Below, piece after piece: positions 1 to 64,000 of a stretch of DNA of 64,000 bases. Position numbers and translations under genes: made by a program. The notes under the pieces are model-generated. The model was not told the origin of the DNA. It was given only the letters and a program-made list of their open reading frames with translations, and did no database searches. This DNA comes from an uncultured Planctomycetota bacterium. GTDB lineage: Bacteria > Planctomycetota > Planctomycetia > Gemmatales > Gemmataceae. The first letter of the stretch is position 1. Every line of letters starts with the position of its first letter. Location: positions 64,001-128,000 of the forward strand of contig CAWKHF010000002.1 of the NCBI GenBank assembly GCA_963849325.1, read 5' to 3'.

Positions 1-612
1 GACCTCAGCCCCGACGAACTGTGTGACGCCTTCCCGCGCGTCGTGCAGGGCGAGTATCGCATCACCGAACATCTCATGTTCGAGTGCCGCATCGAGTCGC
101 CAGCCGAGCGGCGAACGGTCCTGGGCCTCAACGAAATCGCCTTGCAGTCCGGGCCACCCTTTCACATGATCGAGCTGGACCTCCTCCTCGACGGCGAGGT
201 GGTGTCCGGCTACACCGGCGACGGCCTCATCGTCAGCACGCCGGTCGGCTCGACGGCGCACAGCCTGTCGGCGGGCGGCCCGATCCTCGGTCAGGAACTG
301 TCCGCCTTCGTCATCACTCCCATTTGCCCGCACACACTGACCAATCGTCCAGTGGTCGATAGCGCCGACAAGGTCTACACCATCGCGGTTCGCCGTCTGC
401 CTCCCAGCGCCAACCCTGTGCTGGTCATCGATGGACAGGAGCAGGGCCGGCTGACGGCCGAGCATCGGGTGACGGTGCGCAAGGCGCCGGTGTCGTTCCG
501 CCTGGTGAAGGTGCCCGGGCGCAGCTACTACCAGACGCTGCGCGACAAGCTGCACTGGGGAGCGCCGCCGAACTATCGCAGCGAACCATCGGCTACGGAC
601 GAACGTACCTAG
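1..612 (+). CDS. nadK: NAD kinase (5'-truncated by window edge)
   Basis: LNE motif, GDGLIVSTPVGSTAHSLSAGGP and TPICPHTL motifs of NAD kinases; the frame is open from base 1. Confidence 0.93.
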   Translation, partial: DLSPDELCDAFPRVVQGEYRITEHLMFECRIESPAERRTVLGLNEIALQSGPPFHMIELDLLLDGEVVSGYTGDGLIVSTPVGSTAHSLSAGGPILGQELSAFVITPICPHTLTNRPVVDSADKVYTIAVRRLPPSANPVLVIDGQEQGRLTAEHRVTVRKAPVSFRLVKVPGRSYYQTLRDKLHWGAPPNYRSEPSATDERT

Positions 613-623
613 GGTTGAGGTTT

Positions 624-675
624 GGTTTCGCCGCGACGCGCAGCGGAGCGCTCCGCTGCGCGTCGCGGCGAAACC
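624..675. repeat. Palindromic intergenic repeat, family A (gccgcgacgcgcagcggagcg...)
   Basis: Perfect inverted repeat; copies at 14797, 35041, 45160, 56608 and 62769. Confidence 0.9.
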
Positions 676-697
676 TAAACCGCAAACTCGAAACCCT

Positions 698-967
698 ATG
701 CTGGTGTGCAAGCGCGTGCTTTACTCGGGCCGGGTCCAGGGCGTGGGCTTTCGCTACACCGCCGAGGGGTTGGCCTCGGGCCATGCTGTCGCCGGCTACG
801 TGCGGAACCTGCCCAGCGGCGAGGTGGAGTTATTGGCCGAGGGCGAGACGGAGGCAGTCGAGGCGTTCCTCGCCGCGGTGGCGCAGCGCATGGCCGGTTA
901 CATCACGAATATGATGGTCCAGGACGCCGCGCCGACGGGACAGCACGATTTCCGGATTCGTCACTGA
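698..967 (+). CDS. acyP: Acylphosphatase
   Basis: GRVQGVGFR and GYVRNLPSGEVE signature motifs; 89 aa. Confidence 0.95.
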   Translation: MLVCKRVLYSGRVQGVGFRYTAEGLASGHAVAGYVRNLPSGEVELLAEGETEAVEAFLAAVAQRMAGYITNMMVQDAAPTGQHDFRIRH

Positions 968-1003
968 AGCGGCGACAACAAACGATTCTCTCAAAGGCAT
1001 CCC

Positions 1004-2239
1004 ATGACGTTCTCCTCGTCTACGTACTTCGTCGGCGTCTTGCTGATGCTGCTGCAGGTCCTGGCCGCCTGGCCCTGGGTGGTGCTGAGCTTCCTCAATC
1101 GAAATACACGGGATGCCTGGCGCCGCCAGCCGTTGACGCGAGAGAGAGTGCCGGTCTACGGTATCATCCTGGCGGTTATTCTGGTGGTCCCCGCTGTGTT
1201 TCACTTCCTGGTGCGAGAAGGCGCGACCCTGGAAGTGTGCGGCCAAATCTACGCGGCGGTCTTGCAGATCCAGCTGCTGATCGATGCCTTCCTCGGCGTC
1301 TTCGCACTGCTGCTGTTGATCTGGCCCAAGGGCGGAGCGATCGCCCTGGCCGCCTTCCGCGAGGGCGTGCGCCAGCCGATGTTCTGGCTGCTGTTCGGCG
1401 CCGCCTTCCTGGTTCATGTCCGGTCTCGCCCCTGATCCCCTACTTCACCTTCGGCGAAGACCATCTGATGGTCAAGGACATCGGCTATGACACCATCATG
1501 CTGGCCGCCGTCGTCTTCGGCGCCCTGGCGGCCAGCATGTCCATCAGCGAGGAGATCGAGGGCCGCACCGCCGTCACGCTGATGAGCAAGCCGGTGTCGC
1601 GGCGGCAGTTCCTGCTCGGCAAGTTCCTCGGCATCGTCCTGGCCGCCGCCGTGTTCTTTGCGCTGCTGGGCACGTACTTCGAGGGCGTGACGCTGTTCAA
1701 GCACTGGTGGGACAAGATCGGACCCGGAGCCGACGCCGGTGTGGGTGACGGCCACCCTCGAACGCTGGGCGTTGCCGGGCGTGACGACCGATCTGTTGCG
1801 CGGCCTCGGCCTGTGGATCAACCTGACGCTCGACACGGCCCCGGGCCTCCTCCTGGGCTTCTCGCAGGTGATGGTGCTGGTCGCCATCGCCGTGTCGCTG
1901 GCCACGCGCGTGCCCATGGTGGTCAACCTCGTCGCCGTGGTGGTGGTCTTCTTCCTCGCCCACCTGACGCCGGTGCTGGTGTCGATCGGCTACGCGCCTG
2001 CGCGGCCGACCCCGGCTCGGCGGTGTCGCAGATCCTCTACTTCATGGCCCAGCTCTTCGACACGCTCCTGCCCGACCTCGACCTGTTCCGCCTCGACCCC
2101 GCTCTGCTCAGCGAGACGCCCCTCGCCGCCGGTTGCCTTCGCCAAGTTCCTCGGCTCCGTGTCGCTGTACGGCCTGCTCTACACCTCCATCGTGCTGCTG
2201 TTCGGCCTGATCCTATTCGAGGACCGAGATCTCGCCTAG
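1004..2239 (+). CDS. ABC-2 type transporter permease (several frameshifts)
   Basis: Hydrophobic segments pieced together from ORFs 1004, 706 and 1739; ISEEIEGRTAVTLMSKPVSRRQFLLGKF motif; C-terminus FEDRDLA. Confidence 0.75.
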
Positions 2240-2246
2240 CCGCCCT

Positions 2247-2315
2247 TTTTCCGAGCCCGCAGCGTCAGCGAGGGAAAGAGCAAGCCCCCCTCGCTGACGC
2301 TGCGGGCTCGGAAAA
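2247..2315. repeat. Palindromic repeat, family B (gagcc(c/t)g(c/a)agcgt(c/a)agcga...)
   Basis: Long inverted repeat; related copies at 18739, 44264 and 46971. Confidence 0.88.
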
Positions 2316-2519
2316 TCTCGTGGGGACGGTAACGGTTTTGCCGCGGAGGGAGGACGGAGGATGGTGGCTGCCGAATGATTCGCTCGTGCAATGCGGGCGG
2401 ACTTTGCTAGAATCAGTTTCAGCGTCTGGGACCATTCTCCGAGGCGAAGAAGCGCCGGTCAGCACCGTCGGCCATCCGCGCGAGACGCACCTGGGGCTTC
2501 GGACTACGGATCGACACCT

Positions 2520-4675
2520 ATGGACCGCGAAGCCGAACGCGCCGCCTTCGCCAAGGCGTGTGCCTATCTGAATTACAAGCAAGGGGCCAAGTGGACCGCG
2601 CTGGCGGCCGCCGCTGGTACGGGAGTTGTCTACGTCGCCCTCCTCGTCGTGCTGTGGCTGTTCACCGATTTGATGGTCTACCGCGGCCGGCTGCCGACCT
2701 ATCACAGTCTGACGCCGTTGCAGCAGACGCTCTTCTTCCACGAGTGGAACGGACTCGACGAGGACGAGCGCAGGCAGCGTCTCCAAGACGTCGGCGCCTC
2801 GGAGGAGATGAGCCAGAAGCTGTTGTCCCAGAAGGCCGGGGCCGACCTGTCGCGCGAAGAGCTTCGGGTGCTGTGGCGGGCCCAGGTGCGGCGCATTCTC
2901 GATTTGCGACTACCGGGCACTCTGCAGGGCGTGGGGCAGGAGTCGGTCGATTACAACTCCGATCAAGGCATCAGCAGTCTCCTGGTCCGCGAACACACCG
3001 AAGGTCGCTTCCTCACGCCCCTGGTCGCTCGCCTGGCCTACTGGGATCCGTGGATGCGCAACGCCGGCAGCGGCGCCAACGCCCGCATCCCGCCGTATCT
3101 CGTCGGTCTGCTGCTCAGCGCCGTCGTCCTCAGCATCCTGGGGGCGGTCCTGTCGCTGCTGATGCGCGAGATGGCCGCTCGCGCCACCATCGAGGCGGCG
3201 ACGCGGCTGCGTCGCGCCGTCTACCACCACACCTTCCGCCTGGGCACGCTGGCTTTCCGGGCCTTGGGACCGACCGAGGCCGTCAGCATCTTCGCCCGCC
3301 ACATCGAGTCCGTCCACGACGCCCTGTTCCTTCGCCTGACCGTCTACTTCCGCGCTCCGATCCGCTTCGCCCTGCTGGTGGTCTTCGCTCTGTTCCTGTC
3401 GTTCTGGCTGGCCCTGGCCTTCCTGATGTTCGCCGTCCTGGTCTGGCTGATCGGCGGCCAGATCGCCGCCTACTTCCGTCGCACCGGCCGGCTCGCCACC
3501 AACCAGGCGTCCGAGCACCTGACCATCATGCGCGAGAGCCTCATGCTCATGCGCCTGGTCAAGTGCTACCTCATGGAGCCGTTCAACCAGAACCGCGTCG
3601 AGCGGCAGCTGTCGCGCCACGCCAAGGTGCAGCTGGTGCGCCTGCGCGGCGAGGCGATCTATCAACCGCTGCTGGTCCTCCTCGGCCTGCTCTGTGTCCT
3701 GCTGCTGCTGTTCGTGGCGGGACTTCTCGTGCTGTACGGCCATCTGACGGTGGCGGGCCTGGTGGCGCTGGCCACGGCGCTGGTGAGCCTGTATCGACCG
3801 CTGGAAAAGTGGCTGGAGGCGCGGCGGCTCATCCGCCGAGGCCGCGAGGCGGCCGATCACGTCTTCAAGTTCCTGGAGCGGCGAGGCGAGGTCGGCCAGG
3901 TCGTCGGCGCCGAGTTTCTGCCGCCGCTGGCCAAGCAGCTCGAATTCGACAACGTCAGCCTGCGCGAGCCGGGCAGCGGCCGAATGCTCCTGGAGGAGGT
4001 GACGCTGACCGTACCGGCTGGCAAGCGCATCGGCTTGATCGGCGCCGACGACCTGGAGAAGCACGCTCTGGTCTACCTGATTCCGCGACTGCTCGATCCG
4101 ACCAGCGGCGAGATCCGCATCGACCAGCACAACCTGCGCTGGGTGACGCTCGACTCGCTGCGGCGCAGACAGCCACGGTGCTGATGCACAACCTCGTCTT
4201 CCACGACACGGTGGCCAACAACATCGGCTGCGGCGACAACGCTTTTACGCTGGGCCAGATCATCGAGGCCGCCAAGGTGGCGCACGCGCACCACTTCATT
4301 CAGAAGCTGCCCAAGGGCTACGAGACGCCGATCGGCGAGTTGGGCCATCCGCTGACCATCAGCGAGCAGTTCCGCATCGCCCTGGCGCGGGCGATCCTGC
4401 GCGACCCCGCCCTGTTCATCATCGAGGAGCCGGAGACTACCCTCGACGAAGACACCAAGGCGATGCTCGACGACACCTGGTCGCGCGTGCTGCCCGGTCG
4501 CACCGCCATCTTCCTGCCGCACCGCATCTCCACCATCCGTTCCTGCGATGCGCTGTTCCTGCTGCACAGGGGCCGCGTCCACGCTTCCGGCGTTCACAAG
4601 GAATTGCTCGCCCAGGAGCCGCTGTACCGCCATCTGCACTATCTGGAGTTCAACGAAATCGCGGAACAGGTGTAA
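2520..4675 (+). CDS. ABC transporter, fused permease/ATP-binding (frameshift near 4165)
   Basis: N-terminal TM domain. The NBD has FIQKLPKGYETPIGE and RIALARAILRDP but degenerate Walker A (GADDLEKH) and signature (LTISEQ) motifs. Confidence 0.85.
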
Positions 4676-4705
4676 ATCGTCGTTCGTGGATCGTGAAAGG
4701 ACGTC

Positions 4706-5519
4706 ATGACATACGACCGTGAATTGCAGGCGGCCATCCAGGCGGCCGATCGAGCCAGCCGCGTTATCCTCGATGCCTACACGCAATTCCAAGCCATCCC
4801 GGACGCTCCCATCGACATTAGCACCGAAGCGGATCGGCTGGCCCAGGAAACCATCTTGAGCCATCTCAAAAGGTTGTTCCCCGGTGACGCTCTTTGTGCC
4901 GAGGAGCGGACGCCGGCACTGGTTGGTGTCGTCAGCATCGGGCCGCGCCTGTGGATCGTCGATCCCATCGACGGCACGCGCGGCTTCGCGCAAAAACGGC
5001 GAATTCTCGGTCATGATCGCCTTCGTCGAGAACGGCCAGATCGCCGTCGGCATCGTGGAGGAGCCGGCCAAGAGGCGCTGTACCTATGCGGTTCGGGGTC
5101 AGGGATGCTGGCGCCGTGACGGCGACGCCGCGCCGGCCGCCTGCCGAGTGACGGCCACGGCGGATCTGTCATCCGCCGTCATGGTGCAGAGCCATTCGCG
5201 CAAACCCGGCGAGCCTTCGCGCATGGATCAGGCAGTTCGACCGGGCCGCGTTGTCGAGACGTACTCGGCGGGGATCAAGCTGGCGATGGTGGCACGAGGC
5301 GAGGTCGATCTGTACGTCAACGATTACACCCAGTTCCACGACTGGGACATCGCGGCCGGCCACATTCTCGTGGCGGAAGCCGGCGGCACGGTAACGGGAC
5401 TACATGGTCAGGAACTGCGTTACGGCCTGCCGGAAGCGTGGCAGCGTTTCGGCCTGCTGGGCAGCAACGGGCGCGTTCACGCCGAGGCGCTGAAGCGCCT
5501 CGAAGGATTGCAACTCTGA
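4706..5519 (+). CDS. cysQ: 3'(2'),5'-bisphosphate nucleotidase / inositol monophosphatase family (frameshift near 4995)
   Basis: TEAD, WIVDPIDGTRGF and WDIAAGH motifs, plus SHSR and SAGIKLAMVARGEVDLY typical of CysQ. Confidence 0.8.
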
Positions 5520-5562
5520 AAGGACCAACAGGGGGCTTACGCCCCCTGCTCGCCCGTCTTGC

Positions 5563-6912
5563 TTAGCAATACACGAATGCCCCAAAGCGCTCGCGCAGCC
5601 CCTGCTGTTCCGTCGATCCGATGTCGTTGCGCAACAAATCAAGGCGAGCCAATTTTGCCAGGTGAGGCGAGTCGATCAAGTCCCGCGCTCCTGCGCTGGT
5701 GATGCGATTGGCAGTGAGGTTGAGCCACGTCAATTCGCCGAGCGTCCGCGATTGGGCGATGGCCCGCACGCCGCGATCGCCGACGCCGTTGGAGCGCAGG
5801 TGGAGTGCGCGCAGCTTCGCGCAGCGCGAGGAGTTGGCCACAGCGGCGGTCCCGGCGTCGCCGCTGATGTTGCCGAACAGGTCGAGGGAAATCAATTCCG
5901 TTAGCGCGGGAGATTCGGCGAGCGCTTGCATGCCGGCGGAGTGAATGTGGTTGTGCCGCAGTGTCAGCCGCGTCAGCCGCGGCAAGGCGGGCCACCTCCG
6001 TAGCGCCAGTGCGCCGGGATCGCCCAGGACGTTGGCGTCGAGTTGGAGTCGCTCCAGCCGTGATAACAAACCGCCTTCCACCAGGATCGGAATGGCCTCG
6101 TGGGTCAAGCGATTGCCGTTCAGGTTCAGCTCGGTCAGGTTGGCCAGGGAGGAGGAGTGGGCCAGCACGCGCAGATTGTCCAGCGTCAGGCCGGTGTGTG
6201 CGAGGTTCAACGTGCGCAGACTGTCGAGGTACGGCGTCTCGGCGAGAGCGCGAACGATCCGCGCGGACAATTGATTATCGCTGAGATCGAGGCGGAGCAG
6301 ACGCGGAGAATGCGGCGATTCGCTCCAGGCGAAAAGGATGTCCTCATCCAGGTAGACACGGGATAATCGCAATTCGGTCAACTGTCGCAAGTAGGGCGAA
6401 GCCGCGAACGCCTGCAGGTCGGGCCGGCTCAGGCTGAGGTGCATCAAGGTCAAGCCGGAGAGACGAGCCAGGTACGGCGATTGCACCACCCGGGCGACCA
6501 GGCCGTCTGGCCCCGACCCTTCCGAGAACAGGGAGAGAGAGGAACGCTCGCGCTGCCGCAGCGTGAGATGGCGAATGGGGGCTTGCGCGAAGAGAGGATC
6601 GGCCCAGAGGAGAAATTCCTCCGGCGTTAGAGTGATTTGCTCGGCGAAGCCGCGACGGAAACACCACGGCCACAGGAGGCTTCCGGGCGGCAGCCATTGC
6701 GATTGGTGCTCTTGCAGTAGTTCCCGCTCGCGCTGTTCCAGCGGCCAGCGGCGTGGGTCGTCGTCGTCGAGGCGAGCGAGGGCGCACTGGACGCGGATGA
6801 ACTCGCCGCGCGGATGGTCGTGCTCTTCCAGCCAATCGGCGTAGATCAGGCGCGGCGCATCGTCGTTGGGATGCGTCCGGATGTCGTGCAGAAAGGCGTC
6901 CGTGATGCCCAT
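5563..6912 (-). CDS. TIGR02996-domain leucine-rich repeat protein
   Basis: N-terminal P.DDAPRLIYADWLEE...RGEFIRVQC and RRGF motifs, followed by multiple ribonuclease-inhibitor-like LRRs. Confidence 0.92.
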   Translation of the reverse strand: MGITDAFLHDIRTHPNDDAPRLIYADWLEEHDHPRGEFIRVQCALARLDDDDPRRWPLEQRERELLQEHQSQWLPPGSLLWPWCFRRGFAEQITLTPEEFLLWADPLFAQAPIRHLTLRQRERSSLSLFSEGSGPDGLVARVVQSPYLARLSGLTLMHLSLSRPDLQAFAASPYLRQLTELRLSRVYLDEDILFAWSESPHSPRLLRLDLSDNQLSARIVRALAETPYLDSLRTLNLAHTGLTLDNLRVLAHSSSLANLTELNLNGNRLTHEAIPILVEGGLLSRLERLQLDANVLGDPGALALRRWPALPRLTRLTLRHNHIHSAGMQALAESPALTELISLDLFGNISGDAGTAAVANSSRCAKLRALHLRSNGVGDRGVRAIAQSRTLGELTWLNLTANRITSAGARDLIDSPHLAKLARLDLLRNDIGSTEQQGLRERFGAFVYC

Positions 6913-7059
6913 GCGCGTCTTCTTCGTCGCGGAGAATCCCGGATAGGGCCATCGCTCTATTGTAGGAACCCGCGACGAGAGCGCCTGTGCGTGGAGAGTG
7001 CTTTTCCCTGCCGTTGCTGGCCCTCGTTCCGCCGGGATGATTTCCGACCGAGGGCTCCG

Positions 7060-8126
<1,067 letters not shown>

Positions 8127-8133
8127 GCCTCGT

Positions 8134-8913
8134 TCACCCCGGATGGGCCTGCAAAAGGGCCAGGACTTCGTCGTGCAGTTTGCCGTTGCTGATGAGCACG
8201 TCGGGGCTGTGGATGTTCGGCTGGCCGCTCCAGTCGCTGAAGCGACCGCCAGCCTCCTCGACGAGCGGCTGGATGGCGGCCACGTCCCAGGCATGTACGC
8301 CATGCTCGATCATCACTTCGCCCGAACCCTGGGCCACCAGAACGTGCCCGTAGTAATCGCCGAAGCCGCGCTGCCGCTCCGTGCGCCGGGTCAATTCCAG
8401 AAACGCTTCCTGACGGCCCGCCTTGAGGAACCACGACAGGCTGGAATAAAAGAGCATCGACCGTGACAGATCGGCCACGTCCGAGACGCGGATGCGGCCA
8501 TCGTTGCGATACGCTCCATCGCCGCGGAGTGCCCGGTAGGTATGTCCCAGGGCCGGCACGTCGGCGACGCCGACGATCACCTCCTCGCGGTATTCCAGGC
8601 CGACGAGGGTGGCCCACAGAGGAATGCCGCGGACGAAGTTGCGCGTGCCGTCGATGGGATCGATGATCCAGCGGAAGCCGGATGAGCCGGGCGTGTCGCC
8701 GAACTCTTCACCGAGGAAGCCGTCGCCCGGGAAGGCGCCGAGCAGCGTCTGCCGCAGCAGTTGCTCGGCCTCGCGGTCGGCCACGGTGACGGGACTGCAA
8801 TCGGCCTTCCATTCGACCTGGAACGAGCCGTCGAAATAGCGCAGGGCCAGCTGCCCGGCCTTGTGAGCCGCCTCGACGGCCAACTCGTAGCGGCTTCGCC
8901 ATTCCGGGTTCAC
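8134..8913 (-). CDS. hisN: Histidinol-phosphatase, inositol monophosphatase family
   Basis: KAD.SPVTVADREAE, GEEFG, WIIDPIDGT and RGFGDYY...WDVAA motifs. Confidence 0.8.
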   Translation of the reverse strand: MNPEWRSRYELAVEAAHKAGQLALRYFDGSFQVEWKADCSPVTVADREAEQLLRQTLLGAFPGDGFLGEEFGDTPGSSGFRWIIDPIDGTRNFVRGIPLWATLVGLEYREEVIVGVADVPALGHTYRALRGDGAYRNDGRIRVSDVADLSRSMLFYSSLSWFLKAGRQEAFLELTRRTERQRGFGDYYGHVLVAQGSGEVMIEHGVHAWDVAAIQPLVEEAGGRFSDWSGQPNIHSPDVLISNGKLHDEVLALLQAHPG

Positions 8914-8976
8914 GACATCTCCTTACGAATGCCCTAGACCGCAGCGTTTGTTTTACGGCAAGGCGGGGTGTCTGTC

Positions 8977-9186
8977 TTCCGAAAGCCGCTTGCGGCTTAG
9001 CGTAGCGAGAACGCTAAGTGTCTGTCCCGTAAGCCCCTCTCCTCCTGTACTCAGGGGGAGAGGGGTTGGGGTGAGGGGGTGCGGTTTCCCAGGGCTTGCC
9101 GCCCCCTCACCCCCAACCCCTCTCCCCCGAGTACGGGGGAGAGGGGCTTACCGGACAGACGCTAAGCCGCAAGCAGCTTTCGGAAC
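8977..9186. mobile_element. Nested palindromic element: 145-bp MITE-like unit (9018-9162) flanked by TAA duplications inside another hairpin repeat
   Basis: Inner terminal inverted repeats gtgtctgtcc..gtaagcccctctcc / ggagaggggcttac..ggacagacgc; TAA at 9015-9017 and 9163-9165; removing the unit restores the outer hairpin. Confidence 0.75.
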
Positions 9187-9250
9187 AGGCTCTGAAGTTG
9201 GAGATGGCCCCGGATTTGCACTATGATCCTCGGATCAAAGGAGGTGCAAC

Positions 9251-9559
9251 ATGGCCGATGACAGGATACGCGAACAGACCATCGGGGAGACGCAGACGGG
9301 CGACCAGCCGGAGAACGTCCCACTGGAAGAACCCCTCCCCAGCACGAACGACCCGGGCGGAGCGCGATCCAAGGGCTACTCCGCCGAGCAGCGGCCGAAG
9401 GCGGATGTCAAGAAGGAAGGGCCGCTGCCCCTGGTGCCCGGTCACGATACCGGGTCCGAGGTCCAGCAGCCCGAACGTGACGGCAAGGTGCAACCCACAG
9501 GGCGAAGTGAACCGGGCGCGTACACCCCCAATGACCGCTTGATGGGTTCCGATCGGTGA
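9251..9559 (+). CDS. Small hydrophilic hypothetical protein
   Basis: Strong RBS (aaggaggt) upstream of the ATG; GC-rich third positions; 102 aa, acidic and Pro/Gly-rich. Confidence 0.7.
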   Translation: MADDRIREQTIGETQTGDQPENVPLEEPLPSTNDPGGARSKGYSAEQRPKADVKKEGPLPLVPGHDTGSEVQQPERDGKVQPTGRSEPGAYTPNDRLMGSDR

Positions 9560-9614
9560 TAGGACTAAGATAAAAAAGATCTTTTTTGTCTGAATAATTA
9601 TACATGACTGCGGA

Positions 9615-9655
9615 GAAAAGAAAAAAGGCGATCCTCGGGGGAGCGAGGATCGCCT
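9615..9655 (-). terminator. Intrinsic terminator
   Basis: Minus strand reads AGGCGATCCTCG-CTCCCC-CGAGGATCGCCT followed by TTTTTCTTTTC. Confidence 0.85.
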
Positions 9656-9889
9656 CTGCACGGGGGCCACAGGCCGGAACACGGAGGGGATGGAATGGCG
9701 AGCGGGGGAGGCCGCCATTCGTCGGGCATCTGCCCGGCGTCCGTCCGCGCATCTGGGGGGACAGACACAAGGACGAAGGGCAAACCGGGTTGGCCCTATC
9801 CGGACGCCGCATTCGCAAGCCAACGGACGAACTCTCGCGGGGGAGCGAAAGTCACTCGGCCGCCTCGCGCCGTGCGTCCGGACAACACC
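9620..9889 (-). ncRNA. Candidate sigma54-dependent sRNA with repeated UCCCCC hairpin loops
   Basis: Bounded by a sigma54 promoter and a terminator; four hairpins with UCCCCC loops; no convincing ORF. Confidence 0.65.
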
Positions 9890-9899
9890 TTTCCCTGAA

Positions 9900-9916
9900 A
9901 GCAACTCGAATGCCAA
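9900..9916 (-). promoter_or_regulatory. Sigma54 (-24/-12) promoter
   Basis: Minus strand TTGGCATTCGAGTTGCT, with exact GG-N10-GC spacing. Confidence 0.75.
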
Positions 9917-10071
9917 TGCCGCGGGCCGTCGGGCACAAAATAGAGACGAACGACCCAACTTTCAAACATGGTGACAGTTGCGGCAGCACGTTCGGTACGG
10001 CGGTGGGATGGAAGGCGGATGAGCCACCGGGCGGCTTGTAAATGGTGCCGGCGTCCTTGTAAGTCCTGCCC

Positions 10072-11562
10072 TCAATTCGACGTGGCCGAGTTGGGGTCTG
10101 TCCGGTCTTTTTCCTGGTTTTCGCCCGACTTGTTTTTCTTGCCCACAACGCGCTTGAGTATCCAGGCGATGCCGCCCGCCGCGACGAGGGCGGCGGCACC
10201 GACGGATAGCATGATGGCGTCGCGCCGGCTCAGCCGAGCCAGGGGAGTCGTTGTCCTTGGAGCGACGGCCACCATCTCGACGTCGGCTGTCGGGGCGGGG
10301 GCCGATGGGGCGACGGAGGTCGCCATCGGGACCGAACGGGCGGCACTCGGGGCCGCGACGGGTGCGGCCACCGGCACCGAAGGGACATCCGGCCGGAACT
10401 CGACGGTTGGCGTCTCCTCGCCGCTGGTGGAGTCCAGCCAATCGAGGTAGGCGCGCATCTGCGGACTGGCTTCGCGGGGGGCCGGCTCCGACCCGGCGGC
10501 GAGGAAGACCTGCAACGCCTGGGCGGCGCGTTCGGGAGTCGGATAACGCTGGGCGGGATCCTTGGCCATCATCCAGTTGACGATGTGCTGCAAGCCGTCG
10601 GGCACCGCCGGATTGAATTTCTTCAGGGCCGGCACCGGCTCGCTGGCGTGACGCATCATCTTGCGGACCATATTCGACTCGGGGTAAGGAGGTTGGCCGG
10701 CCAGGGCGTGGAAGAGCGTGCAGCCCAGGCTGTAGATGTCGGCGCGAATGTCGGCGGCGTGCGCGTCGCGGGCCTGCTCGGGAGCCATGTAATCCGGCGT
10801 GCCGAGGATGGTGCCGTCGGCGGTGAGGTTGGCGTTCGCGCCGGCGTCGGCCTCGTCGAAGAGGGCGCGGCCCATGCCGATGTCGAGAATTTTCACCGTC
10901 GCGTTCAGGGTGGAACCGGCTAGTCCGTCATCGGCACCGGGCAACAGCATGAGATTGCTGGGATTGAGGTCGCGGTGGACCATGCCGTCCTCGTGCAGGT
11001 ACTCCAGGCCGAGCAGCGCCTGATAGAGGAGACGTACCGCCTCGGCCGGCGGCAGTTTGCCGCGCCGCTTGAGCACGTCTTCCAGCGTTTCCCCATCCAG
11101 ATACTCCATGACAAGGTAATGCAGGCCGTTATCCTCGGCGATCTGGAAGGTACGGACTATATGGGGGTGTTTGAGACGCAGGGAGAGACGCCCCTCGCGC
11201 TGGAAGCGGGCGAAAGCGTTGGCGTCCTTGGCCTTGGACGGCGGCAGTACCTTGATGGCCACGATCGGACCGAGGCGATGGATGGCCTTGTAGACACCGG
11301 CCATGCGACCGACGCCGATACGCTCGAGCAATTTGTACTCGTTGAGGAAAAAGCGATCGGCATGGCCGCGCCGCAACATGCCGGCCTGGTACTCCGTGAC
11401 ATACTGGCCACTAACGAGCCATTGACAGAACTTGGCGGAGTCGGACGCCGCCGCGCCGGCCTCGCCGAGCCAGCGCTGGCGCAGTCTACGGACCTCGTCG
11501 GCGGTGACGAGCTTGCTGCGGGCCAGTAGATTGCAGAGTGTTTCGACGGATGGGATATCCAT
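10072..11562 (-). CDS. Ser/Thr protein kinase with C-terminal TM anchor
   Basis: VAIK, HRDLNPSN, DIG and GTPDYMAPEQ motifs; Pro/Ala linker; SRRD followed by a hydrophobic helix. Confidence 0.93.
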   Translation of the reverse strand: MDIPSVETLCNLLARSKLVTADEVRRLRQRWLGEAGAAASDSAKFCQWLVSGQYVTEYQAGMLRRGHADRFFLNEYKLLERIGVGRMAGVYKAIHRLGPIVAIKVLPPSKAKDANAFARFQREGRLSLRLKHPHIVRTFQIAEDNGLHYLVMEYLDGETLEDVLKRRGKLPPAEAVRLLYQALLGLEYLHEDGMVHRDLNPSNLMLLPGADDGLAGSTLNATVKILDIGMGRALFDEADAGANANLTADGTILGTPDYMAPEQARDAHAADIRADIYSLGCTLFHALAGQPPYPESNMVRKMMRHASEPVPALKKFNPAVPDGLQHIVNWMMAKDPAQRYPTPERAAQALQVFLAAGSEPAPREASPQMRAYLDWLDSTSGEETPTVEFRPDVPSVPVAAPVAAPSAARSVPMATSVAPSAPAPTADVEMVAVAPRTTTPLARLSRRDAIMLSVGAAALVAAGGIAWILKRVVGKKNKSGENQEKDRTDPNSATSN

Positions 11563-11794
11563 GGCGATGCTCCGCGCGTTCGGAATACAAGAACGAGTCT
11601 GAAGGGGAGTATCCCGTCTTTCGCTACGAGATGCAAGGGGCTAACCCCCATGAGCCGCGATCTTTCCGAACGTCCACCCCTCGAAGGGTGGCGAGCGCGA
11701 AATGGTTTGGAAGACCCCTTTCGCGGCGGTACAATCCGTAGGTCGATCCAGAGATGGCGGAGGAGAGCGAGAAGGCCTCCTGACAGGATGAGCG

Positions 11795-12145
11795 ATGACT
11801 CCCCAGCCTGTAGCGGATACGCCAGCGCCATCCCCTCCGACCATTCACGAGGCGGAGCGTGCCTCCGGGCCTTCCGGCGCTGTACTCGCTGGGACCGTGA
11901 TCAACGTCGATGCCGCTGTGGCCCGCCGACACGCCGGCTTGGACGTGGTAGTATGCGGAGAAGATGGGGTGGCCAATCGCCGGCTCGCTTCCGCCATCGA
12001 AACTGCTGTCGGCGTTTGCCAGCGCAGTGATCCACACCGTCGCGCGGGTCCGCTGGCTCTACCCCATTTTCAGCAAGACCGACCGCCGCCGGACGGCCAC
12101 ACGTTCTACGAGACGGCAAACCGTAAGGCGAGGAAAGGACCATGA
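11795..12145 (+). CDS. Hypothetical protein with C-terminal PH...PHF...GH.FY motif
   Basis: RBS-like ggatgag upstream; ATGA overlap with the next gene; 116 aa. Confidence 0.6.
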   Translation: MTPQPVADTPAPSPPTIHEAERASGPSGAVLAGTVINVDAAVARRHAGLDVVVCGEDGVANRRLASAIETAVGVCQRSDPHRRAGPLALPHFQQDRPPPDGHTFYETANRKARKGP

Positions 12146-12669
12146 GGTACTTCACCCGCGATCTCTATCGCCGTTGCCGCTCCACCGACGAAGCCGTCCT
12201 CAACGCGGCTTGCGAGGAATGGGAACAGGCAAATGAGGCTTACGAACGACACCTGGCGACTGTCGAACCGGAGTTTCCGCCTCACTTGCGCGAGTTCGCC
12301 GCCGTGCTCCTGCACGATGCGAAAGTGCAGTCGATCGCACGGCGGGGAAATCAGTTGATTCTGGTGCTGCACAAGGACATTCCGCCGCGCGACCTCGTGC
12401 TTCTCTGCTACGAGTTGGTCGGCGAGCCCGTCGTTGAGCCTTTCGCGGATGCCCCGACCGACTGGACTCGCCCGACCACCTTCCAGTTCGATGAGTTGGA
12501 CATCGTGCGCGAGGAGGAGGGCAAGCTCCACAGTCAGTCCATTGTTTTCAGCAACGGTTGGCTGATGCGACTTCGCTTCCGGGACGTGCGGGTGACCGTG
12601 GCCCAGTCGGTGTACCCCATGGCCACGAGCGGCTCGCTGCCAGCATTCGCCCTCCCCCAAACCGGCTGA
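12142..12669 (+). CDS. Hypothetical protein, DUF4085-like
   Basis: MRYFTRDLY start and LHDAKV motif recall DUF4085 (from memory, unverified); RBS aggaaagga. Confidence 0.65.
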   Translation: MRYFTRDLYRRCRSTDEAVLNAACEEWEQANEAYERHLATVEPEFPPHLREFAAVLLHDAKVQSIARRGNQLILVLHKDIPPRDLVLLCYELVGEPVVEPFADAPTDWTRPTTFQFDELDIVREEEGKLHSQSIVFSNGWLMRLRFRDVRVTVAQSVYPMATSGSLPAFALPQTG

Positions 12670-12786
12670 AAGTTGTGAGAGAAGCTTGAGGTTTCCGGAT
12701 CTCAATTCCGATGAAGCAGGGCGATAGAATGGCAGCGCCGGCATCGCTGGCCGGTCTTGGTTCCGCGATCCGACGAGGCGCGAGTC

Positions 12787-14800
12787 ATGATTCCCTTCGG
12801 CTTCCTGCGTGTCGCCGCCGCCACGCCGTTGGTGCGCGTCGCCGACTGTGCCTTCAACGTCGAGCACATCCTCGCCCTCTTGCGGCAGGCCGAGAGCGAG
12901 CGCGTCAGCGTCCTCGTCTTCCCCGAGTTGGCGATCACCGGCTACACCTGCGCCGACCTGTTCCACCAGCCCGTCCTGCAACGCGGCGCCGTCGAGGCGA
13001 CTGGCGCAACTCGTCAAGGACAGCGCCGCCGTCTTCTCCGGCCTGGCGATTCTCGGCGTACCTATCGTGGTGGATGACTTGCTCTTCAACTGCGCCGCCG
13101 TGCTGCACCGCGGCCGCCTGCTGGGGATGGTGCCGAAGTCGTTTTTGCCCAATTACAAGGAGTTCTACGAGGCGCGTTGGTTCGCCCCGGCGATCAAGGC
13201 GAGCCGCCGCGAGGTCGTCGTCGCGGGACAAACGGTCTCCTTCGGCACGGATCGCCTGTTCGCGGCCGAAGACGTGGATGGACTGATCGTCGGCGTCGAG
13301 ATTTGCGAGGACTTATGGGTGCCGGCCCCGCCCAGCTCGGCGCAGGCGCTGGCCGGTGCCACCGTGCTCGTCAATCTGTCGGCCAGCAACGAGGTCATCG
13401 GCAAGGCGAATTATCGCCGCCAACTCGTCCTCAACCAATCGGGCCGCTGCATGGCCGCCTACGTCTACGCCTCGTGCGGTGTCGGCGAATCGACGACCGA
13501 CCTCGTGTTCGGCGGCCACTGTCTCATCGCCGAGAACGGCACCCTGCTGGCCGAGTCGCCTCGCTTCCAGCGCGAGGACGCCCTGCTTCTCGCCGACGTC
13601 GATCTCGACCGCCTCCGCGCCGATCGCCAGCGCACCAACAGCTTCCTCGACGCTCATCTGTATCCCGGACACGACCGTCCCTTCGCGCGCTCGACGTTCG
13701 CGTTGTCCCAAGGAAGCGAGCCGGTCCTCCCCGCCGATTTGCGTCGGCCGGTCGAAGCGCATCCGTTTGTGCCGCAGGGGCGAGAGCAACTGCGCGACCG
13801 CTGCGAGGAAATCTTTCACCTTCAGGTCGCTGGCCTGGCCAAGCGGCTGGAGCACATCGGTACGCCGCCAGTGGCCCTCGGCATCTCGGGCGGACTCGAC
13901 TCGACGTTGGCCCTGCTGGTCGCCTGCAAAACCATGGACACGCTGAACGTACCGCGGCCGCGCATCCTCGCCTGGACGATGCCGGGCTTCGGCACCAGCA
14001 ACCGTACCCGCGATAACGCTCGCGCCCTCATGCGCCAGCTCGGCGTTTCGGCCCGCGAGGTCGATATCCGCCCCTTGTGCCTGGACGAGATGCGCGTCCT
14101 CGGTCATCGGCCGTTCGGCATCGACCTGGAAGGATTGACCGTCGAGGAGTTGAGCGAGCGCTTGCGTCGCCTGCCGCCGGAACATCGAATCGATCTGGTC
14201 TTCGAGAACGTGCAGGCGCGTATGCGGACCAGCCTGCTGATGAACAGCGGTTTCGTCGTCGGCACCGGCGACATTTCCGAGGCAGCCCTGGGCTGGTCCA
14301 CCTACAATGGCGATCACATGAGTATGTATAACCCCAACAGCAGCATCCCCAAGACGCTGGTGAAGTTCCTGGTGGAGTGGGCGGCGCGCAACGAGTTCGA
14401 GGGCGACGCTCGGCGGACGCTGCTGGACATCGTCGATACGCTGATCTCGCCGGAACTACTGCCGGCCGGGGCGGACGGCCAACCGGCGCAAGCGACCGAA
14501 GTCACGATCGGTCCCTACGAGGTACTCGATTTCTTCCTGTTTCACTTCCTTCGCTACGGCGCGCCGCCGGAAAAAATCCTCTTCCTCGCTCAGCGTGCCC
14601 GTTTTCAGCGTTCGTATCGTGAAGGTGAACTTCGCGGATGGCTCCAGACGTTCCTTCGCCGCTTCTTCGCCAATCAGTTCAAGCGCTCCTGCGTGCCCGA
14701 TGGGCCGAAGGTCGGCACCATCAGCCTATCGCCACGCGGCGATTGGCGCATGCCCAGCGATGCCCAGGCGTCCCTGTGGCTGCGTTGGGCCGAGGATTAG
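12787..14800 (+). CDS. nadE: Glutamine-dependent NAD+ synthetase (frameshift near 12998)
   Basis: Nitrilase domain (FPEL, PNYKEFYE, EICEDLW) plus synthetase domain (SGGLDST, ENVQARMR, NQFKRSC.PDGPK). Confidence 0.95.
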
Positions 14801-14844
14801 CCGGGACGCGCGGCGGAGCGCGCTCCGCCGCGCGTCCCGGCTAA
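14797..14844. repeat. Family A palindromic repeat; supplies the nadE TAG stop
   Basis: ttagccgggacgcgcggcggagcgcgctccgccgcgcgtcccggctaa. Confidence 0.85.
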
Positions 14845-14857
14845 GTGGCACTAACGG

Positions 14858-14921
14858 AATGTGGCGGCACGTTTGTAACGTGCCGTACAATCCAACACGT
14901 TGAAAACGTGTTGCCACATTT
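14858..14921. repeat. Double-hairpin palindromic element
   Basis: aatgtggc-ggcacgtttgtaacgtgcc...aacacgttgaaaacgtgtt-gccacatt. Confidence 0.7.
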
Positions 14922-14964
14922 TGGTAGAGCCTCTAAACAGAGAAGTTCTTTTGTCGGACGGTCC

Positions 14965-16491
14965 CTAAATCTCGGCCCCCATGTCGTACTGCTGCTCGTC
15001 CTCGCGGACGCCGCCCATGCCGGCGCCGATCGTGCGGTAGTCCTCAACCACGTCGATGGAGCGCAGGAACTTGACCATCTTGAAGCCCAACTTGGTCTCG
15101 AACCGCACCCGTACCGGGGCGCCGCTCTGGATCGGCAACTCCTGACCGTTCAACTCATAAGCCAGGATGGATTGGGCATGCCGCCCGATGTCCAGGCTGA
15201 CGCATTCGTAATAGATCTTGTCGCTCTTTTCGTGCTTGGCGAACGACGTGAACACCAGGTAGCGCGCGCCGGGCAACGGTTTGCAGCGCTCGAGGACGTC
15301 CCGCAGCGGGACGCCGCCCCATCGGCCGACCGAGGTCCAGCCCTGGATGCAGTGGTGCAAGGTCGTCTGCTCCTGCTTGGGCAGGGCGCGCAATTCTTTC
15401 AGCGACAGTTTCAGCGGTCGCTCGACCATTCCCTTTATTTCCAGCTGGTAGTCGGCGAACTGATTGCGCAGCAGACGCTCGTAGGCGTCATCGTCGCCCT
15501 TGGCCTGCGGATAGGCGGAGATCGGTGGATAGCCGTTGGTCCGAAAATAGGGTGAAATGTCCTTCTCGGAATATTCCTGCGCCGAGTTCAGGTTGTGTAG
15601 CAGCATCTCCCGGATCGGACCGACGAGGGAAGAGAGCAGGACGTGGACGCGATGCTTGGCCGTCCGGGAGAAGTGACTGGCGGCCACGTGAATCAGCACG
15701 ATGGTCGTGAGAATACTCAATCCCAGCAACACGCCCAGCCAACTCCCTTCCGAGTGCGGCTCATTCAGCACCTGCTTGTCCATCTCCTTGGCGAATCCAT
15801 GCCAGAATACCATGATAATGTGAATCACGGCATACATGCCGATCATCACCAGGCCAATAAAGTGCAGGCTGCGCGCCGCCTGCCGATTGCCGAACAGTCG
15901 GCCGTACCATGGGAAGCGCCCAGGATCGACGGCGATTGGGCCAGGCCGGTCAGGATCTGGAAGGGAACCAGGAAAAAGATGAACCCGAAATAGGTGAGCT
16001 GTTGCAGGGAGTTGAACGGCAGGTAGCCGGGAGCGTAGCAGAACCTCGGATCCTCGGGTTCGGGTACGCCGAACTGGAGATACTCGATCATCGTCCGCCA
16101 GGCACAGGGAAAGATCTCCCACGAACGTCGGCACCAATCGCCGCCACTGATCGGACGTAAACAGAACAAGGAGATAAGCCAGTCCGACAATCAGCCAGCA
16201 GAAGGCGTCGAAGAAGTGCCAGTAGCGGCCCAGACCCAGCCCCTCGCCTCCCGGCAGCGTCAGCCAGCCGGGCCAGTGTTTCTCCTCGTCGGAGGAACAC
16301 CACATCTGATCGGTCGGGAGCTTGCGGCGCAGAAGATCCAGCCATTCGCTGCCCGGCCGAGCGTCGATGTTCCAGTAGAGTTTGGGGTGCGCCGCCAGGA
16401 TCGCCAGGCCGCTGCGAGCGATGAGGGTGATAAACAGGAGGTTGAACCAGTGCGTCAGCCGCACGCCGAGAGGGAAGCCAAGCTCGTCCAT
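14965..16491 (-). CDS. Cytochrome b domain / molybdopterin-dependent oxidoreductase fusion (sulfite oxidase/MsrP-like; compensating frameshifts)
   Basis: RLTHWFN...SGL.IL.AHPKLYW and ARSLHF in the N-terminal part; HHCIQGW, LAYELNG..LP...GAP.R.R.E.KLGFKMVK in the C-terminal part. Confidence 0.85.
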   Translation of the reverse strand: MDELGFPLGVRLTHWFNLLFITLIARSGLAILAAHPKLYWNIDARPGSEWLDLLRRKLPTDQMWCSSDEEKHWPGWLTLPGGEGLGLGRYWHFFDAFCWLIVGLAYLLVLFTSDQWRRLVPTFVGDLSLCLADDDRVSPVRRTRTRGSEVLLRSRLPAVQLPATAHLFRVHLFPGSLPDPDRPGPIAVDPGRFPWYGRLFGNRQAARSLHFIGLVMIGMYAVIHIIMVFWHGFAKEMDKQVLNEPHSEGSWLGVLLGLSILTTIVLIHVAASHFSRTAKHRVHVLLSSLVGPIREMLLHNLNSAQEYSEKDISPYFRTNGYPPISAYPQAKGDDDAYERLLRNQFADYQLEIKGMVERPLKLSLKELRALPKQEQTTLHHCIQGWTSVGRWGGVPLRDVLERCKPLPGARYLVFTSFAKHEKSDKIYYECVSLDIGRHAQSILAYELNGQELPIQSGAPVRVRFETKLGFKMVKFLRSIDVVEDYRTIGAGMGGVREDEQQYDMGAEI

Positions 16492-16585
16492 ATCGTCTCT
16501 ACTCTCTTTGCCCGGCCGGGCGAACGCGCCGGAACCGATTCCGGGCGAACGGCGAAAGGTGTCGTCGAAAGGGCGTCCACGGCGT

Positions 16586-17137
16586 TCAGCGCACAGCTCG
16601 CTTGCCTCGGAGTGGCCATGCTGGAACAAACAGACGACCAGCTTGCCCAGGGCGCACTCCGAGAGATGGCCGAGCAGGTTGATCCAGCGAACCACGCCTT
16701 GAAGACGCCGCTCCCTGTCCACGACCGCGACGCCAGCGTCGGCGAACCTGTCCAACAGAGACGTCGAGCTTATCGTCGGCCGCGACCGTCGGCACATCGG
16801 TCTTCATCAACTCGCCAACCGTCAGACGCTCCATCTGGCCGGCGCGGTCGGCCACGGCCAGCGCCAAGGTGCGATCCGTCAGGAAGCCGAGAAGCCGACC
16901 GTCGGAGACAACGAAGACCGCCGAGAATGCCGAATCGCGGAGGGTCCGCGCACCTTCGGCGGCGGAGGCGTTGGGAGCACACGTAGGTATCTGCCGCGAC
17001 ATCACGTCCGCGATCTTGAGCATGGGATTGAGCAGGTCCGACTCCTTCACGAGCGGGACCGGATGAGGATACGACCAGGGCGATGGCTCCATGTTCCAGT
17101 GATGGGGCTTCTGCCATTGATTGGTGTCCACGGACAC
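16586..17137 (-). CDS. CBS-domain protein (frameshift near 16765; 3' end uncertain)
   Basis: KIADVMSR, GRLLGFLTDR, TVGELMKT and VVDRERRLQGVV motifs; GTG start with GGAGGAG RBS. Confidence 0.75.
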   Translation of the reverse strand: MSVDTNQWQKPHHWNMEPSPWSYPHPVPLVKESDLLNPMLKIADVMSRQIPTCAPNASAAEGARTLRDSAFSAVFVVSDGRLLGFLTDRTLALAVADRAGQMERLTVGELMKTDVPTVAADDKLDVSVGQVRRRWRRGRGQGAASSRRGSLDQPARPSLGVRPGQAGRLFVPAWPLRGKRAVR

Positions 17138-17215
17138 GGCTAACTCCTCCCGAGGAAGAATGGACGAGTGGCAAGTCGCGGCGAAGCGAGGACCGAACCG
17201 TAACCGATTTAATCC

Positions 17216-17232
17216 AGCAAGGGTCATGCCAA
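17216..17232 (-). promoter_or_regulatory. Sigma54 promoter upstream of the CBS/oxidoreductase genes
   Basis: Minus strand TTGGCATGACCCTTGCT (GG-N10-GC). Confidence 0.7.
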
Positions 17233-17424
17233 GGGCGCGTCCCGGAAGAACTTTGGTTTCGCGGCGACTCGGCGGGTCGCCACGAAACGATTCATTCCTG
17301 GAGGATCGAGCCGAATCTTTCCAGCCGGCCTTCGGGATCGCGTCTGCCCTTCCCCGACGAAAATGCCTATCATAACTCGCACCCGGCCAAGTACTTTGGA
17401 CAATCGCCGGATGAGGGAGCCTTC

Positions 17425-18753
17425 ATGGCGGAAATGCGTCGATTCACTCTGACGGATGGCCTGCTGCTGGTCGCGGTCATCGCGCTGGCCGCGGGGACAC
17501 GCACCGGCTATTTGATGTCCTGTGCCGACAACGCCCGCAGCGCCGGACCCCTGGCTGTTGAGACGGCGCCGCCGGAGTTGGAAACGCTGGTTCGCAACTT
17601 CAAGGACGGCCAGCGCTTCGCCAGCCGTTCTCCCTTCCGCGCCGAGGAGGAGGAGACGGCCCACGTGTCGCCCGGCTATCCCTGGCTGATGACGGGCGTC
17701 GCCCACCTCGTCGAGGCCTCGGTCCTGCCCGGCACGATGCGCTGGCTCCAGTGCGGACTGGGCGCGCTGACGGCCGGACTTTATTTCCTGTTCGCCCGGC
17801 GGGCGTTCCGCAGTCCCCTCGTCGCCGCCGTGGCCGGCTTGCTGGCGGCGCTGCACCCCTTCTGGATCCTCGATACGGCGGCGCTGGCGGACGGTGTCAT
17901 AGCGACATTCCTGTTGGCCCTGGCTGTGTTCCTCGGCTCGCGGGCCGCTCAGACGAGCGGCCCCCTCACCAGCCTGCTTTACGGTCTGTCTCTGGCGGCG
18001 CTGGCCCTGGTGCGGGCGGCGCTGTTGCCGTTCGCCTTCGTGGCCCTGGCCTGGTTCCTGCTGCGCAGCCGGACCTTGACCCGCGGTTGGTTGTGTGCCC
18101 TGCTGGCCTTCCTCGGCTTCATCAATGGCCTGGCTCCCTGGACCTTCCGCAACTGGCAGCTGTACGGCGAACCGCTGCCGATCGTCGATTCGACCTGGTA
18201 TCACCTGTGGATCGGCAACAACCCGCACGCCACGGGAGGCCCGGCGAAGGAAGAGATGATGCGCGACGCGCCGGCCGACGAGTTGGCCCAGATCCCACGA
18301 GCGATGGATCGTTACGCTCGCCTGGGCGGCCTGGTCCGGCAAGAGGTCCACGATCGCCCCGCCGAGACGGTGCGGCGCCGCCTGCGGGCGGGGCTCGATT
18401 TCCTCTTCGGCGAACGCTGGTTCGCGGACGGGGGGCTCGCCGAACACACCAGTTCGGAAGAGTCCATGCCCACCTGGTTGGCGTGGTCGTATCCCCTGGT
18501 GCTCGAAAGTACGCTGCTGGGCCTGATCGTGCTGGGACTGCTCGGCTGGCGCTGGACGTATGGCTGGCGCTGGAGTGCGATGCCGTCCGCGCTGGTCGTG
18601 GTCTGGGTGCCTCTGCCGTACATCCTCGGTCATGCCGGGGCGTTGTCGGGTCCGCGTTTGCCGCTGGATGGCGTGTTGCTGTGTTACGCGGCGTTTGCAC
18701 TGGTGTGCCTGTTTCCCGGGGCCGGGCGCCCTCTTTCGGAGCCTGAAGCGTAA
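17425..18753 (+). CDS. Membrane glycosyltransferase (GT-C / PMT-like)
   Basis: TAHVSPGYP, PW.FRN and LWIGNNP motifs with multiple TM helices. Confidence 0.7.
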   Translation: MAEMRRFTLTDGLLLVAVIALAAGTRTGYLMSCADNARSAGPLAVETAPPELETLVRNFKDGQRFASRSPFRAEEEETAHVSPGYPWLMTGVAHLVEASVLPGTMRWLQCGLGALTAGLYFLFARRAFRSPLVAAVAGLLAALHPFWILDTAALADGVIATFLLALAVFLGSRAAQTSGPLTSLLYGLSLAALALVRAALLPFAFVALAWFLLRSRTLTRGWLCALLAFLGFINGLAPWTFRNWQLYGEPLPIVDSTWYHLWIGNNPHATGGPAKEEMMRDAPADELAQIPRAMDRYARLGGLVRQEVHDRPAETVRRRLRAGLDFLFGERWFADGGLAEHTSSEESMPTWLAWSYPLVLESTLLGLIVLGLLGWRWTYGWRWSAMPSALVVVWVPLPYILGHAGALSGPRLPLDGVLLCYAAFALVCLFPGAGRPLSEPEA

Positions 18754-18790
18754 GCGAAGGAATGTCCTTGTTCGCTTACGCTTCAGGCTC
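18739..18790. repeat. Family B palindromic repeat; supplies the TAA stop of the upstream gene
   Basis: gagcctgaagcgTAAgcga...tcgcttacgcttcaggctc. Confidence 0.85.
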
Positions 18791-18825
18791 GGGCAGGAAC
18801 TGGCCCTCCTTTTGTCGAAATCTGT

Positions 18826-18854
18826 TTGCAATCGAGGACTCGACGGCATAGCAT
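18826..18854 (+). promoter_or_regulatory. Possible sigma70 promoter
   Basis: TTGCAA-17 bp-TAGCAT. Confidence 0.4.
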
Positions 18855-19089
18855 GTTGGTGGGCAATGCTGGATGCCGCCCCTACCCCCCGCGACATCCG
18901 TAAACCTGCCAACGTTTGCTACCTGCCAACCTCTCGCCCTCGGACCTCGCCAGCGGAGTCGGTGTCAGACCTCCGTCGAAGTCGGGGTCCATCCCGGCCC
19001 TCTCCGGGCGAGAGCCGCCGGGCCCGACGGTGTTTCGATCCCACCTGTACCGACGACCCACCGGCTCCACAGTCGAACGAGAGGAGCCT

Positions 19090-20919
19090 ATGCGATTCGA
19101 CTCTCGCCATCCCGCCGTCCTGAAGGGCCACGCGCTGCGGAACGCCCATCTGCGCAAACGCGCCCTGCGCCGCGCCGAAACGGCCCCGCCGCTGGCTCGC
19201 CTTCTCGTCACCATCCGGGCGCAGGTTCTCGGCCTGACACGCCTGGAACTGGCCCGCCGCTCCGGCATCAGTCGGGGCACCCTGCGCGACCTGGAGCTGG
19301 GCATCCACACGCCGACTCGACGAATCTTGCAGCAGTTCCTCGCCTTCTGCCAGCGTGCCGGCGTGCCGGACGAGCATCTGGAGCAGCTGCGCCGCCTCTA
19401 CGCTGGGGCGGGCGACACGCTGGAACAATTTATCGCGCGTCTGGAGTTGCGCGCCGGCTCGTCGCGCGAGTTGGCCCGGCGCGTCGGCATCAGTGCGGCG
19501 ACGCTGTGGGAGTATCGGCGCGGCAACTTCCCGCTGCCGCTGGCGCTATTGCGGCAGATGTGTGCCGCGGTCGGCCAGGACGCCGGCCCGGCGGAGATCC
19601 TCTGGCACGAGGCCGAACGGCAGCGCCTGCGCCAGCGCGGTTATCCGGAGGCGCTGGCCGAGTTCTGGGTGCTGTGCGGCCGCGCCGGCTGCACCGAGAA
19701 GCACCTGCTGTCGTTGGGCCTGAGCAGCGCGACGGTGCGCCGGCTGCGTTACCTGGAGCTGCCGGCCTGGCACGAAGTGGTCGAGGCGGCCCGGCGACTG
19801 TGCCGGGACGACGAGTTGGCGGCGCTCGAACGGCTGTGGCGCGGCGCCGAAAAAGCCCGGCCGGAGCGCTCTCCAGACGAGTTCGGCCCTCGCTTGCAGC
19901 AGTTCCGCAAACAACACGGCATCGACCGCCGCGAACTGGCCGACCTGTTCGGCATCGGCGGCAAGAAGCCGGCCCGCATCATCAAGTACATCGAGGAGGA
20001 CGGCTTTTATTCGGCCCAGGCATACCCGGCCGGTCTCGTCGCCCTGCTGGCGCCGGGCGCCGCCGACCGCGCCGCTCTCCTCGACGCCTGGCAGGAGCGC
20101 CGCACCCAGTTTCATCGCCGTCATCGTCCCGAGACGCGCATTGACCTGCGGTTGGCGCGCGAGCTGTACGGCTTCGAGCCGCGCGACATGGAGTCGATCC
20201 TGGGTTATTCCTCGCTGGAGTATCAGAAGATCGAGCGCGGCGTGCAAACCCTGGCGGACACCGCCCGCGAGCGCATTCGTCACGCCATCCACCAGGCCGG
20301 CCAGCGTCGCGTCGAGGCCCTGTTGCAACACCGCCGGCAGTGCGAGGCGGAGCGGGCCGCCTGGCAATGTCCGCCCTCGGTGCCGGCGCTGGTCACCCTC
20401 CTGGCCCGCCGCGAAGGCGGCCTGATCCCCCTGTCGCGTTATCTCAAGCGGGCCAATCTCAAAGGCCTGTGGACGGCCCGGCTGCGCGCCATCGCTCGCG
20501 GCGACGAAGTCCCGCCGTGGTGCGTACTGGAACAGATCGCCCGCGCCGGCGACGTTGCGGAGTGGGACGACCTGCGCGAAGACTGGAGGAAGCGCTATCG
20601 CCGGCACCTGGAGGCGCGCTATGCGTCGCCCCTGGCGGTGGAGCTGCGCCTGCTGATCGGCGAGACGGCCGAGTCGTTGCGCGATTTCAGCCCGCGACTG
20701 GGATTCAATTACTCCGTGCTCGTCCGCGATCTGCAGCGGATCGACCGCGATGACTTCGTGAAGTGGTTCCACGTCGAGCGGATCGCGCGGGCGGCCGGTC
20801 TGCCGGCCGAGGACGAGCGCTGGCGGGAAATCCACGCCCTCTGGCGCACGGCCAGTGATCGCAAGAAACCGTCGCCGCCGTCGCATCGCTGGGCCGCCTC
20901 CGCCGCCCGCCAGGATTGA
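19090..20919 (+). CDS. Multi-HTH (XRE-like) repeat protein
   Basis: RBS gaggag; about seven XRE-like modules, e.g. GLTRLELARRSGISRGTLRDLELG. Confidence 0.8.
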   Translation: MRFDSRHPAVLKGHALRNAHLRKRALRRAETAPPLARLLVTIRAQVLGLTRLELARRSGISRGTLRDLELGIHTPTRRILQQFLAFCQRAGVPDEHLEQLRRLYAGAGDTLEQFIARLELRAGSSRELARRVGISAATLWEYRRGNFPLPLALLRQMCAAVGQDAGPAEILWHEAERQRLRQRGYPEALAEFWVLCGRAGCTEKHLLSLGLSSATVRRLRYLELPAWHEVVEAARRLCRDDELAALERLWRGAEKARPERSPDEFGPRLQQFRKQHGIDRRELADLFGIGGKKPARIIKYIEEDGFYSAQAYPAGLVALLAPGAADRAALLDAWQERRTQFHRRHRPETRIDLRLARELYGFEPRDMESILGYSSLEYQKIERGVQTLADTARERIRHAIHQAGQRRVEALLQHRRQCEAERAAWQCPPSVPALVTLLARREGGLIPLSRYLKRANLKGLWTARLRAIARGDEVPPWCVLEQIARAGDVAEWDDLREDWRKRYRRHLEARYASPLAVELRLLIGETAESLRDFSPRLGFNYSVLVRDLQRIDRDDFVKWFHVERIARAAGLPAEDERWREIHALWRTASDRKKPSPPSHRWAASAARQD

Positions 20920-21007
20920 CGCCGCGCGCTGGCAACGCCGAGTGAATCCCTACAATGGCTGCGTTCGTCCGTCCTTCACCGGCTTTCTCGATCTCCGCGG
21001 TGTGCGC

Positions 21008-21241
21008 ATGATTAGTAAAGAGCTTCTCGACATCCTTCGCTGTCCCCTGGACCCCGGTCACACAGCCCGGTTGGACCAGGAAGCGGATGGCCTGGTGTGC
21101 CAGCGCTGCCGGCTCAAGTTCCCCATCAAGGAAGGCATCCCCTGCATGTTGATCGAGGAGGCGGAGCTGCCGCCCGGCGCGGCCGGCCTGCAAGCCTTAC
21201 CCTGCCAGCAGGCGCCCGTCGCCCAGGGGGCGCAAGGATGA
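21008..21241 (+). CDS. Trm112-family protein
   Basis: ELLDILRCP...LVCQRC...FPIKEGIP.ML.EEA pattern. Confidence 0.88.
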   Translation: MISKELLDILRCPLDPGHTARLDQEADGLVCQRCRLKFPIKEGIPCMLIEEAELPPGAAGLQALPCQQAPVAQGAQG

Positions 21242-22215
21242 TCGCTCATCGTCTCTACGTCGGCACCATTGGCGAGGGCATGTTCCGCAGTCTCGACGGC
21301 GGCGAGACGTTCCGCCGCGCCTGCGAGAACATGTTCGTCGAGTGTCACGTCCGTGCCCTGGCCGTGCATCCGCGGCGGCCGGACACCCTCTATCTCGGCA
21401 GCGAACAGGGACTGTACGTCAGCACGGACGGCGCCGACAACTGGAGCCGGCTGCCGGCGCCGCTGGACGGTTTGCAAGTGTGGTCATTGTGGATCGTGCC
21501 GCAGCGTCCCGAGGTCCTCCTCGTCGGCACCTGTCCCGCGCGCTTGTTCCGTTCGGAAGACGGTGGGCGGACGTGGAGCGAAGCCGAGGCAAATTTGGAG
21601 CGCGAATGTCCGCGTTTGCTGTGGACGCGCGTCACCGGCATCGTCGGCGATCCGGCAAACCCGGATCGGCTGTGGGCCGGTGTCGAGATCGATGGCGTAC
21701 ACCACAGCCGCGACGGCGGACGCACCTGGCAGCCGATCGGCAGTGGACTCAGCTCGCGCGACATCCACGCCATCGTGATTGTGCCCGGCCACGGGGGCAA
21801 GCCGCGGCGTTTGCTGGCCGCGACAAACAACGATTTGAACGTCAGTGAGGACGACGGCGTCACCTGGCGGCCGTTGCAAATTGGGCAGTCGATGCCGTGG
21901 TCCTACTGTCGCACACTGGCCCAGCCGTGCGGCCGGCCCGACGTGATCTTGCTGGGCAACGGCGACTTCCCGCCTGGCTCGGCCGGCGTCGTCGGGCGTT
22001 CCGTCGATGGCGGCACCACCTGGCAACTCGCCGACATGCCCGGCCGGGCCAACAGCACGATCTGGAACTTCGCCGTCCACCCCGCCGACCCACAGATGAT
22101 TTACGCCAGCAGCGTCAGCGGCCAGGTCTATCGTTCCCTTGACGGCGGCGTGTCCTGGCGCCGACTCGCGCGCGAGTTCGGCGAGGTCCGGGCGCTGGCG
22201 TGGGCGCCGGCGTGA
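21238..22215 (+). CDS. BNR/Asp-box beta-propeller protein
   Basis: Repeated S.DGG.TW boxes; ATGA overlap with the Trm112 gene. Confidence 0.85.
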   Translation: MIAHRLYVGTIGEGMFRSLDGGETFRRACENMFVECHVRALAVHPRRPDTLYLGSEQGLYVSTDGADNWSRLPAPLDGLQVWSLWIVPQRPEVLLVGTCPARLFRSEDGGRTWSEAEANLERECPRLLWTRVTGIVGDPANPDRLWAGVEIDGVHHSRDGGRTWQPIGSGLSSRDIHAIVIVPGHGGKPRRLLAATNNDLNVSEDDGVTWRPLQIGQSMPWSYCRTLAQPCGRPDVILLGNGDFPPGSAGVVGRSVDGGTTWQLADMPGRANSTIWNFAVHPADPQMIYASSVSGQVYRSLDGGVSWRRLAREFGEVRALAWAPA

Positions 22216-22220
22216 GGCGA

Positions 22221-22290
22221 AGGGCGAACGGCCGGCGTAAGCCGGCTGGTGGGGCCAAAAACCAGCCGGCTTACGCCGGCCGTTCGCCCT
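22221..22290. repeat. Palindromic repeat, family C
   Basis: agggcgaacggccggcgtaagccggctggt / accagccggcttacgccggccgttcgccct; second copy at 30756. Confidence 0.9.
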
Positions 22291-22296
22291 CAAAGT

Positions 22297-24060
22297 TCAA
22301 AATTCCATCTCGCGCAGTGTGCGGATGCCGGCGCAGCGGCAGAACGACGCTCACCACGCCGATCCCCAGACCGATCGCCGTCCCGGCGGCCGCGGCGCCC
22401 CCAATTACGCCCGACAGGCTCGAATCGGCCTCGACCAGCATCGTCCGCGCATGCCACGGAGCGGCCATCAAGCCGAGGATCACCAACAGAAACAACAGAC
22501 TCGCCACCAGGTTCAAGGTGCCGCCAAAGCCGGCGGCGATCTTCGACGGATCGGTCTCGCGGAAGTTCGGCATGCACGCGCCCAGGCCGACGCTCAGGCC
22601 GCTCAGTCCCGCCGCCAGCACCGCCACCGTCAACACGTGCAACAGCACCACCTCGACCGGCATCCGCAACATCATGTCGCTCACCAGCACCAAAAACTCG
22701 GCGATCAGCAGGCCGCCTGTCGTGGCGAAGGCGAATTTGCCCCACAACAGCTGTTCGCGCCGCACCGGCAGCAGACCGAGGATCCAGAACTTGCGCCCCT
22801 CCAGGCTCAGCATCGGATAGACGAACCGTCCCGTGTAGGTACACAACAGCAGGGCGACGGCGCACAGGTTGAGGAAGCTGATACTGTTCTGATAGGGAGC
22901 TTCCAGGTTCTCGACGAAACGGCGGATGTTTGTGAAATACAGCAGCATCAGACCGCAAAAGACCAGGACTTGTCCCCACTGCTGCGGATCGCGGCGGAAG
23001 GTGCGGAAGTCCTTGACGATCAACAGTCGTGTGCTGGGGTGGAGGAAGGGCAGCGCCGCGACGAGCACTCGGTCGATCCAGGCGCCGGCGTAGGCGCCGG
23101 AGCGGCGGCGGTCTTCGGGACGGCGGCGCGGCGCGTGCTCGCCCCGGTTATCATGCGATTGTATCCGCGCCGATACAGCCACGACGACGATTGGGCCGCC
23201 AACAGATACAGTAGTAGTCCGTTGCTCCACACCAGGGCCAGGTAGTACAGCGAGCCGGCCACGTCCTGGCGCACGGATCGCCGCAGTCCGACCGAGACCC
23301 AATGGCTCGGCGCCAGCGGACTGCCGGTGAAGCGAAAGTGACTCAGCAGGCGCGTGACGGCCTCGCGCGTCTCGCGCTGCCACAGCTCCGACGAGGACGA
23401 CTTGCCCATACGGTAGATCCACAAGCCCAGCGCGAGCGCGAGCAAAACGAGACACATCGCCAGCACTTGCTTGCGTCCCCGAGGGACGTAATTGACGAGG
23501 AGCAGGGCGAACAGCCCCCCCAGCGAACCCGGCAACAGCACGAAGCCGAGGAAGAACAGCGGCAACAGCGCGTAGAAGTGCCACGGCGCCTCACAGGCCA
23601 GACCGTAGGCAATGAGGATGGGTCCACCCAGCAGCAGAAAGGCCCAGCTGCTGAACGCCACCGCTCCCTGGAACTTGTAGGCGAACACCTGGTCGGCCGC
23701 GACTGGCCGGGACAGCAGGAAGTTCGTTTCCGCCGAGGTGAACAGGCTGCCATACAAGATCAGCCCGCTGGAAAAGATCAGCAAAAGGGCCAGCGACAAA
23801 AACAGCAGGTCGAGCAGGATGCCGACGATGCCGCCCTCCAGCGGCACGCCAATCTCTTTCTTGAGGAACGTGAAGCCGCCCAGGCTGACGGAGAAAACGA
23901 ACACCCAGACGATGACGCTGCACAGCAGAATGGTCAGCGGCCGCATGGATGACTGCCCGAACAGCTGCCGCCACGAATTGCGCAACAGCCGCCAGCGCAG
24001 TCTCTGAAACAACAAGGCCTGGTTAACCGGCCGGTCGGCGTCCATCCATTCCCCCACCAT
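22297..24060 (-). CDS. Putative ABC exporter permease (frameshifted)
   Basis: ORFs 23020-24063 and 22271-23584 join; ETNFLLSRPV, KDFRTFRRDPQQW and SLEGRKFWILGLLP motifs. Confidence 0.8.
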
Positions 24061-24824
24061 CACCTTGTCACCCGGTCATCCGTCGTCGTCGGAGCCTGGT
24101 CCTCCAACGCTCGGGTCAGGGTCAGAAACACGTCTTCGAGCGAGCCATCCACGGCGGCCTGGTCGCGCAGCGCCTTGAGGCTGCCGCAGGCGACGAGCCG
24201 GCCGTGCTCGATGATGGCGATGCGATCGGCCAGCTCCTCCACCACGTCGAGCGAGTGCGACGACAGGAACACGGTTGTGCCGCGGTCGGCCTGGCGGCGC
24301 AGCAGGTCTTTGAGACGACGGACGCTGTGTGGGTCGAGTCCGACCGTCGGCTCATCGACGATGAGGATGCGCGGTTCGTGGACCAGCGCCGAAGCGAACA
24401 CGGTGCGCTGCCTCATGCCGTGCGAGTAACGCTCGGTCAAGTCATCCACGAATTCGTGCAGCTCAAACAGCTCGATGACCTCGGCAATGCGTTCCGCCGT
24501 CTGTGTCCGCGTCAGGCCATACATGTCGGCGATGAACTGCAGGAACTCGCGGCCGGTCAGCTTCTCATACAGGAAGGGCTGGTCCGGGACATAGCTGAGC
24601 AGCCGGCGCGCACGGTCGCCGTCGTGGCGCAGGTCGTGGCCGCCAAGGAGTACCGACCCGGACGTGGGGAACAGTAGGCCGCACATCATCTTGATGGTAG
24701 TCGTCTTGCCGGCACCGTTGGGACCGAGGAAAGCGAACAGCTCGCCCGCCGGAATGTCCAGGCTCAGTTCGTGGACGGCCGTCTTGTTGCCGTACTGTTT
24801 GGTGACGCGATCCAGTTTGATCAT
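24060..24824 (-). CDS. ABC transporter ATP-binding protein
   Basis: GPNGAGKTT, YSHGMRQR, VDEPTVGLDP and SSH motifs. Confidence 0.95.
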   Translation of the reverse strand: MIKLDRVTKQYGNKTAVHELSLDIPAGELFAFLGPNGAGKTTTIKMMCGLLFPTSGSVLLGGHDLRHDGDRARRLLSYVPDQPFLYEKLTGREFLQFIADMYGLTRTQTAERIAEVIELFELHEFVDDLTERYSHGMRQRTVFASALVHEPRILIVDEPTVGLDPHSVRRLKDLLRRQADRGTTVFLSSHSLDVVEELADRIAIIEHGRLVACGSLKALRDQAAVDGSLEDVFLTLTRALEDQAPTTTDDRVTR

Positions 24825-24849
24825 GGTTCGTTCCGGCGACGGTCGAGAG

Positions 24850-25763
24850 TCAGAAAGGGGATTTGGAGGCCTTGCGTAGATCTTCGCGCTTCATGAGCCA
24901 ACGTTCGCCCTCCTGGATGGCCTCTTGCTGCTGGACTCGTTCGCTGTCCTGCTCGACCCAGGTGCGGCCGACGATCTCGCCTTCCGATTCGTACTCGATG
25001 ACCAGGCAGGTGAGGTCCACATCTTTTCCCATGTTCAACACCTGCGGCTGCGGCAGGACGCGGGCGTTGGCGTAGCGAACGCCGCTGGAGAAGCCGGGCA
25101 GACCGGCGAAGGCATCGTGGAAGGGATCGACCAGGGGTTGGCGCCAGCTCTGTCCGGGGCGTAAGCCGTGGATGCGGCTGACCGGATGCAGCGGCATGAC
25201 CACGGAACCATTGTACGAGAGGGGGGCAGCGGGGAGATCAATCTTCACCGTTCCCTCGCCGGAAACATCCGGGAGGGCAAGGTGAGCGAAGAGTTGTCCG
25301 TCGTGTACTTCTCCCCATAAACGAAGTTCAGGTTTCCATGGCGATGACGATTTGGAGGGAGACTTCGAGCTCAGGTTCACGTCCACTGCTTGCAACTGGC
25401 CGGGCGCGTGACGCGGTATTGACTGGACATGAACTGCACGTGCAACTTGGCCAGGGAGTAGGGATGCTTGGTGTCGATGGCATTGAATTCGGCATTCAGG
25501 GCGAAGATGTCGTTGTCCGCGTCGTAGTCCACCCACGTCGTGGCCCGAAAGATTCTCTGCAACGACGTGTCGCCCTCGCCTTGCCGCAGGACGTCCCAGT
25601 TCGTTTTCAGCCTGGGACCTTTTTGCACTTCCTCCACGAGGTCGATGTGGAAGGGCGGCGGCTCTCCGGGTCGCCATTCCGGCCAAAGGTCGTGATAGAC
25701 CAGCCAGGCCGTCGTTGCCAGCCAGAAGACGAGGATCGCCAAGCTCATCCACCGTGAAGGCAT
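24850..25763 (-). CDS. Hypothetical membrane-anchored protein (frameshift near 25400)
   Basis: N-terminal TM segment (AILVFWLATTAWLV) from ORF 25377 joins the C-terminus of ORF 24850; first gene of the ABC operon. Confidence 0.65.
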
Positions 25764-25886
25764 GATTGGTCTCGTTCCCGTCTCCCATGAAGATACAGAC
25801 AATACCTCATTCATTGTCGCACAGAGGCGCGGACAGACAAGTAGGGTGGATCGAGTGGCACGAGAACCACCGGCGGCCGCCGCTGT

Positions 25887-28313
25887 TCATGGCGTCTTCC
25901 TCCGCCCATTGCCGGTATCGAGCACGCAGACCCACTTTCGGCCGCCCATGCGTGCGTGACCGAAGCCGATGCGCTCCAGCTCCGGCGCCAGCAGCGGGAT
26001 GCGATGGTACAGCGTGGACATCCAGCCGTCGATGCACGTCCGCGGGTCGAGCACGACGGCGATCACCGATTCCTTCGCCGCCCGCGCTCCCTCCACCGTC
26101 GCGCCGGGCAGGCCCGCATCTTCCCGGTGTACTCCCAGCCCCTGCGCCGCTGAGTGTTTGGCGTTAAGAGCCAGGTAGCGGGTGTGGGACTGACAACCGC
26201 GTGACAGTTCCGTATCGAGACGAACCGCCGGCAGACCGGCAGCCCCGCGCACCGCGTTCACCCGCGCCAGGACCTTCTCATTGAGATCGTCCGCAAAGCG
26301 ATCCGGCTGCCGAATCGTGGTGAAGCTCCAGCTTCGTTTCCACGGCTGGCCATCCACCTCGGCCTGGAACGTCACGGTATAGCGAGTGTCCGGCTTCAGT
26401 GGTGCGCGGGGGACCAGGCAGATCGCTCGCTGGGGGAAGTCGGCGATGGCCGGCTTCTCCGGCGTCGAAAGCCAGCCCTCCACCGCCTCGCCCTTGTCCT
26501 CGACGATCTTCGCCGTCGCCTCCGTCACCGTGGCGCGAGCCAGGAACTCCGCCGTGATGGCGTAGCCGGTCTCGCGGTCCTTCTTCTCGGGCGGAATGGG
26601 GCTCGGCACTTCCTCGGGAGGATAAAGGAGCGGAACTTCTTTCTGGTCCGGCGCGGGGTAGAGGATCTCCTCGGTCGGGGTGAATCGTCCGCGCTCGCGC
26701 CGCAGGTCCATGACCCAGATCCAACCGCCGCGCGCGAACGGCGTATAACCCAACCCCAGCGCCTGCAAACGCGGATCGAGCAACTGCGACCGGCTGATGA
26801 TCGAATCGACGAGTCCGGTCACGGCTTCGACCGGCCCGCCGCCGCCCTGGATCGCCGCTCGCCGAGCGATGGCCGCACCCGCCGCCGTGTAGCTGGGCAG
26901 GTCGCGCTTCTCCTCGTTCCAGTTGAGCATGGGATCGCCGGGCGCATTCGCCCCCAGGTAGAGAGCGTGGGCGGCGCACGCCTTCGACAGCTCGGTGTCG
27001 AGAGGGACCGGCCGTAAGCCGGCGCGGCGGCGCAGCTCATTCAGCGTCCGCAGCAGCGTGCCGGCGGTCTCGTGACGGATCTCGCCGTCGCTGAGCGTCG
27101 TGAAGCTCCATTTCGCCGACCACGGCTCGCCGTCGATTCGCGCCGTTACTTCGATGGTGTAGCGGCGGTTCGGCCGCAGCGGCTGGCGAGCGATCAGGCA
27201 GATCGTGCCGCGCTGGGCGTCGGCGTAGCGCGGATTGGCCGGCTTCTCCGGCGACGACAACCACACCGCGATGTCCGACTCGTCCTTGTCGCTCAGGCGG
27301 GCGGTCACGGACTCGACGCGCGTCCGCGGCGCAAAGGTGAGCGTAATGGGATAACCGGCCAGCTTGTTCGCCGCCGTTGCCTCGGGGAGCGGGTCGGGCG
27401 TCTCGTTGCCGGGGAACCACAGCGGTACGCGCATCTGTCCCGGCGCCGGATAGACCCTCGCGCCGGTCACGGCCGAGGTCGGCGATAGTCCGCGGTCGAT
27501 GCCACTGGCCCAGTCGAACACGGAAAACCACTGCCCCGCCGTGTTGCGAGCGAAGCCGGCGCCGAAGGTTCGCAAGCGCGGTTCGAGGATCACCGCTCGC
27601 CGGGCCGGTTCCTTCAGCCACTTTTCGATAGCGGCCAACGGCTCCTCCGCCGCCTGAAAATCCGGCCCTTCGTCGGCCAACCGGGAGGGGTTACGGGCGA
27701 GATTGTCGGCCTGTGACTGACACTTGCTTGACACGACCGCGTTGAGAAAGACCGGCTCTAGCCCTGCTTTCGCACGATGGACATTGACGGCATCCACAAT
27801 CTGAAATTCCAGCTCCGGAGGCCAATCGTCCGCCAGCGCGATCTCTTTCTTCTCCTCGACGGGCGGCGAGGCGGGTGGAGGCGGCGGCTTCTCGATGACG
27901 GAAGGTTTGTAGTCGGGTGACTTCTTCTCGGGTGGCTTCGTTTCCACCGCCGCGCTCGGCGCGTCCGCGGCGACGGGTTTCTCTTCCGCGGGCGTACTCG
28001 GCGGGACGGGAACCTTGGCGAGGGCAACCGGCTCGGGTTTGTGGTCAATCGAACGCACCAGCAGCCAGATTCCGCCTCCGGCGCTCGCCAACAACAGCAC
28101 GACGGCAAGGGCAACGAGGAGGACTTTGGGCGAATGGAGTCGTGTCCGGGCTCCCAGAGGTTGTTTCTCGGAGCGCGGAAGCAAACCCGCTCGCTCCGTC
28201 AAACGCGGCACGCGCATCCGCTGCCGGCACTTTGGGCACGTCACCGCCGTTCCCGCCTGCTCGGGACGGGCCGACAGAGAGACCTTGCACCTCGGACATG
28301 CGAAACGAATCAC
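25887..28313 (-). CDS. Zinc-ribbon / TM / triple CAP(SCP)-domain protein
   Basis: CPRC...CPKC, one TM helix, three N..R..AGL.PV.L CAP starts, WMSTLYHRIPLL, and two YPAP.Q..VPL Ig-like modules. Confidence 0.8.
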   Translation of the reverse strand: MIRFACPRCKVSLSARPEQAGTAVTCPKCRQRMRVPRLTERAGLLPRSEKQPLGARTRLHSPKVLLVALAVVLLLASAGGGIWLLVRSIDHKPEPVALAKVPVPPSTPAEEKPVAADAPSAAVETKPPEKKSPDYKPSVIEKPPPPPASPPVEEKKEIALADDWPPELEFQIVDAVNVHRAKAGLEPVFLNAVVSSKCQSQADNLARNPSRLADEGPDFQAAEEPLAAIEKWLKEPARRAVILEPRLRTFGAGFARNTAGQWFSVFDWASGIDRGLSPTSAVTGARVYPAPGQMRVPLWFPGNETPDPLPEATAANKLAGYPITLTFAPRTRVESVTARLSDKDESDIAVWLSSPEKPANPRYADAQRGTICLIARQPLRPNRRYTIEVTARIDGEPWSAKWSFTTLSDGEIRHETAGTLLRTLNELRRRAGLRPVPLDTELSKACAAHALYLGANAPGDPMLNWNEEKRDLPSYTAAGAAIARRAAIQGGGGPVEAVTGLVDSIISRSQLLDPRLQALGLGYTPFARGGWIWVMDLRRERGRFTPTEEILYPAPDQKEVPLLYPPEEVPSPIPPEKKDRETGYAITAEFLARATVTEATAKIVEDKGEAVEGWLSTPEKPAIADFPQRAICLVPRAPLKPDTRYTVTFQAEVDGQPWKRSWSFTTIRQPDRFADDLNEKVLARVNAVRGAAGLPAVRLDTELSRGCQSHTRYLALNAKHSAAQGLGVHREDAGLPGATVEGARAAKESVIAVVLDPRTCIDGWMSTLYHRIPLLAPELERIGFGHARMGGRKWVCVLDTGNGRRKTP

Positions 28314-28412
28314 CCGGCCCTCCTCCCTTCGCACCCGTCGTCCCTCTCCTCCCTCGCTCAGTATGACGGAGTTTCGCTCTCCTCGCAACGGTGGCGAATG
28401 CGCCGGAAACGA

Positions 28413-28480
28413 ACCGAGCCGCGACCGTCAGGGAGCGGGGAGTTGGTACTTCCCCCACTCCCTGACGGTCGCGGCTCGGT
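28413..28480. repeat. Palindromic repeat, family D
   Basis: accgagccgcgaccgtcagggag / ctccctgacggtcgcggctcggt; copies at 61232 and a half copy at 41735. Confidence 0.9.
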
Positions 28481-28496
28481 CCTGTCCGCTCGGTCC

Positions 28497-30443
<1,947 letters not shown>

Positions 30444-30619
30444 CGCGTTGTTCTCCTTTCTGAACGGCCGTCCACGTCAAATGTCCCGCCATCCGGGTCT
30501 GATAGCGGCCGTCGGGTGTTCCGGGAAGTTAGGGAGGAACTCCCGGTCTTCTCTTGGAATTGCCGCACGATCCGGGAGATGTCTCCTCGTTGGAGTTAGT
30601 GCAAATCTGATCTTGTTAT

Positions 30620-30636
30620 AGCAACGATCATGCCAG
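30620..30636 (-). promoter_or_regulatory. Sigma54 promoter upstream of dnaK
   Basis: Minus strand CTGGCATGATCGTTGCT (GG-N10-GC). Confidence 0.7.
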
Positions 30637-30755
30637 GAGGACCGGATTCGCCCCCTCTGCCCTAATTCTCTGTTGCTATCGGACTTAAAGAGACAGCCTT
30701 CTCGCTTCTTTGCTCGGGCTGAAGCCGCACTATCACGCTTTCCTGTCAAATTGAC

Positions 30756-30823
30756 AGGCGAACGGCCGGCGTGAGCTGGCTGGTGTCGTCTCCAACCAGC
30801 CGGCTCACGCCGGCCGTTCGCCT
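30756..30823. repeat. Family C palindromic repeat
   Basis: Near-identical arms to 22221-22290. Confidence 0.88.
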
Positions 30824-30883
30824 TTCTGCTCGGACGACAACAAGGCCAAAGTGGCAAATCCTCTTGAGTTTGCGTCCAATCCG

Positions 30884-30912
30884 TTGACACCCTGTTTACT
30901 CCCGAATAGACT
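30884..30912 (+). promoter_or_regulatory. Sigma70 promoter of pheA-aroF-tpiA
   Basis: TTGACA-17 bp-TAGACT. Confidence 0.75.
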
Positions 30913-30953
30913 ACGGTGATATTTGTGACGCTACCTCTTGATGAGACTTCTCC

Positions 30954-32144
30954 ATGCCGCGCAAAGTCGAGGGCAACAGCACGACGGGCACCACCACGAC
31001 TCCCGCGCGCTCGCAAACGGCCCTGCGTAACCTTCGTTCTCAGATCGACAAACTGGACTTGCAGATCCTCAAGCTCGTCAACGAGCGCGCCGGGGTGGCG
31101 GCGGAGATCGGCAAGCTCAAAAATGACCACGGCGACGAGATCTTTTCCCCGGCCCGCGAGGAAGAGGTCCTGCAAAACATCCTCCAGCTCAACGAGAAGC
31201 ACAAAGGTCCGCTCGACGCCGGCACCGTCCGCGCCATTTTCCGCGAGATCATGAGCGGCTCGCGCGCCTTGCAGAAGGTGGTCAAGGTCGCTTACCTCGG
31301 GCCGGAGTACAGTTACAGTCACTTGGCCGCCGTCGATCGCTTCGGTCAGGCCGTCGAGTTCGTTGGCGTCGGCAGCATCGCCGCCGTCTTCGAGGAGGTC
31401 GAGCGCGGCCACGTCGATTTCGGGGTCGTGCCGGTCGAGAACTCGACCGATGGCCGCATCGCCGACACGCTGGACATGTTCATGCGGATGCCGCACCTGG
31501 CGATTTGCGCCGAGGTGCGTTTGCAGATTCACCATAATCTGCTGGCCAAGTGCGAGCAGCAGGAGGTCCGCCGCGTCTACAGCAAGCCGCAGGCGCTGTC
31601 GCAGTGCCGCAACTGGTTGGCCAAGAACGTGCCGCAAGCGTTGCTCAAGGAAGTGTCCAGCACGGCGACGGCAGCCGAGTTGGCCCAGCACGAACCCGGC
31701 GCCGCCGCCGTGGCCAGCCGACAGGCGGCCGTCAAGTACGGCCTGCGCATTCTCTTCACCGACATCGAGGATTCGCCCGGCAACGAGACGCGCTTCGCCG
31801 TCATCGGCCAGCAAAAGACCGGCAAGACCGGCCATGACAAGACGACGTTGATGTTCCGCATCCCGCACAATCCCGGCTCGCTGGTCGAAGCGCTGGACGT
31901 GTTCAAGCAGAACAAGATCAACCTGACGTGGATCGAATCGTTCCCTGGACCCCGGCGCCACACCGGCGATGCGGGCGAGGACCGCGCCGCCCTCAAGGCG
32001 GCCAAGCCCGAGTACCTGTTCTTCCTCGATGTGGAAGGCCACGCCGACGACCCCAAGATCAAACGCGCTCTACAGGGTCTCGAAGAACACTGCCAGGAGG
32101 TGACGGTGCTGGGTTCCTACCCGATGGCCCTAACCACTGGTTAA
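30954..32144 (+). CDS. pheA: Chorismate mutase / prephenate dehydratase
   Basis: LRSQIDKLD (chorismate mutase); AYLGP, PVENS, PQALSQC, NETRF (PDT); INLTWIESFP (ACT). Confidence 0.95.
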   Translation: MPRKVEGNSTTGTTTTPARSQTALRNLRSQIDKLDLQILKLVNERAGVAAEIGKLKNDHGDEIFSPAREEEVLQNILQLNEKHKGPLDAGTVRAIFREIMSGSRALQKVVKVAYLGPEYSYSHLAAVDRFGQAVEFVGVGSIAAVFEEVERGHVDFGVVPVENSTDGRIADTLDMFMRMPHLAICAEVRLQIHHNLLAKCEQQEVRRVYSKPQALSQCRNWLAKNVPQALLKEVSSTATAAELAQHEPGAAAVASRQAAVKYGLRILFTDIEDSPGNETRFAVIGQQKTGKTGHDKTTLMFRIPHNPGSLVEALDVFKQNKINLTWIESFPGPRRHTGDAGEDRAALKAAKPEYLFFLDVEGHADDPKIKRALQGLEEHCQEVTVLGSYPMALTTG

Positions 32145-32156
32145 CAAAGAGAGGAC

Positions 32157-32294
32157 CACCACGGAAAACACGGAAAACACGGAAAAAAGACAAAGACATA
32201 AAGAAGACATTGACGAGCTCAAGAGACGAGTCCCAATCCCTCTCTCACTCTTTTTGTATTGATTTTTTCCGTGTTTTCCGTGTTTTCCGTGGTG
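32157..32294. repeat. Inverted element made of 9-mer tandem units (cacggaaaa)n, family E
   Basis: caccacggaaaacacggaaaacacggaaaaaa ... ttttttccgtgttttccgtgttttccgtggtg around an AT-rich spacer. Confidence 0.88.
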
Positions 32295-32304
32295 AAATAA
32301 TTCG

Positions 32305-33342
32305 ATGATTATCGTTCTCCGGCCGGATTCCACCGAGGAGCAGATCGACCACGTCCTCGAGCGCATCCGCGAACTGGGCTTCAAGCCGCACCTCAGCCGC
32401 GGCGAGAAGCGTACTCTCGTCGGCGTCATCGGCGACGAGGACAAGCTGCGCACCGAACCGCTGTCCGCCATCCCCGGCGTCGAACAAGTGCTGCCGATCC
32501 TCAAGGCGTTCAAGCTGGCCAGCCGCGAGTTCCACCCCACCGACACGGTCGTCACGGTCGGCGCCGATTGCGGGCCGCCGGTCAAGCCGACGCGCATCGG
32601 CGGCGGCTCCCTGGCGCTCATCGCCGGACCCTGTGCCGTCGAGAGCGCCGAGGTGCTGGACACCATCGCCGGCCACGTCAAGGCGGCCGGCGCCAATCTG
32701 CTGCGCGGCGGAGCATTCAAGCCGCGCACCAGCCCATACAGCTTCCAGGGACTCGGCGAGGCCGGCCTGAAGATCCTCCGCGACGTCGGGCATCGCCACG
32801 GTCTGCCGGTCGTCACCGAAGTGATGGACCCTCGGCAAGTCGATGTCGTCAACCGTTACACCGACATGTTCCAGATTGGCGCCCGTAACATGCAGAACTT
32901 CGACCTATTGCGCGAGGTCGGCCAGGCCCGCAAGCCGGTCCTGCTCAAGCGCGGCATGAGCGCCACCGTCAAGGACATGCTCATGTCGGCGGAATATGTG
33001 CTGTCGGAGGGCAATCCTGACGTGGTGCTGTGCGAGCGCGGCGTGCGTTCCTTCGAGGACTCGACGCGCAACATGCTCGACCTCAGCGCCGTGCCCAACG
33101 TCAAGGGGCAGAGCCATCTGCCGATCATCGTCGATCCCAGTCACGCCACCGGCCGGCCAGACCTGATCCCGGCGATGTCGCGGGCGGCCGTCGCCGCTGG
33201 CGCCGATGGCGTCCATGTCGAAGTTCACAGTTGTCCCGAGAAGGCGCTGTCGGACGGACCGCAAGCGTTGCTGCCGGCCCAGTACGCCGCCCTCACCGGC
33301 GACCTGCGCCGCCTCGCCGATCTGATGGGCAAAACATTTTAA
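32305..33342 (+). CDS. aroF: DAHP synthase (class I-beta)
   Basis: [34 protein letters not shown] and DPSHATG motifs. Confidence 0.96.
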
Positions 33343-33468
33343 ACCACGAAACACACGAAAAAAAGACAAAAAGAACGAGAAGAGGAGAAGTCCGCTGTAC
33401 GACGCCGTTTCTTTATTAATTATTGTCTTTTTTGTCTTTTTTTCGTGTGTTTCGTGTGTTTCGTGGTT
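33342..33468. repeat. Family E variant (cacgaaaca)n inverted element
   Basis: aaccacgaaacacacgaaaaaa ... ttttcgtgtgtttcgtgtgtttcgtggtt. Confidence 0.85.
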
Positions 33469-33482
33469 CGAGGTCTTGTCTT

Positions 33483-34247
33483 ATGCGATCGAAATTCGTC
33501 GCCGGCAACTGGAAGATGTTCACCAACACGGCCACGGCGCGACAGTTGGCTGCCGCAGTGGTGCGCGGCCTGGGCGACGAGAAGCGCGTCGCCGTCGCCG
33601 TCTGTCCGCCGGCCCCGTATCTGGTCGTCGTCGCCGAGGCACTCCAGGGCAGCTCGGTCGCGCTGGGCGCGCAGAACTGCTATCCCGAGAAAGAAGGCGC
33701 CTTCACCGGCGAGGTCAGCCCGACCATGCTCGTCGATGTCGGCTGTCGTTACGTCATCCTCGGCCATAGCGAACGTCGTCACAAGCTCGGCGAGAGCGAC
33801 GCCTTTATCAACCGCAAGGTGCGGGCGGCGTTGGCGGCGGGACTGGAAGTCATCCTCTGCCTGGGCGAGACGTTGCAAGAGCGTCAGAGCGAGCACACCG
33901 AGTCCGTGCTGGAAAGCCAGTTGAGCGGCAGCCTGGCCGACCTGGACGCGGCGGCGCTGCGTCGCGTCGTGCTGGCCTACGAGCCGGTCTGGGCCATCGG
34001 CACCGGCCACAACGCCACGCCGGAGCAGGCCCAGCAGGCCCATGCCTTCCTCCGCGGCCAAATCCGCCAGCGCTTCGGCGAGGAAGCGGCCGCGGCGCTT
34101 CTGATTCAGTACGGCGGCAGCGTCAAACCCGACAATGCCGCCGCCCTCTTCGGTCAGCCCGACGTCGATGGCGGATTGATCGGCGGCGCCAGCCTCAACG
34201 CCGACCAGTTCCTGGCCATCGTTCGCGCTTCCGTGCGGGGGCAATAA
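33483..34247 (+). CDS. tpiA: Triosephosphate isomerase
   Basis: AGNWKM, GAFTGE, GHSERR, AYEPVWAIGTG and YGGSV motifs. Confidence 0.98.
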   Translation: MRSKFVAGNWKMFTNTATARQLAAAVVRGLGDEKRVAVAVCPPAPYLVVVAEALQGSSVALGAQNCYPEKEGAFTGEVSPTMLVDVGCRYVILGHSERRHKLGESDAFINRKVRAALAAGLEVILCLGETLQERQSEHTESVLESQLSGSLADLDAAALRRVVLAYEPVWAIGTGHNATPEQAQQAHAFLRGQIRQRFGEEAAAALLIQYGGSVKPDNAAALFGQPDVDGGLIGGASLNADQFLAIVRASVRGQ

Positions 34248-34375
34248 ACGAACCATCGGAATCCATTACGGCACCCGAGTTTTGATGAGACAAACGCCGG
34301 GTGATGGTGTTACGATCTGTGGTTGGTGTGTGCGGAAGTTGTCTCCGGGGGAATCCAATCAATGGGAGGTGGGAA

Positions 34376-35008
34376 ATGCGTGGAATGTTGAAGTGGACCG
34401 TGGCGACGTGCCTGGCCCTGGGCCTGGCCAGCGTCGCCCAGGCCCAGCGACAGGGACCGGGATTTTTCGGCGGTCCGGGAGCCTTGCTGCAAAACGAGGG
34501 CGTGCAGAAGGAGTTGAGCCTCAGCGACGAACAGAAGACTAAGGTCCGAGACGCCCTGACCAAGGTGCGCGAGGACAACAAAGACATCATCGGCAAGGGC
34601 CGCGACATGTCGCGCGAGGAGCGGCAGAAGCTGATGAAGGCGTTCGACGACGCTATCGGCGGCGTTCTCGACGCCAAGCAGATGAAGCGGTTCAAACAGA
34701 TCCAGTTGCAAACGCAAGGCGCCTTCGCCTTCTTCAACACCCAGGTACAGGAGAAGCTGAAGCTGAGCGAGGATCAAAAGGGCAAGATCCGCGAGATCGG
34801 CCAGGAAGCCGGCAAGAAGATGGCCGACCTGCGCCAGGGCGGCGGCAGCCGCGAGGAAAACGCCAAGAAGTTCAACGAAATCCGCAAGGAGACGATGGAC
34901 AAGATCGCCGTCGTGCTGACGGACGACCAGAAGAAGACCTGGAAGGAGATGACCGGCAAACCGTTCGAGCTGCAGCCCGGCGCCCGGCGGCGCAACCGCG
35001 ATCAGTGA
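34376..35008 (+). CDS. Secreted helical-repeat protein (Spy/LTXXQ-like)
   Basis: Signal peptide ending VAQA; two VQ.EL.LSE.QK repeats; LTDDQK motif. Confidence 0.75.
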   Translation: MRGMLKWTVATCLALGLASVAQAQRQGPGFFGGPGALLQNEGVQKELSLSDEQKTKVRDALTKVREDNKDIIGKGRDMSREERQKLMKAFDDAIGGVLDAKQMKRFKQIQLQTQGAFAFFNTQVQEKLKLSEDQKGKIREIGQEAGKKMADLRQGGGSREENAKKFNEIRKETMDKIAVVLTDDQKKTWKEMTGKPFELQPGARRRNRDQ

Positions 35009-35040
35009 CAAGGACGAGGACCGCTACATCTTCGTAAACC

Positions 35041-35109
35041 CCGTTTAGCCGCGACGCGCAGCGGAGCGCGGGAATCTCCCGCGCTCCGCTGCGCGTCGCG
35101 GCTAAACGG
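35041..35109. repeat. Family A palindromic repeat
   Basis: ccgtttagccgcgacgcgcagcggagcgcggga...gcggctaaacgg; supplies the minus-strand TAG at 35102-35104. Confidence 0.9.
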
Positions 35110-37241
35110 CCGACAGACTGTGCTCCGCCGTTTCGGCCGCCGCCGGCGCCAGGGAGGTCGGCATCTCCTCGCCACACAGGTTGAGGGCCATGGTGCCGGC
35201 CAGGGCCGCCATCAACCCCAGCCCTTCGCGCGAGTCTTTTTCGACCGGGTATCCTCCAAAGGTCAGTCGCTGCTCGTCGGCCCCGCGCCAGCACGAGGGA
35301 ATCTCCGTGGAGGAAGACGGCCGTGCCGCCGGCGGCCCGGTGATCGAGCAGACGCGGGTGCTGAGCGTCCCGGGCGAACCAGACGACCCGTTCGGCGGGT
35401 GGAAGTCGCGTTTCCGCAAGCGGTGGAAAATCCGCGTTCACAACGGCCGTGCCCCGCGGCGCCAGCGCCCGCAGTACGGCGGCGCAGGCCTCGACCAGTT
35501 CCGCGGCGTCGGCGACCGCACCGGCGCAATCCAGACATTCGCCCGCTTCGGGCGGGCCGGTCAGCAGGGTCACGTCGCAGCGGTCGCACCCCAGTCCCTC
35601 GGTAAGCAGGTCGCGGGCATCCGCCTCCAGGACGGCGATGTCCACGACGCTGCTGCGCAGCACGGCACCAGCCTTCTGGTGTGCGGTCGCCCCAGGCAGG
35701 ACAATCCGCCGGCCGGCGACGAAAACGCCGTCGCGGCTGGCCCGTCCGACGCGGAAGCCGTGCCGGCTCAACAGCGCCTCCAGGCGCCGTCCCGCCGCCC
35801 GCGTCCGGCCGCCGGTCACGACGAGAACGGGGATGCGGCCATCGCTGCCGGGTGGGAACAGCGTGGCGACGATGGCTTCGCCGACCGGGCGGGTGCTCTC
35901 GACCCACGGCGGCGTATGCAGACCCAGACCGGGTCCGGTGTTGACCTCGACGACGACACCGCCCTGCTCTTCCAGCGGCCGGCCAACGTCCTCGGCCACC
36001 AGGTCCACGCCGGCGACGCGGACCCGCAGCGCCTGGGCGGCGGCCACGGCGCAGGCAGCGACCTGGGGGTGAATGCGCTCGGTCACGTCGCGCAGGCAGC
36101 CGCCGTTCTCGACGTGCGGCGGATTGCGGCGCAGCAGTACGCGCACACCCGCCGGCGGGACCGAATCGGGCGTGTAGCCCTGGGCGGCGAGCACGGCGCA
36201 AGCGACGGCATCGATCCGCAGGCGGCGGAGAGGGAAGGGATAGGCGTCGCCGCGCCGCGGATCGCGGTTCACCGCCTCCACCAGATCGACCACGGCCGAA
36301 AGGCCGTCGCCGACGACGTGCGGCGGCTCGATCCGTGCCACCGCGATCGCGCGGTCATCGACTACCAGCACGCGATGCTCCACCCCGCGAGCGAAACGTT
36401 CGACCAGGACATCGGCGCTCTTCGCCCGCGCCGCCTCGTAGGCGGCGACTACCTGCTCGCGCGTCTGCAGGTCCAGGCCGACTCCCAGGGCGAGGTCGCG
36501 GTCCTGTGGCTTGACGGCGACCGGCAGACCCAGTTCGCGCGCCGCCGACCAGGCGTCCTCGGCATCGCGGACGGGACGGCCCTCCGGGACCGGAACGCCG
36601 GCCTCGCGCAGTAACAACTTGGTCAGGTGCTTGTCGGTCGTGATGGAACGGGCGACGGCGCTGACGTCGTCGGTCTCGGAGGCCAGGCTGCGGCGCTGGC
36701 GGGAACCTTGGCCCAGGAGTAGATAGCGGCCGTCGTCCGGGTTGAGGTGGGTGACCGGAATGCCCCGCGCCTGCGCCGCCTCGACGACGGCTCGCGTACT
36801 CGGCCCCAGGATTTGCTCGTCGGCCAACTCGCGCAAGCGCGCCAGCTCCTCGTTGATGGCGAACGGCCGGTCCTCCAGAGCGGCCCGGCACATCGCCACG
36901 GCTGTTTGCAGGCAGGCCAGACCGACCGGCTCCTCCCGGTATTCGACGGCCACACGGTAGCGGCCCGGTTCCCCTCCTCGCCGCGTCTCGCCGAACGTCA
37001 CCGCGTTGCCGGCCAGCACTTGCAGGTGCAGCACCATCCGCTTAAGAAGGTGGGCCAGGTTGACGCCCTCGCCCGGCTCCGGCGTCAGCGCGGGGAGCCA
37101 GCTCACGAGGCGCTCGACCGCCGCCAGGACTTCGTGTCGCGTCCCGGCGGCCCATCGGCCCAGGTCCACCCCGGCTTCGAGGACCGGACACGTCGCCCAG
37201 ACATTCGGTCCCCGGAGCACTCGCAGTCGCCACAACTCCAT
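35102..37241 (-). CDS. cphA: Cyanophycin synthetase-like protein, short form (frameshift near 35285)
   Basis: LRGPNVW N-domain, LGPST, ATP-grasp motifs (VKP.D, EHRVLVV, EVN.GPGL.LH), DGRIP; the M domain is degenerate and truncated. Confidence 0.8.
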
Positions 37242-37446
37242 GTTCGCACCCTTCTCCGCTCGAAAAGCTGCTTGCGGCTTCGCGCCTGCCGCGGCCCGCG
37301 GAGCCGCAAACGGCGTTTGATTCTCTGCGCACCCCTCCGGAATATGCCCATCCGGCCGGAAAACCCGACACAAATTTCGAGGACGCGGAACGTCCATCGC
37401 TTTTCCCTTCGGCTCGTTGTGGCGAGGACGACGAAGGCGACATACA

Positions 37447-38058
37447 ATGGAGCTGTCGGATACCTCCGAGGCTGTGGAGAGACCGAGCTTGTCGCAGGGA
37501 TCGGTTACGCGCTGGATCGCCCAACTGCGGGCCGGGGACCAGGCTGCGGCCAATCCCTTGTGGGGGCGTTATTTCCATCGACTGGTCGCGCTGGCCCGCG
37601 TCCGGCTGCTGCGGGCACCGCGCCGGGCGGCCGACGAGGAAGACGTCGCCCTCAGCGCCTTCCACAGTTTTTGCCGCGCCGCCGAGCGCGGACACTTTCC
37701 CAAGCTGGACGACCGAAACGACCTCTGGCGCTTGCTGGTCGTCCTCACGACCCGCAAGGCGGCGCACCTCGTCCGCGATGGCGGCCGGCTCCGGCGCGGG
37801 GGCGGATTGGCCGCCGAGGACGAGGTGGACCTCGAACGCATCGTGGGCGAGGAGCCGGAGCCGAAGTTCGTCGCCGAGGCCGCCGAGGAGTGTCGCCGCT
37901 TGCTGTGCCGGCTCGGCGACGATACCCTGCGCTCGGTGGCTCTGTGGAAGATGGAAGGATACACCAACGAGGAGATCGCCGTCCGGCTCGGCTGCGTCCT
38001 CCGCACGGTCGAGCGCAAACTGCGATTGATCCGCGAAATCTGGGAGGACGAGCCGTGA
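37447..38058 (+). CDS. ECF sigma factor, planctomycete kinase-associated type
   Basis: [32 protein letters not shown] and [18 protein letters not shown] motifs. Confidence 0.9.
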
Positions 38059-41000
38059 CGCGGACGGCGACGAGCCGGGTGTCGCATCTGGGTCTGGCGC
38101 GGCGCGTGGACCAGACCTGCGACCGCTTCGAGTCGGCGTGGAAGGCCGCCGGCACCAGCGGCAGCCGGCCCTGCCTCGAAGATTTCCTCACCGACGCGAC
38201 GGAAGCGGAACGCGACGCGCTGGTCCGAGAGCTGATTCCCCTCGACGTTTGTTATCGCCGCCTTCGGGGTGAAGCGGGCACGCCGCAGGATTACGCCAAC
38301 CTCACGCCCACGCCGGACCCCTCGTGGTTGGCCGACGTGATGACGGCCCCCACGGACTCATCTGCCCTCGAGGGGCAAACGACCGTCAACGGGGACGCTC
38401 CCTCCGCGCTGCCGGGTCCGGGCAGTCGTTTCGGCGACTACGAACTGGAGCAGGAGATTGCCCGCGGCGGAATGGGCGTGGTGTATCGGGCGCGGCAGAT
38501 CAGCCTGAACCGTGTCGTCGCCCTGAAAATGATCCGGGAAGGCCGGTTTGCCTCCGCCGAGGAAGTGGAACGCTTTCGTCACGAGGCCGAGTCCGCCGCC
38601 GGCCTGGAGCATCCCCACATCGTGCCGGTCTACGAGGTCGGCGAACACGAGGGCCGCTATTACTTTAGTATGAAGTGGATCGAGGGCGGCAGCCTCTCGG
38701 ACCGGGCCTCGGCGCTGGGCGCCGACCCTCAGGCCGCGGCTCGGTTGGTCGCCCTCGTCGCTCGCGCCGTCCATCACGCCCACCAACACGGCATCCTGCA
38801 CCGCGACCTCAAACCAGCCAACGTCCTTCTGGCGAGCGGAGGGCGTCGCTCGGAAGAGGGGCTCGGAAGAGGGACTAGGGGCGAGGGACTAGGGACTAGG
38901 GAAGAAACCTCTTCCCTAGTCCCTAGTCCCTATTCCCTATTCCCTTCTTCCGAGTTGGTTCCCCTGGTCACCGACTTCGGTCTGGCCAAGCGCGTCGGCG
39001 GCGGCGGGGTGCCGACGCGCTCGGGCGTGATCGTGGGCACGCCCAGCTACATGGCGCCGGAGCAAGCGTCCGGATCGAAGCTGCTGACGACGGCGGTGGA
39101 CGTCTGGGGGCTAGGGGCGATCCTCTATGAATTGCTGACCGGCCGTCCGCCGTTCCAGGGGGAGTGCAGTCTCGAAGTCCTTCGGCAGCGTGCTGGAGGA
39201 AGAACCGCCGCGGCCGCGATCGCTCAATTCCCGCATCAACCGCGACCTGGAGACGATTTGCCTGAAGTGCCTACGCAAGGAGCCGAGCCAGCGCTACAAC
39301 TCGGCGGAGGCGCTGGCCGACGACCTGGCGCGCTGGCTGGGACACGAGCCAATCCAGGCACGTCCGGTCGGGGCCGGCGAGCGGTTGGTCAAATGGGCGC
39401 GGCGGCGGCCGGCGGTTGCGGCCCTGGCCGGGGCGCTGGCGGCCATCACCCTGACCGCCCTGGCCTTGGTTGGCTGGCAGTGGCGCCTGGCCGTGACGGC
39501 GCGACAAGATCTCGAACAGCAGCGCCAACGCGCCGACCGCCTGCTCATTCGCCTGTCTCTGGACCGCGGTCTGAACCTGCTCGAAAAGGGGCAGGTGCCG
39601 CGCGGCATGTTGTGGCTGACGGACACGCTGGAACGGGTCAACGGTGCCGGCTTCCGTGAAGAGGAGGCCGAGGAGCTGCGCCGTCCGCTGCTGGCCAACC
39701 TGGGGGCGTGGTACGACCGACTCTGCTCTTTGCGCATTCTCCTGCCGCACTCCGCCCCACCCCTGGCTGCGGTCTTCCGCGCCGACGGACGGCGCTTGCT
39801 CACCGTCGATAGCGGCGGCCGGCTTCGCTCCTGGGACGTGACCGCCGGCACCGCCGACGAGACGCGCCTGGAACACGGCATGACGGTGCTGTCGGCGGCG
39901 TTCAGCCCCGATGCACGCTGGCTGGCGACCGGCTGCGCCGACGGCACGGTCCAGGTCTGGGACGTCGAGACCGGCGAGGCGCTGCACACGCTGCGGGGAC
40001 CGGCCGGCATGAGGCCCGGTCCGGTTCGCGTCGTGGCCGTCAACGGCTCCGGCTGGGTGGCCGCGGCCGGCGACGACAACCACGCCATCTGGCTCTGGGA
40101 TGCCTCCACCGGCGAATGGCTCGGCCGGCTCGTCGGACACGAAGGACCGATCCACGCCCTGGCCTTCAGTCCCCACGGTGCCGTTCTGGTCTCGGGAGGC
40201 GAAGACAAGACAGTGCGGCTATGGGACACGGCGGCGCGGCGGGCGCTGCGCGTCTGCCACGGTCACGACGCCGGCGAACGATCGCACCTGTACGCCGTCC
40301 GTGCCGTCGCCTTCAGTCCCGACGGCACGCGCGTAGTCAGCGGCAGCGAAGACCACACGGCGCAGGTGTGGGACGTTCGAATCGGGCAAACCGCTGATCC
40401 GCGACGCGGCCACGGGCGCGCCGTCGGCGCTGCCGCATCAGGACACGGTCGGCGCGGTGGCCTTCAGCCCCAGCGGCGCGAAAGTGCTGACCGGCAGTGC
40501 CGACCGCACCGCCCAGCTGTGGGACGCGGCCACGGATCGAGCAGCCGGCCCCCCGGTAGAGCATCCCGGCTCGGTCACGATGGTAGCGTTCGGGCCGGGC
40601 GGCTCCCTGCTGACGGTCGGCCGCGACAACGTCGCCCGCCTTTGGGGCGTCCCGGCCGAGAAGTCCTGGCTGCACGAGTTCCGCCACCCGGAGTACGTCA
40701 TGACGGCAGCCCTCAGCCCGGACGGCCGACGGGCGGCGACGGGCAGCGGCGCCGGTGTCTGGCTATGGGACACGGAGACGGGAAAGTCTCTCGGTCCCCT
40801 CGCCGGCCGCGGCGGCGGATTCGCCCACCAGGACGACGTCTGGACCGTGGCCTTCAGTCCCGATGGCCGGCACGTTCTGACCGCCAGCCGGGACGGAACG
40901 GCGCGGCTGTGGGACGTGGCGACGCGGCGGCCGATCGAATACGAGGCCGGCCGACCCGTGGTGATCGAGATGGGCCAGCGCGGCCGGGCGGCGGCCTTCA

Positions 41001-41746
41001 CGGCGGACGGCCGGCACATCTTGACGGGGGCCGGCAATGTGGTGGGAGAGAAGACCCGGGGAACGGTCGATCTGTGGGACTGGTCTTCCGGCCCTCCGCG
41101 CGGCCGGACCCTGGAGCAGGGCGAGATCGTCTGGCAGGTGGCTTGCAGCTCCGACCGCCGCATGGCGGCGGTCGCCGACGGCGACGACACCGTCCGCTTG
41201 TGGGATCTGGAGCTGGGCCAGCCCTTCGGCCCGCCGCTGGAGCACCACAATCGCGTCGTCGCTCTCGATTTCAGCCCGGACGGCCGGCTTCTCGCCACCG
41301 GCAGCACCGACAAGACGGCGCGCGTCTGGGACGTCGCCACCGGCCGAGCGGTCGGCGAACCGTTCGATCACGTCGGCGCGGTGTGGGGCGTGGCCTTCAC
41401 CGACACACGAACCCTGGCGACGGCGTGCCGCGATGGACGACTACGCCTTTGGGATCTGCCGACGCGGACACCCATCGGCCCGCCGTGGCGCCACCAGGGC
41501 ATCGTCTGGACGGTGGCGTGCCATCCGGAAAGCCGGACCCTGCTGACCGGCAGCGAGGACCGCACGGCCCGCCTCTGGCGCATTCCGCTGCCGTGGCCCA
41601 ACGATGCCCGTCGCGTCCGCCTGTGTGTCGAGGTCAGCACCGGGCTGGAACTGGACAGCAACGGCGTGGTTCGCTGGCTGGACGTCTCCGCCTGGCAACG
41701 CCGCCGCCGATCCCTGGCGGAGCGCGGCGGCTGCCCCGCTCCCTAA
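38055..41746 (+). CDS. Ser/Thr kinase with TM segment and WD40 propellers (frameshifts near 39190 and 40390)
   Basis: [26 protein letters not shown] and [10 protein letters not shown] motifs, then many AFSPDG...WD repeats; GTGA overlap with the ECF gene. Confidence 0.9.
38848..38954. repeat. Heptamer-unit (agggact)n inverted element inserted in-frame in the kinase
   Basis: ctcggaagaggg...agggactagggactagggaaga / tcttccctagtccctagtccct...cttccgag. Confidence 0.85.
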
Positions 41747-41780
41747 CGGTCGCGGCGAGGGATCTTGCGCCGAGCGCGGA

Positions 41781-42728
41781 TCAATAATCCGGAATCGGCT
41801 GGCCGTCGGAGATGTTCGCCAACAGCGCCAGCGTGTTCGGGTCCGTGTTGATCGAGATCGACCGTACGCCGCCGTCTCCCATGACGAACTGGCAAACTCC
41901 CGTGTGATAGCCGCCGAAGCTGGCCGTACCGTCCCTCGGCGTGCGGGCCAGCGGATAATTCGGCCCGGCGGAGCGACTGGAGCAGACCCAGTAATCGCCG
42001 TTGTACAGCGAGCAGTCCAGCACTCCTCGGCCGAAGTTCCCCAGCTGCACGTGCTTGTCGCCGGCGAAGAGCGTGTTGCTCAGTCCATCGGTGATCTGGG
42101 CGAAGGTGATGGAGCCGAGCGCCTTGCCGTACTGATTGGTGGCGGCCCGGAAGGCGCCGTTGTAGACGGAGCCGTCGCAGTCGGTGCCGTCGCAGTTGTC
42201 GGTGCCGGTGCAGGTGGCGTAATCCCCCAGCGCCCCCGGTACGAACGGCCCGAGGGTCAAGCCGATGTCGTCGTTCTGATCGCCGGAGATGCTCGCCTGG
42301 GGAGGGGTCTGCGCCGTCCGCCGCGCGGGACAAAAGTAGGTGGGCACCTGCGTCAGGCGAGCGACGTCGGACTGATCGTAGTAAATAAGGGCCAGGTCCC
42401 ACTGCCGGTACAGGTTCCCCTGCTCCAGGTAGGGCAGCAGCAGGACGGCCCAGGTCGCGTGCAGGTCGCTGAGGCGGTTGGGAGGGAGCTTGTCGAAATC
42501 GCCGTGGTACATCTGGATGGCCAGGCCGATTTGCTTGAGATTGTTGGCGCACTGAATCCGTGCGGCGGCCTCGCGCACTTTCTGCACCGCCGGCAGCAAC
42601 AGTGCCATCAGCATCGCCACGACCGCCAGGACCACCAGCAGCTCGATCAGCGTGAACCCGACTCTCGCGGATCGGCGCGAGCGGTGACACGGCTTCGTAT
42701 CGATCGTTCGCACGGCACGGGGAAACAT
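41781..42728 (-). CDS. DUF1559 prepilin-like protein
   Basis: [39 protein letters not shown] and H-X9-DG motifs. Confidence 0.93.
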
Positions 42729-42742
42729 AAGCAACCGCCCGG

Positions 42743-44023
42743 TTATAGACCCTGGATCATGCCTCGTGGGATGCGGAAGCGGAACGCGCCCGCCCGCCCG
42801 AAGGCCGAGGCCGGCAGTTCCAGCCCCAGGTACTCCACGTTTTTCGGCGGCACCGGAAAGACCAGGACTTCTTTCACCTGATGTCCGGGGTTCAGCGCGT
42901 CCACGTCGGCGCGGCCCACGACTTTCCAGCCTGCGTCAAAAGTTTTTTGAGTATAAGTACGGCCTGTATTGTCCGTCAAAGTCGGCGCGTGTTTGCTGGG
43001 CGAGCCGGTGAGGTCGGCCCACGGCTCATAGGGAGTCTGCTGAGAAAGGACCCCATCGTAGCTAACGCGCAGGCGGATCGCCAGGTGTTTGTCCGGCGAC
43101 AGGGTGCCGTTGCCCGAGCGATTTTTCAGCTCGACCCGGCCCACTTGCACGGAAACGACCTGCACGCGCACGTCCTCTCTCCGCAGGGCGTTGGCGGCGG
43201 CGTCCACCCAGTCGTCCTCCGCGACGGCCGGGTGAGCGGACATTCCACCGGGTCCGAAGGGGACGGCGACGGCGACGGGTGGCGGCGGCGGGGAAGAAGT
43301 CGGCCAAGCTCCCACGAAGAGCAAAGCGAAAAGGCACAGGAAGGATACGGCGACGGGGGCGATCCATCTCGTCCGGCGCCGCAGGGCGGGCAGCACGCCG
43401 GCCAACAGGCCGATCAATAAGCCCAGGGCGGCCAACGGCTTGGTCAGGAAGCTCAGATCGGCGAAGGAAGCCAGCAAAAGGGCCACGCTGCCGCAAAACA
43501 AGGCCGCCGCCGTGCCGCCATCGAGCCGGCGCAAGCGTTCGATCCAGGAAACCGGCTCGTCGGGTTCGTCCGCGCTCTCGTGCTCGAAGCGGGCGCGGGT
43601 CGGAAGTGGGATTTTCGCCGGCTCGGTTCGTACAGTCGTGCCGGAGAACACGGCAAGCGGGACGGGTGGAAGAGGAGGAGGAGATGTCGTTGTCTTCTCG
43701 GCCGCCGGATCGTTTCGTTTGACCGAATCATCGCCTACGGATGCGGTCGATTCCTCGTCCGGCCGGATCGGGACGCGCTTCGGCTCGTTTGTCTCCAGCA
43801 AGGGGGAGGATACCCACCACGGCTCCGAAGGGAGAGAAGGAGAAGAGGACGCCGTCGTCTCGGGGAGAGGGACTGGCCCCGTGGAGGACACCCACCACGG
43901 CTCGGCAGGAGGTGAACCCATAGGCGAGTCGGCCCGGTTCCCGCACGCGGGACAAATCCTTGTCTTGCCCGGAGGAGATTCGCTTGTCCTCAGAGTTCCC
44001 TTGCAGACGGGACATTCCGCCAT
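42743..44023 (-). CDS. Hypothetical zinc-ribbon / Pro-rich / 3-TM protein
   Basis: CPVC...CPAC, two EPWWVSS repeats, three TM helices and a C-terminal beta-rich domain. Confidence 0.7.
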
Positions 44024-44263
44024 GAGGTGATCCACCCCTGTAGCGAGCCGGCCGACCGCCGACTCCATCGCTCTCCTTTCGACTGACCCCCGGCGGTCCT
44101 TTCCGGGATCCCATCGCCACGGCAACGGCTTGATTGTACCGGAGACCGGGAACGGTTGATAGGGTCGGAAGCCTCTTCTTTTTTGAACGAATCGACGTTG
44201 CTGCGGTTAGAATGTAGTGAGAAGCCGTGCGCGGTTTCGAGTGGACGGACGAAAGGTATTTGG

Positions 44264-44324
44264 CCGAGCCTGAAGCGTAAGCGCAGAGAGCGAAGGGCGC
44301 TCTTCGCTTACGCTTCAGGCTCGG
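44264..44324. repeat. Family B palindromic repeat
   Basis: ccgagcctgaagcgtaagcg / cgcttacgcttcaggctcgg. Confidence 0.88.
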
Positions 44325-44356
44325 AGGGAATCTTGTGTCCGAAGAAAGAGAATACC

Positions 44357-45156
44357 GTGCCCAGATTATCACCTCAGGACCGTTCGCGTGGCTTCACGCT
44401 GATTGAGTTGTTGGTGGTGATCGCCATCATCGCCATCCTCATCGGCCTGCTGCTGCCGGCCGTGCAGAAGGTGCGCGAGGCCGCCGCACGCACGCAGGGC
44501 ACCAACAACCTCAAGCAGGTCGGCGTGGCGGCCCAGAGCTATCACGATACCTACAACCGGCTGCCCGACAACGGCGGGCCGAACACGTCCCTGAACCCGA
44601 CGAATTGGTGCTGGGCCTTCCAGTTACTGCCCTTCCTCGAGCAGACGGCGGTCTTCACTAACCAGCCCACGAATGTCGGTATCAAGACATACCTGTGTCC
44701 GGCGCGGGGTCGCAGCGGCTTCGCCACCGTGCAGAGCAGCACCAGCGGGGTCAACGTGCCGCTGGGGCCGTACACCGATTACGCCATCAACGGCGTTTCG
44801 TTCAGCGGTCCCGGCTCGACGTTGACCCTGACCGTCATCACGCCGCCAACGGGACGAGCAACACCATCCTGGGCGGCGAGAAGGCCATGGACACCAGCCA
44901 CTACAACAACACTCAGAGCGGGGGAACGATCTGGGACGAGCCGATTTACAGCGGCGGCTGGGGCAGCACCGGGCGCGGCAATCCCAATATCCTCCGCGAT
45001 GCGCCCGGCAATAGCTATCCGGGCAACTGGGGCGCGCCGTTCGGCGGCGGCGCCCTGTTCGTGCTCTGCGATGGCAGCGTGCGCCTGGTCCCGTTCGGCT
45101 TCAACCTCAGTGCCGCTCTTAATTACCAGAACACCACGCCGGGCACCTTGCCCTGA
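44357..45156 (+). CDS. DUF1559 prepilin-like protein (frameshift near 44842)
   Basis: [43 protein letters not shown] and CDGSVR motifs. Confidence 0.9.
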
Positions 45157-45159
45157 GCG

Positions 45160-45200
45160 CCGCCTCCGCGCAGCGCGCTCCGCTGCGCGTCGCGGCTAAA
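45160..45200. repeat. Family A repeat, degenerate
   Basis: Intact right arm cgctccgctgcgcgtcgcggctaaa. Confidence 0.75.
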
Positions 45201-45335
45201 CCTGGAACTTTTGAAGGAACGGCTTCTTTCGTACCCGTTTTGGCCTGGACGATGGGGCACACCTCCCCTTATAGGAGATCATGCCGGCGGCCAACGCTCT
45301 CCCCCGGCAATCCCTCCTCGCGGGAGAACGACAAG

Positions 45336-46964
45336 ATGCTCCGAGAGTTGTTTGCCTGGCGCGGTCAACGATCCGCTCCGCGGTCTTCTTTCCAGCCGGC
45401 GCTCGAACGGCTGGAGGACCGTCTCTGCCCGACCGTGTATTCCCTGACCGATCTGGGCACTCTGGGCGAAGCCCCGGTCGGCGCCGCGGCGATCAACTCC
45501 TCCGGCCAGGTTGTCGGTTCGTCGCTCACTTCCAGCGGCGCCGAACACGCTTTCCTCTCTGCCGGCGGCTCGTTGACCGACCTGGGCACTCTCGACGGCT
45601 ACGCCGCCAGCACCGCTCTCGGTATCAACGCCTCCGGCCAGGTCGTCGGGGAGGTGGACAACTCCTCCAGCGCCAGCGGACGAGCGTTCCTCTACCAAAA
45701 CGGGCAGATGACCGACCTGAATAGCCTGGTTTCTTCGTCTCCCGGTACGTTGATCCAAGCCTATTCCATCAATGACGGCGGGCAGATCGCCGGCGACCTG
45801 CTTGCGTCGGACGGCGCCGTCCACGCTTTCCTCTTCAGCAAGGGGACCGCGACCGACCTGGGCACGCTCGGCCCGGCCGGCAGCTACGCCACCGGCCTCA
45901 ACAACGCCGGCCAGGTCGCCGGCTACTACGACACCACCACCTCCGCCAACTCCGGCGCCGAACACGCCTTCCTCTTCAGTGGCGGCCGCATGATCGACCT
46001 GGGCACGCTCGGCGGCTCCGAGAGCGTGGCCTTCGGCATCAATGCCTCGGGGCAGGTCGCCGGTTTGGCCACGACGTCGAGCGGAGCGGCCCACGCTTTT
46101 CTCTACAGCGACGGCCACATGACGGACCTGGGTACGCTCGCCGGTTTCAACCAGAGCACCGCCGCCGCCATCAACGACGCCGGTCAGGTCGTCGGCGCCG
46201 CGGCCAAAAGCGGCGGCGAAATATCCTTTCCCACGGACGCTTTTCTCTACAGCGACGGGACCATGACCGACCTCAACAGCCTCCTGCCTCCGGGTGCCAA
46301 CGTGAAGCTGGCGGAGGCGTTCGCCATCAACGATCGTGGGCAAATCGTGGCCCTGGGATCGGACAGCCACCTCTATCTCTTGAACCCGCAGCAGGCCACG
46401 GGGACCGCCATCACGAACGGCATGGTCGCCCCCGGCACGTTCTCGATCGGCAACGGCGGTCAGCCGGTGACGGTCTCGGCCACGGTCAACGCCAACGACT
46501 CTTCCGCCATCGCGGGCACCGTGGTCTTCTCCCTGGTCGGTCCGAACGGGACACTGGTTAGCGATGGTCCCAACGGCGTCTCCATGGCTGCCGGCGGGCA
46601 GGCGACCGACACGCTGACGGTCCCGGCCGCGACGGCGCTCGGAACGTATGGTCTCCAGGTGTCCTACCTCGGCGACGGTCAGACGACGACACGGTTCTTC
46701 GCCGGGGCACTGACCATCAACGCGGCCAGCGCTCCGCCTTCGTCTCCCTCACCGTCCTCACCGCCGCCGACTCTCTTCCAGGCGTTGTACGCGGTGTACG
46801 TTGACGGGATCGAGTTGGCGCTTGACGTGCTGTCGCACAAGGATGTGTCGGCCGTGCAAGCCAGCCTCGCCGCCACTCTGCCCTACGCTGGATCTTTCGG
46901 GCCGCTGTTCGAGCTGCTCGGCATTCAGGCCGTGTTCAACTCCTCGGGATCGCGAAGCACGTAA
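45336..46964 (+). CDS. Extracellular HAF-repeat protein with planctomycete LExLEDR leader
   Basis: LERLEDR motif; repeated HAFL..G..TDLGTL and IN..GQV.G units. Confidence 0.9.
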   Translation: MLRELFAWRGQRSAPRSSFQPALERLEDRLCPTVYSLTDLGTLGEAPVGAAAINSSGQVVGSSLTSSGAEHAFLSAGGSLTDLGTLDGYAASTALGINASGQVVGEVDNSSSASGRAFLYQNGQMTDLNSLVSSSPGTLIQAYSINDGGQIAGDLLASDGAVHAFLFSKGTATDLGTLGPAGSYATGLNNAGQVAGYYDTTTSANSGAEHAFLFSGGRMIDLGTLGGSESVAFGINASGQVAGLATTSSGAAHAFLYSDGHMTDLGTLAGFNQSTAAAINDAGQVVGAAAKSGGEISFPTDAFLYSDGTMTDLNSLLPPGANVKLAEAFAINDRGQIVALGSDSHLYLLNPQQATGTAITNGMVAPGTFSIGNGGQPVTVSATVNANDSSAIAGTVVFSLVGPNGTLVSDGPNGVSMAAGGQATDTLTVPAATALGTYGLQVSYLGDGQTTTRFFAGALTINAASAPPSSPSPSSPPPTLFQALYAVYVDGIELALDVLSHKDVSAVQASLAATLPYAGSFGPLFELLGIQAVFNSSGSRST

Positions 46965-46970
46965 GACAAT

Positions 46971-47032
46971 CTTTCGGAGCCTGAAGCGTCAGCGAAGGGC
47001 ATTTCCTTCGCTGACGCTTCAGGCTCCGAAAG
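46971..47032. repeat. Family B palindromic repeat; supplies the VKOR gene TGA stop
   Basis: ctttcggagcctgaagcgtcagcgaagg / ccttcgctgacgcttcaggctccgaaag. Confidence 0.88.
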
Positions 47033-47564
47033 AAGCTCCCCGCAGGGCTTGACGCCACGACCGTCCGCGCGCCCGTTCGTCGCGCACGTGGCGAATCGTC
47101 GCCCAAACTTCATCGGCGACGGCGAGGGTCGTCAGGATGGAGCAGACGGCCGAGGCCAGGCAGAGCGTGCAGTAATGGCCGAAGAAGAGAGGTTGGCTCG
47201 CCGCCAGTGCTACGCCGCTGACACCGAGGCCGCCGGCCATCAGTCCCAGTGCCAGCACGGCCCACGGCGCCGTACGCCAACGCCGCTGTCCGCCGAGGCA
47301 GTCGAGTACCGCGTCGAACCCATACGCCACGGCGCCCAGCGACGCATCGGGTACCGGCAGCAAACGGGCGATGGCCGACTCCTTGAGGATGACCTTGCTG
47401 CCGTCACCGAAAAACGGCTCCCAAACGCTCGTCAACACATCGACCTGGTAGAGCGTAAGGTAAGTGGCGATGGCACAGCCGAGCACGCTGAGGAGGAAGG
47501 TCGGTAGCCGCCTCGGCCACATCGAGGGGTTGTGCGTCCAGCCGGAGGGAAGGGGGTCTGACAT
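47019..47564 (-). CDS. Vitamin K epoxide reductase (VKOR) family membrane protein
   Basis: GW.HNPS.W, WEPFFGDGS, PDASLGA and CTLC motifs. Confidence 0.8.
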   Translation of the reverse strand: MSDPLPSGWTHNPSMWPRRLPTFLLSVLGCAIATYLTLYQVDVLTSVWEPFFGDGSKVILKESAIARLLPVPDASLGAVAYGFDAVLDCLGGQRRWRTAPWAVLALGLMAGGLGVSGVALAASQPLFFGHYCTLCLASAVCSILTTLAVADEVWATIRHVRDERARGRSWRQALRGASFGA

Positions 47565-47754
47565 CAGGGTTCCCGCTTGTTGAGGTTGGCCGCCGTCCGT
47601 TCGCCGCGCCGATGGGAAGGACCACAAACTACTCGGCAAAAGCGAGGCCGAAGCCGCCCGCGCAGAGAGGCCAAATTTTTTGTCTGGCAAGCCGCCGGGC
47701 AATCCTCCACAATAATGGAGAGCCGCCTTGTACCCACCTTGAAGGAACCCGACC

Positions 47755-49389
47755 ATGATGCTCTGCCGACGCACGGTCGCCATTCTCGTCCTCGGCCTCG
47801 TCGTTCCCGCCTTCCTGGGCGCCGAAGCGCCGGTCGCCGGGCCGAAGCTGCCGGCCAAACTAGCCCTGACTGGCCTGGCCCCCTCGAAGCTCGTCCCCGA
47901 CCTGTGCATCGTGCGCTATCGCATCAGCACGACCTCGCCGGAATGTCAGGCGTTCTTCGATCAGGGACTCGGTTACTTTTATTCCTACGTGTGGATGGAA
48001 GCGGCCCGCTCGTTCGAGACCGCCCTGGGCTACGACCCGGAGTGCCCGCTGGCCTGGTGGGGCCTGAGCCGTGCCCTGGAACGCTGGGGCAAAAAGAACC
48101 ACACCGAGGCGCTCTTGAAGGCGAGCAAGTTTCAGGCTCGGGCCAGCCACCGCGAACAGCAGCTCATCCTGGCCAGCATGCAAGAGAAGGGCCACGCTCC
48201 CGGCGTCGGCGACGCCGACAAGCGCAAGAAGGCGGCCATCGCCACCCTCGATAACCTCATCGCGCTGTACGAGGACGATGAGGAAGCATGGTACTACCGC
48301 GCTCAGCTGGCGGCCAACGGCGGCTTGCACGGCGGCCTGGCCGCGTCGGTGCCGTTTTACAAGGCCCTTCTTCGTATCAATTCGCTGCATCCCGGCGCCA
48401 ATCACGAACTGCTGCACTACTACGAAAACTCGCGGCGACCGGCGCTGGGCTGGATTCACGCCGAGAAGTACATCCAGTCGTCGCCGGGCCTGCCGCACGC
48501 CTTCCACATGCAGGCCCACCTGGCCATGCGCATCGGCAAGTGGGGACAAACCACCGACCGCTCCGCCCACGCCATCGAACTGGAACGCGCCTACCACAAG
48601 GAGATGAACGTCAAGCCCAGGCAGGACGACCAGTATGCTCACCACCTGGAGACGCTGCTGCGTTCGCTCATCCACGACGGCCGCTTCGCCGAAGCGCGGG
48701 CCATCGAAACGGAGCAGCGCGCCTGCGGCTTCAAGTCCGGCCTGACCTGGTTCCAGTTGCACCTGGCCGAGCGCGACGGACCCGGAGCACGGAAGATCAT
48801 CGACGAGATGCGCAAGACCAGCAAGGGCGACAAGGCGACGCCGGCCTATCTTTCCGCCCTGCTCGCTCTCAAGCAGGGGGAGGCGGCGCGGGCGCTGCCG
48901 GAGATCGAGGTCATGCAGCACGCCTTCCGCGACCGGCACGACAAACGGCTGGAGTTTCGCCTGTGGGAGACGCAGGGCTGGTACATGTGCCAGACCGGCG
49001 ACGCCGACGCGGGCCTGAAACTGCTGGCCCGCGTCGTCGAGAAAACCAAGGACGACTACAGCCATCACGCCTGGGGCAACGGCGCCTATTACATGGAGAC
49101 GTGGGGCATCGCCGCTTTGCAAGCCGGCCGAGAGGCGATCGCGGAAGAAGCGTTTCTCGAAGCGCTGGCGCACGACGCCGCCAGTGTGCGCGGCGCCCTG
49201 GGCATGCAGGTTTTGTGCGAACATCAGGGCCGCACGGAGGAAGCGCGTCGCTTCGGCGATCTGGCGCGGCGCTGCTGGGGCCGGGCCAACTCAGACAGTT
49301 TGACGGCCGAGTTAACCGCCCTGCGCTCCGAGCGCTATAGCGTTCGGCGAGCTGAAGCGGTGCCGAGCGATTCCTCGACTCGTCATTGA
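47755..49389 (+). CDS. Secreted TPR-repeat protein
   Basis: Signal peptide; QAFFDQGL...EAARSF, HPGANH and H..HM..H motifs. Confidence 0.8.
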   Translation: MMLCRRTVAILVLGLVVPAFLGAEAPVAGPKLPAKLALTGLAPSKLVPDLCIVRYRISTTSPECQAFFDQGLGYFYSYVWMEAARSFETALGYDPECPLAWWGLSRALERWGKKNHTEALLKASKFQARASHREQQLILASMQEKGHAPGVGDADKRKKAAIATLDNLIALYEDDEEAWYYRAQLAANGGLHGGLAASVPFYKALLRINSLHPGANHELLHYYENSRRPALGWIHAEKYIQSSPGLPHAFHMQAHLAMRIGKWGQTTDRSAHAIELERAYHKEMNVKPRQDDQYAHHLETLLRSLIHDGRFAEARAIETEQRACGFKSGLTWFQLHLAERDGPGARKIIDEMRKTSKGDKATPAYLSALLALKQGEAARALPEIEVMQHAFRDRHDKRLEFRLWETQGWYMCQTGDADAGLKLLARVVEKTKDDYSHHAWGNGAYYMETWGIAALQAGREAIAEEAFLEALAHDAASVRGALGMQVLCEHQGRTEEARRFGDLARRCWGRANSDSLTAELTALRSERYSVRRAEAVPSDSSTRH

Positions 49390-49406
49390 GCGCGGAGTTA
49401 TCCGCC

Positions 49407-49856
49407 TCACACGGTCGCGGGATCGACGACTGCGATACCTGGCCCAAATCGCGCCATCCGAACGAAGTGAGCGACGTTGAACGTCAGCAAATGTGTCACT
49501 GCATGTATGTGACAAACGGCAACGAGGCGGGCATCGTGGACCTGCTTGCCGACAATCCCCAGCGTAACCACGAGGGCCTTCCAGGCTGGATAGATGTCCG
49601 GCGTCTCCTTCAGAAGCGGGAACTTCGTCTCGAATATTGCTGCCTTCACCTCCGCGTCCACCGCCGACAATCCCAGGCCGTTCACGGCCCTGGGGCGGGT
49701 GGCCATGTTGCGGAACTCGACGAGGTTCTGTGCCGTGACGTGCAGCACCTCACCGCGTCGGTGCAATTCCATCACCGCTCGGTCGGCAAGGGAGTGGTGT
49801 GCGTCCGCCTTGTTCGCCAAGCGGCTCAATATGCTGGTGTCGAGCAGGTAAGCCAC
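49407..49856 (-). CDS. vapC: PIN-domain (VapC-like) toxin
   Basis: YLLDTSIL, QNLVEF, GKQVHDARLVA and LLTFN motifs. Confidence 0.88.
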   Translation of the reverse strand: MAYLLDTSILSRLANKADAHHSLADRAVMELHRRGEVLHVTAQNLVEFRNMATRPRAVNGLGLSAVDAEVKAAIFETKFPLLKETPDIYPAWKALVVTLGIVGKQVHDARLVAVCHIHAVTHLLTFNVAHFVRMARFGPGIAVVDPATV

Positions 49857-50089
49857 TAATCGTACAGTCCTTCGCTGCTCAAGGCCTCGTCGGACAGGGA
49901 TACGCCACAGTCCGTCGCCGCTTCGCGCAGGCCGCGCTCCCACTCATCCCGAGGCTCGAGCAGCGTGGTCGGGAGGGGAAGGAACCTCTCGCGCAGGGCG
50001 TCGAGGGCCAGGACATCGGGAGCAATTCCCTGCTGGCGTGCCCGCTCGTTCAGGGCGGCCTCCAACTCGGGGGTAAGCGTGATAACCAT
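49856..50089 (-). CDS. Antitoxin partner (RHH-like)
   Basis: ITLTPELEAAL..RARQQG start and LSDEALSSEGLYD end; GGAGG RBS; overlaps the toxin start. Confidence 0.78.
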   Translation of the reverse strand: MVITLTPELEAALNERARQQGIAPDVLALDALRERFLPLPTTLLEPRDEWERGLREAATDCGVSLSDEALSSEGLYD

Positions 50090-50156
50090 TGCTATTCCTC
50101 CGTGTTCAAGTTTCCGGCGGTATGATACCTGATGCGCCGGCGACGTGCAAACCGGC

Positions 50157-51764
50157 TTAGACAGCGGATAATGGCGCATAACGCGCCAGGATGGCCTTGG
50201 CGGAACGCAGACCATCGACGGCGGCGCTGACGATGCCGCCGGCGTAGCCGGCCCCCTCGCCGACCGGATACAGCCCTTCCATCCCCGGCGTCTCCCGTGT
50301 CGCGTCATCGCGGACGATCCGCACCGGGGCGCTGCCGCGCGCCTCGGGACCGACCAGCGTCGCCTCGGGCAGGAACCGGCCGCGCCAGCGACGGTCCATG
50401 ATCGGCAGGCCGTGCCGCAGCGCCTCGACGACCAGCGGCGGCACCAGCTCGGCGATGCGGCCGGGCACCGCTCCGCGCGGATAGCTGTTGGCCGGCACGT
50501 CCGGCGTATCGCGGCCGGCGAGGAAATCGCCGACACGCTGGATCGGACAGAGGTAATCGCGCCGGCCCATCTCGAAGGCCCGCTGCTCGTACACCTGCTG
50601 CAAACGCACGCCGGCCAGCACGTCGTCGCCGCCGAAATGCTCCGGCGGCACCGTCACCACCAGGCCGCTGTTGGCGAACGGCGAATCGTGCTTGGACAGG
50701 CTCATGCCGTTGGTGCAGAACGCTCCCGGCTCCGACACGCTCGGCATGATGTAGCCGCCGGCGCACATGCAGAAGGTGAACAGGTCGTGCGGGCCGTTGG
50801 CGACCAGCGAATAATCGGCCGCTCCCAAGCCGCTGCTCCAGCGGCGTCGGGCCGTACTGCACGCGGTTGACCGTCTCCTGCGGAGTGCTCGATGCGCACG
50901 CCCATCTGGAACGGCTTGGGCACCATCGGCACGCCGCGCGCAGCAGCATTTCGATAGGTGTCGCGGGCGCTGTGGCCGATGGCCAGCACGGCCACGGACG
51001 CCGGGACGTAACCCGAGGACGTCGCCAGGCCGCGCAGCCGGCCGTCGGCCAGGTCGAGGTCCTCGACGCGGCAGGAGAAACGCACCTCGCCGCCCAGCGC
51101 CTCGATGCGGCGGCGGAGGGCCTTGACCACGGCCGGCAGGCGGTTGCTGCCCAGGTGCGGCCGGGCGTCGTAGAGGATCGACGGCTTGCCCTTGCACTCG
51201 GCGAACAGTTCCAGCACGCGGCGCACGTCCGGGCCGGAGTTGCGGTAGGTCAGCTTGCCGTCGCTGAAGGTGCCGGCCCCGCCCTCGCCGAACAGGTAGT
51301 TGCTCTCCGGATCGAGCGGCCCGCCCGCGTCGAAGGCGCGGACGTCGCGGATGCGGTCGCGCACGGCTCGGCCGCGCTCCAGCACCAGCGGCCGATAGCC
51401 CTGCTCCGCCAGGAAGTACGCCGCCACCAGACCGCCGGGCCCGGAGCCGACGACCACCGGCCGATGCGTCAGCGGCCGCGTGCCGGGCGGCGGCAAGGTG
51501 AACGGCGTCTCCTGATAGACGTCGATGCGGGCCATGCCGTGGCGAACGCGGCGCGGCCAGGCGTGCCTCGTCCTCCGGCAGCGAGACCTCGGCGGTGTAG
51601 ACGAACTGCAGAGCATCCTTGTTGCGGGCGTCGAGGCTCTTGCGGAGGATGCGCCAGCGGCCCAGAGCGGCGGAAGCGAGTCCCAGAATCCGCGCCAGGC
51701 GTTCGGGCAGGGCGCTCTCAGGCTCGTCCACGCTCAGGCGGACGTTGGAGATGCGCAGCGACAT
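50157..51764 (-). CDS. FAD-dependent dehydrogenase (COG2509-like; frameshifted)
   Basis: GSGPGG, FGEGGAGTFSDGKL, FCMCAGG and GEGAGYAGGIVSAAVDG motifs across frames. Confidence 0.88.
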   Translation of the reverse strand: MSLRISNVRLSVDEPESALPERLARILGLASAALGRWRILRKSLDARNKDALQFVYTAEVSLPEDEARLAAPRSPRHGPHRRLSGDAVHLAAARHAAADASAGGRRLRARRSGGGVLPGGAGLSAAGAGARPSRARPHPRRPRLRRGRAARSGEQLPVRRGRGRHLQRRQADLPQLRPGRAPRAGTVRRVQGQAVDPLRRPAAPGQQPPAGRGQGPPPPHRGAGRRGAFLLPRRGPRPGRRPAARPGDVLGLRPGVRGRAGHRPQRPRHLSKCCCARRADGAQAVPDGRAHRALRRRRSTACSTARRRWSSGLGAADYSLVANGPHDLFTFCMCAGGYIMPSVSEPGAFCTNGMSLSKHDSPFANSGLVVTVPPEHFGGDDVLAGVRLQQVYEQRAFEMGRRDYLCPIQRVGDFLAGRDTPDVPANSYPRGAVPGRIAELVPPLVVEALRHGLPIMDRRWRGRFLPEATLVGPEARGSAPVRIVRDDATRETPGMEGLYPVGEGAGYAGGIVSAAVDGLRSAKAILARYAPLSAV

Positions 51765-51831
51765 GCTCCGCTCGTGGATCGCGGAACGCGGATCGAAGAG
51801 ATACGATCCACGATCCGCGCGCGGATGCGAT

Positions 51832-52239
51832 TTACTTGCCCTTTTTGCCGACCAGCTGCGAGATTCTGACCGAGCCCAGATGCTTGCGGATCTGGTCGGC
51901 GCTCTCCTTGCAGATGGAGTCGAGCTTGCTGTTGAGGGGGCCGTTCTTCTTTTCGCCGCTGAGCGGGGCCAGACCACGGATCGGCCCATCGACGGCTTCG
52001 AGGATCTCCAGCAGCGAAATGTCGCTAGCCGGCTTGGCCAGGCGATAACCGCCGTTAGGACCCTTGATGGAGAGAAGCACGCGGGCCGACACCAGCGGCT
52101 TGAGCACCTTGAGCAGGAAGCGTTCCGGGATTTTCCGGGCCTTGGCGATGACGTGCGAGGCCACCGGCTCGTTGCTGCCCGAGTCCGCCATGTAGGCCAC
52201 GGCGTGCAAGGCATAACTGGAAGCACGTGTGAGTTTCAT
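51832..52239 (-). CDS. Rrf2-family transcriptional regulator
   Basis: SYAL, IPERFL.KVL..L and S.KG.NGGY.LAKP...ISLLEI.EAVDG motifs. Confidence 0.93.
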   Translation of the reverse strand: MKLTRASSYALHAVAYMADSGSNEPVASHVIAKARKIPERFLLKVLKPLVSARVLLSIKGPNGGYRLAKPASDISLLEILEAVDGPIRGLAPLSGEKKNGPLNSKLDSICKESADQIRKHLGSVRISQLVGKKGK

Positions 52240-52404
52240 AACAGCCTAACGGTCGTCCGTTTCCGGGCGACACCTACTCCTCTAGGGGAACGGGACGAAA
52301 AGGGAAAAGGCGATTCGCTCTGCAACGCTACCCGGCGTCTTGAGGGGTTGCACCCTACCGTCCACTCGGCATTGAGTGAAGGGGTCTAGATGAAGAAAGC
52401 CGTC

Positions 52405-53982
52405 TCACGGAGGGTCAGCAAGCGACGGCACAGCGTTACACCGATCCTTAATGTTGAATATAGTACGCCTTTGGGAGCTTGGCAATCCCACTTTCTTTAC
52501 CTTAACGGGAAGAAAGCCTGTCCCCAACGGACGTTCGGCGCGAGCCAGGACGGCGGCTCGTTGTTCCGCCGCCGCGGCCCGGGCCGACTGGATGTCCTTG
52601 TCGGTGAACTTGACGCCGATGACGGCCGTGGTGGAGTATTCCTTGTCCTCGATTTTCATCAGGCCGCGGCGGACGCGCACCCGCCAGAACAGCGTCCCAT
52701 GATACGGCTCCTTGACCTTCTCGCCTCGGTTCTCGCCGAAAAGGGTGAGCACCGCCCTGGGATCCTGACCGTCGGTGCAGACGAAGAATTCCTTCTCCTC
52801 ACCGGGCTGGAGGAGTTCCGGCTCGAACGGCTTACGGCCCTGGACCCACTCGCGGCGCTCCTTCTTCGTGCCGCGCGGCAACCATTTGGCCGGTCCGCCG
52901 TAGAAACGATGGTCGCCGGCCTGCAGCTGGGTCAAGGGCGGGTCCATGCCGGCTTTCCAGTAGCGGTCGAAATAATTGTCCAGCGGCGCGAAGGCATACT
53001 CCGACGAGAGGTTTTTCATCGACAGATACAAGACCAGCGAATCGCCGGTGCAGGGTTCGGGCCTTTCGGCGCCTTCCACGAAGACGCTGACGCGCTGACG
53101 TTCCACCCGTGTGGGAGTCACTTGCAGCTCGCCGATGCGGATCGACTCTCCTCTTTTCTTGTCCAGCGCTGTGATCAAATGAGGCGGCAGCGGCGCGGTG
53201 GCGAATTTCGAGTCGTAGTGATAGACGCGGCTGACCTTCTTGCCTTTCTGGACGCCGGGATTGTCGCCTTCGTCGGGCATCATCTCGAAACGGTTGTGCA
53301 GTTTTTGCTCGAGCTCACGCTCATGCCTGTAGAGAAGGACGGCGAAGATGGTAATGACGATGGAATACAGCAGAAGAGGACTGAAGACGAGGATCAGGAA
53401 CCAGGGCGTGCCGGACTCAGCGTGCCGGAGCGGCCGAGGAGCGGACGGAGCGGAGGGGCCGCCGAGCGACTCCGGCTCGGCGGGCGTTGCCGGAGGAGAG
53501 GGCGGCAACGCCTCGGTGATGGTGCCGGTCATCCAGGGCGCGTCGCTGCTGGCCGACGGGAGAATGGCTGTCCCGTCGTCGCGGAAGGGTGACGGCGGCG
53601 CCGCATCCGGCGGCCACAATGGCACGGTCGAGGTCACGGTCGGTTCCGGCAGGGGTTCGGGAGGTCGAACCGAGCTATCCGCCAGGGTCGGCGCGAGCAG
53701 GTCGAGAGGCGGCATCTCGATGCGCGGCGGCTCGGTGTGGCCGAACAGGTCGTCGCTGGGCGCGGGCGGCGAAAAGATGTCGTCGATGTCCGCGGCGGGG
53801 GTGGGCACGTGGATGATCGTCTCGCCCAGGCTGGGGGGAGGCGGAGCGGCTTCGGTCGGAGGTGGCGGCGCGATGACGACTTGCTGACAGTGCGGACAGC
53901 GCACCTGCTGGCCGATGAATTCGCTGACCACCCCCATTAGTTTGCCGCAATGGCCGCATTGAAAATGAATGGTCTGCATCAT
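52405..53982 (-). CDS. Hypothetical zinc-ribbon / Pro-rich / single-TM protein
   Basis: CGHC...CPHC, long Pro-rich linker, one TM helix and a globular C-terminal domain; 3' end uncertain. Confidence 0.72.
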   Translation of the reverse strand: MMQTIHFQCGHCGKLMGVVSEFIGQQVRCPHCQQVVIAPPPPTEAAPPPPSLGETIIHVPTPAADIDDIFSPPAPSDDLFGHTEPPRIEMPPLDLLAPTLADSSVRPPEPLPEPTVTSTVPLWPPDAAPPSPFRDDGTAILPSASSDAPWMTGTITEALPPSPPATPAEPESLGGPSAPSAPRPLRHAESGTPWFLILVFSPLLLYSIVITIFAVLLYRHERELEQKLHNRFEMMPDEGDNPGVQKGKKVSRVYHYDSKFATAPLPPHLITALDKKRGESIRIGELQVTPTRVERQRVSVFVEGAERPEPCTGDSLVLYLSMKNLSSEYAFAPLDNYFDRYWKAGMDPPLTQLQAGDHRFYGGPAKWLPRGTKKERREWVQGRKPFEPELLQPGEEKEFFVCTDGQDPRAVLTLFGENRGEKVKEPYHGTLFWRVRVRRGLMKIEDKEYSTTAVIGVKFTDKDIQSARAAAAEQRAAVLARAERPLGTGFLPVKVKKVGLPSSQRRTIFNIKDRCNAVPSLADPP

Positions 53983-54114
53983 GGCTCCCTGTATGGTTGG
54001 GCGGTTCGTGACATCCGCGGCGCTTCGCCCATCGGTCCAACACCCTTTTCGCCTCGCGCGAACGACCCGACTCGGGACCAGGGCCGCTGCGGAGGCGTTG
54101 AACCCCGAAAGTTT

Positions 54115-54453
54115 TCATGCTTGGCGAGTTAACGCACCGATCTTTGCTCGAATCCGACCAGCCGCATGTTGTTCTTCGGCTGGGTTGCAGTACATGCTGA
54201 TCCCGATATTGGCCAGCTGGAGCTTTTCCCTATCCTCAGCGGACTCCAGCCCCACGATTCGGAAAACGGCAACCTGAAGGGGCGGAGGCAGGTCGATGTA
54301 CGGTCGATCAAACAGGAGCTTGGCGAAGGCGGCAAGTTCCGGCGGCAAGTTCCTCGGCTGGGGCGGTAAGTATCGCCCAAAGGCACTCGTCGTAAGCGGA
54401 ACACGTTTGTTGAGCGTCCGCGACACTGAGGGAGCCAACCGGGCGTTGCCCAT
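54115..54453 (-). CDS. Possible hypothetical protein
   Basis: 112-aa ORF filling the gap downstream of bioD; no recognisable motif. Confidence 0.3.
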   Translation of the reverse strand: MGNARLAPSVSRTLNKRVPLTTSAFGRYLPPQPRNLPPELAAFAKLLFDRPYIDLPPPLQVAVFRIVGLESAEDREKLQLANIGISMYCNPAEEQHAAGRIRAKIGALTRQA

Positions 54454-54498
54454 GTTGGATGACTTTGTCAGCGGCCGAACACAGCATGTTCATGGCCA

Positions 54499-55204
54499 TC
54501 AACCCTCAACCCGATCCCGGCTCCCGACTATTGAGCCAGCCCCCACCAATCGACAGCCGACAATGTTGGGATCTCCGCTGCCCATCGGGCCGGACTGGTG
54601 CGGCAGGACGGCCAGCAGTGGCACGTCGAGTCGCCGGCGCAGCTCCTCGACATTCGTTTCCTCCGCCACGCCTTGCACCGGCGCGGTCGCCGTCACCACG
54701 ACGCCGGCCAGTCGCAGACCGCGCCGCCGCGACGCCTCGACGGTCAACAGCGTGTGATTGAGTGTGCCGAGCGAGCGCCGCGTCACCACGATCAGTGGCA
54801 GGTCCAACTCACGCACCAGGTCGGCGACCGTCTCGCGCTCCGTCAACGGACACAGCAATCCGCCGACGCCCTCGACGAGCACCGTCATTCCACCGGCGGC
54901 GCGGCGGCGAACCGCCGCGGTCAAATCCTCCAGCTTCACGGAGGTCCCGGCGAGGCGAGCCGCCACCGGCGGCGCGGCCGGCGCGGCGAAGGTGAACGGC
55001 GTCACCGCCGCGAGATCCGCATCGCCGGCCGCCTCGGCGAGAAGGCGCGTGTCGTCGCTCCAGCGTCCCTCGGCGCCCGTCGCCACCGGCTTGCAGACGC
55101 GGAAGGAGCGTTGCTGGCGGCGCCAGAATCCGCGCCAGGCCGGCCGTCACGAAGGTCTTGCCGGCGCCGGTGTCGGTCGCGGTGAAGAACAGGCCACGCA
55201 TCAT
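54499..55204 (-). CDS. bioD: Dethiobiotin synthase (frameshift near 55115)
   Basis: TATDTGAGKT, KPVATG, VEGVGG and LGTLNHTLLT motifs. Confidence 0.92.
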
Positions 55205-56558
55205 CGGATCATCGCCTGGACGCAATTGTAAAGCACGTCGCCGAGACGGTCCAGCAGAGGCAGATCGATCGCCAGCGGCGGCATGACGACGACGACATCT
55301 CCCAGCGGCCGCAACAACACGCCTTGTTCGGCGCCAGCCGGCAAAACCGTGCGCCTATCCGCTCCTCGGCCGGGAAGCGCTCTTTCGTTCGCCGATCGCG
55401 CACCAGCTCGATGCCAGCCATCAGCCCCTTCTGTCGGACGTCGCCGACCACCGCGAAGTTCCGCAAGCGCACCAGGTGCGTCCGCAGTCGTTCGACCTTC
55501 TCCGGCAGCGCCGGCAGGCCGTCCGGCGCTTCCAGCAGATCGAGGCTGGCCAGGGCGACGGCGGCGCCGAGCGGGTTGCCGGTATAGGTGTGGCCGTGGA
55601 AGAACGTCCGGCCGGCCTCGGCAGGACCGAGGAAGGCATTGTAGACTTCATCGGTCGTCAGCGTCGCCGCCAGCGGCAGATAGCCGCCGGTCAAGCCCTT
55701 GGCCAAGCACAGGAAATCCGGAGCGACGTCTTCCTGCGTGCAGGCGAACATCGTTCCGGTGCGGCCAAAGCCGACCGCCACCTCGTCGGCGATGAGCAGC
55801 ACCTCATGTCGCTGCGTCACTTCGCGGACGCGCCGCAAATAACCGTCCGGCGCCGTAATCATGCCGGCCGCCCCCTGCACCAGCGGTTCGATCACCACGG
55901 CCGCCAGCGTGTCCGCGTTCCGGCACACCAGGTCTTCCAGCTCGTCGGCGCAGTCCATGCGGCAGCGCGAGCGTTCCAGACCGAGCGGGCAACGATAGCA
56001 GTAGGGAGAGGGAGCGCGCACCGTCGGGAACAAGAGCGGGGCGAAAAGGTGGTGAAAGCGGGCCACGTCGCCGACACTGACGTCGCCGAGCGTGTCGCCG
56101 TGATAGGCGCCGTGCAGGGCGAGGAAGCGCGTCTTCTCCGGACGTGGGCGCGGGCATTGCCGCCAGTATTGAAACGCCATTTTCAGCGCCACCTCGACCG
56201 CCGTGGCGCCGTCGTCGGAATAAAAGACGTGATTCAACCCCGGCGGCGCCAGCTCGACGAGGCGGCGCGCCAGCCGGATGGCCGGCACGTTGCTGAGTCC
56301 CAGCAAGGTGCTGTGGGCCACGGCGTCGAGTTGCTCGCGCAGGGCGGCGTCGAGCTGCGGCACGCGATGGCCGTGGACGTTGCACCACAGCGAGGACACG
56401 CCGTCGAGATACTCCCGGCCATCCAGGTCGATGAGGAAGCAGCCGCGCGCGGCGGCGATGACGAGCGGTTTTTCGGCGGCGTAAGCCTGCATGGGCGTGA
56501 ACGGATGCCAGACGTGCTCGCGGTCCCACTGTTCGAGCTGCTCGCGGCTGGGAATCAT
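55201..56558 (-). CDS. bioA: Adenosylmethionine-8-amino-7-oxononanoate aminotransferase (frameshift near 55330)
   Basis: VWHPFT, DGVSSLWCNVHGH, YHGDT, DEVAVGFGRTG, AKGLTGGYLP and FFHGHTYTGNP motifs. Confidence 0.95.
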
Positions 56559-56607
56559 GTCGTTACTATAAAGGATAGGGGAAGCAACCTCTACCCGCCC
56601 ATCTCCG

Positions 56608-56670
56608 TTTAGCCGCGACGCGCAGCGGAGCGCGGGTTGCTCCCGCGCTCCGCTGCGCGTCGCGGCTAAA
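56608..56670. repeat. Family A palindromic repeat
   Basis: Arms match the copy at 35041. Confidence 0.9.
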
Positions 56671-56721
56671 TAAACGCAGAGCAGGCAGGCGGAAATTACG
56701 GAACGGAAGAGCGATTCACCC

Positions 56722-56750
56722 TTGACAGTGGTTGGGGGTGCCACTACTTT
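56722..56750 (+). promoter_or_regulatory. Sigma70 promoter of the S10 operon
   Basis: TTGACA-17 bp-TACTTT. Confidence 0.8.
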
Positions 56751-56804
56751 AACACTCTTCGCTACGAAGGGATGAGGACGGCATAACGACGCGAGGAGTC
56801 AGCG

Positions 56805-57149
56805 GTGGCGGGCCAGAATTTTACGAGTGAACGCATCCGCATTCGGATGGAAGCCTACGATCACGAAGTGCTGGATCGCACCGCGCAGGAGATCGTGGAC
56901 ACGGCGGAAAAGACCGGCGCCATGGTGCATGGCCCGATTCCTCTGCCGACCCGCATCGAACGGTACACCGTGCTGCGGAGTCCGCACATTGACCGCAAAT
57001 CGCGCGAGCAGTTTGAAATCCGCACGCACAAGCGTTTGGTGGACATTCTGCAGCCGACCGGCAAGACCATCGAAGCGCTCAACAAGGGTCTGAGCCTGCC
57101 GCCCGGCGTGGACATCAAGATCCGCGTCCTGGCCGGGACGGCCTCCTGA
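56805..57149 (+). CDS. rpsJ: 30S ribosomal protein S10
   Basis: GPIPLPT and [21 protein letters not shown] motifs. Confidence 0.98.
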
Positions 57150-57286
57150 GCGCGGCCGACTCGTCTCGATCCATTGGCGTGCCGCGAAACGGTCCCTCGA
57201 CTGGGGGATGCGTCGGGCCGAGTAATAGCGGCGACACGTTTGCGGACTGGCATTTCCTCCGAAGACGTTCGGAGGAGGGTTGAAAC

Positions 57287-57937
57287 ATGCTGACATTGAA
57301 CGTTTACAATCGGCAGGGCGATTCGGTCGGCACGGTGCAGGTGGACCCCGACGAGTTCGGCGGCACCGTCAACAAGCAACTGCTGCACGACGTTGTCGTG
57401 ATGCACCTGGCCAACCAGCGTGCCGGCACGCACTCGACGCTGCGGCGCGGCGAGGTGTCCGGCAGCACCAAGAAACTGTTCCGCCAGAAGGGCACCGGCA
57501 ACGCCCGCGTCGGTCCCCGGCGCACCAACAAGCGCCGCGGCGGCGGCACCAGCAAAGGTCCGAAGCCGCGCGACTACGAATATCATCTGCCCAAGAAGGC
57601 CGTCCGCGCCGCCACCCGCATGGCCATCCTCAGCAAGTTCCAGGACAACGAAGCCCTCATCCTCGACGACCTGGCCCTGACCGAGATCAAGACCAAGCAG
57701 GTCGCCGGTCTGCTCAAGGCGCTGAAGCTGCAAGGCACGACTTGCCTGGTGGGCACCAAGGACTACGACAAAAACGTGTATCTGTCGTCGCGCAACATCC
57801 CGGAAGTCGAGGTGCTGCCGGCGTCGCAGTTCAACGCCTACACCGTGCTGCGGCAAAAACGACTGCTTTTGACCCGTGCCGCGCTGGACGAGTTGCGTCA
57901 AGGCAGTTCCAAGGCCAAGAGAGCGGAAGCGAAGTAA
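57287..57937 (+). CDS. rplD: 50S ribosomal protein L4
   Basis: [21 protein letters not shown] and GGG...GPKPR motifs. Confidence 0.97.
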
Positions 57938-57948
57938 GGGGACCCGAC

Positions 57949-58290
57949 ATGGCCAACATCCGGGAGCGCACGCGCGGGCCGAAGCTGGAAGCGTACCAGA
58001 TCATCATTCGCCCACTCATCACCGAGAAGGGCACGCACCAGTCGCAGCACAAGAGCGAGAAGCGCGAACACTGGGCGCCGGCGTACTCGTTCGAGGTCAA
58101 TCCGTGGGCGACCAAGACCGAGATCAAGGCCGCCGTCGAGGAATTGTTCAGCGTGCGCGTGGACAAGGTTCGCACGCAGAATCGTCTGGGCAAGCACCGC
58201 CGCTACCGCTTCAAGATGGGTCGGTTGTCCAACTGGAAGAAGGCCATTGTCACGCTGCACCCGGACAGCCCGGTGATCGAGTTCTTCTAA
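57949..58290 (+). CDS. rplW: 50S ribosomal protein L23
   Basis: [20 protein letters not shown] and WKKAIVTL motifs. Confidence 0.96.
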
Positions 58291-58291
58291 T

Positions 58292-58363
58292 AGCTCTCAG
58301 CGATCAGCGGTCAGCAATCAGCAAAACAAAAGCTGACCGCTGATCGCTGAGAGCTGACCGCTT
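58292..58363. repeat. Heptamer-unit (tcagcgN)n inverted element
   Basis: ctcagcgatcagcggtcagc / gctgaccgctgatcgctgag. Confidence 0.8.
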
Positions 58364-58374
58364 TGAGGTGAAGC

Positions 58375-59232
58375 ATGGGCATCCGCCAATACAAACCGAC
58401 GACGCCGGGCCGGCGCCAGGGATCGGTCAGCGATTTCGCGGACATCACCGATCGCAAAAAGAAGCCGGAGAAGTCCCTGCTTCGGCCCAAGCCCAAGAAG
58501 GGCGGCCGCAACCATCACGGCATCGTTTGTACCCGCTTCCGTGGCGGCGGCCACAAGCAGAGGTATCGCGTCATCGACTTCAAGCGCAAGAAGGACGGCG
58601 TTTGGGCCACGGTCGTGGCCATCGAGTACGATCCCAACCGCTCGTCGCGCATCGCCCTGTTGCAGTACGAGGACGGCGAGAAGACGTACATCCTGGCCCC
58701 CGAGGGGTTGAAGGCGGGCGATCGCATCATCAGCGGTGAGGAGGATGTCGAGCCGCGCGTCGGCAACTGCATGCCGCTGCGGAAAATCCCGCTCGGCATG
58801 ACGGTCCACAACCTGGAGATCCAGCCGGGCCATGGCGGACAGGTGTGCCGCAGCGCCGGCACCGGCGCGACGCTGACCGCCCGCGAAGGGCGTTGGGCCC
58901 AGATCACGCTGCCCTCCGGCGAAGTGCGGCGCGTCAGCTCGGAGTGCCGGGCGACGATCGGCGCGATCGGCAACGCCGATCACATGACCGTCAGCCTGGG
59001 CAAGGCCGGCCGCAAACGCTGGATGGGCCGTAAACCGCACAACCGCGGTACGTCGATGAACCCGGTCAGCCATCCGATGGGCGGCGGCGAAGGCCGCACC
59101 GCCGGCGGACGCCACCCGTGCAGCCCCACCGGCGTGCTCGCCAAGGGCGGCAAGACGCGCAAGAAACGCAAGCCGTCCAACAGCGCCATCATCCGCCGGC
59201 GCCGGCCGGGACCGCACTACGCCACGAGTTGA
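58375..59232 (+). CDS. rplB: 50S ribosomal protein L2
   Basis: EYDPNRS, LPSGE and [12 protein letters not shown] motifs. Confidence 0.98.
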
Positions 59233-59305
59233 TGTCCCGGTTTCGTGGACACTGGACACGATTGGGAAACGCCCTATAATTTTTACTTCCCGCCCGGAGG
59301 GAGCG

Positions 59306-59578
59306 ATGAGCCGGTCTCTCAAAAAAGGCCCCTACGTGGACGAACGCCTGATCGCCAAGGTCGAGCGCAACCAGCGCACGGGCAACCGAGAGCCGATCAA
59401 GACGTGGTTGCGCGACTGCACGATCGTGCCCGAGTTCGTCCAGATGACGTTCCTCATTCACAACGGCAAGAACTTCCTTCGCCTGTACGTGACCGAGGAC
59501 ATGGTTGGCCACAAGCTCGGCGAATTTTCGCCAACGCGGATCTTCAAAGGGCACAGCGGCGGCAAGGGCAAGAAGTAA
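59306..59578 (+). CDS. rpsS: 30S ribosomal protein S19
   Basis: RSLKKGPY and [13 protein letters not shown] motifs. Confidence 0.98.
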
Positions 59579-59583
59579 TGGAT

Positions 59584-59655
59584 CCCGGGGTGGAGCAGTG
59601 GTAGCTCGCCAGGCTCATAACCTGGAGGTCGCTGGTTCGAGTCCAGCCCCCGGAA
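59584..59655 (+). tRNA. tRNA-Met (CAT), initiator type
   Basis: Cloverleaf CCCGGGG-TG-GAGC AGTGGTA GCTC-G-CCAGG CTCATAA CCTGG-AGGTC-GCTGG TTCGAGT CCAGC-CCCCGGA-A; C1:A72 mismatch and A11:U24 pair; CCA not encoded. Confidence 0.93.
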
Positions 59656-59660
59656 ATGAC

Positions 59661-60029
59661 TTACGACAAATGAATGATGCCTGCGTGAAGCTTGGCGTGA
59701 CAGTTATGGCACAGGCAAACGCACTTGGCTAATTCGGCGGCGAGACGAGTGAGAGAAATAGCCCGAGCATAGGCGTTGCCAATGCTGAATTCCTTCTTAG
59801 CTGGTTCTCGGTGGTGGAAGCTCAGGCAGCAAGGTTCTTTCTCTCCGCAGAGAGTACAGCCGCCCGCCTTGGCTTCGCTGATTCGTTGCTGAATCACCAC
59901 ACGAGCTTTGGCTTTGTTCATTTGCACAGCCCGGCGTTGGGCTTGTCGGTACTCCGGATCGGTTTGATAACGGATTCGCATGTATTCGGCTATCTTGGCG
60001 CGGCGGACGACAGGATCCTTGTAAGGCAT
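59661..60029 (-). CDS. HNH endonuclease (zinc-binding McrA-like)
   Basis: CTLCGE...LSFHHREP..KEFSI...ELAKCVCLCHNCHAKLH; GGAGG RBS; visibly lower GC than the flanks. Confidence 0.88.
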   Translation of the reverse strand: MPYKDPVVRRAKIAEYMRIRYQTDPEYRQAQRRAVQMNKAKARVVIQQRISEAKAGGCTLCGEKEPCCLSFHHREPAKKEFSIGNAYARAISLTRLAAELAKCVCLCHNCHAKLHAGIIHLS

Positions 60030-60133
60030 GGGGAACCCTCCAAAATGGTTCCCCATAGTATACGCGGGACAGGGGTAAAGCCTACTAGCGAAAGCCGTGT
60101 GGCCTCGGCCGCATAACGGGTGGAACGACAGTC

Positions 60134-60483
60134 ATGGAATACAAAGCCAGTCATCGTCATGCCGACATGTCGCCGCGGAAGATTCGGCCGTTCGCCACGC
60201 TCATCCGCGGCCGCTCCGCCGACGAGCGCTGGAATTGTTGCGCTTCCTGCCCAACAAGAGCGCGCGTCTGCTGGAGCAGGTGCTCAAGAGCGCCCTGGGC
60301 AACGCCGAGGATCGCGGCGCCCGCGACATCGACGACCTTGTTGTCATCGAGTCGTGCGTGGATGGCGGGCCGATCATGAAACGGATCATGCCGCGAGCGC
60401 GCGGTACGGCATACCCGATCAAACGGCGTTATTCGCACATTCGCGTGACGCTGTCGGACCTGGAAGAAACTGCCGGGACGTAA
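60134..60483 (+). CDS. rplV: 50S ribosomal protein L22 (frameshift near 60228)
   Basis: SPRKIR, LKSALGNAE and KR.MPRARG.A..I..R.SHI.V motifs. Confidence 0.95.
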
Positions 60484-60516
60484 GACGAACCATCAGGCGG
60501 CGAGCAGGGGAAGCTT

Positions 60517-61212
60517 ATGGGACAGAAGATTCGACCGACGGGCTTTCGTACCGGCATCATGGTCGATTGGCTGAGCCACTGGTACGCCAGCAAGCAGGAC
60601 TTCTCGGACCTCCTCATCGAGGACACGAAGATCCGCAAGTTCGTCAAGAAGCGTTACGGCGGCTCGGGCATCTCGAAGATCCGCATTCAGCGGACGCGCG
60701 AAAAGGTGACGGTGTTCATTCACTCCGCTCGCGTCGGCATGATTATCGGCAAGAAGGGCCAGGAAGTCGATAAGCTCACCAAGGACCTGGAAAACCTGAC
60801 CGGCCGCCACATCGAAGTCAAGACGATGGAGGTCAACCGGCCGGAGAGAGACCCGCAGTTGGTGGCGGAAGACATCCGCGAGCAGTTGCAGAAGCGGGCC
60901 AGCTTCCGGCGGACGATGAAGCGGGCCATCGACACAACGATGGAGGCGGGGGCCAAGGGCATTCGCATCCAGATGTCCGGCCGGCTGGGCGGCTCGGAAA
61001 TGGCTCGGACGGAGAGCAGCATGGCCGGCAGCATCCCGCTGTCCACACTGCGGGCCAAGGTCGAATACGGCTTTGCCGAGGCCAGGACCGCCCAGGGCCA
61101 CATCGGCATCAAGGTGTGGGTCAACAATGGCGATTACCTGTCGCCCGAAGAGCCGAGCGAGGCCGCTCCGCCGCCGCCACGCGGACGCGGACGCGGACCC
61201 AGACGCGGTTGA
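60517..61212 (+). CDS. rpsC: 30S ribosomal protein S3
   Basis: MGQK, SGRLGG.EMAR.E and PLSTLRA motifs. Confidence 0.98.
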   Translation: MGQKIRPTGFRTGIMVDWLSHWYASKQDFSDLLIEDTKIRKFVKKRYGGSGISKIRIQRTREKVTVFIHSARVGMIIGKKGQEVDKLTKDLENLTGRHIEVKTMEVNRPERDPQLVAEDIREQLQKRASFRRTMKRAIDTTMEAGAKGIRIQMSGRLGGSEMARTESSMAGSIPLSTLRAKVEYGFAEARTAQGHIGIKVWVNNGDYLSPEEPSEAAPPPPRGRGRGPRRG

Positions 61213-61231
61213 GCGAACCGAGCCGCGATCA

Positions 61232-61289
61232 TCCGAGCCGCGACCGTCAGGGAGCGGTTGTTCCCGCTCCCTAACGGTCGCGGCTCGGA
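61232..61289. repeat. Family D palindromic repeat inside the S10 operon
   Basis: ccgagccgcgaccgtcagggagcgg / ccgctccctaacggtcgcggctcgg, with partial flanking duplicates. Confidence 0.88.
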
Positions 61290-61326
61290 CGGTCGCGGTT
61301 TCAGACAGAAGCGGAGGAGAACCATC

Positions 61327-61752
61327 ATGCCCCTGATGCCGAAGCGGGTCAAGTTCCGCAAAACGCAGCGCGGCAAGGTACGCGGCAACGCCTGCCGCGG
61401 CAACACGGTCAGCCACGGCGATTTCGGTCTGCAAGCCATCGAGGGCGGCTGGCTCAGCGCCGAGGCCATCGAGGCCGGCCGTATCACCGCCACGCACTCG
61501 GTGCGTGGCGAGGGTCGGCTGTACATCCGCGTCTTTCCGCACAAGTCGGTGACGGCCATCCCCGCCGAGACGCGCATGGGCAAGGGCAAGGGCGAGCCGG
61601 AATACTGGGCGGCGGTCATCAAGCCGGGCATGATCCTGTACGAGATCGGCGGTCTGCCGGAGGCGGCGGCCCGCGACGCCCTGGCCCGCGTCGCCTACAA
61701 GATGCCGTTCCGCTGCCGTTTCGTGTCGCGGCGGCCGACTGTCGGACGATAA
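61327..61752 (+). CDS. rplP: 50S ribosomal protein L16
   Basis: PKRVKFRK, IEAGR and ETRMGKGKG motifs. Confidence 0.98.
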   Translation: MPLMPKRVKFRKTQRGKVRGNACRGNTVSHGDFGLQAIEGGWLSAEAIEAGRITATHSVRGEGRLYIRVFPHKSVTAIPAETRMGKGKGEPEYWAAVIKPGMILYEIGGLPEAAARDALARVAYKMPFRCRFVSRRPTVGR

Positions 61753-61770
61753 CGCGAGGGAGAGGGACCG

Positions 61771-61999
61771 ATGAAGCCGGCTGAATTTCGCGGCCAGAGC
61801 GACGAACACCTGGCCCTGACGCTCAAGGAAACCGTCAAGAACCTGTTCCACCTGCGTTTCCAGTCGGCCACCGAACGCCTGGAGACGCCCAGCGAAATCC
61901 GCAAGGCGCAAGCAAGACGTCGCCCGCATCAAGACCATCCAGCGCGAACGCGAGTTGGCCGCCCAGAAGACCGCCGAGGGAGCGAAGAGCAATGGCTGA
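61771..61999 (+). CDS. rpmC: 50S ribosomal protein L29 (frameshift near 61908)
   Basis: LFHLRFQ...LE.P..IR, then [10 protein letters not shown] in the shifted frame. Confidence 0.92.
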
Positions 62000-62324
62000 G
62001 GCAAGCAGCAGCGAACCACGAGGCAAGCGGCGCGTTGAAGTTGGCGTCGTCACCAGCGATAAGATGAGCAAAACTCGTCGCGTCGAGATCCCGCGCCTGG
62101 TCAAGCATCCGCGTTACGGCAAATACATTCGCCGCCGCACCGTCTGCCACGTCCACGACGAAAGCAACGAGTCGCGCCTGGGCGACACGGTCGAGATCAT
62201 GGAGACGCGGCCGCTGTCCAAGACCAAGAACTGGCGGCTGGTGCGCGTCGTGACCAAGGCGCCGGCGCTGCCGTCGCATCACCCAGAGCAGACCCCGGCG
62301 CCCGAGCCGGCGACGACGGGTTGA
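61992..62324 (+). CDS. rpsQ: 30S ribosomal protein S17
   Basis: [16 protein letters not shown] and [11 protein letters not shown] motifs. Confidence 0.97.
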
Positions 62325-62405
62325 TGAGCATTTACGTGTGATTGCCGCCCGTCGCTGGCGCTTCGGGCTGGGGTAGGTGGTGAATGAGAAGGATCGGATC
62401 GCGTC

Positions 62406-64000: not shown

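Follow-up and report, generated by a model that had tools for sequence, protein, structure and literature searches.

A candidate sigma-54-dependent small RNA family with repeated UCCCCC loops in Gemmataceae

Does the minus strand at positions 9615-9916 of this DNA carry a small RNA gene under sigma-54 control and, if so, how would the RNA act? The stretch analysed (the window, 64,000 nt) corresponds to C2:64001-128000 of an 8.16-Mb genome (14 contigs, 65% G+C), and positions refer to the window unless a contig is named. The initial annotation had placed a minus-strand sigma-54 promoter with exact spacing at 9916-9900, and the -24/-12-type element TTGGCATTCGAGTTGCT (9900-9916, minus strand; sequence read directly) is present as stated: TGGCAT-TCGAG-TTGCT at 9915-9900 has the exact GG-N10-GC spacing and fits the consensus TGGCAC-N5-TTGCW. 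The strict box TGGCAY-N5-TTGCW occurs 40 times in the 8.16 Mb, against about 10 occurrences expected from composition. A sigma-70-like sequence, TTGAAA-17-TATTTT (9965-9937, minus strand), was not adopted because the surrounding sequence is not conserved among congeners. Judged from the promoter sequence, transcription of the sRNA is probably sigma-54 dependent.

The predicted sRNA, about 275 nt long, spans 9616-9889 on the minus strand, an extent that rests on the conserved block, the fold and the covariance model R1 described below, which scores it at 253.5 bits; its +1 is a predicted position. Unconstrained folding of 9889-9615 (275 nt) gave a minimum free energy (MFE) of -140.1 kcal/mol, whereas dinucleotide shuffles averaged -109.9 ± 4.8 kcal/mol and 0 of 200 folded as well, and the reverse complement of the locus, whose folding had been proposed as a check, is accordingly predicted to form a stable multi-hairpin RNA (z = -6.34). 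Four hairpins with C-rich loops had been described; all four were found in the MFE fold with UCCCCC-type loops, hairpin 2 being narrower (9777-9740) than the 9729-9784 originally given. Hairpin 1 (9797-9884) has a long imperfect stem and the apical loop UCCCCC at 9844-9839, hairpin 2 (9740-9777) carries UCCCCC at 9761-9756, and hairpin 3 (9693-9720) carries CUCCCCC at 9710-9704; a small additional hairpin at 9723-9736 has the loop AGAU (9731-9728). The fourth is the intrinsic terminator with a U-tract that had also been called (9616-9657), consisting of a 14-bp stem at 9657-9624 with the loop CUCCCC at 9643-9638, followed by T6-C-T4 at 9626-9616. A terminator scan by itself was not significant (1 site against a shuffle mean of 1.6). 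The core UCCCCUCCGUGUUCCGGCCUGUGGCCCCCGUGCA (9657-9690, minus strand) is mostly unpaired and nearly invariant, most of its columns being identical in 9/9 congeneric sequences. It includes UCCCCUCC (9690-9683) and a fifth C5 tract (9666-9662), both previously pointed out and both unpaired in the MFE structure. Written as CUCCGUGUUCCGG..UGGC.CCCGUGCA (9686-9657), about 30 nt of this core are almost invariant, against an overall identity of 70-75%. The genome holds 2,770 copies of TCCCCC on both strands, about a quarter of the roughly 10,000 expected from base composition, and only 13 sites with at least four copies inside 280 nt; apart from the sRNA locus and one sibling, most of these 13 belong to a palindromic repeat. 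The promoter, the loops and the fold are unlikely to be due to chance.

By BLAST and the covariance model, the full-length unit is single in its own genome and is accompanied by one diverged sibling at C2:~344,093-344,520 (plus strand), which has CGGCACGGGCCTTGCT, three UCCCCC-loop hairpins and a terminator. One full-length match each, at 70-75% identity, was obtained from 8 of 10 congeneric genomes, the two genomes that gave no match being 74% and 64% complete. In an alignment that included 30-nt flanks, conserved columns ran from the TGGCA box to the T-tract and both flanks were unalignable; the sigma-54 box was kept in 9/9 congeneric sequences, two of which read CGGCAC and TGGTAC. Sequences were realigned with R1 (278 positions, 61 pairs) and pairs were counted over nine distinct rows. 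In this alignment, which was fitted to R1 itself and is therefore biased towards the structure, 93.6% of cells paired, 15 of 61 pairs changed on both sides, and the covariation score was 0.270 against 0.197 ± 0.011 in shuffles; 0 of 500 shuffles matched the observed score, paired-cell percentage or double-change counts. Controls in which the pairing partner was slid by 1-3 columns paired at 34-48%, with double changes in 4-8 pairs. The double changes mapped to the apex of hairpin 1, to hairpins 2 and 3 and to the terminator. By helix, the outer part of hairpin 1 (98.9% paired) had 1 pair changed on both sides and its apical part (91.5% paired) had 2, hairpin 2 had 4 of 13, hairpin 3 had 5 of 12 and the terminator stem had 3 of 13. 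The covarying stems, invariant loops and conserved -24/-12 box that the initial annotation had suggested looking for in relatives are found in the congeners, and the box also in other Gemmataceae genera. No RNA run was listed as containing 9400-10100. A 242-nt contig of a soil run (depth 66), which matches 9834-9878 at less than 90% and whose remainder corresponds to hairpin 1 of a relative, was not counted as evidence of expression, and neither were other contigs of the run (depth 2.4-2.6), because the run represents a single study available as contigs only, and its library type is doubtful (labelled metatranscriptomic yet flagged 'probably DNA').

The sRNA is a member of an undescribed family, all of whose units in the genomes searched come from Gemmataceae. 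The core was matched exactly in seven Gemmataceae/Planctomycetota MAGs, in line with the Planctomycetes assignment of the initial annotation, and a search with R1 at E ≤ 0.01 gave matches in 23 of 151 Gemmataceae genomes, 11 of which belong to other genera and gave full-length matches at 21.9-68.5 bits. Stem sequences in these other-genus units are unrelated, while hairpins with UCCCCC loops are retained and the terminator has the same loop; a sigma-54 box, TGGCAY-N5-(T/G/A/C)(T/G)GC, stands directly before the first hairpin in 11/11 distant homologues. In 267 genomes of the order, the strict pattern box-N40-70-TCCCCC-N25-55-TCCCCC was matched 20 times, in 17 genomes, and its reversed control once; by family, the pattern matched in 17/251 genomes of Gemmataceae and 0/15 of the sister family, and in 0 of 400 genomes from the rest of Planctomycetota. 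Units of the window's own genus escape this pattern, their second gap being longer, and the pattern's counts are therefore lower bounds on the distribution, as are those of the R1 scan. Units were tallied in about 40 genomes from about 25 genera, and several genomes (G000, G004, G008, G019, G113 and G132) have two or more paralogues.

Unconstrained folds were computed for 34 of 39 unique units, after removal of three that had no C4 loops and resembled the repeat or chance matches (L062, L065 and L076) and two for which the promoter chosen by the script was doubtful (L071 and L075). Among these 34 RNAs, 125 of 164 hairpin loops held C4+ and the modal loop was UCCCCC (n = 49), usually closed by C-G. 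Each RNA had 4-9 C4+ runs, of which 173 of 210 in total were unpaired, compared with 39% of all bases, and 28/34 RNAs were free of any G4+ run. Counts of RNAs with at least 2 C-runs are partly circular because many loci came from searches requiring TCCCCC; the placement of C-runs in loops, the scarcity of G-runs, the upstream activator sequence (UAS) and the test by a search for UAS and TGGCA described below are not. The box at the 34 loci read T31 GG C33 A Y N5 T29 T33 GC T26, with GG, A and GC imposed by the search itself.

A k-mer count over the 260 nt upstream of the boxes yielded the hexamer TTACAA, a candidate UAS. In the window it forms a minus-strand tandem with a distal copy at 10057-10062 and a proximal copy at 10036-10041 (21 nt start to start), the proximal one about 125 nt upstream of the TGGCA box and both directly past the stop of the upstream kinase gene. 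At least one TTACAA was present within 250 nt upstream at 32/34 loci, versus 1.3% of random windows of the own genome, and a tandem spaced 20-22 nt start to start at 17/34 family loci, versus 0/20,000 random windows; the spacing is about two helical turns, and the proximal copy of the tandem lies 104-140 nt before the box. The window's own genome has five such tandems, two of which precede the two C-loop sRNAs, with the box 147 and 127 nt onward. When 151 Gemmataceae genomes were searched for TTACAA-N13-16-TTACAA-N98-128-TGGCA, a pattern blind to the RNA, 39 matches were obtained in 35 genomes, against 4 in reversed controls. The 30 loci fetched comprised 6 already known and 24 new ones, 17 of the latter with a full box. 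At least five C4+ runs and at least two C4 hairpin loops were present at 15 of these 17, and a recognisable terminator in 12 of those 15, whereas the 7 new loci that had no full box had none of the RNA features (C-runs, C4 loops or terminator). UAS, sigma-54 box and C-loop RNA thus co-occur at the new loci and therefore travel together.

As read from the sequence, this is how activator-dependent sigma-54 genes are built. The genome has rpoN (Sigma54_DBD, 196.6 bits at C5:304980), and the Sigma54_activat ATPase domain is matched 19 times, in about 16 genes; an activator gene was not found within 1.5 kb of any of 76 family loci, and the factor that binds TTACAA may be something other than an enhancer-binding protein. 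The gene, its boundaries, structure, promoter type and upstream element can be regarded as established by comparison of genomes, and the locus is very probably a real, conserved non-coding RNA gene of Gemmataceae (Planctomycetota), encoding a small regulatory RNA not described before.

The genes around the locus bear on whether it stands alone. A Ser/Thr kinase gene (11562-10072) on the same strand ends about 155 nt upstream of the sigma-54 box; downstream of the sRNA, an AT-rich spacer and the palindromic repeat are followed by an inositol-monophosphatase gene, about 700 nt off and also on the same strand. This order would suit a cis-acting element, that is, a 5' leader or attenuator of the downstream gene or the 3' UTR of the kinase gene, a role that we regard as very improbable. 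The unit has its own promoter and a strong terminator, with conservation ending at the T-tract, and neither the kinase nor the phosphatase gene was found beside the copies in 8 congeners. In other genera the typical copy has a divergent uronate-isomerase-like gene on one side and an ABC-2 permease gene on the other; the latter was convergent with the unit at 7/7 loci checked, so that no co-oriented gene lies downstream there, which argues against a leader. The uronate-isomerase-like amidohydrolase gene was present at 31/76 loci, some of which are one place fetched twice, and its product scored 37.7 bits with Pfam UxaC, 78.6 bits with NCBIfam NF002794 (cut-off 387) and 529 bits on PDB 4i6v ('Amidohydrolase 2'). 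The thought that the locus holds no regulator at all, being a dispersed repeat, a mobile relic or a small-protein gene, draws on the palindromic repeat and on the base composition, since at this high G+C both strands have long frames free of stops. The repeat is a C/G-rich family whose 12-mer occurs 267 times in the genome; one copy lies at 9013-9167, 450 nt from the sRNA, and another directly upstream of the uronate-isomerase-like gene, the divergent neighbour of the sRNA in other genera. The sRNA itself, for which the initial annotation had considered a high copy number as the mark of a dispersed repeat, is single or low copy, with one full-length unit and one diverged sibling in 8.16 Mb. 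It is non-coding, because 34 of 49 gap runs in the alignment measure 1 or 2 nt and the 9 congeners have no start-to-stop frame in common; its stems covary, and its promoter and UAS are conserved across genera. This last explanation is the least probable of those considered.

To place the RNA among known systems, 8500-11000 was scanned with cmscan against Rfam 15 (E ≤ 10). The single match inside 9615-9916 was to 6C, on 9623-9673 (21.2 bits against a gathering score of 47, E = 8.3), and covered the terminator only; the only sub-threshold match to sX13 (32.9 bits against 50) was on the neighbouring palindrome at 9010-9152. No Rfam 15 family (6C, sX13, Cuckoo/CcsR, RsaE, Qrr, CrcZ or 4,221 others) reached its gathering score at the locus, and the full texts searched, which were main articles outside subscription journals, had no such RNA and no Planctomycetota sRNA of this kind. 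The earlier view that no equivalent has been described therefore holds in Rfam, where scores stay below threshold, and in the full texts.

Several described RNAs share parts of the design. The Vibrio Qrr RNAs, of about 100 nt, are transcribed with sigma-54 and LuxO, an enhancer-binding protein that acts at upstream sites; they occur as sibling genes, several to a genome, require Hfq and pair through a linear seed. The Gemmataceae sRNA likewise has a dedicated sigma-54 promoter, upstream sites and sibling copies, but no sequence or structure match to Qrr in the Rfam scan. CrcZ is driven by sigma-54 with CbrB and has an upstream activator site; its repeated motif is A-rich and that of CsrB is GGA, their partners being Hfq/Crc or CsrA. 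The Gemmataceae RNA resembles CrcZ/CrcY and CsrB/RsmZ in having several hairpins and many unpaired copies of one short motif; unlike in CrcZ and CsrB, the motif is UCCCCC, and Hfq was not found. CcsR/Cuckoo RNAs of Alphaproteobacteria, of which CcsR occurs in tandem repeats, and RsaE/RoxS of Firmicutes pair C-rich regions with G-rich ribosome-binding regions; they had no Rfam match to the locus at E ≤ 10, and their promoters and sizes differ.

The closest parallels in design are RNAs with C-rich apical loops. 6C (M. tuberculosis 6C/B11, RF01066) is reported to pair its C-rich loops with G-rich mRNA independently of Hfq and ProQ and to have many targets (PMC6486639). The Gemmataceae RNA is like 6C in being a stand-alone sRNA of a high-G+C organism with C-runs in hairpin loops. 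It has no homology to 6C, an RNA with two C-rich loops and about a third of its length, and it has 4-9 C-runs, a sigma-54 promoter and a TTACAA repeat; 6C is not known to be sigma-54 dependent. sX13 of Xanthomonadaceae (RF02232) is reported to have three stable stems with apical C-rich loops, to act independently of Hfq and to repress mRNAs with G-rich motifs near their start codons, motifs that occur at about 5% of genes (PMC3771888). Set beside that figure, GGGGA precedes 3.7% of well-defined starts in the window's genome. The locus has no sX13 match and differs from sX13 in phylum, in promoter type and in its larger number of loops. The sRNA represents a new family that most likely works like a known kind; distinctive are the sigma-54 control, the dedicated upstream repeat, the up to nine C-runs, the siblings and the restriction to a single family.

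Our preferred reading, to which we assign a probability of about 0.55, is that the locus encodes a stand-alone, sigma-54-dependent, trans-acting sRNA that pairs its C-runs with G-rich mRNA sites. Pairing with mRNA is favoured because the design is that of 6C and sX13 and because Hfq gave no match in the window's own genome (84.7% complete). From the comparative data we infer expression, activator, pairing mechanism and targets as follows. Sigma-54 RNA polymerase would start at TGGCAT-N5-TTGCT (9915-9900) when an enhancer-binding activator, encoded elsewhere, binds the tandem TTACAA at 10062-10036, so that the sRNA would be made only while that activator is switched on, and transcription would end at the hairpin and T-tract at 9657-9616. 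The scaffold of covarying stems would hold four to nine C4-C6 runs single-stranded, in C[UCCCCC]G-type hexaloops and in linkers, with masking G-runs almost absent. These runs would form kissing contacts with G-rich mRNA stretches (GGGGGA/CGGGGGAG), often at or near ribosome-binding sites, and the pairing would alter translation or stability of a small regulon, probably independently of Hfq.

The ribosome-binding sites of the genome were compared with this proposal. The 16S rRNA has a canonical 3' end, and (A)GGAG(G) is the enriched Shine-Dalgarno motif; among 1,125 well-defined starts, GGAG precedes 28% against a background of 11%, GGGGA 3.7% against 1.0% and GGGGG 2.2% against 1.2%, the enrichment of GGGGA being also expected of a Shine-Dalgarno variant. 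The sRNA loops, called anti-SD-like in the initial annotation, are C5 rather than CCUCC and mismatch the canonical GGAGG that dominates these ribosome-binding sites. Since GGGGG and GGGGA are minor before starts, C5 loops would single out a minor set of genes and would not imitate the anti-Shine-Dalgarno sequence. The anti-Shine-Dalgarno mimic CCUCC itself was weakly enriched, in 28/34 RNAs against 22.6 ± 2.7 in shuffles, and was set aside. Crude duplex energies of six C-rich segments against -35 to +12 of the 1,125 genes were no better than controls, with 64 sites at or below -20 kcal/mol at starts, 65 for reversed segments and 87 in gene interiors, and the exact-complement k-mers came mostly from GC-rich matches due to chance and from a repeat matching a stem that is not conserved. 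Clean GGGGGAG sites before starts were few and fell in seven unrelated genes (by Pfam: GT87, xylose-isomerase-like, GNAT, epimerase, DapB, a Cpn60 fragment and one that has no domain). The 5' regions of the uronate-isomerase-like genes were inconsistent, with G4+ between the UAS and the start codon in only 4 of 9 full intergenic regions.

The absence of an excess of predicted mRNA sites over controls would suit an RNA that acts as a protein sponge, in which four to nine C[UCCCCC]G hexaloops and linear C-runs titrate a protein that binds C-rich single-stranded RNA, and induction of the RNA by sigma-54 would relieve that protein's hold on its mRNAs. We consider this unlikely, but the strongest competitor in form: a uniform hexaloop repeated many times is a hallmark of protein-titrating RNAs and fits equally well, the short motif recurs in loops and linkers in 4-9 copies on stems that are unrelated across genera, several paralogues exist per genome, a promoter and UAS module is dedicated to the RNA, and CrcZ is likewise sigma-54 dependent. 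Against it, no candidate C-binding protein is linked to the loci, whose flanks carry a uronate-isomerase-like gene and an ABC-2 permease gene rather than a gene for an RNA-binding protein, and the linear 30-nt core, invariant in the window's genus, resembles a long seed more than a repeated protein site. The characterised bacterial sRNAs with C-rich apical loops used for comparison (6C and sX13) are both reported to base-pair (PMC6486639, PMC3771888). A further variant, in which the C-loops (CUCCCCCG) would target the G-rich arms (CGGGGGAGAGGGG) of the dispersed palindromic repeat instead of ordinary ribosome-binding sites, appears improbable; if true, a module of activator, sigma-54 and sRNA would control many transcripts through embedded repeats.

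As a trans-acting sRNA under sigma-54 control, the locus would provide Gemmataceae with a complete regulatory module, made up of a TTACAA repeat, a sigma-54 promoter, a multi-loop C-rich RNA and a terminator. The frequent uronate-isomerase-like neighbour hints at a link to carbon or sugar-acid metabolism, and the pair of promoter and UAS could lead to the cognate activator and its signal. The family would extend the design in which a C-rich loop meets a G-rich mRNA to a new phylum and couple it to sigma-54 control.

A sibling of the predicted sRNA (window 9889-9616, minus strand) was located outside the window, at about 344,093-344,520 on the plus strand of contig C2 of the same genome, with a promoter, upstream repeat, loops and terminator. 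Its upstream repeat reads TTACAT-N15-TTACAA, CGGCACGGGCCTTGCT lies 127 nt beyond, and three UCCCCC-loop hairpins, the terminator counted among them, accompany the linker UCCCCCUCCCUCC. A second unit was also found in the congeneric genomes G008 and G004 (loci L102 and L103).

On contig C7, also outside the window, a minus-strand sigma-54 box, TGGCATGGCAGTTGCT, at 72,381 was followed by a structured stretch of about 290 nt, the 3′ end of which consists of CCUCCCCUCCCCC and a terminator with the loop UCCCCCC. This stretch contained no C-loops besides that of the terminator, and the locus lacked the TTACAA tandem, the candidate upstream activator sequence of the sRNA. A gene for an enhancer-binding protein (C7:69,399-69,902) lies 2.5 kb from this locus.

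Some boxes matching the strict pattern TGGCAY-N5-TTGCW preceded ORFs. The minus-strand box TGGCACCGGCTTTGCA at C6 275,607, outside the window, is followed about 120 nt 3′ by an ORF with the N-terminus MCGIIGYVG, which, judging by that N-terminus, resembles glmS. Two further minus-strand boxes fall within the window: one at 17231-17216, about 90 nt 5′ of a GTG-start ORF (the frame listed after this box by the ORF script was 213 aa), and one at 30635-30620, 176 nt 5′ of a 648-aa ORF with the N-terminus MAEEKIIG. TTACAA was found upstream of neither window box.

Downstream of the sRNA and convergent with it, an ORF encoding a hydrophilic 102-aa product was identified on the plus strand (9251-9559); a Pfam search with a 148-aa frame overlapping this ORF returned no match. 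A contig from the soil run, a library flagged as "probably DNA", matched 9400-9558 at about 94% and ended at the stop codon of the 102-aa ORF.

The non-conserved 3′ arm of sRNA hairpin 3 is complementary to a second short repeat resembling ATGGCGAGCGGGGGGCGTCAGCCCCCTGTTGCTTCC, and this complementarity was judged incidental. The repeat occurs at several loci in the genome, including C8:229,534, C5:320,511 and C12:1,220,334.

A large REP-like palindrome occupies 9013-9167, with arms CCCCTCTCCCCC / GGGGGAGAGGGG and GGGGTGAGGGGG / CCCCCTCACCCC; its 12-mer was counted 267 times in the genome, and the miRNA and sX13 matches returned for it by the Rfam scan were all sub-threshold. The sRNA loop motif CUCCCCCG is complementary to the G-rich arm of the palindrome. 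At the uronate-isomerase-like gene of this genome (contig C9, about 96,000-96,760, outside the window), another copy lies directly 5′ of the gene in place of the sRNA, which is the gene's divergent neighbor in other genera.
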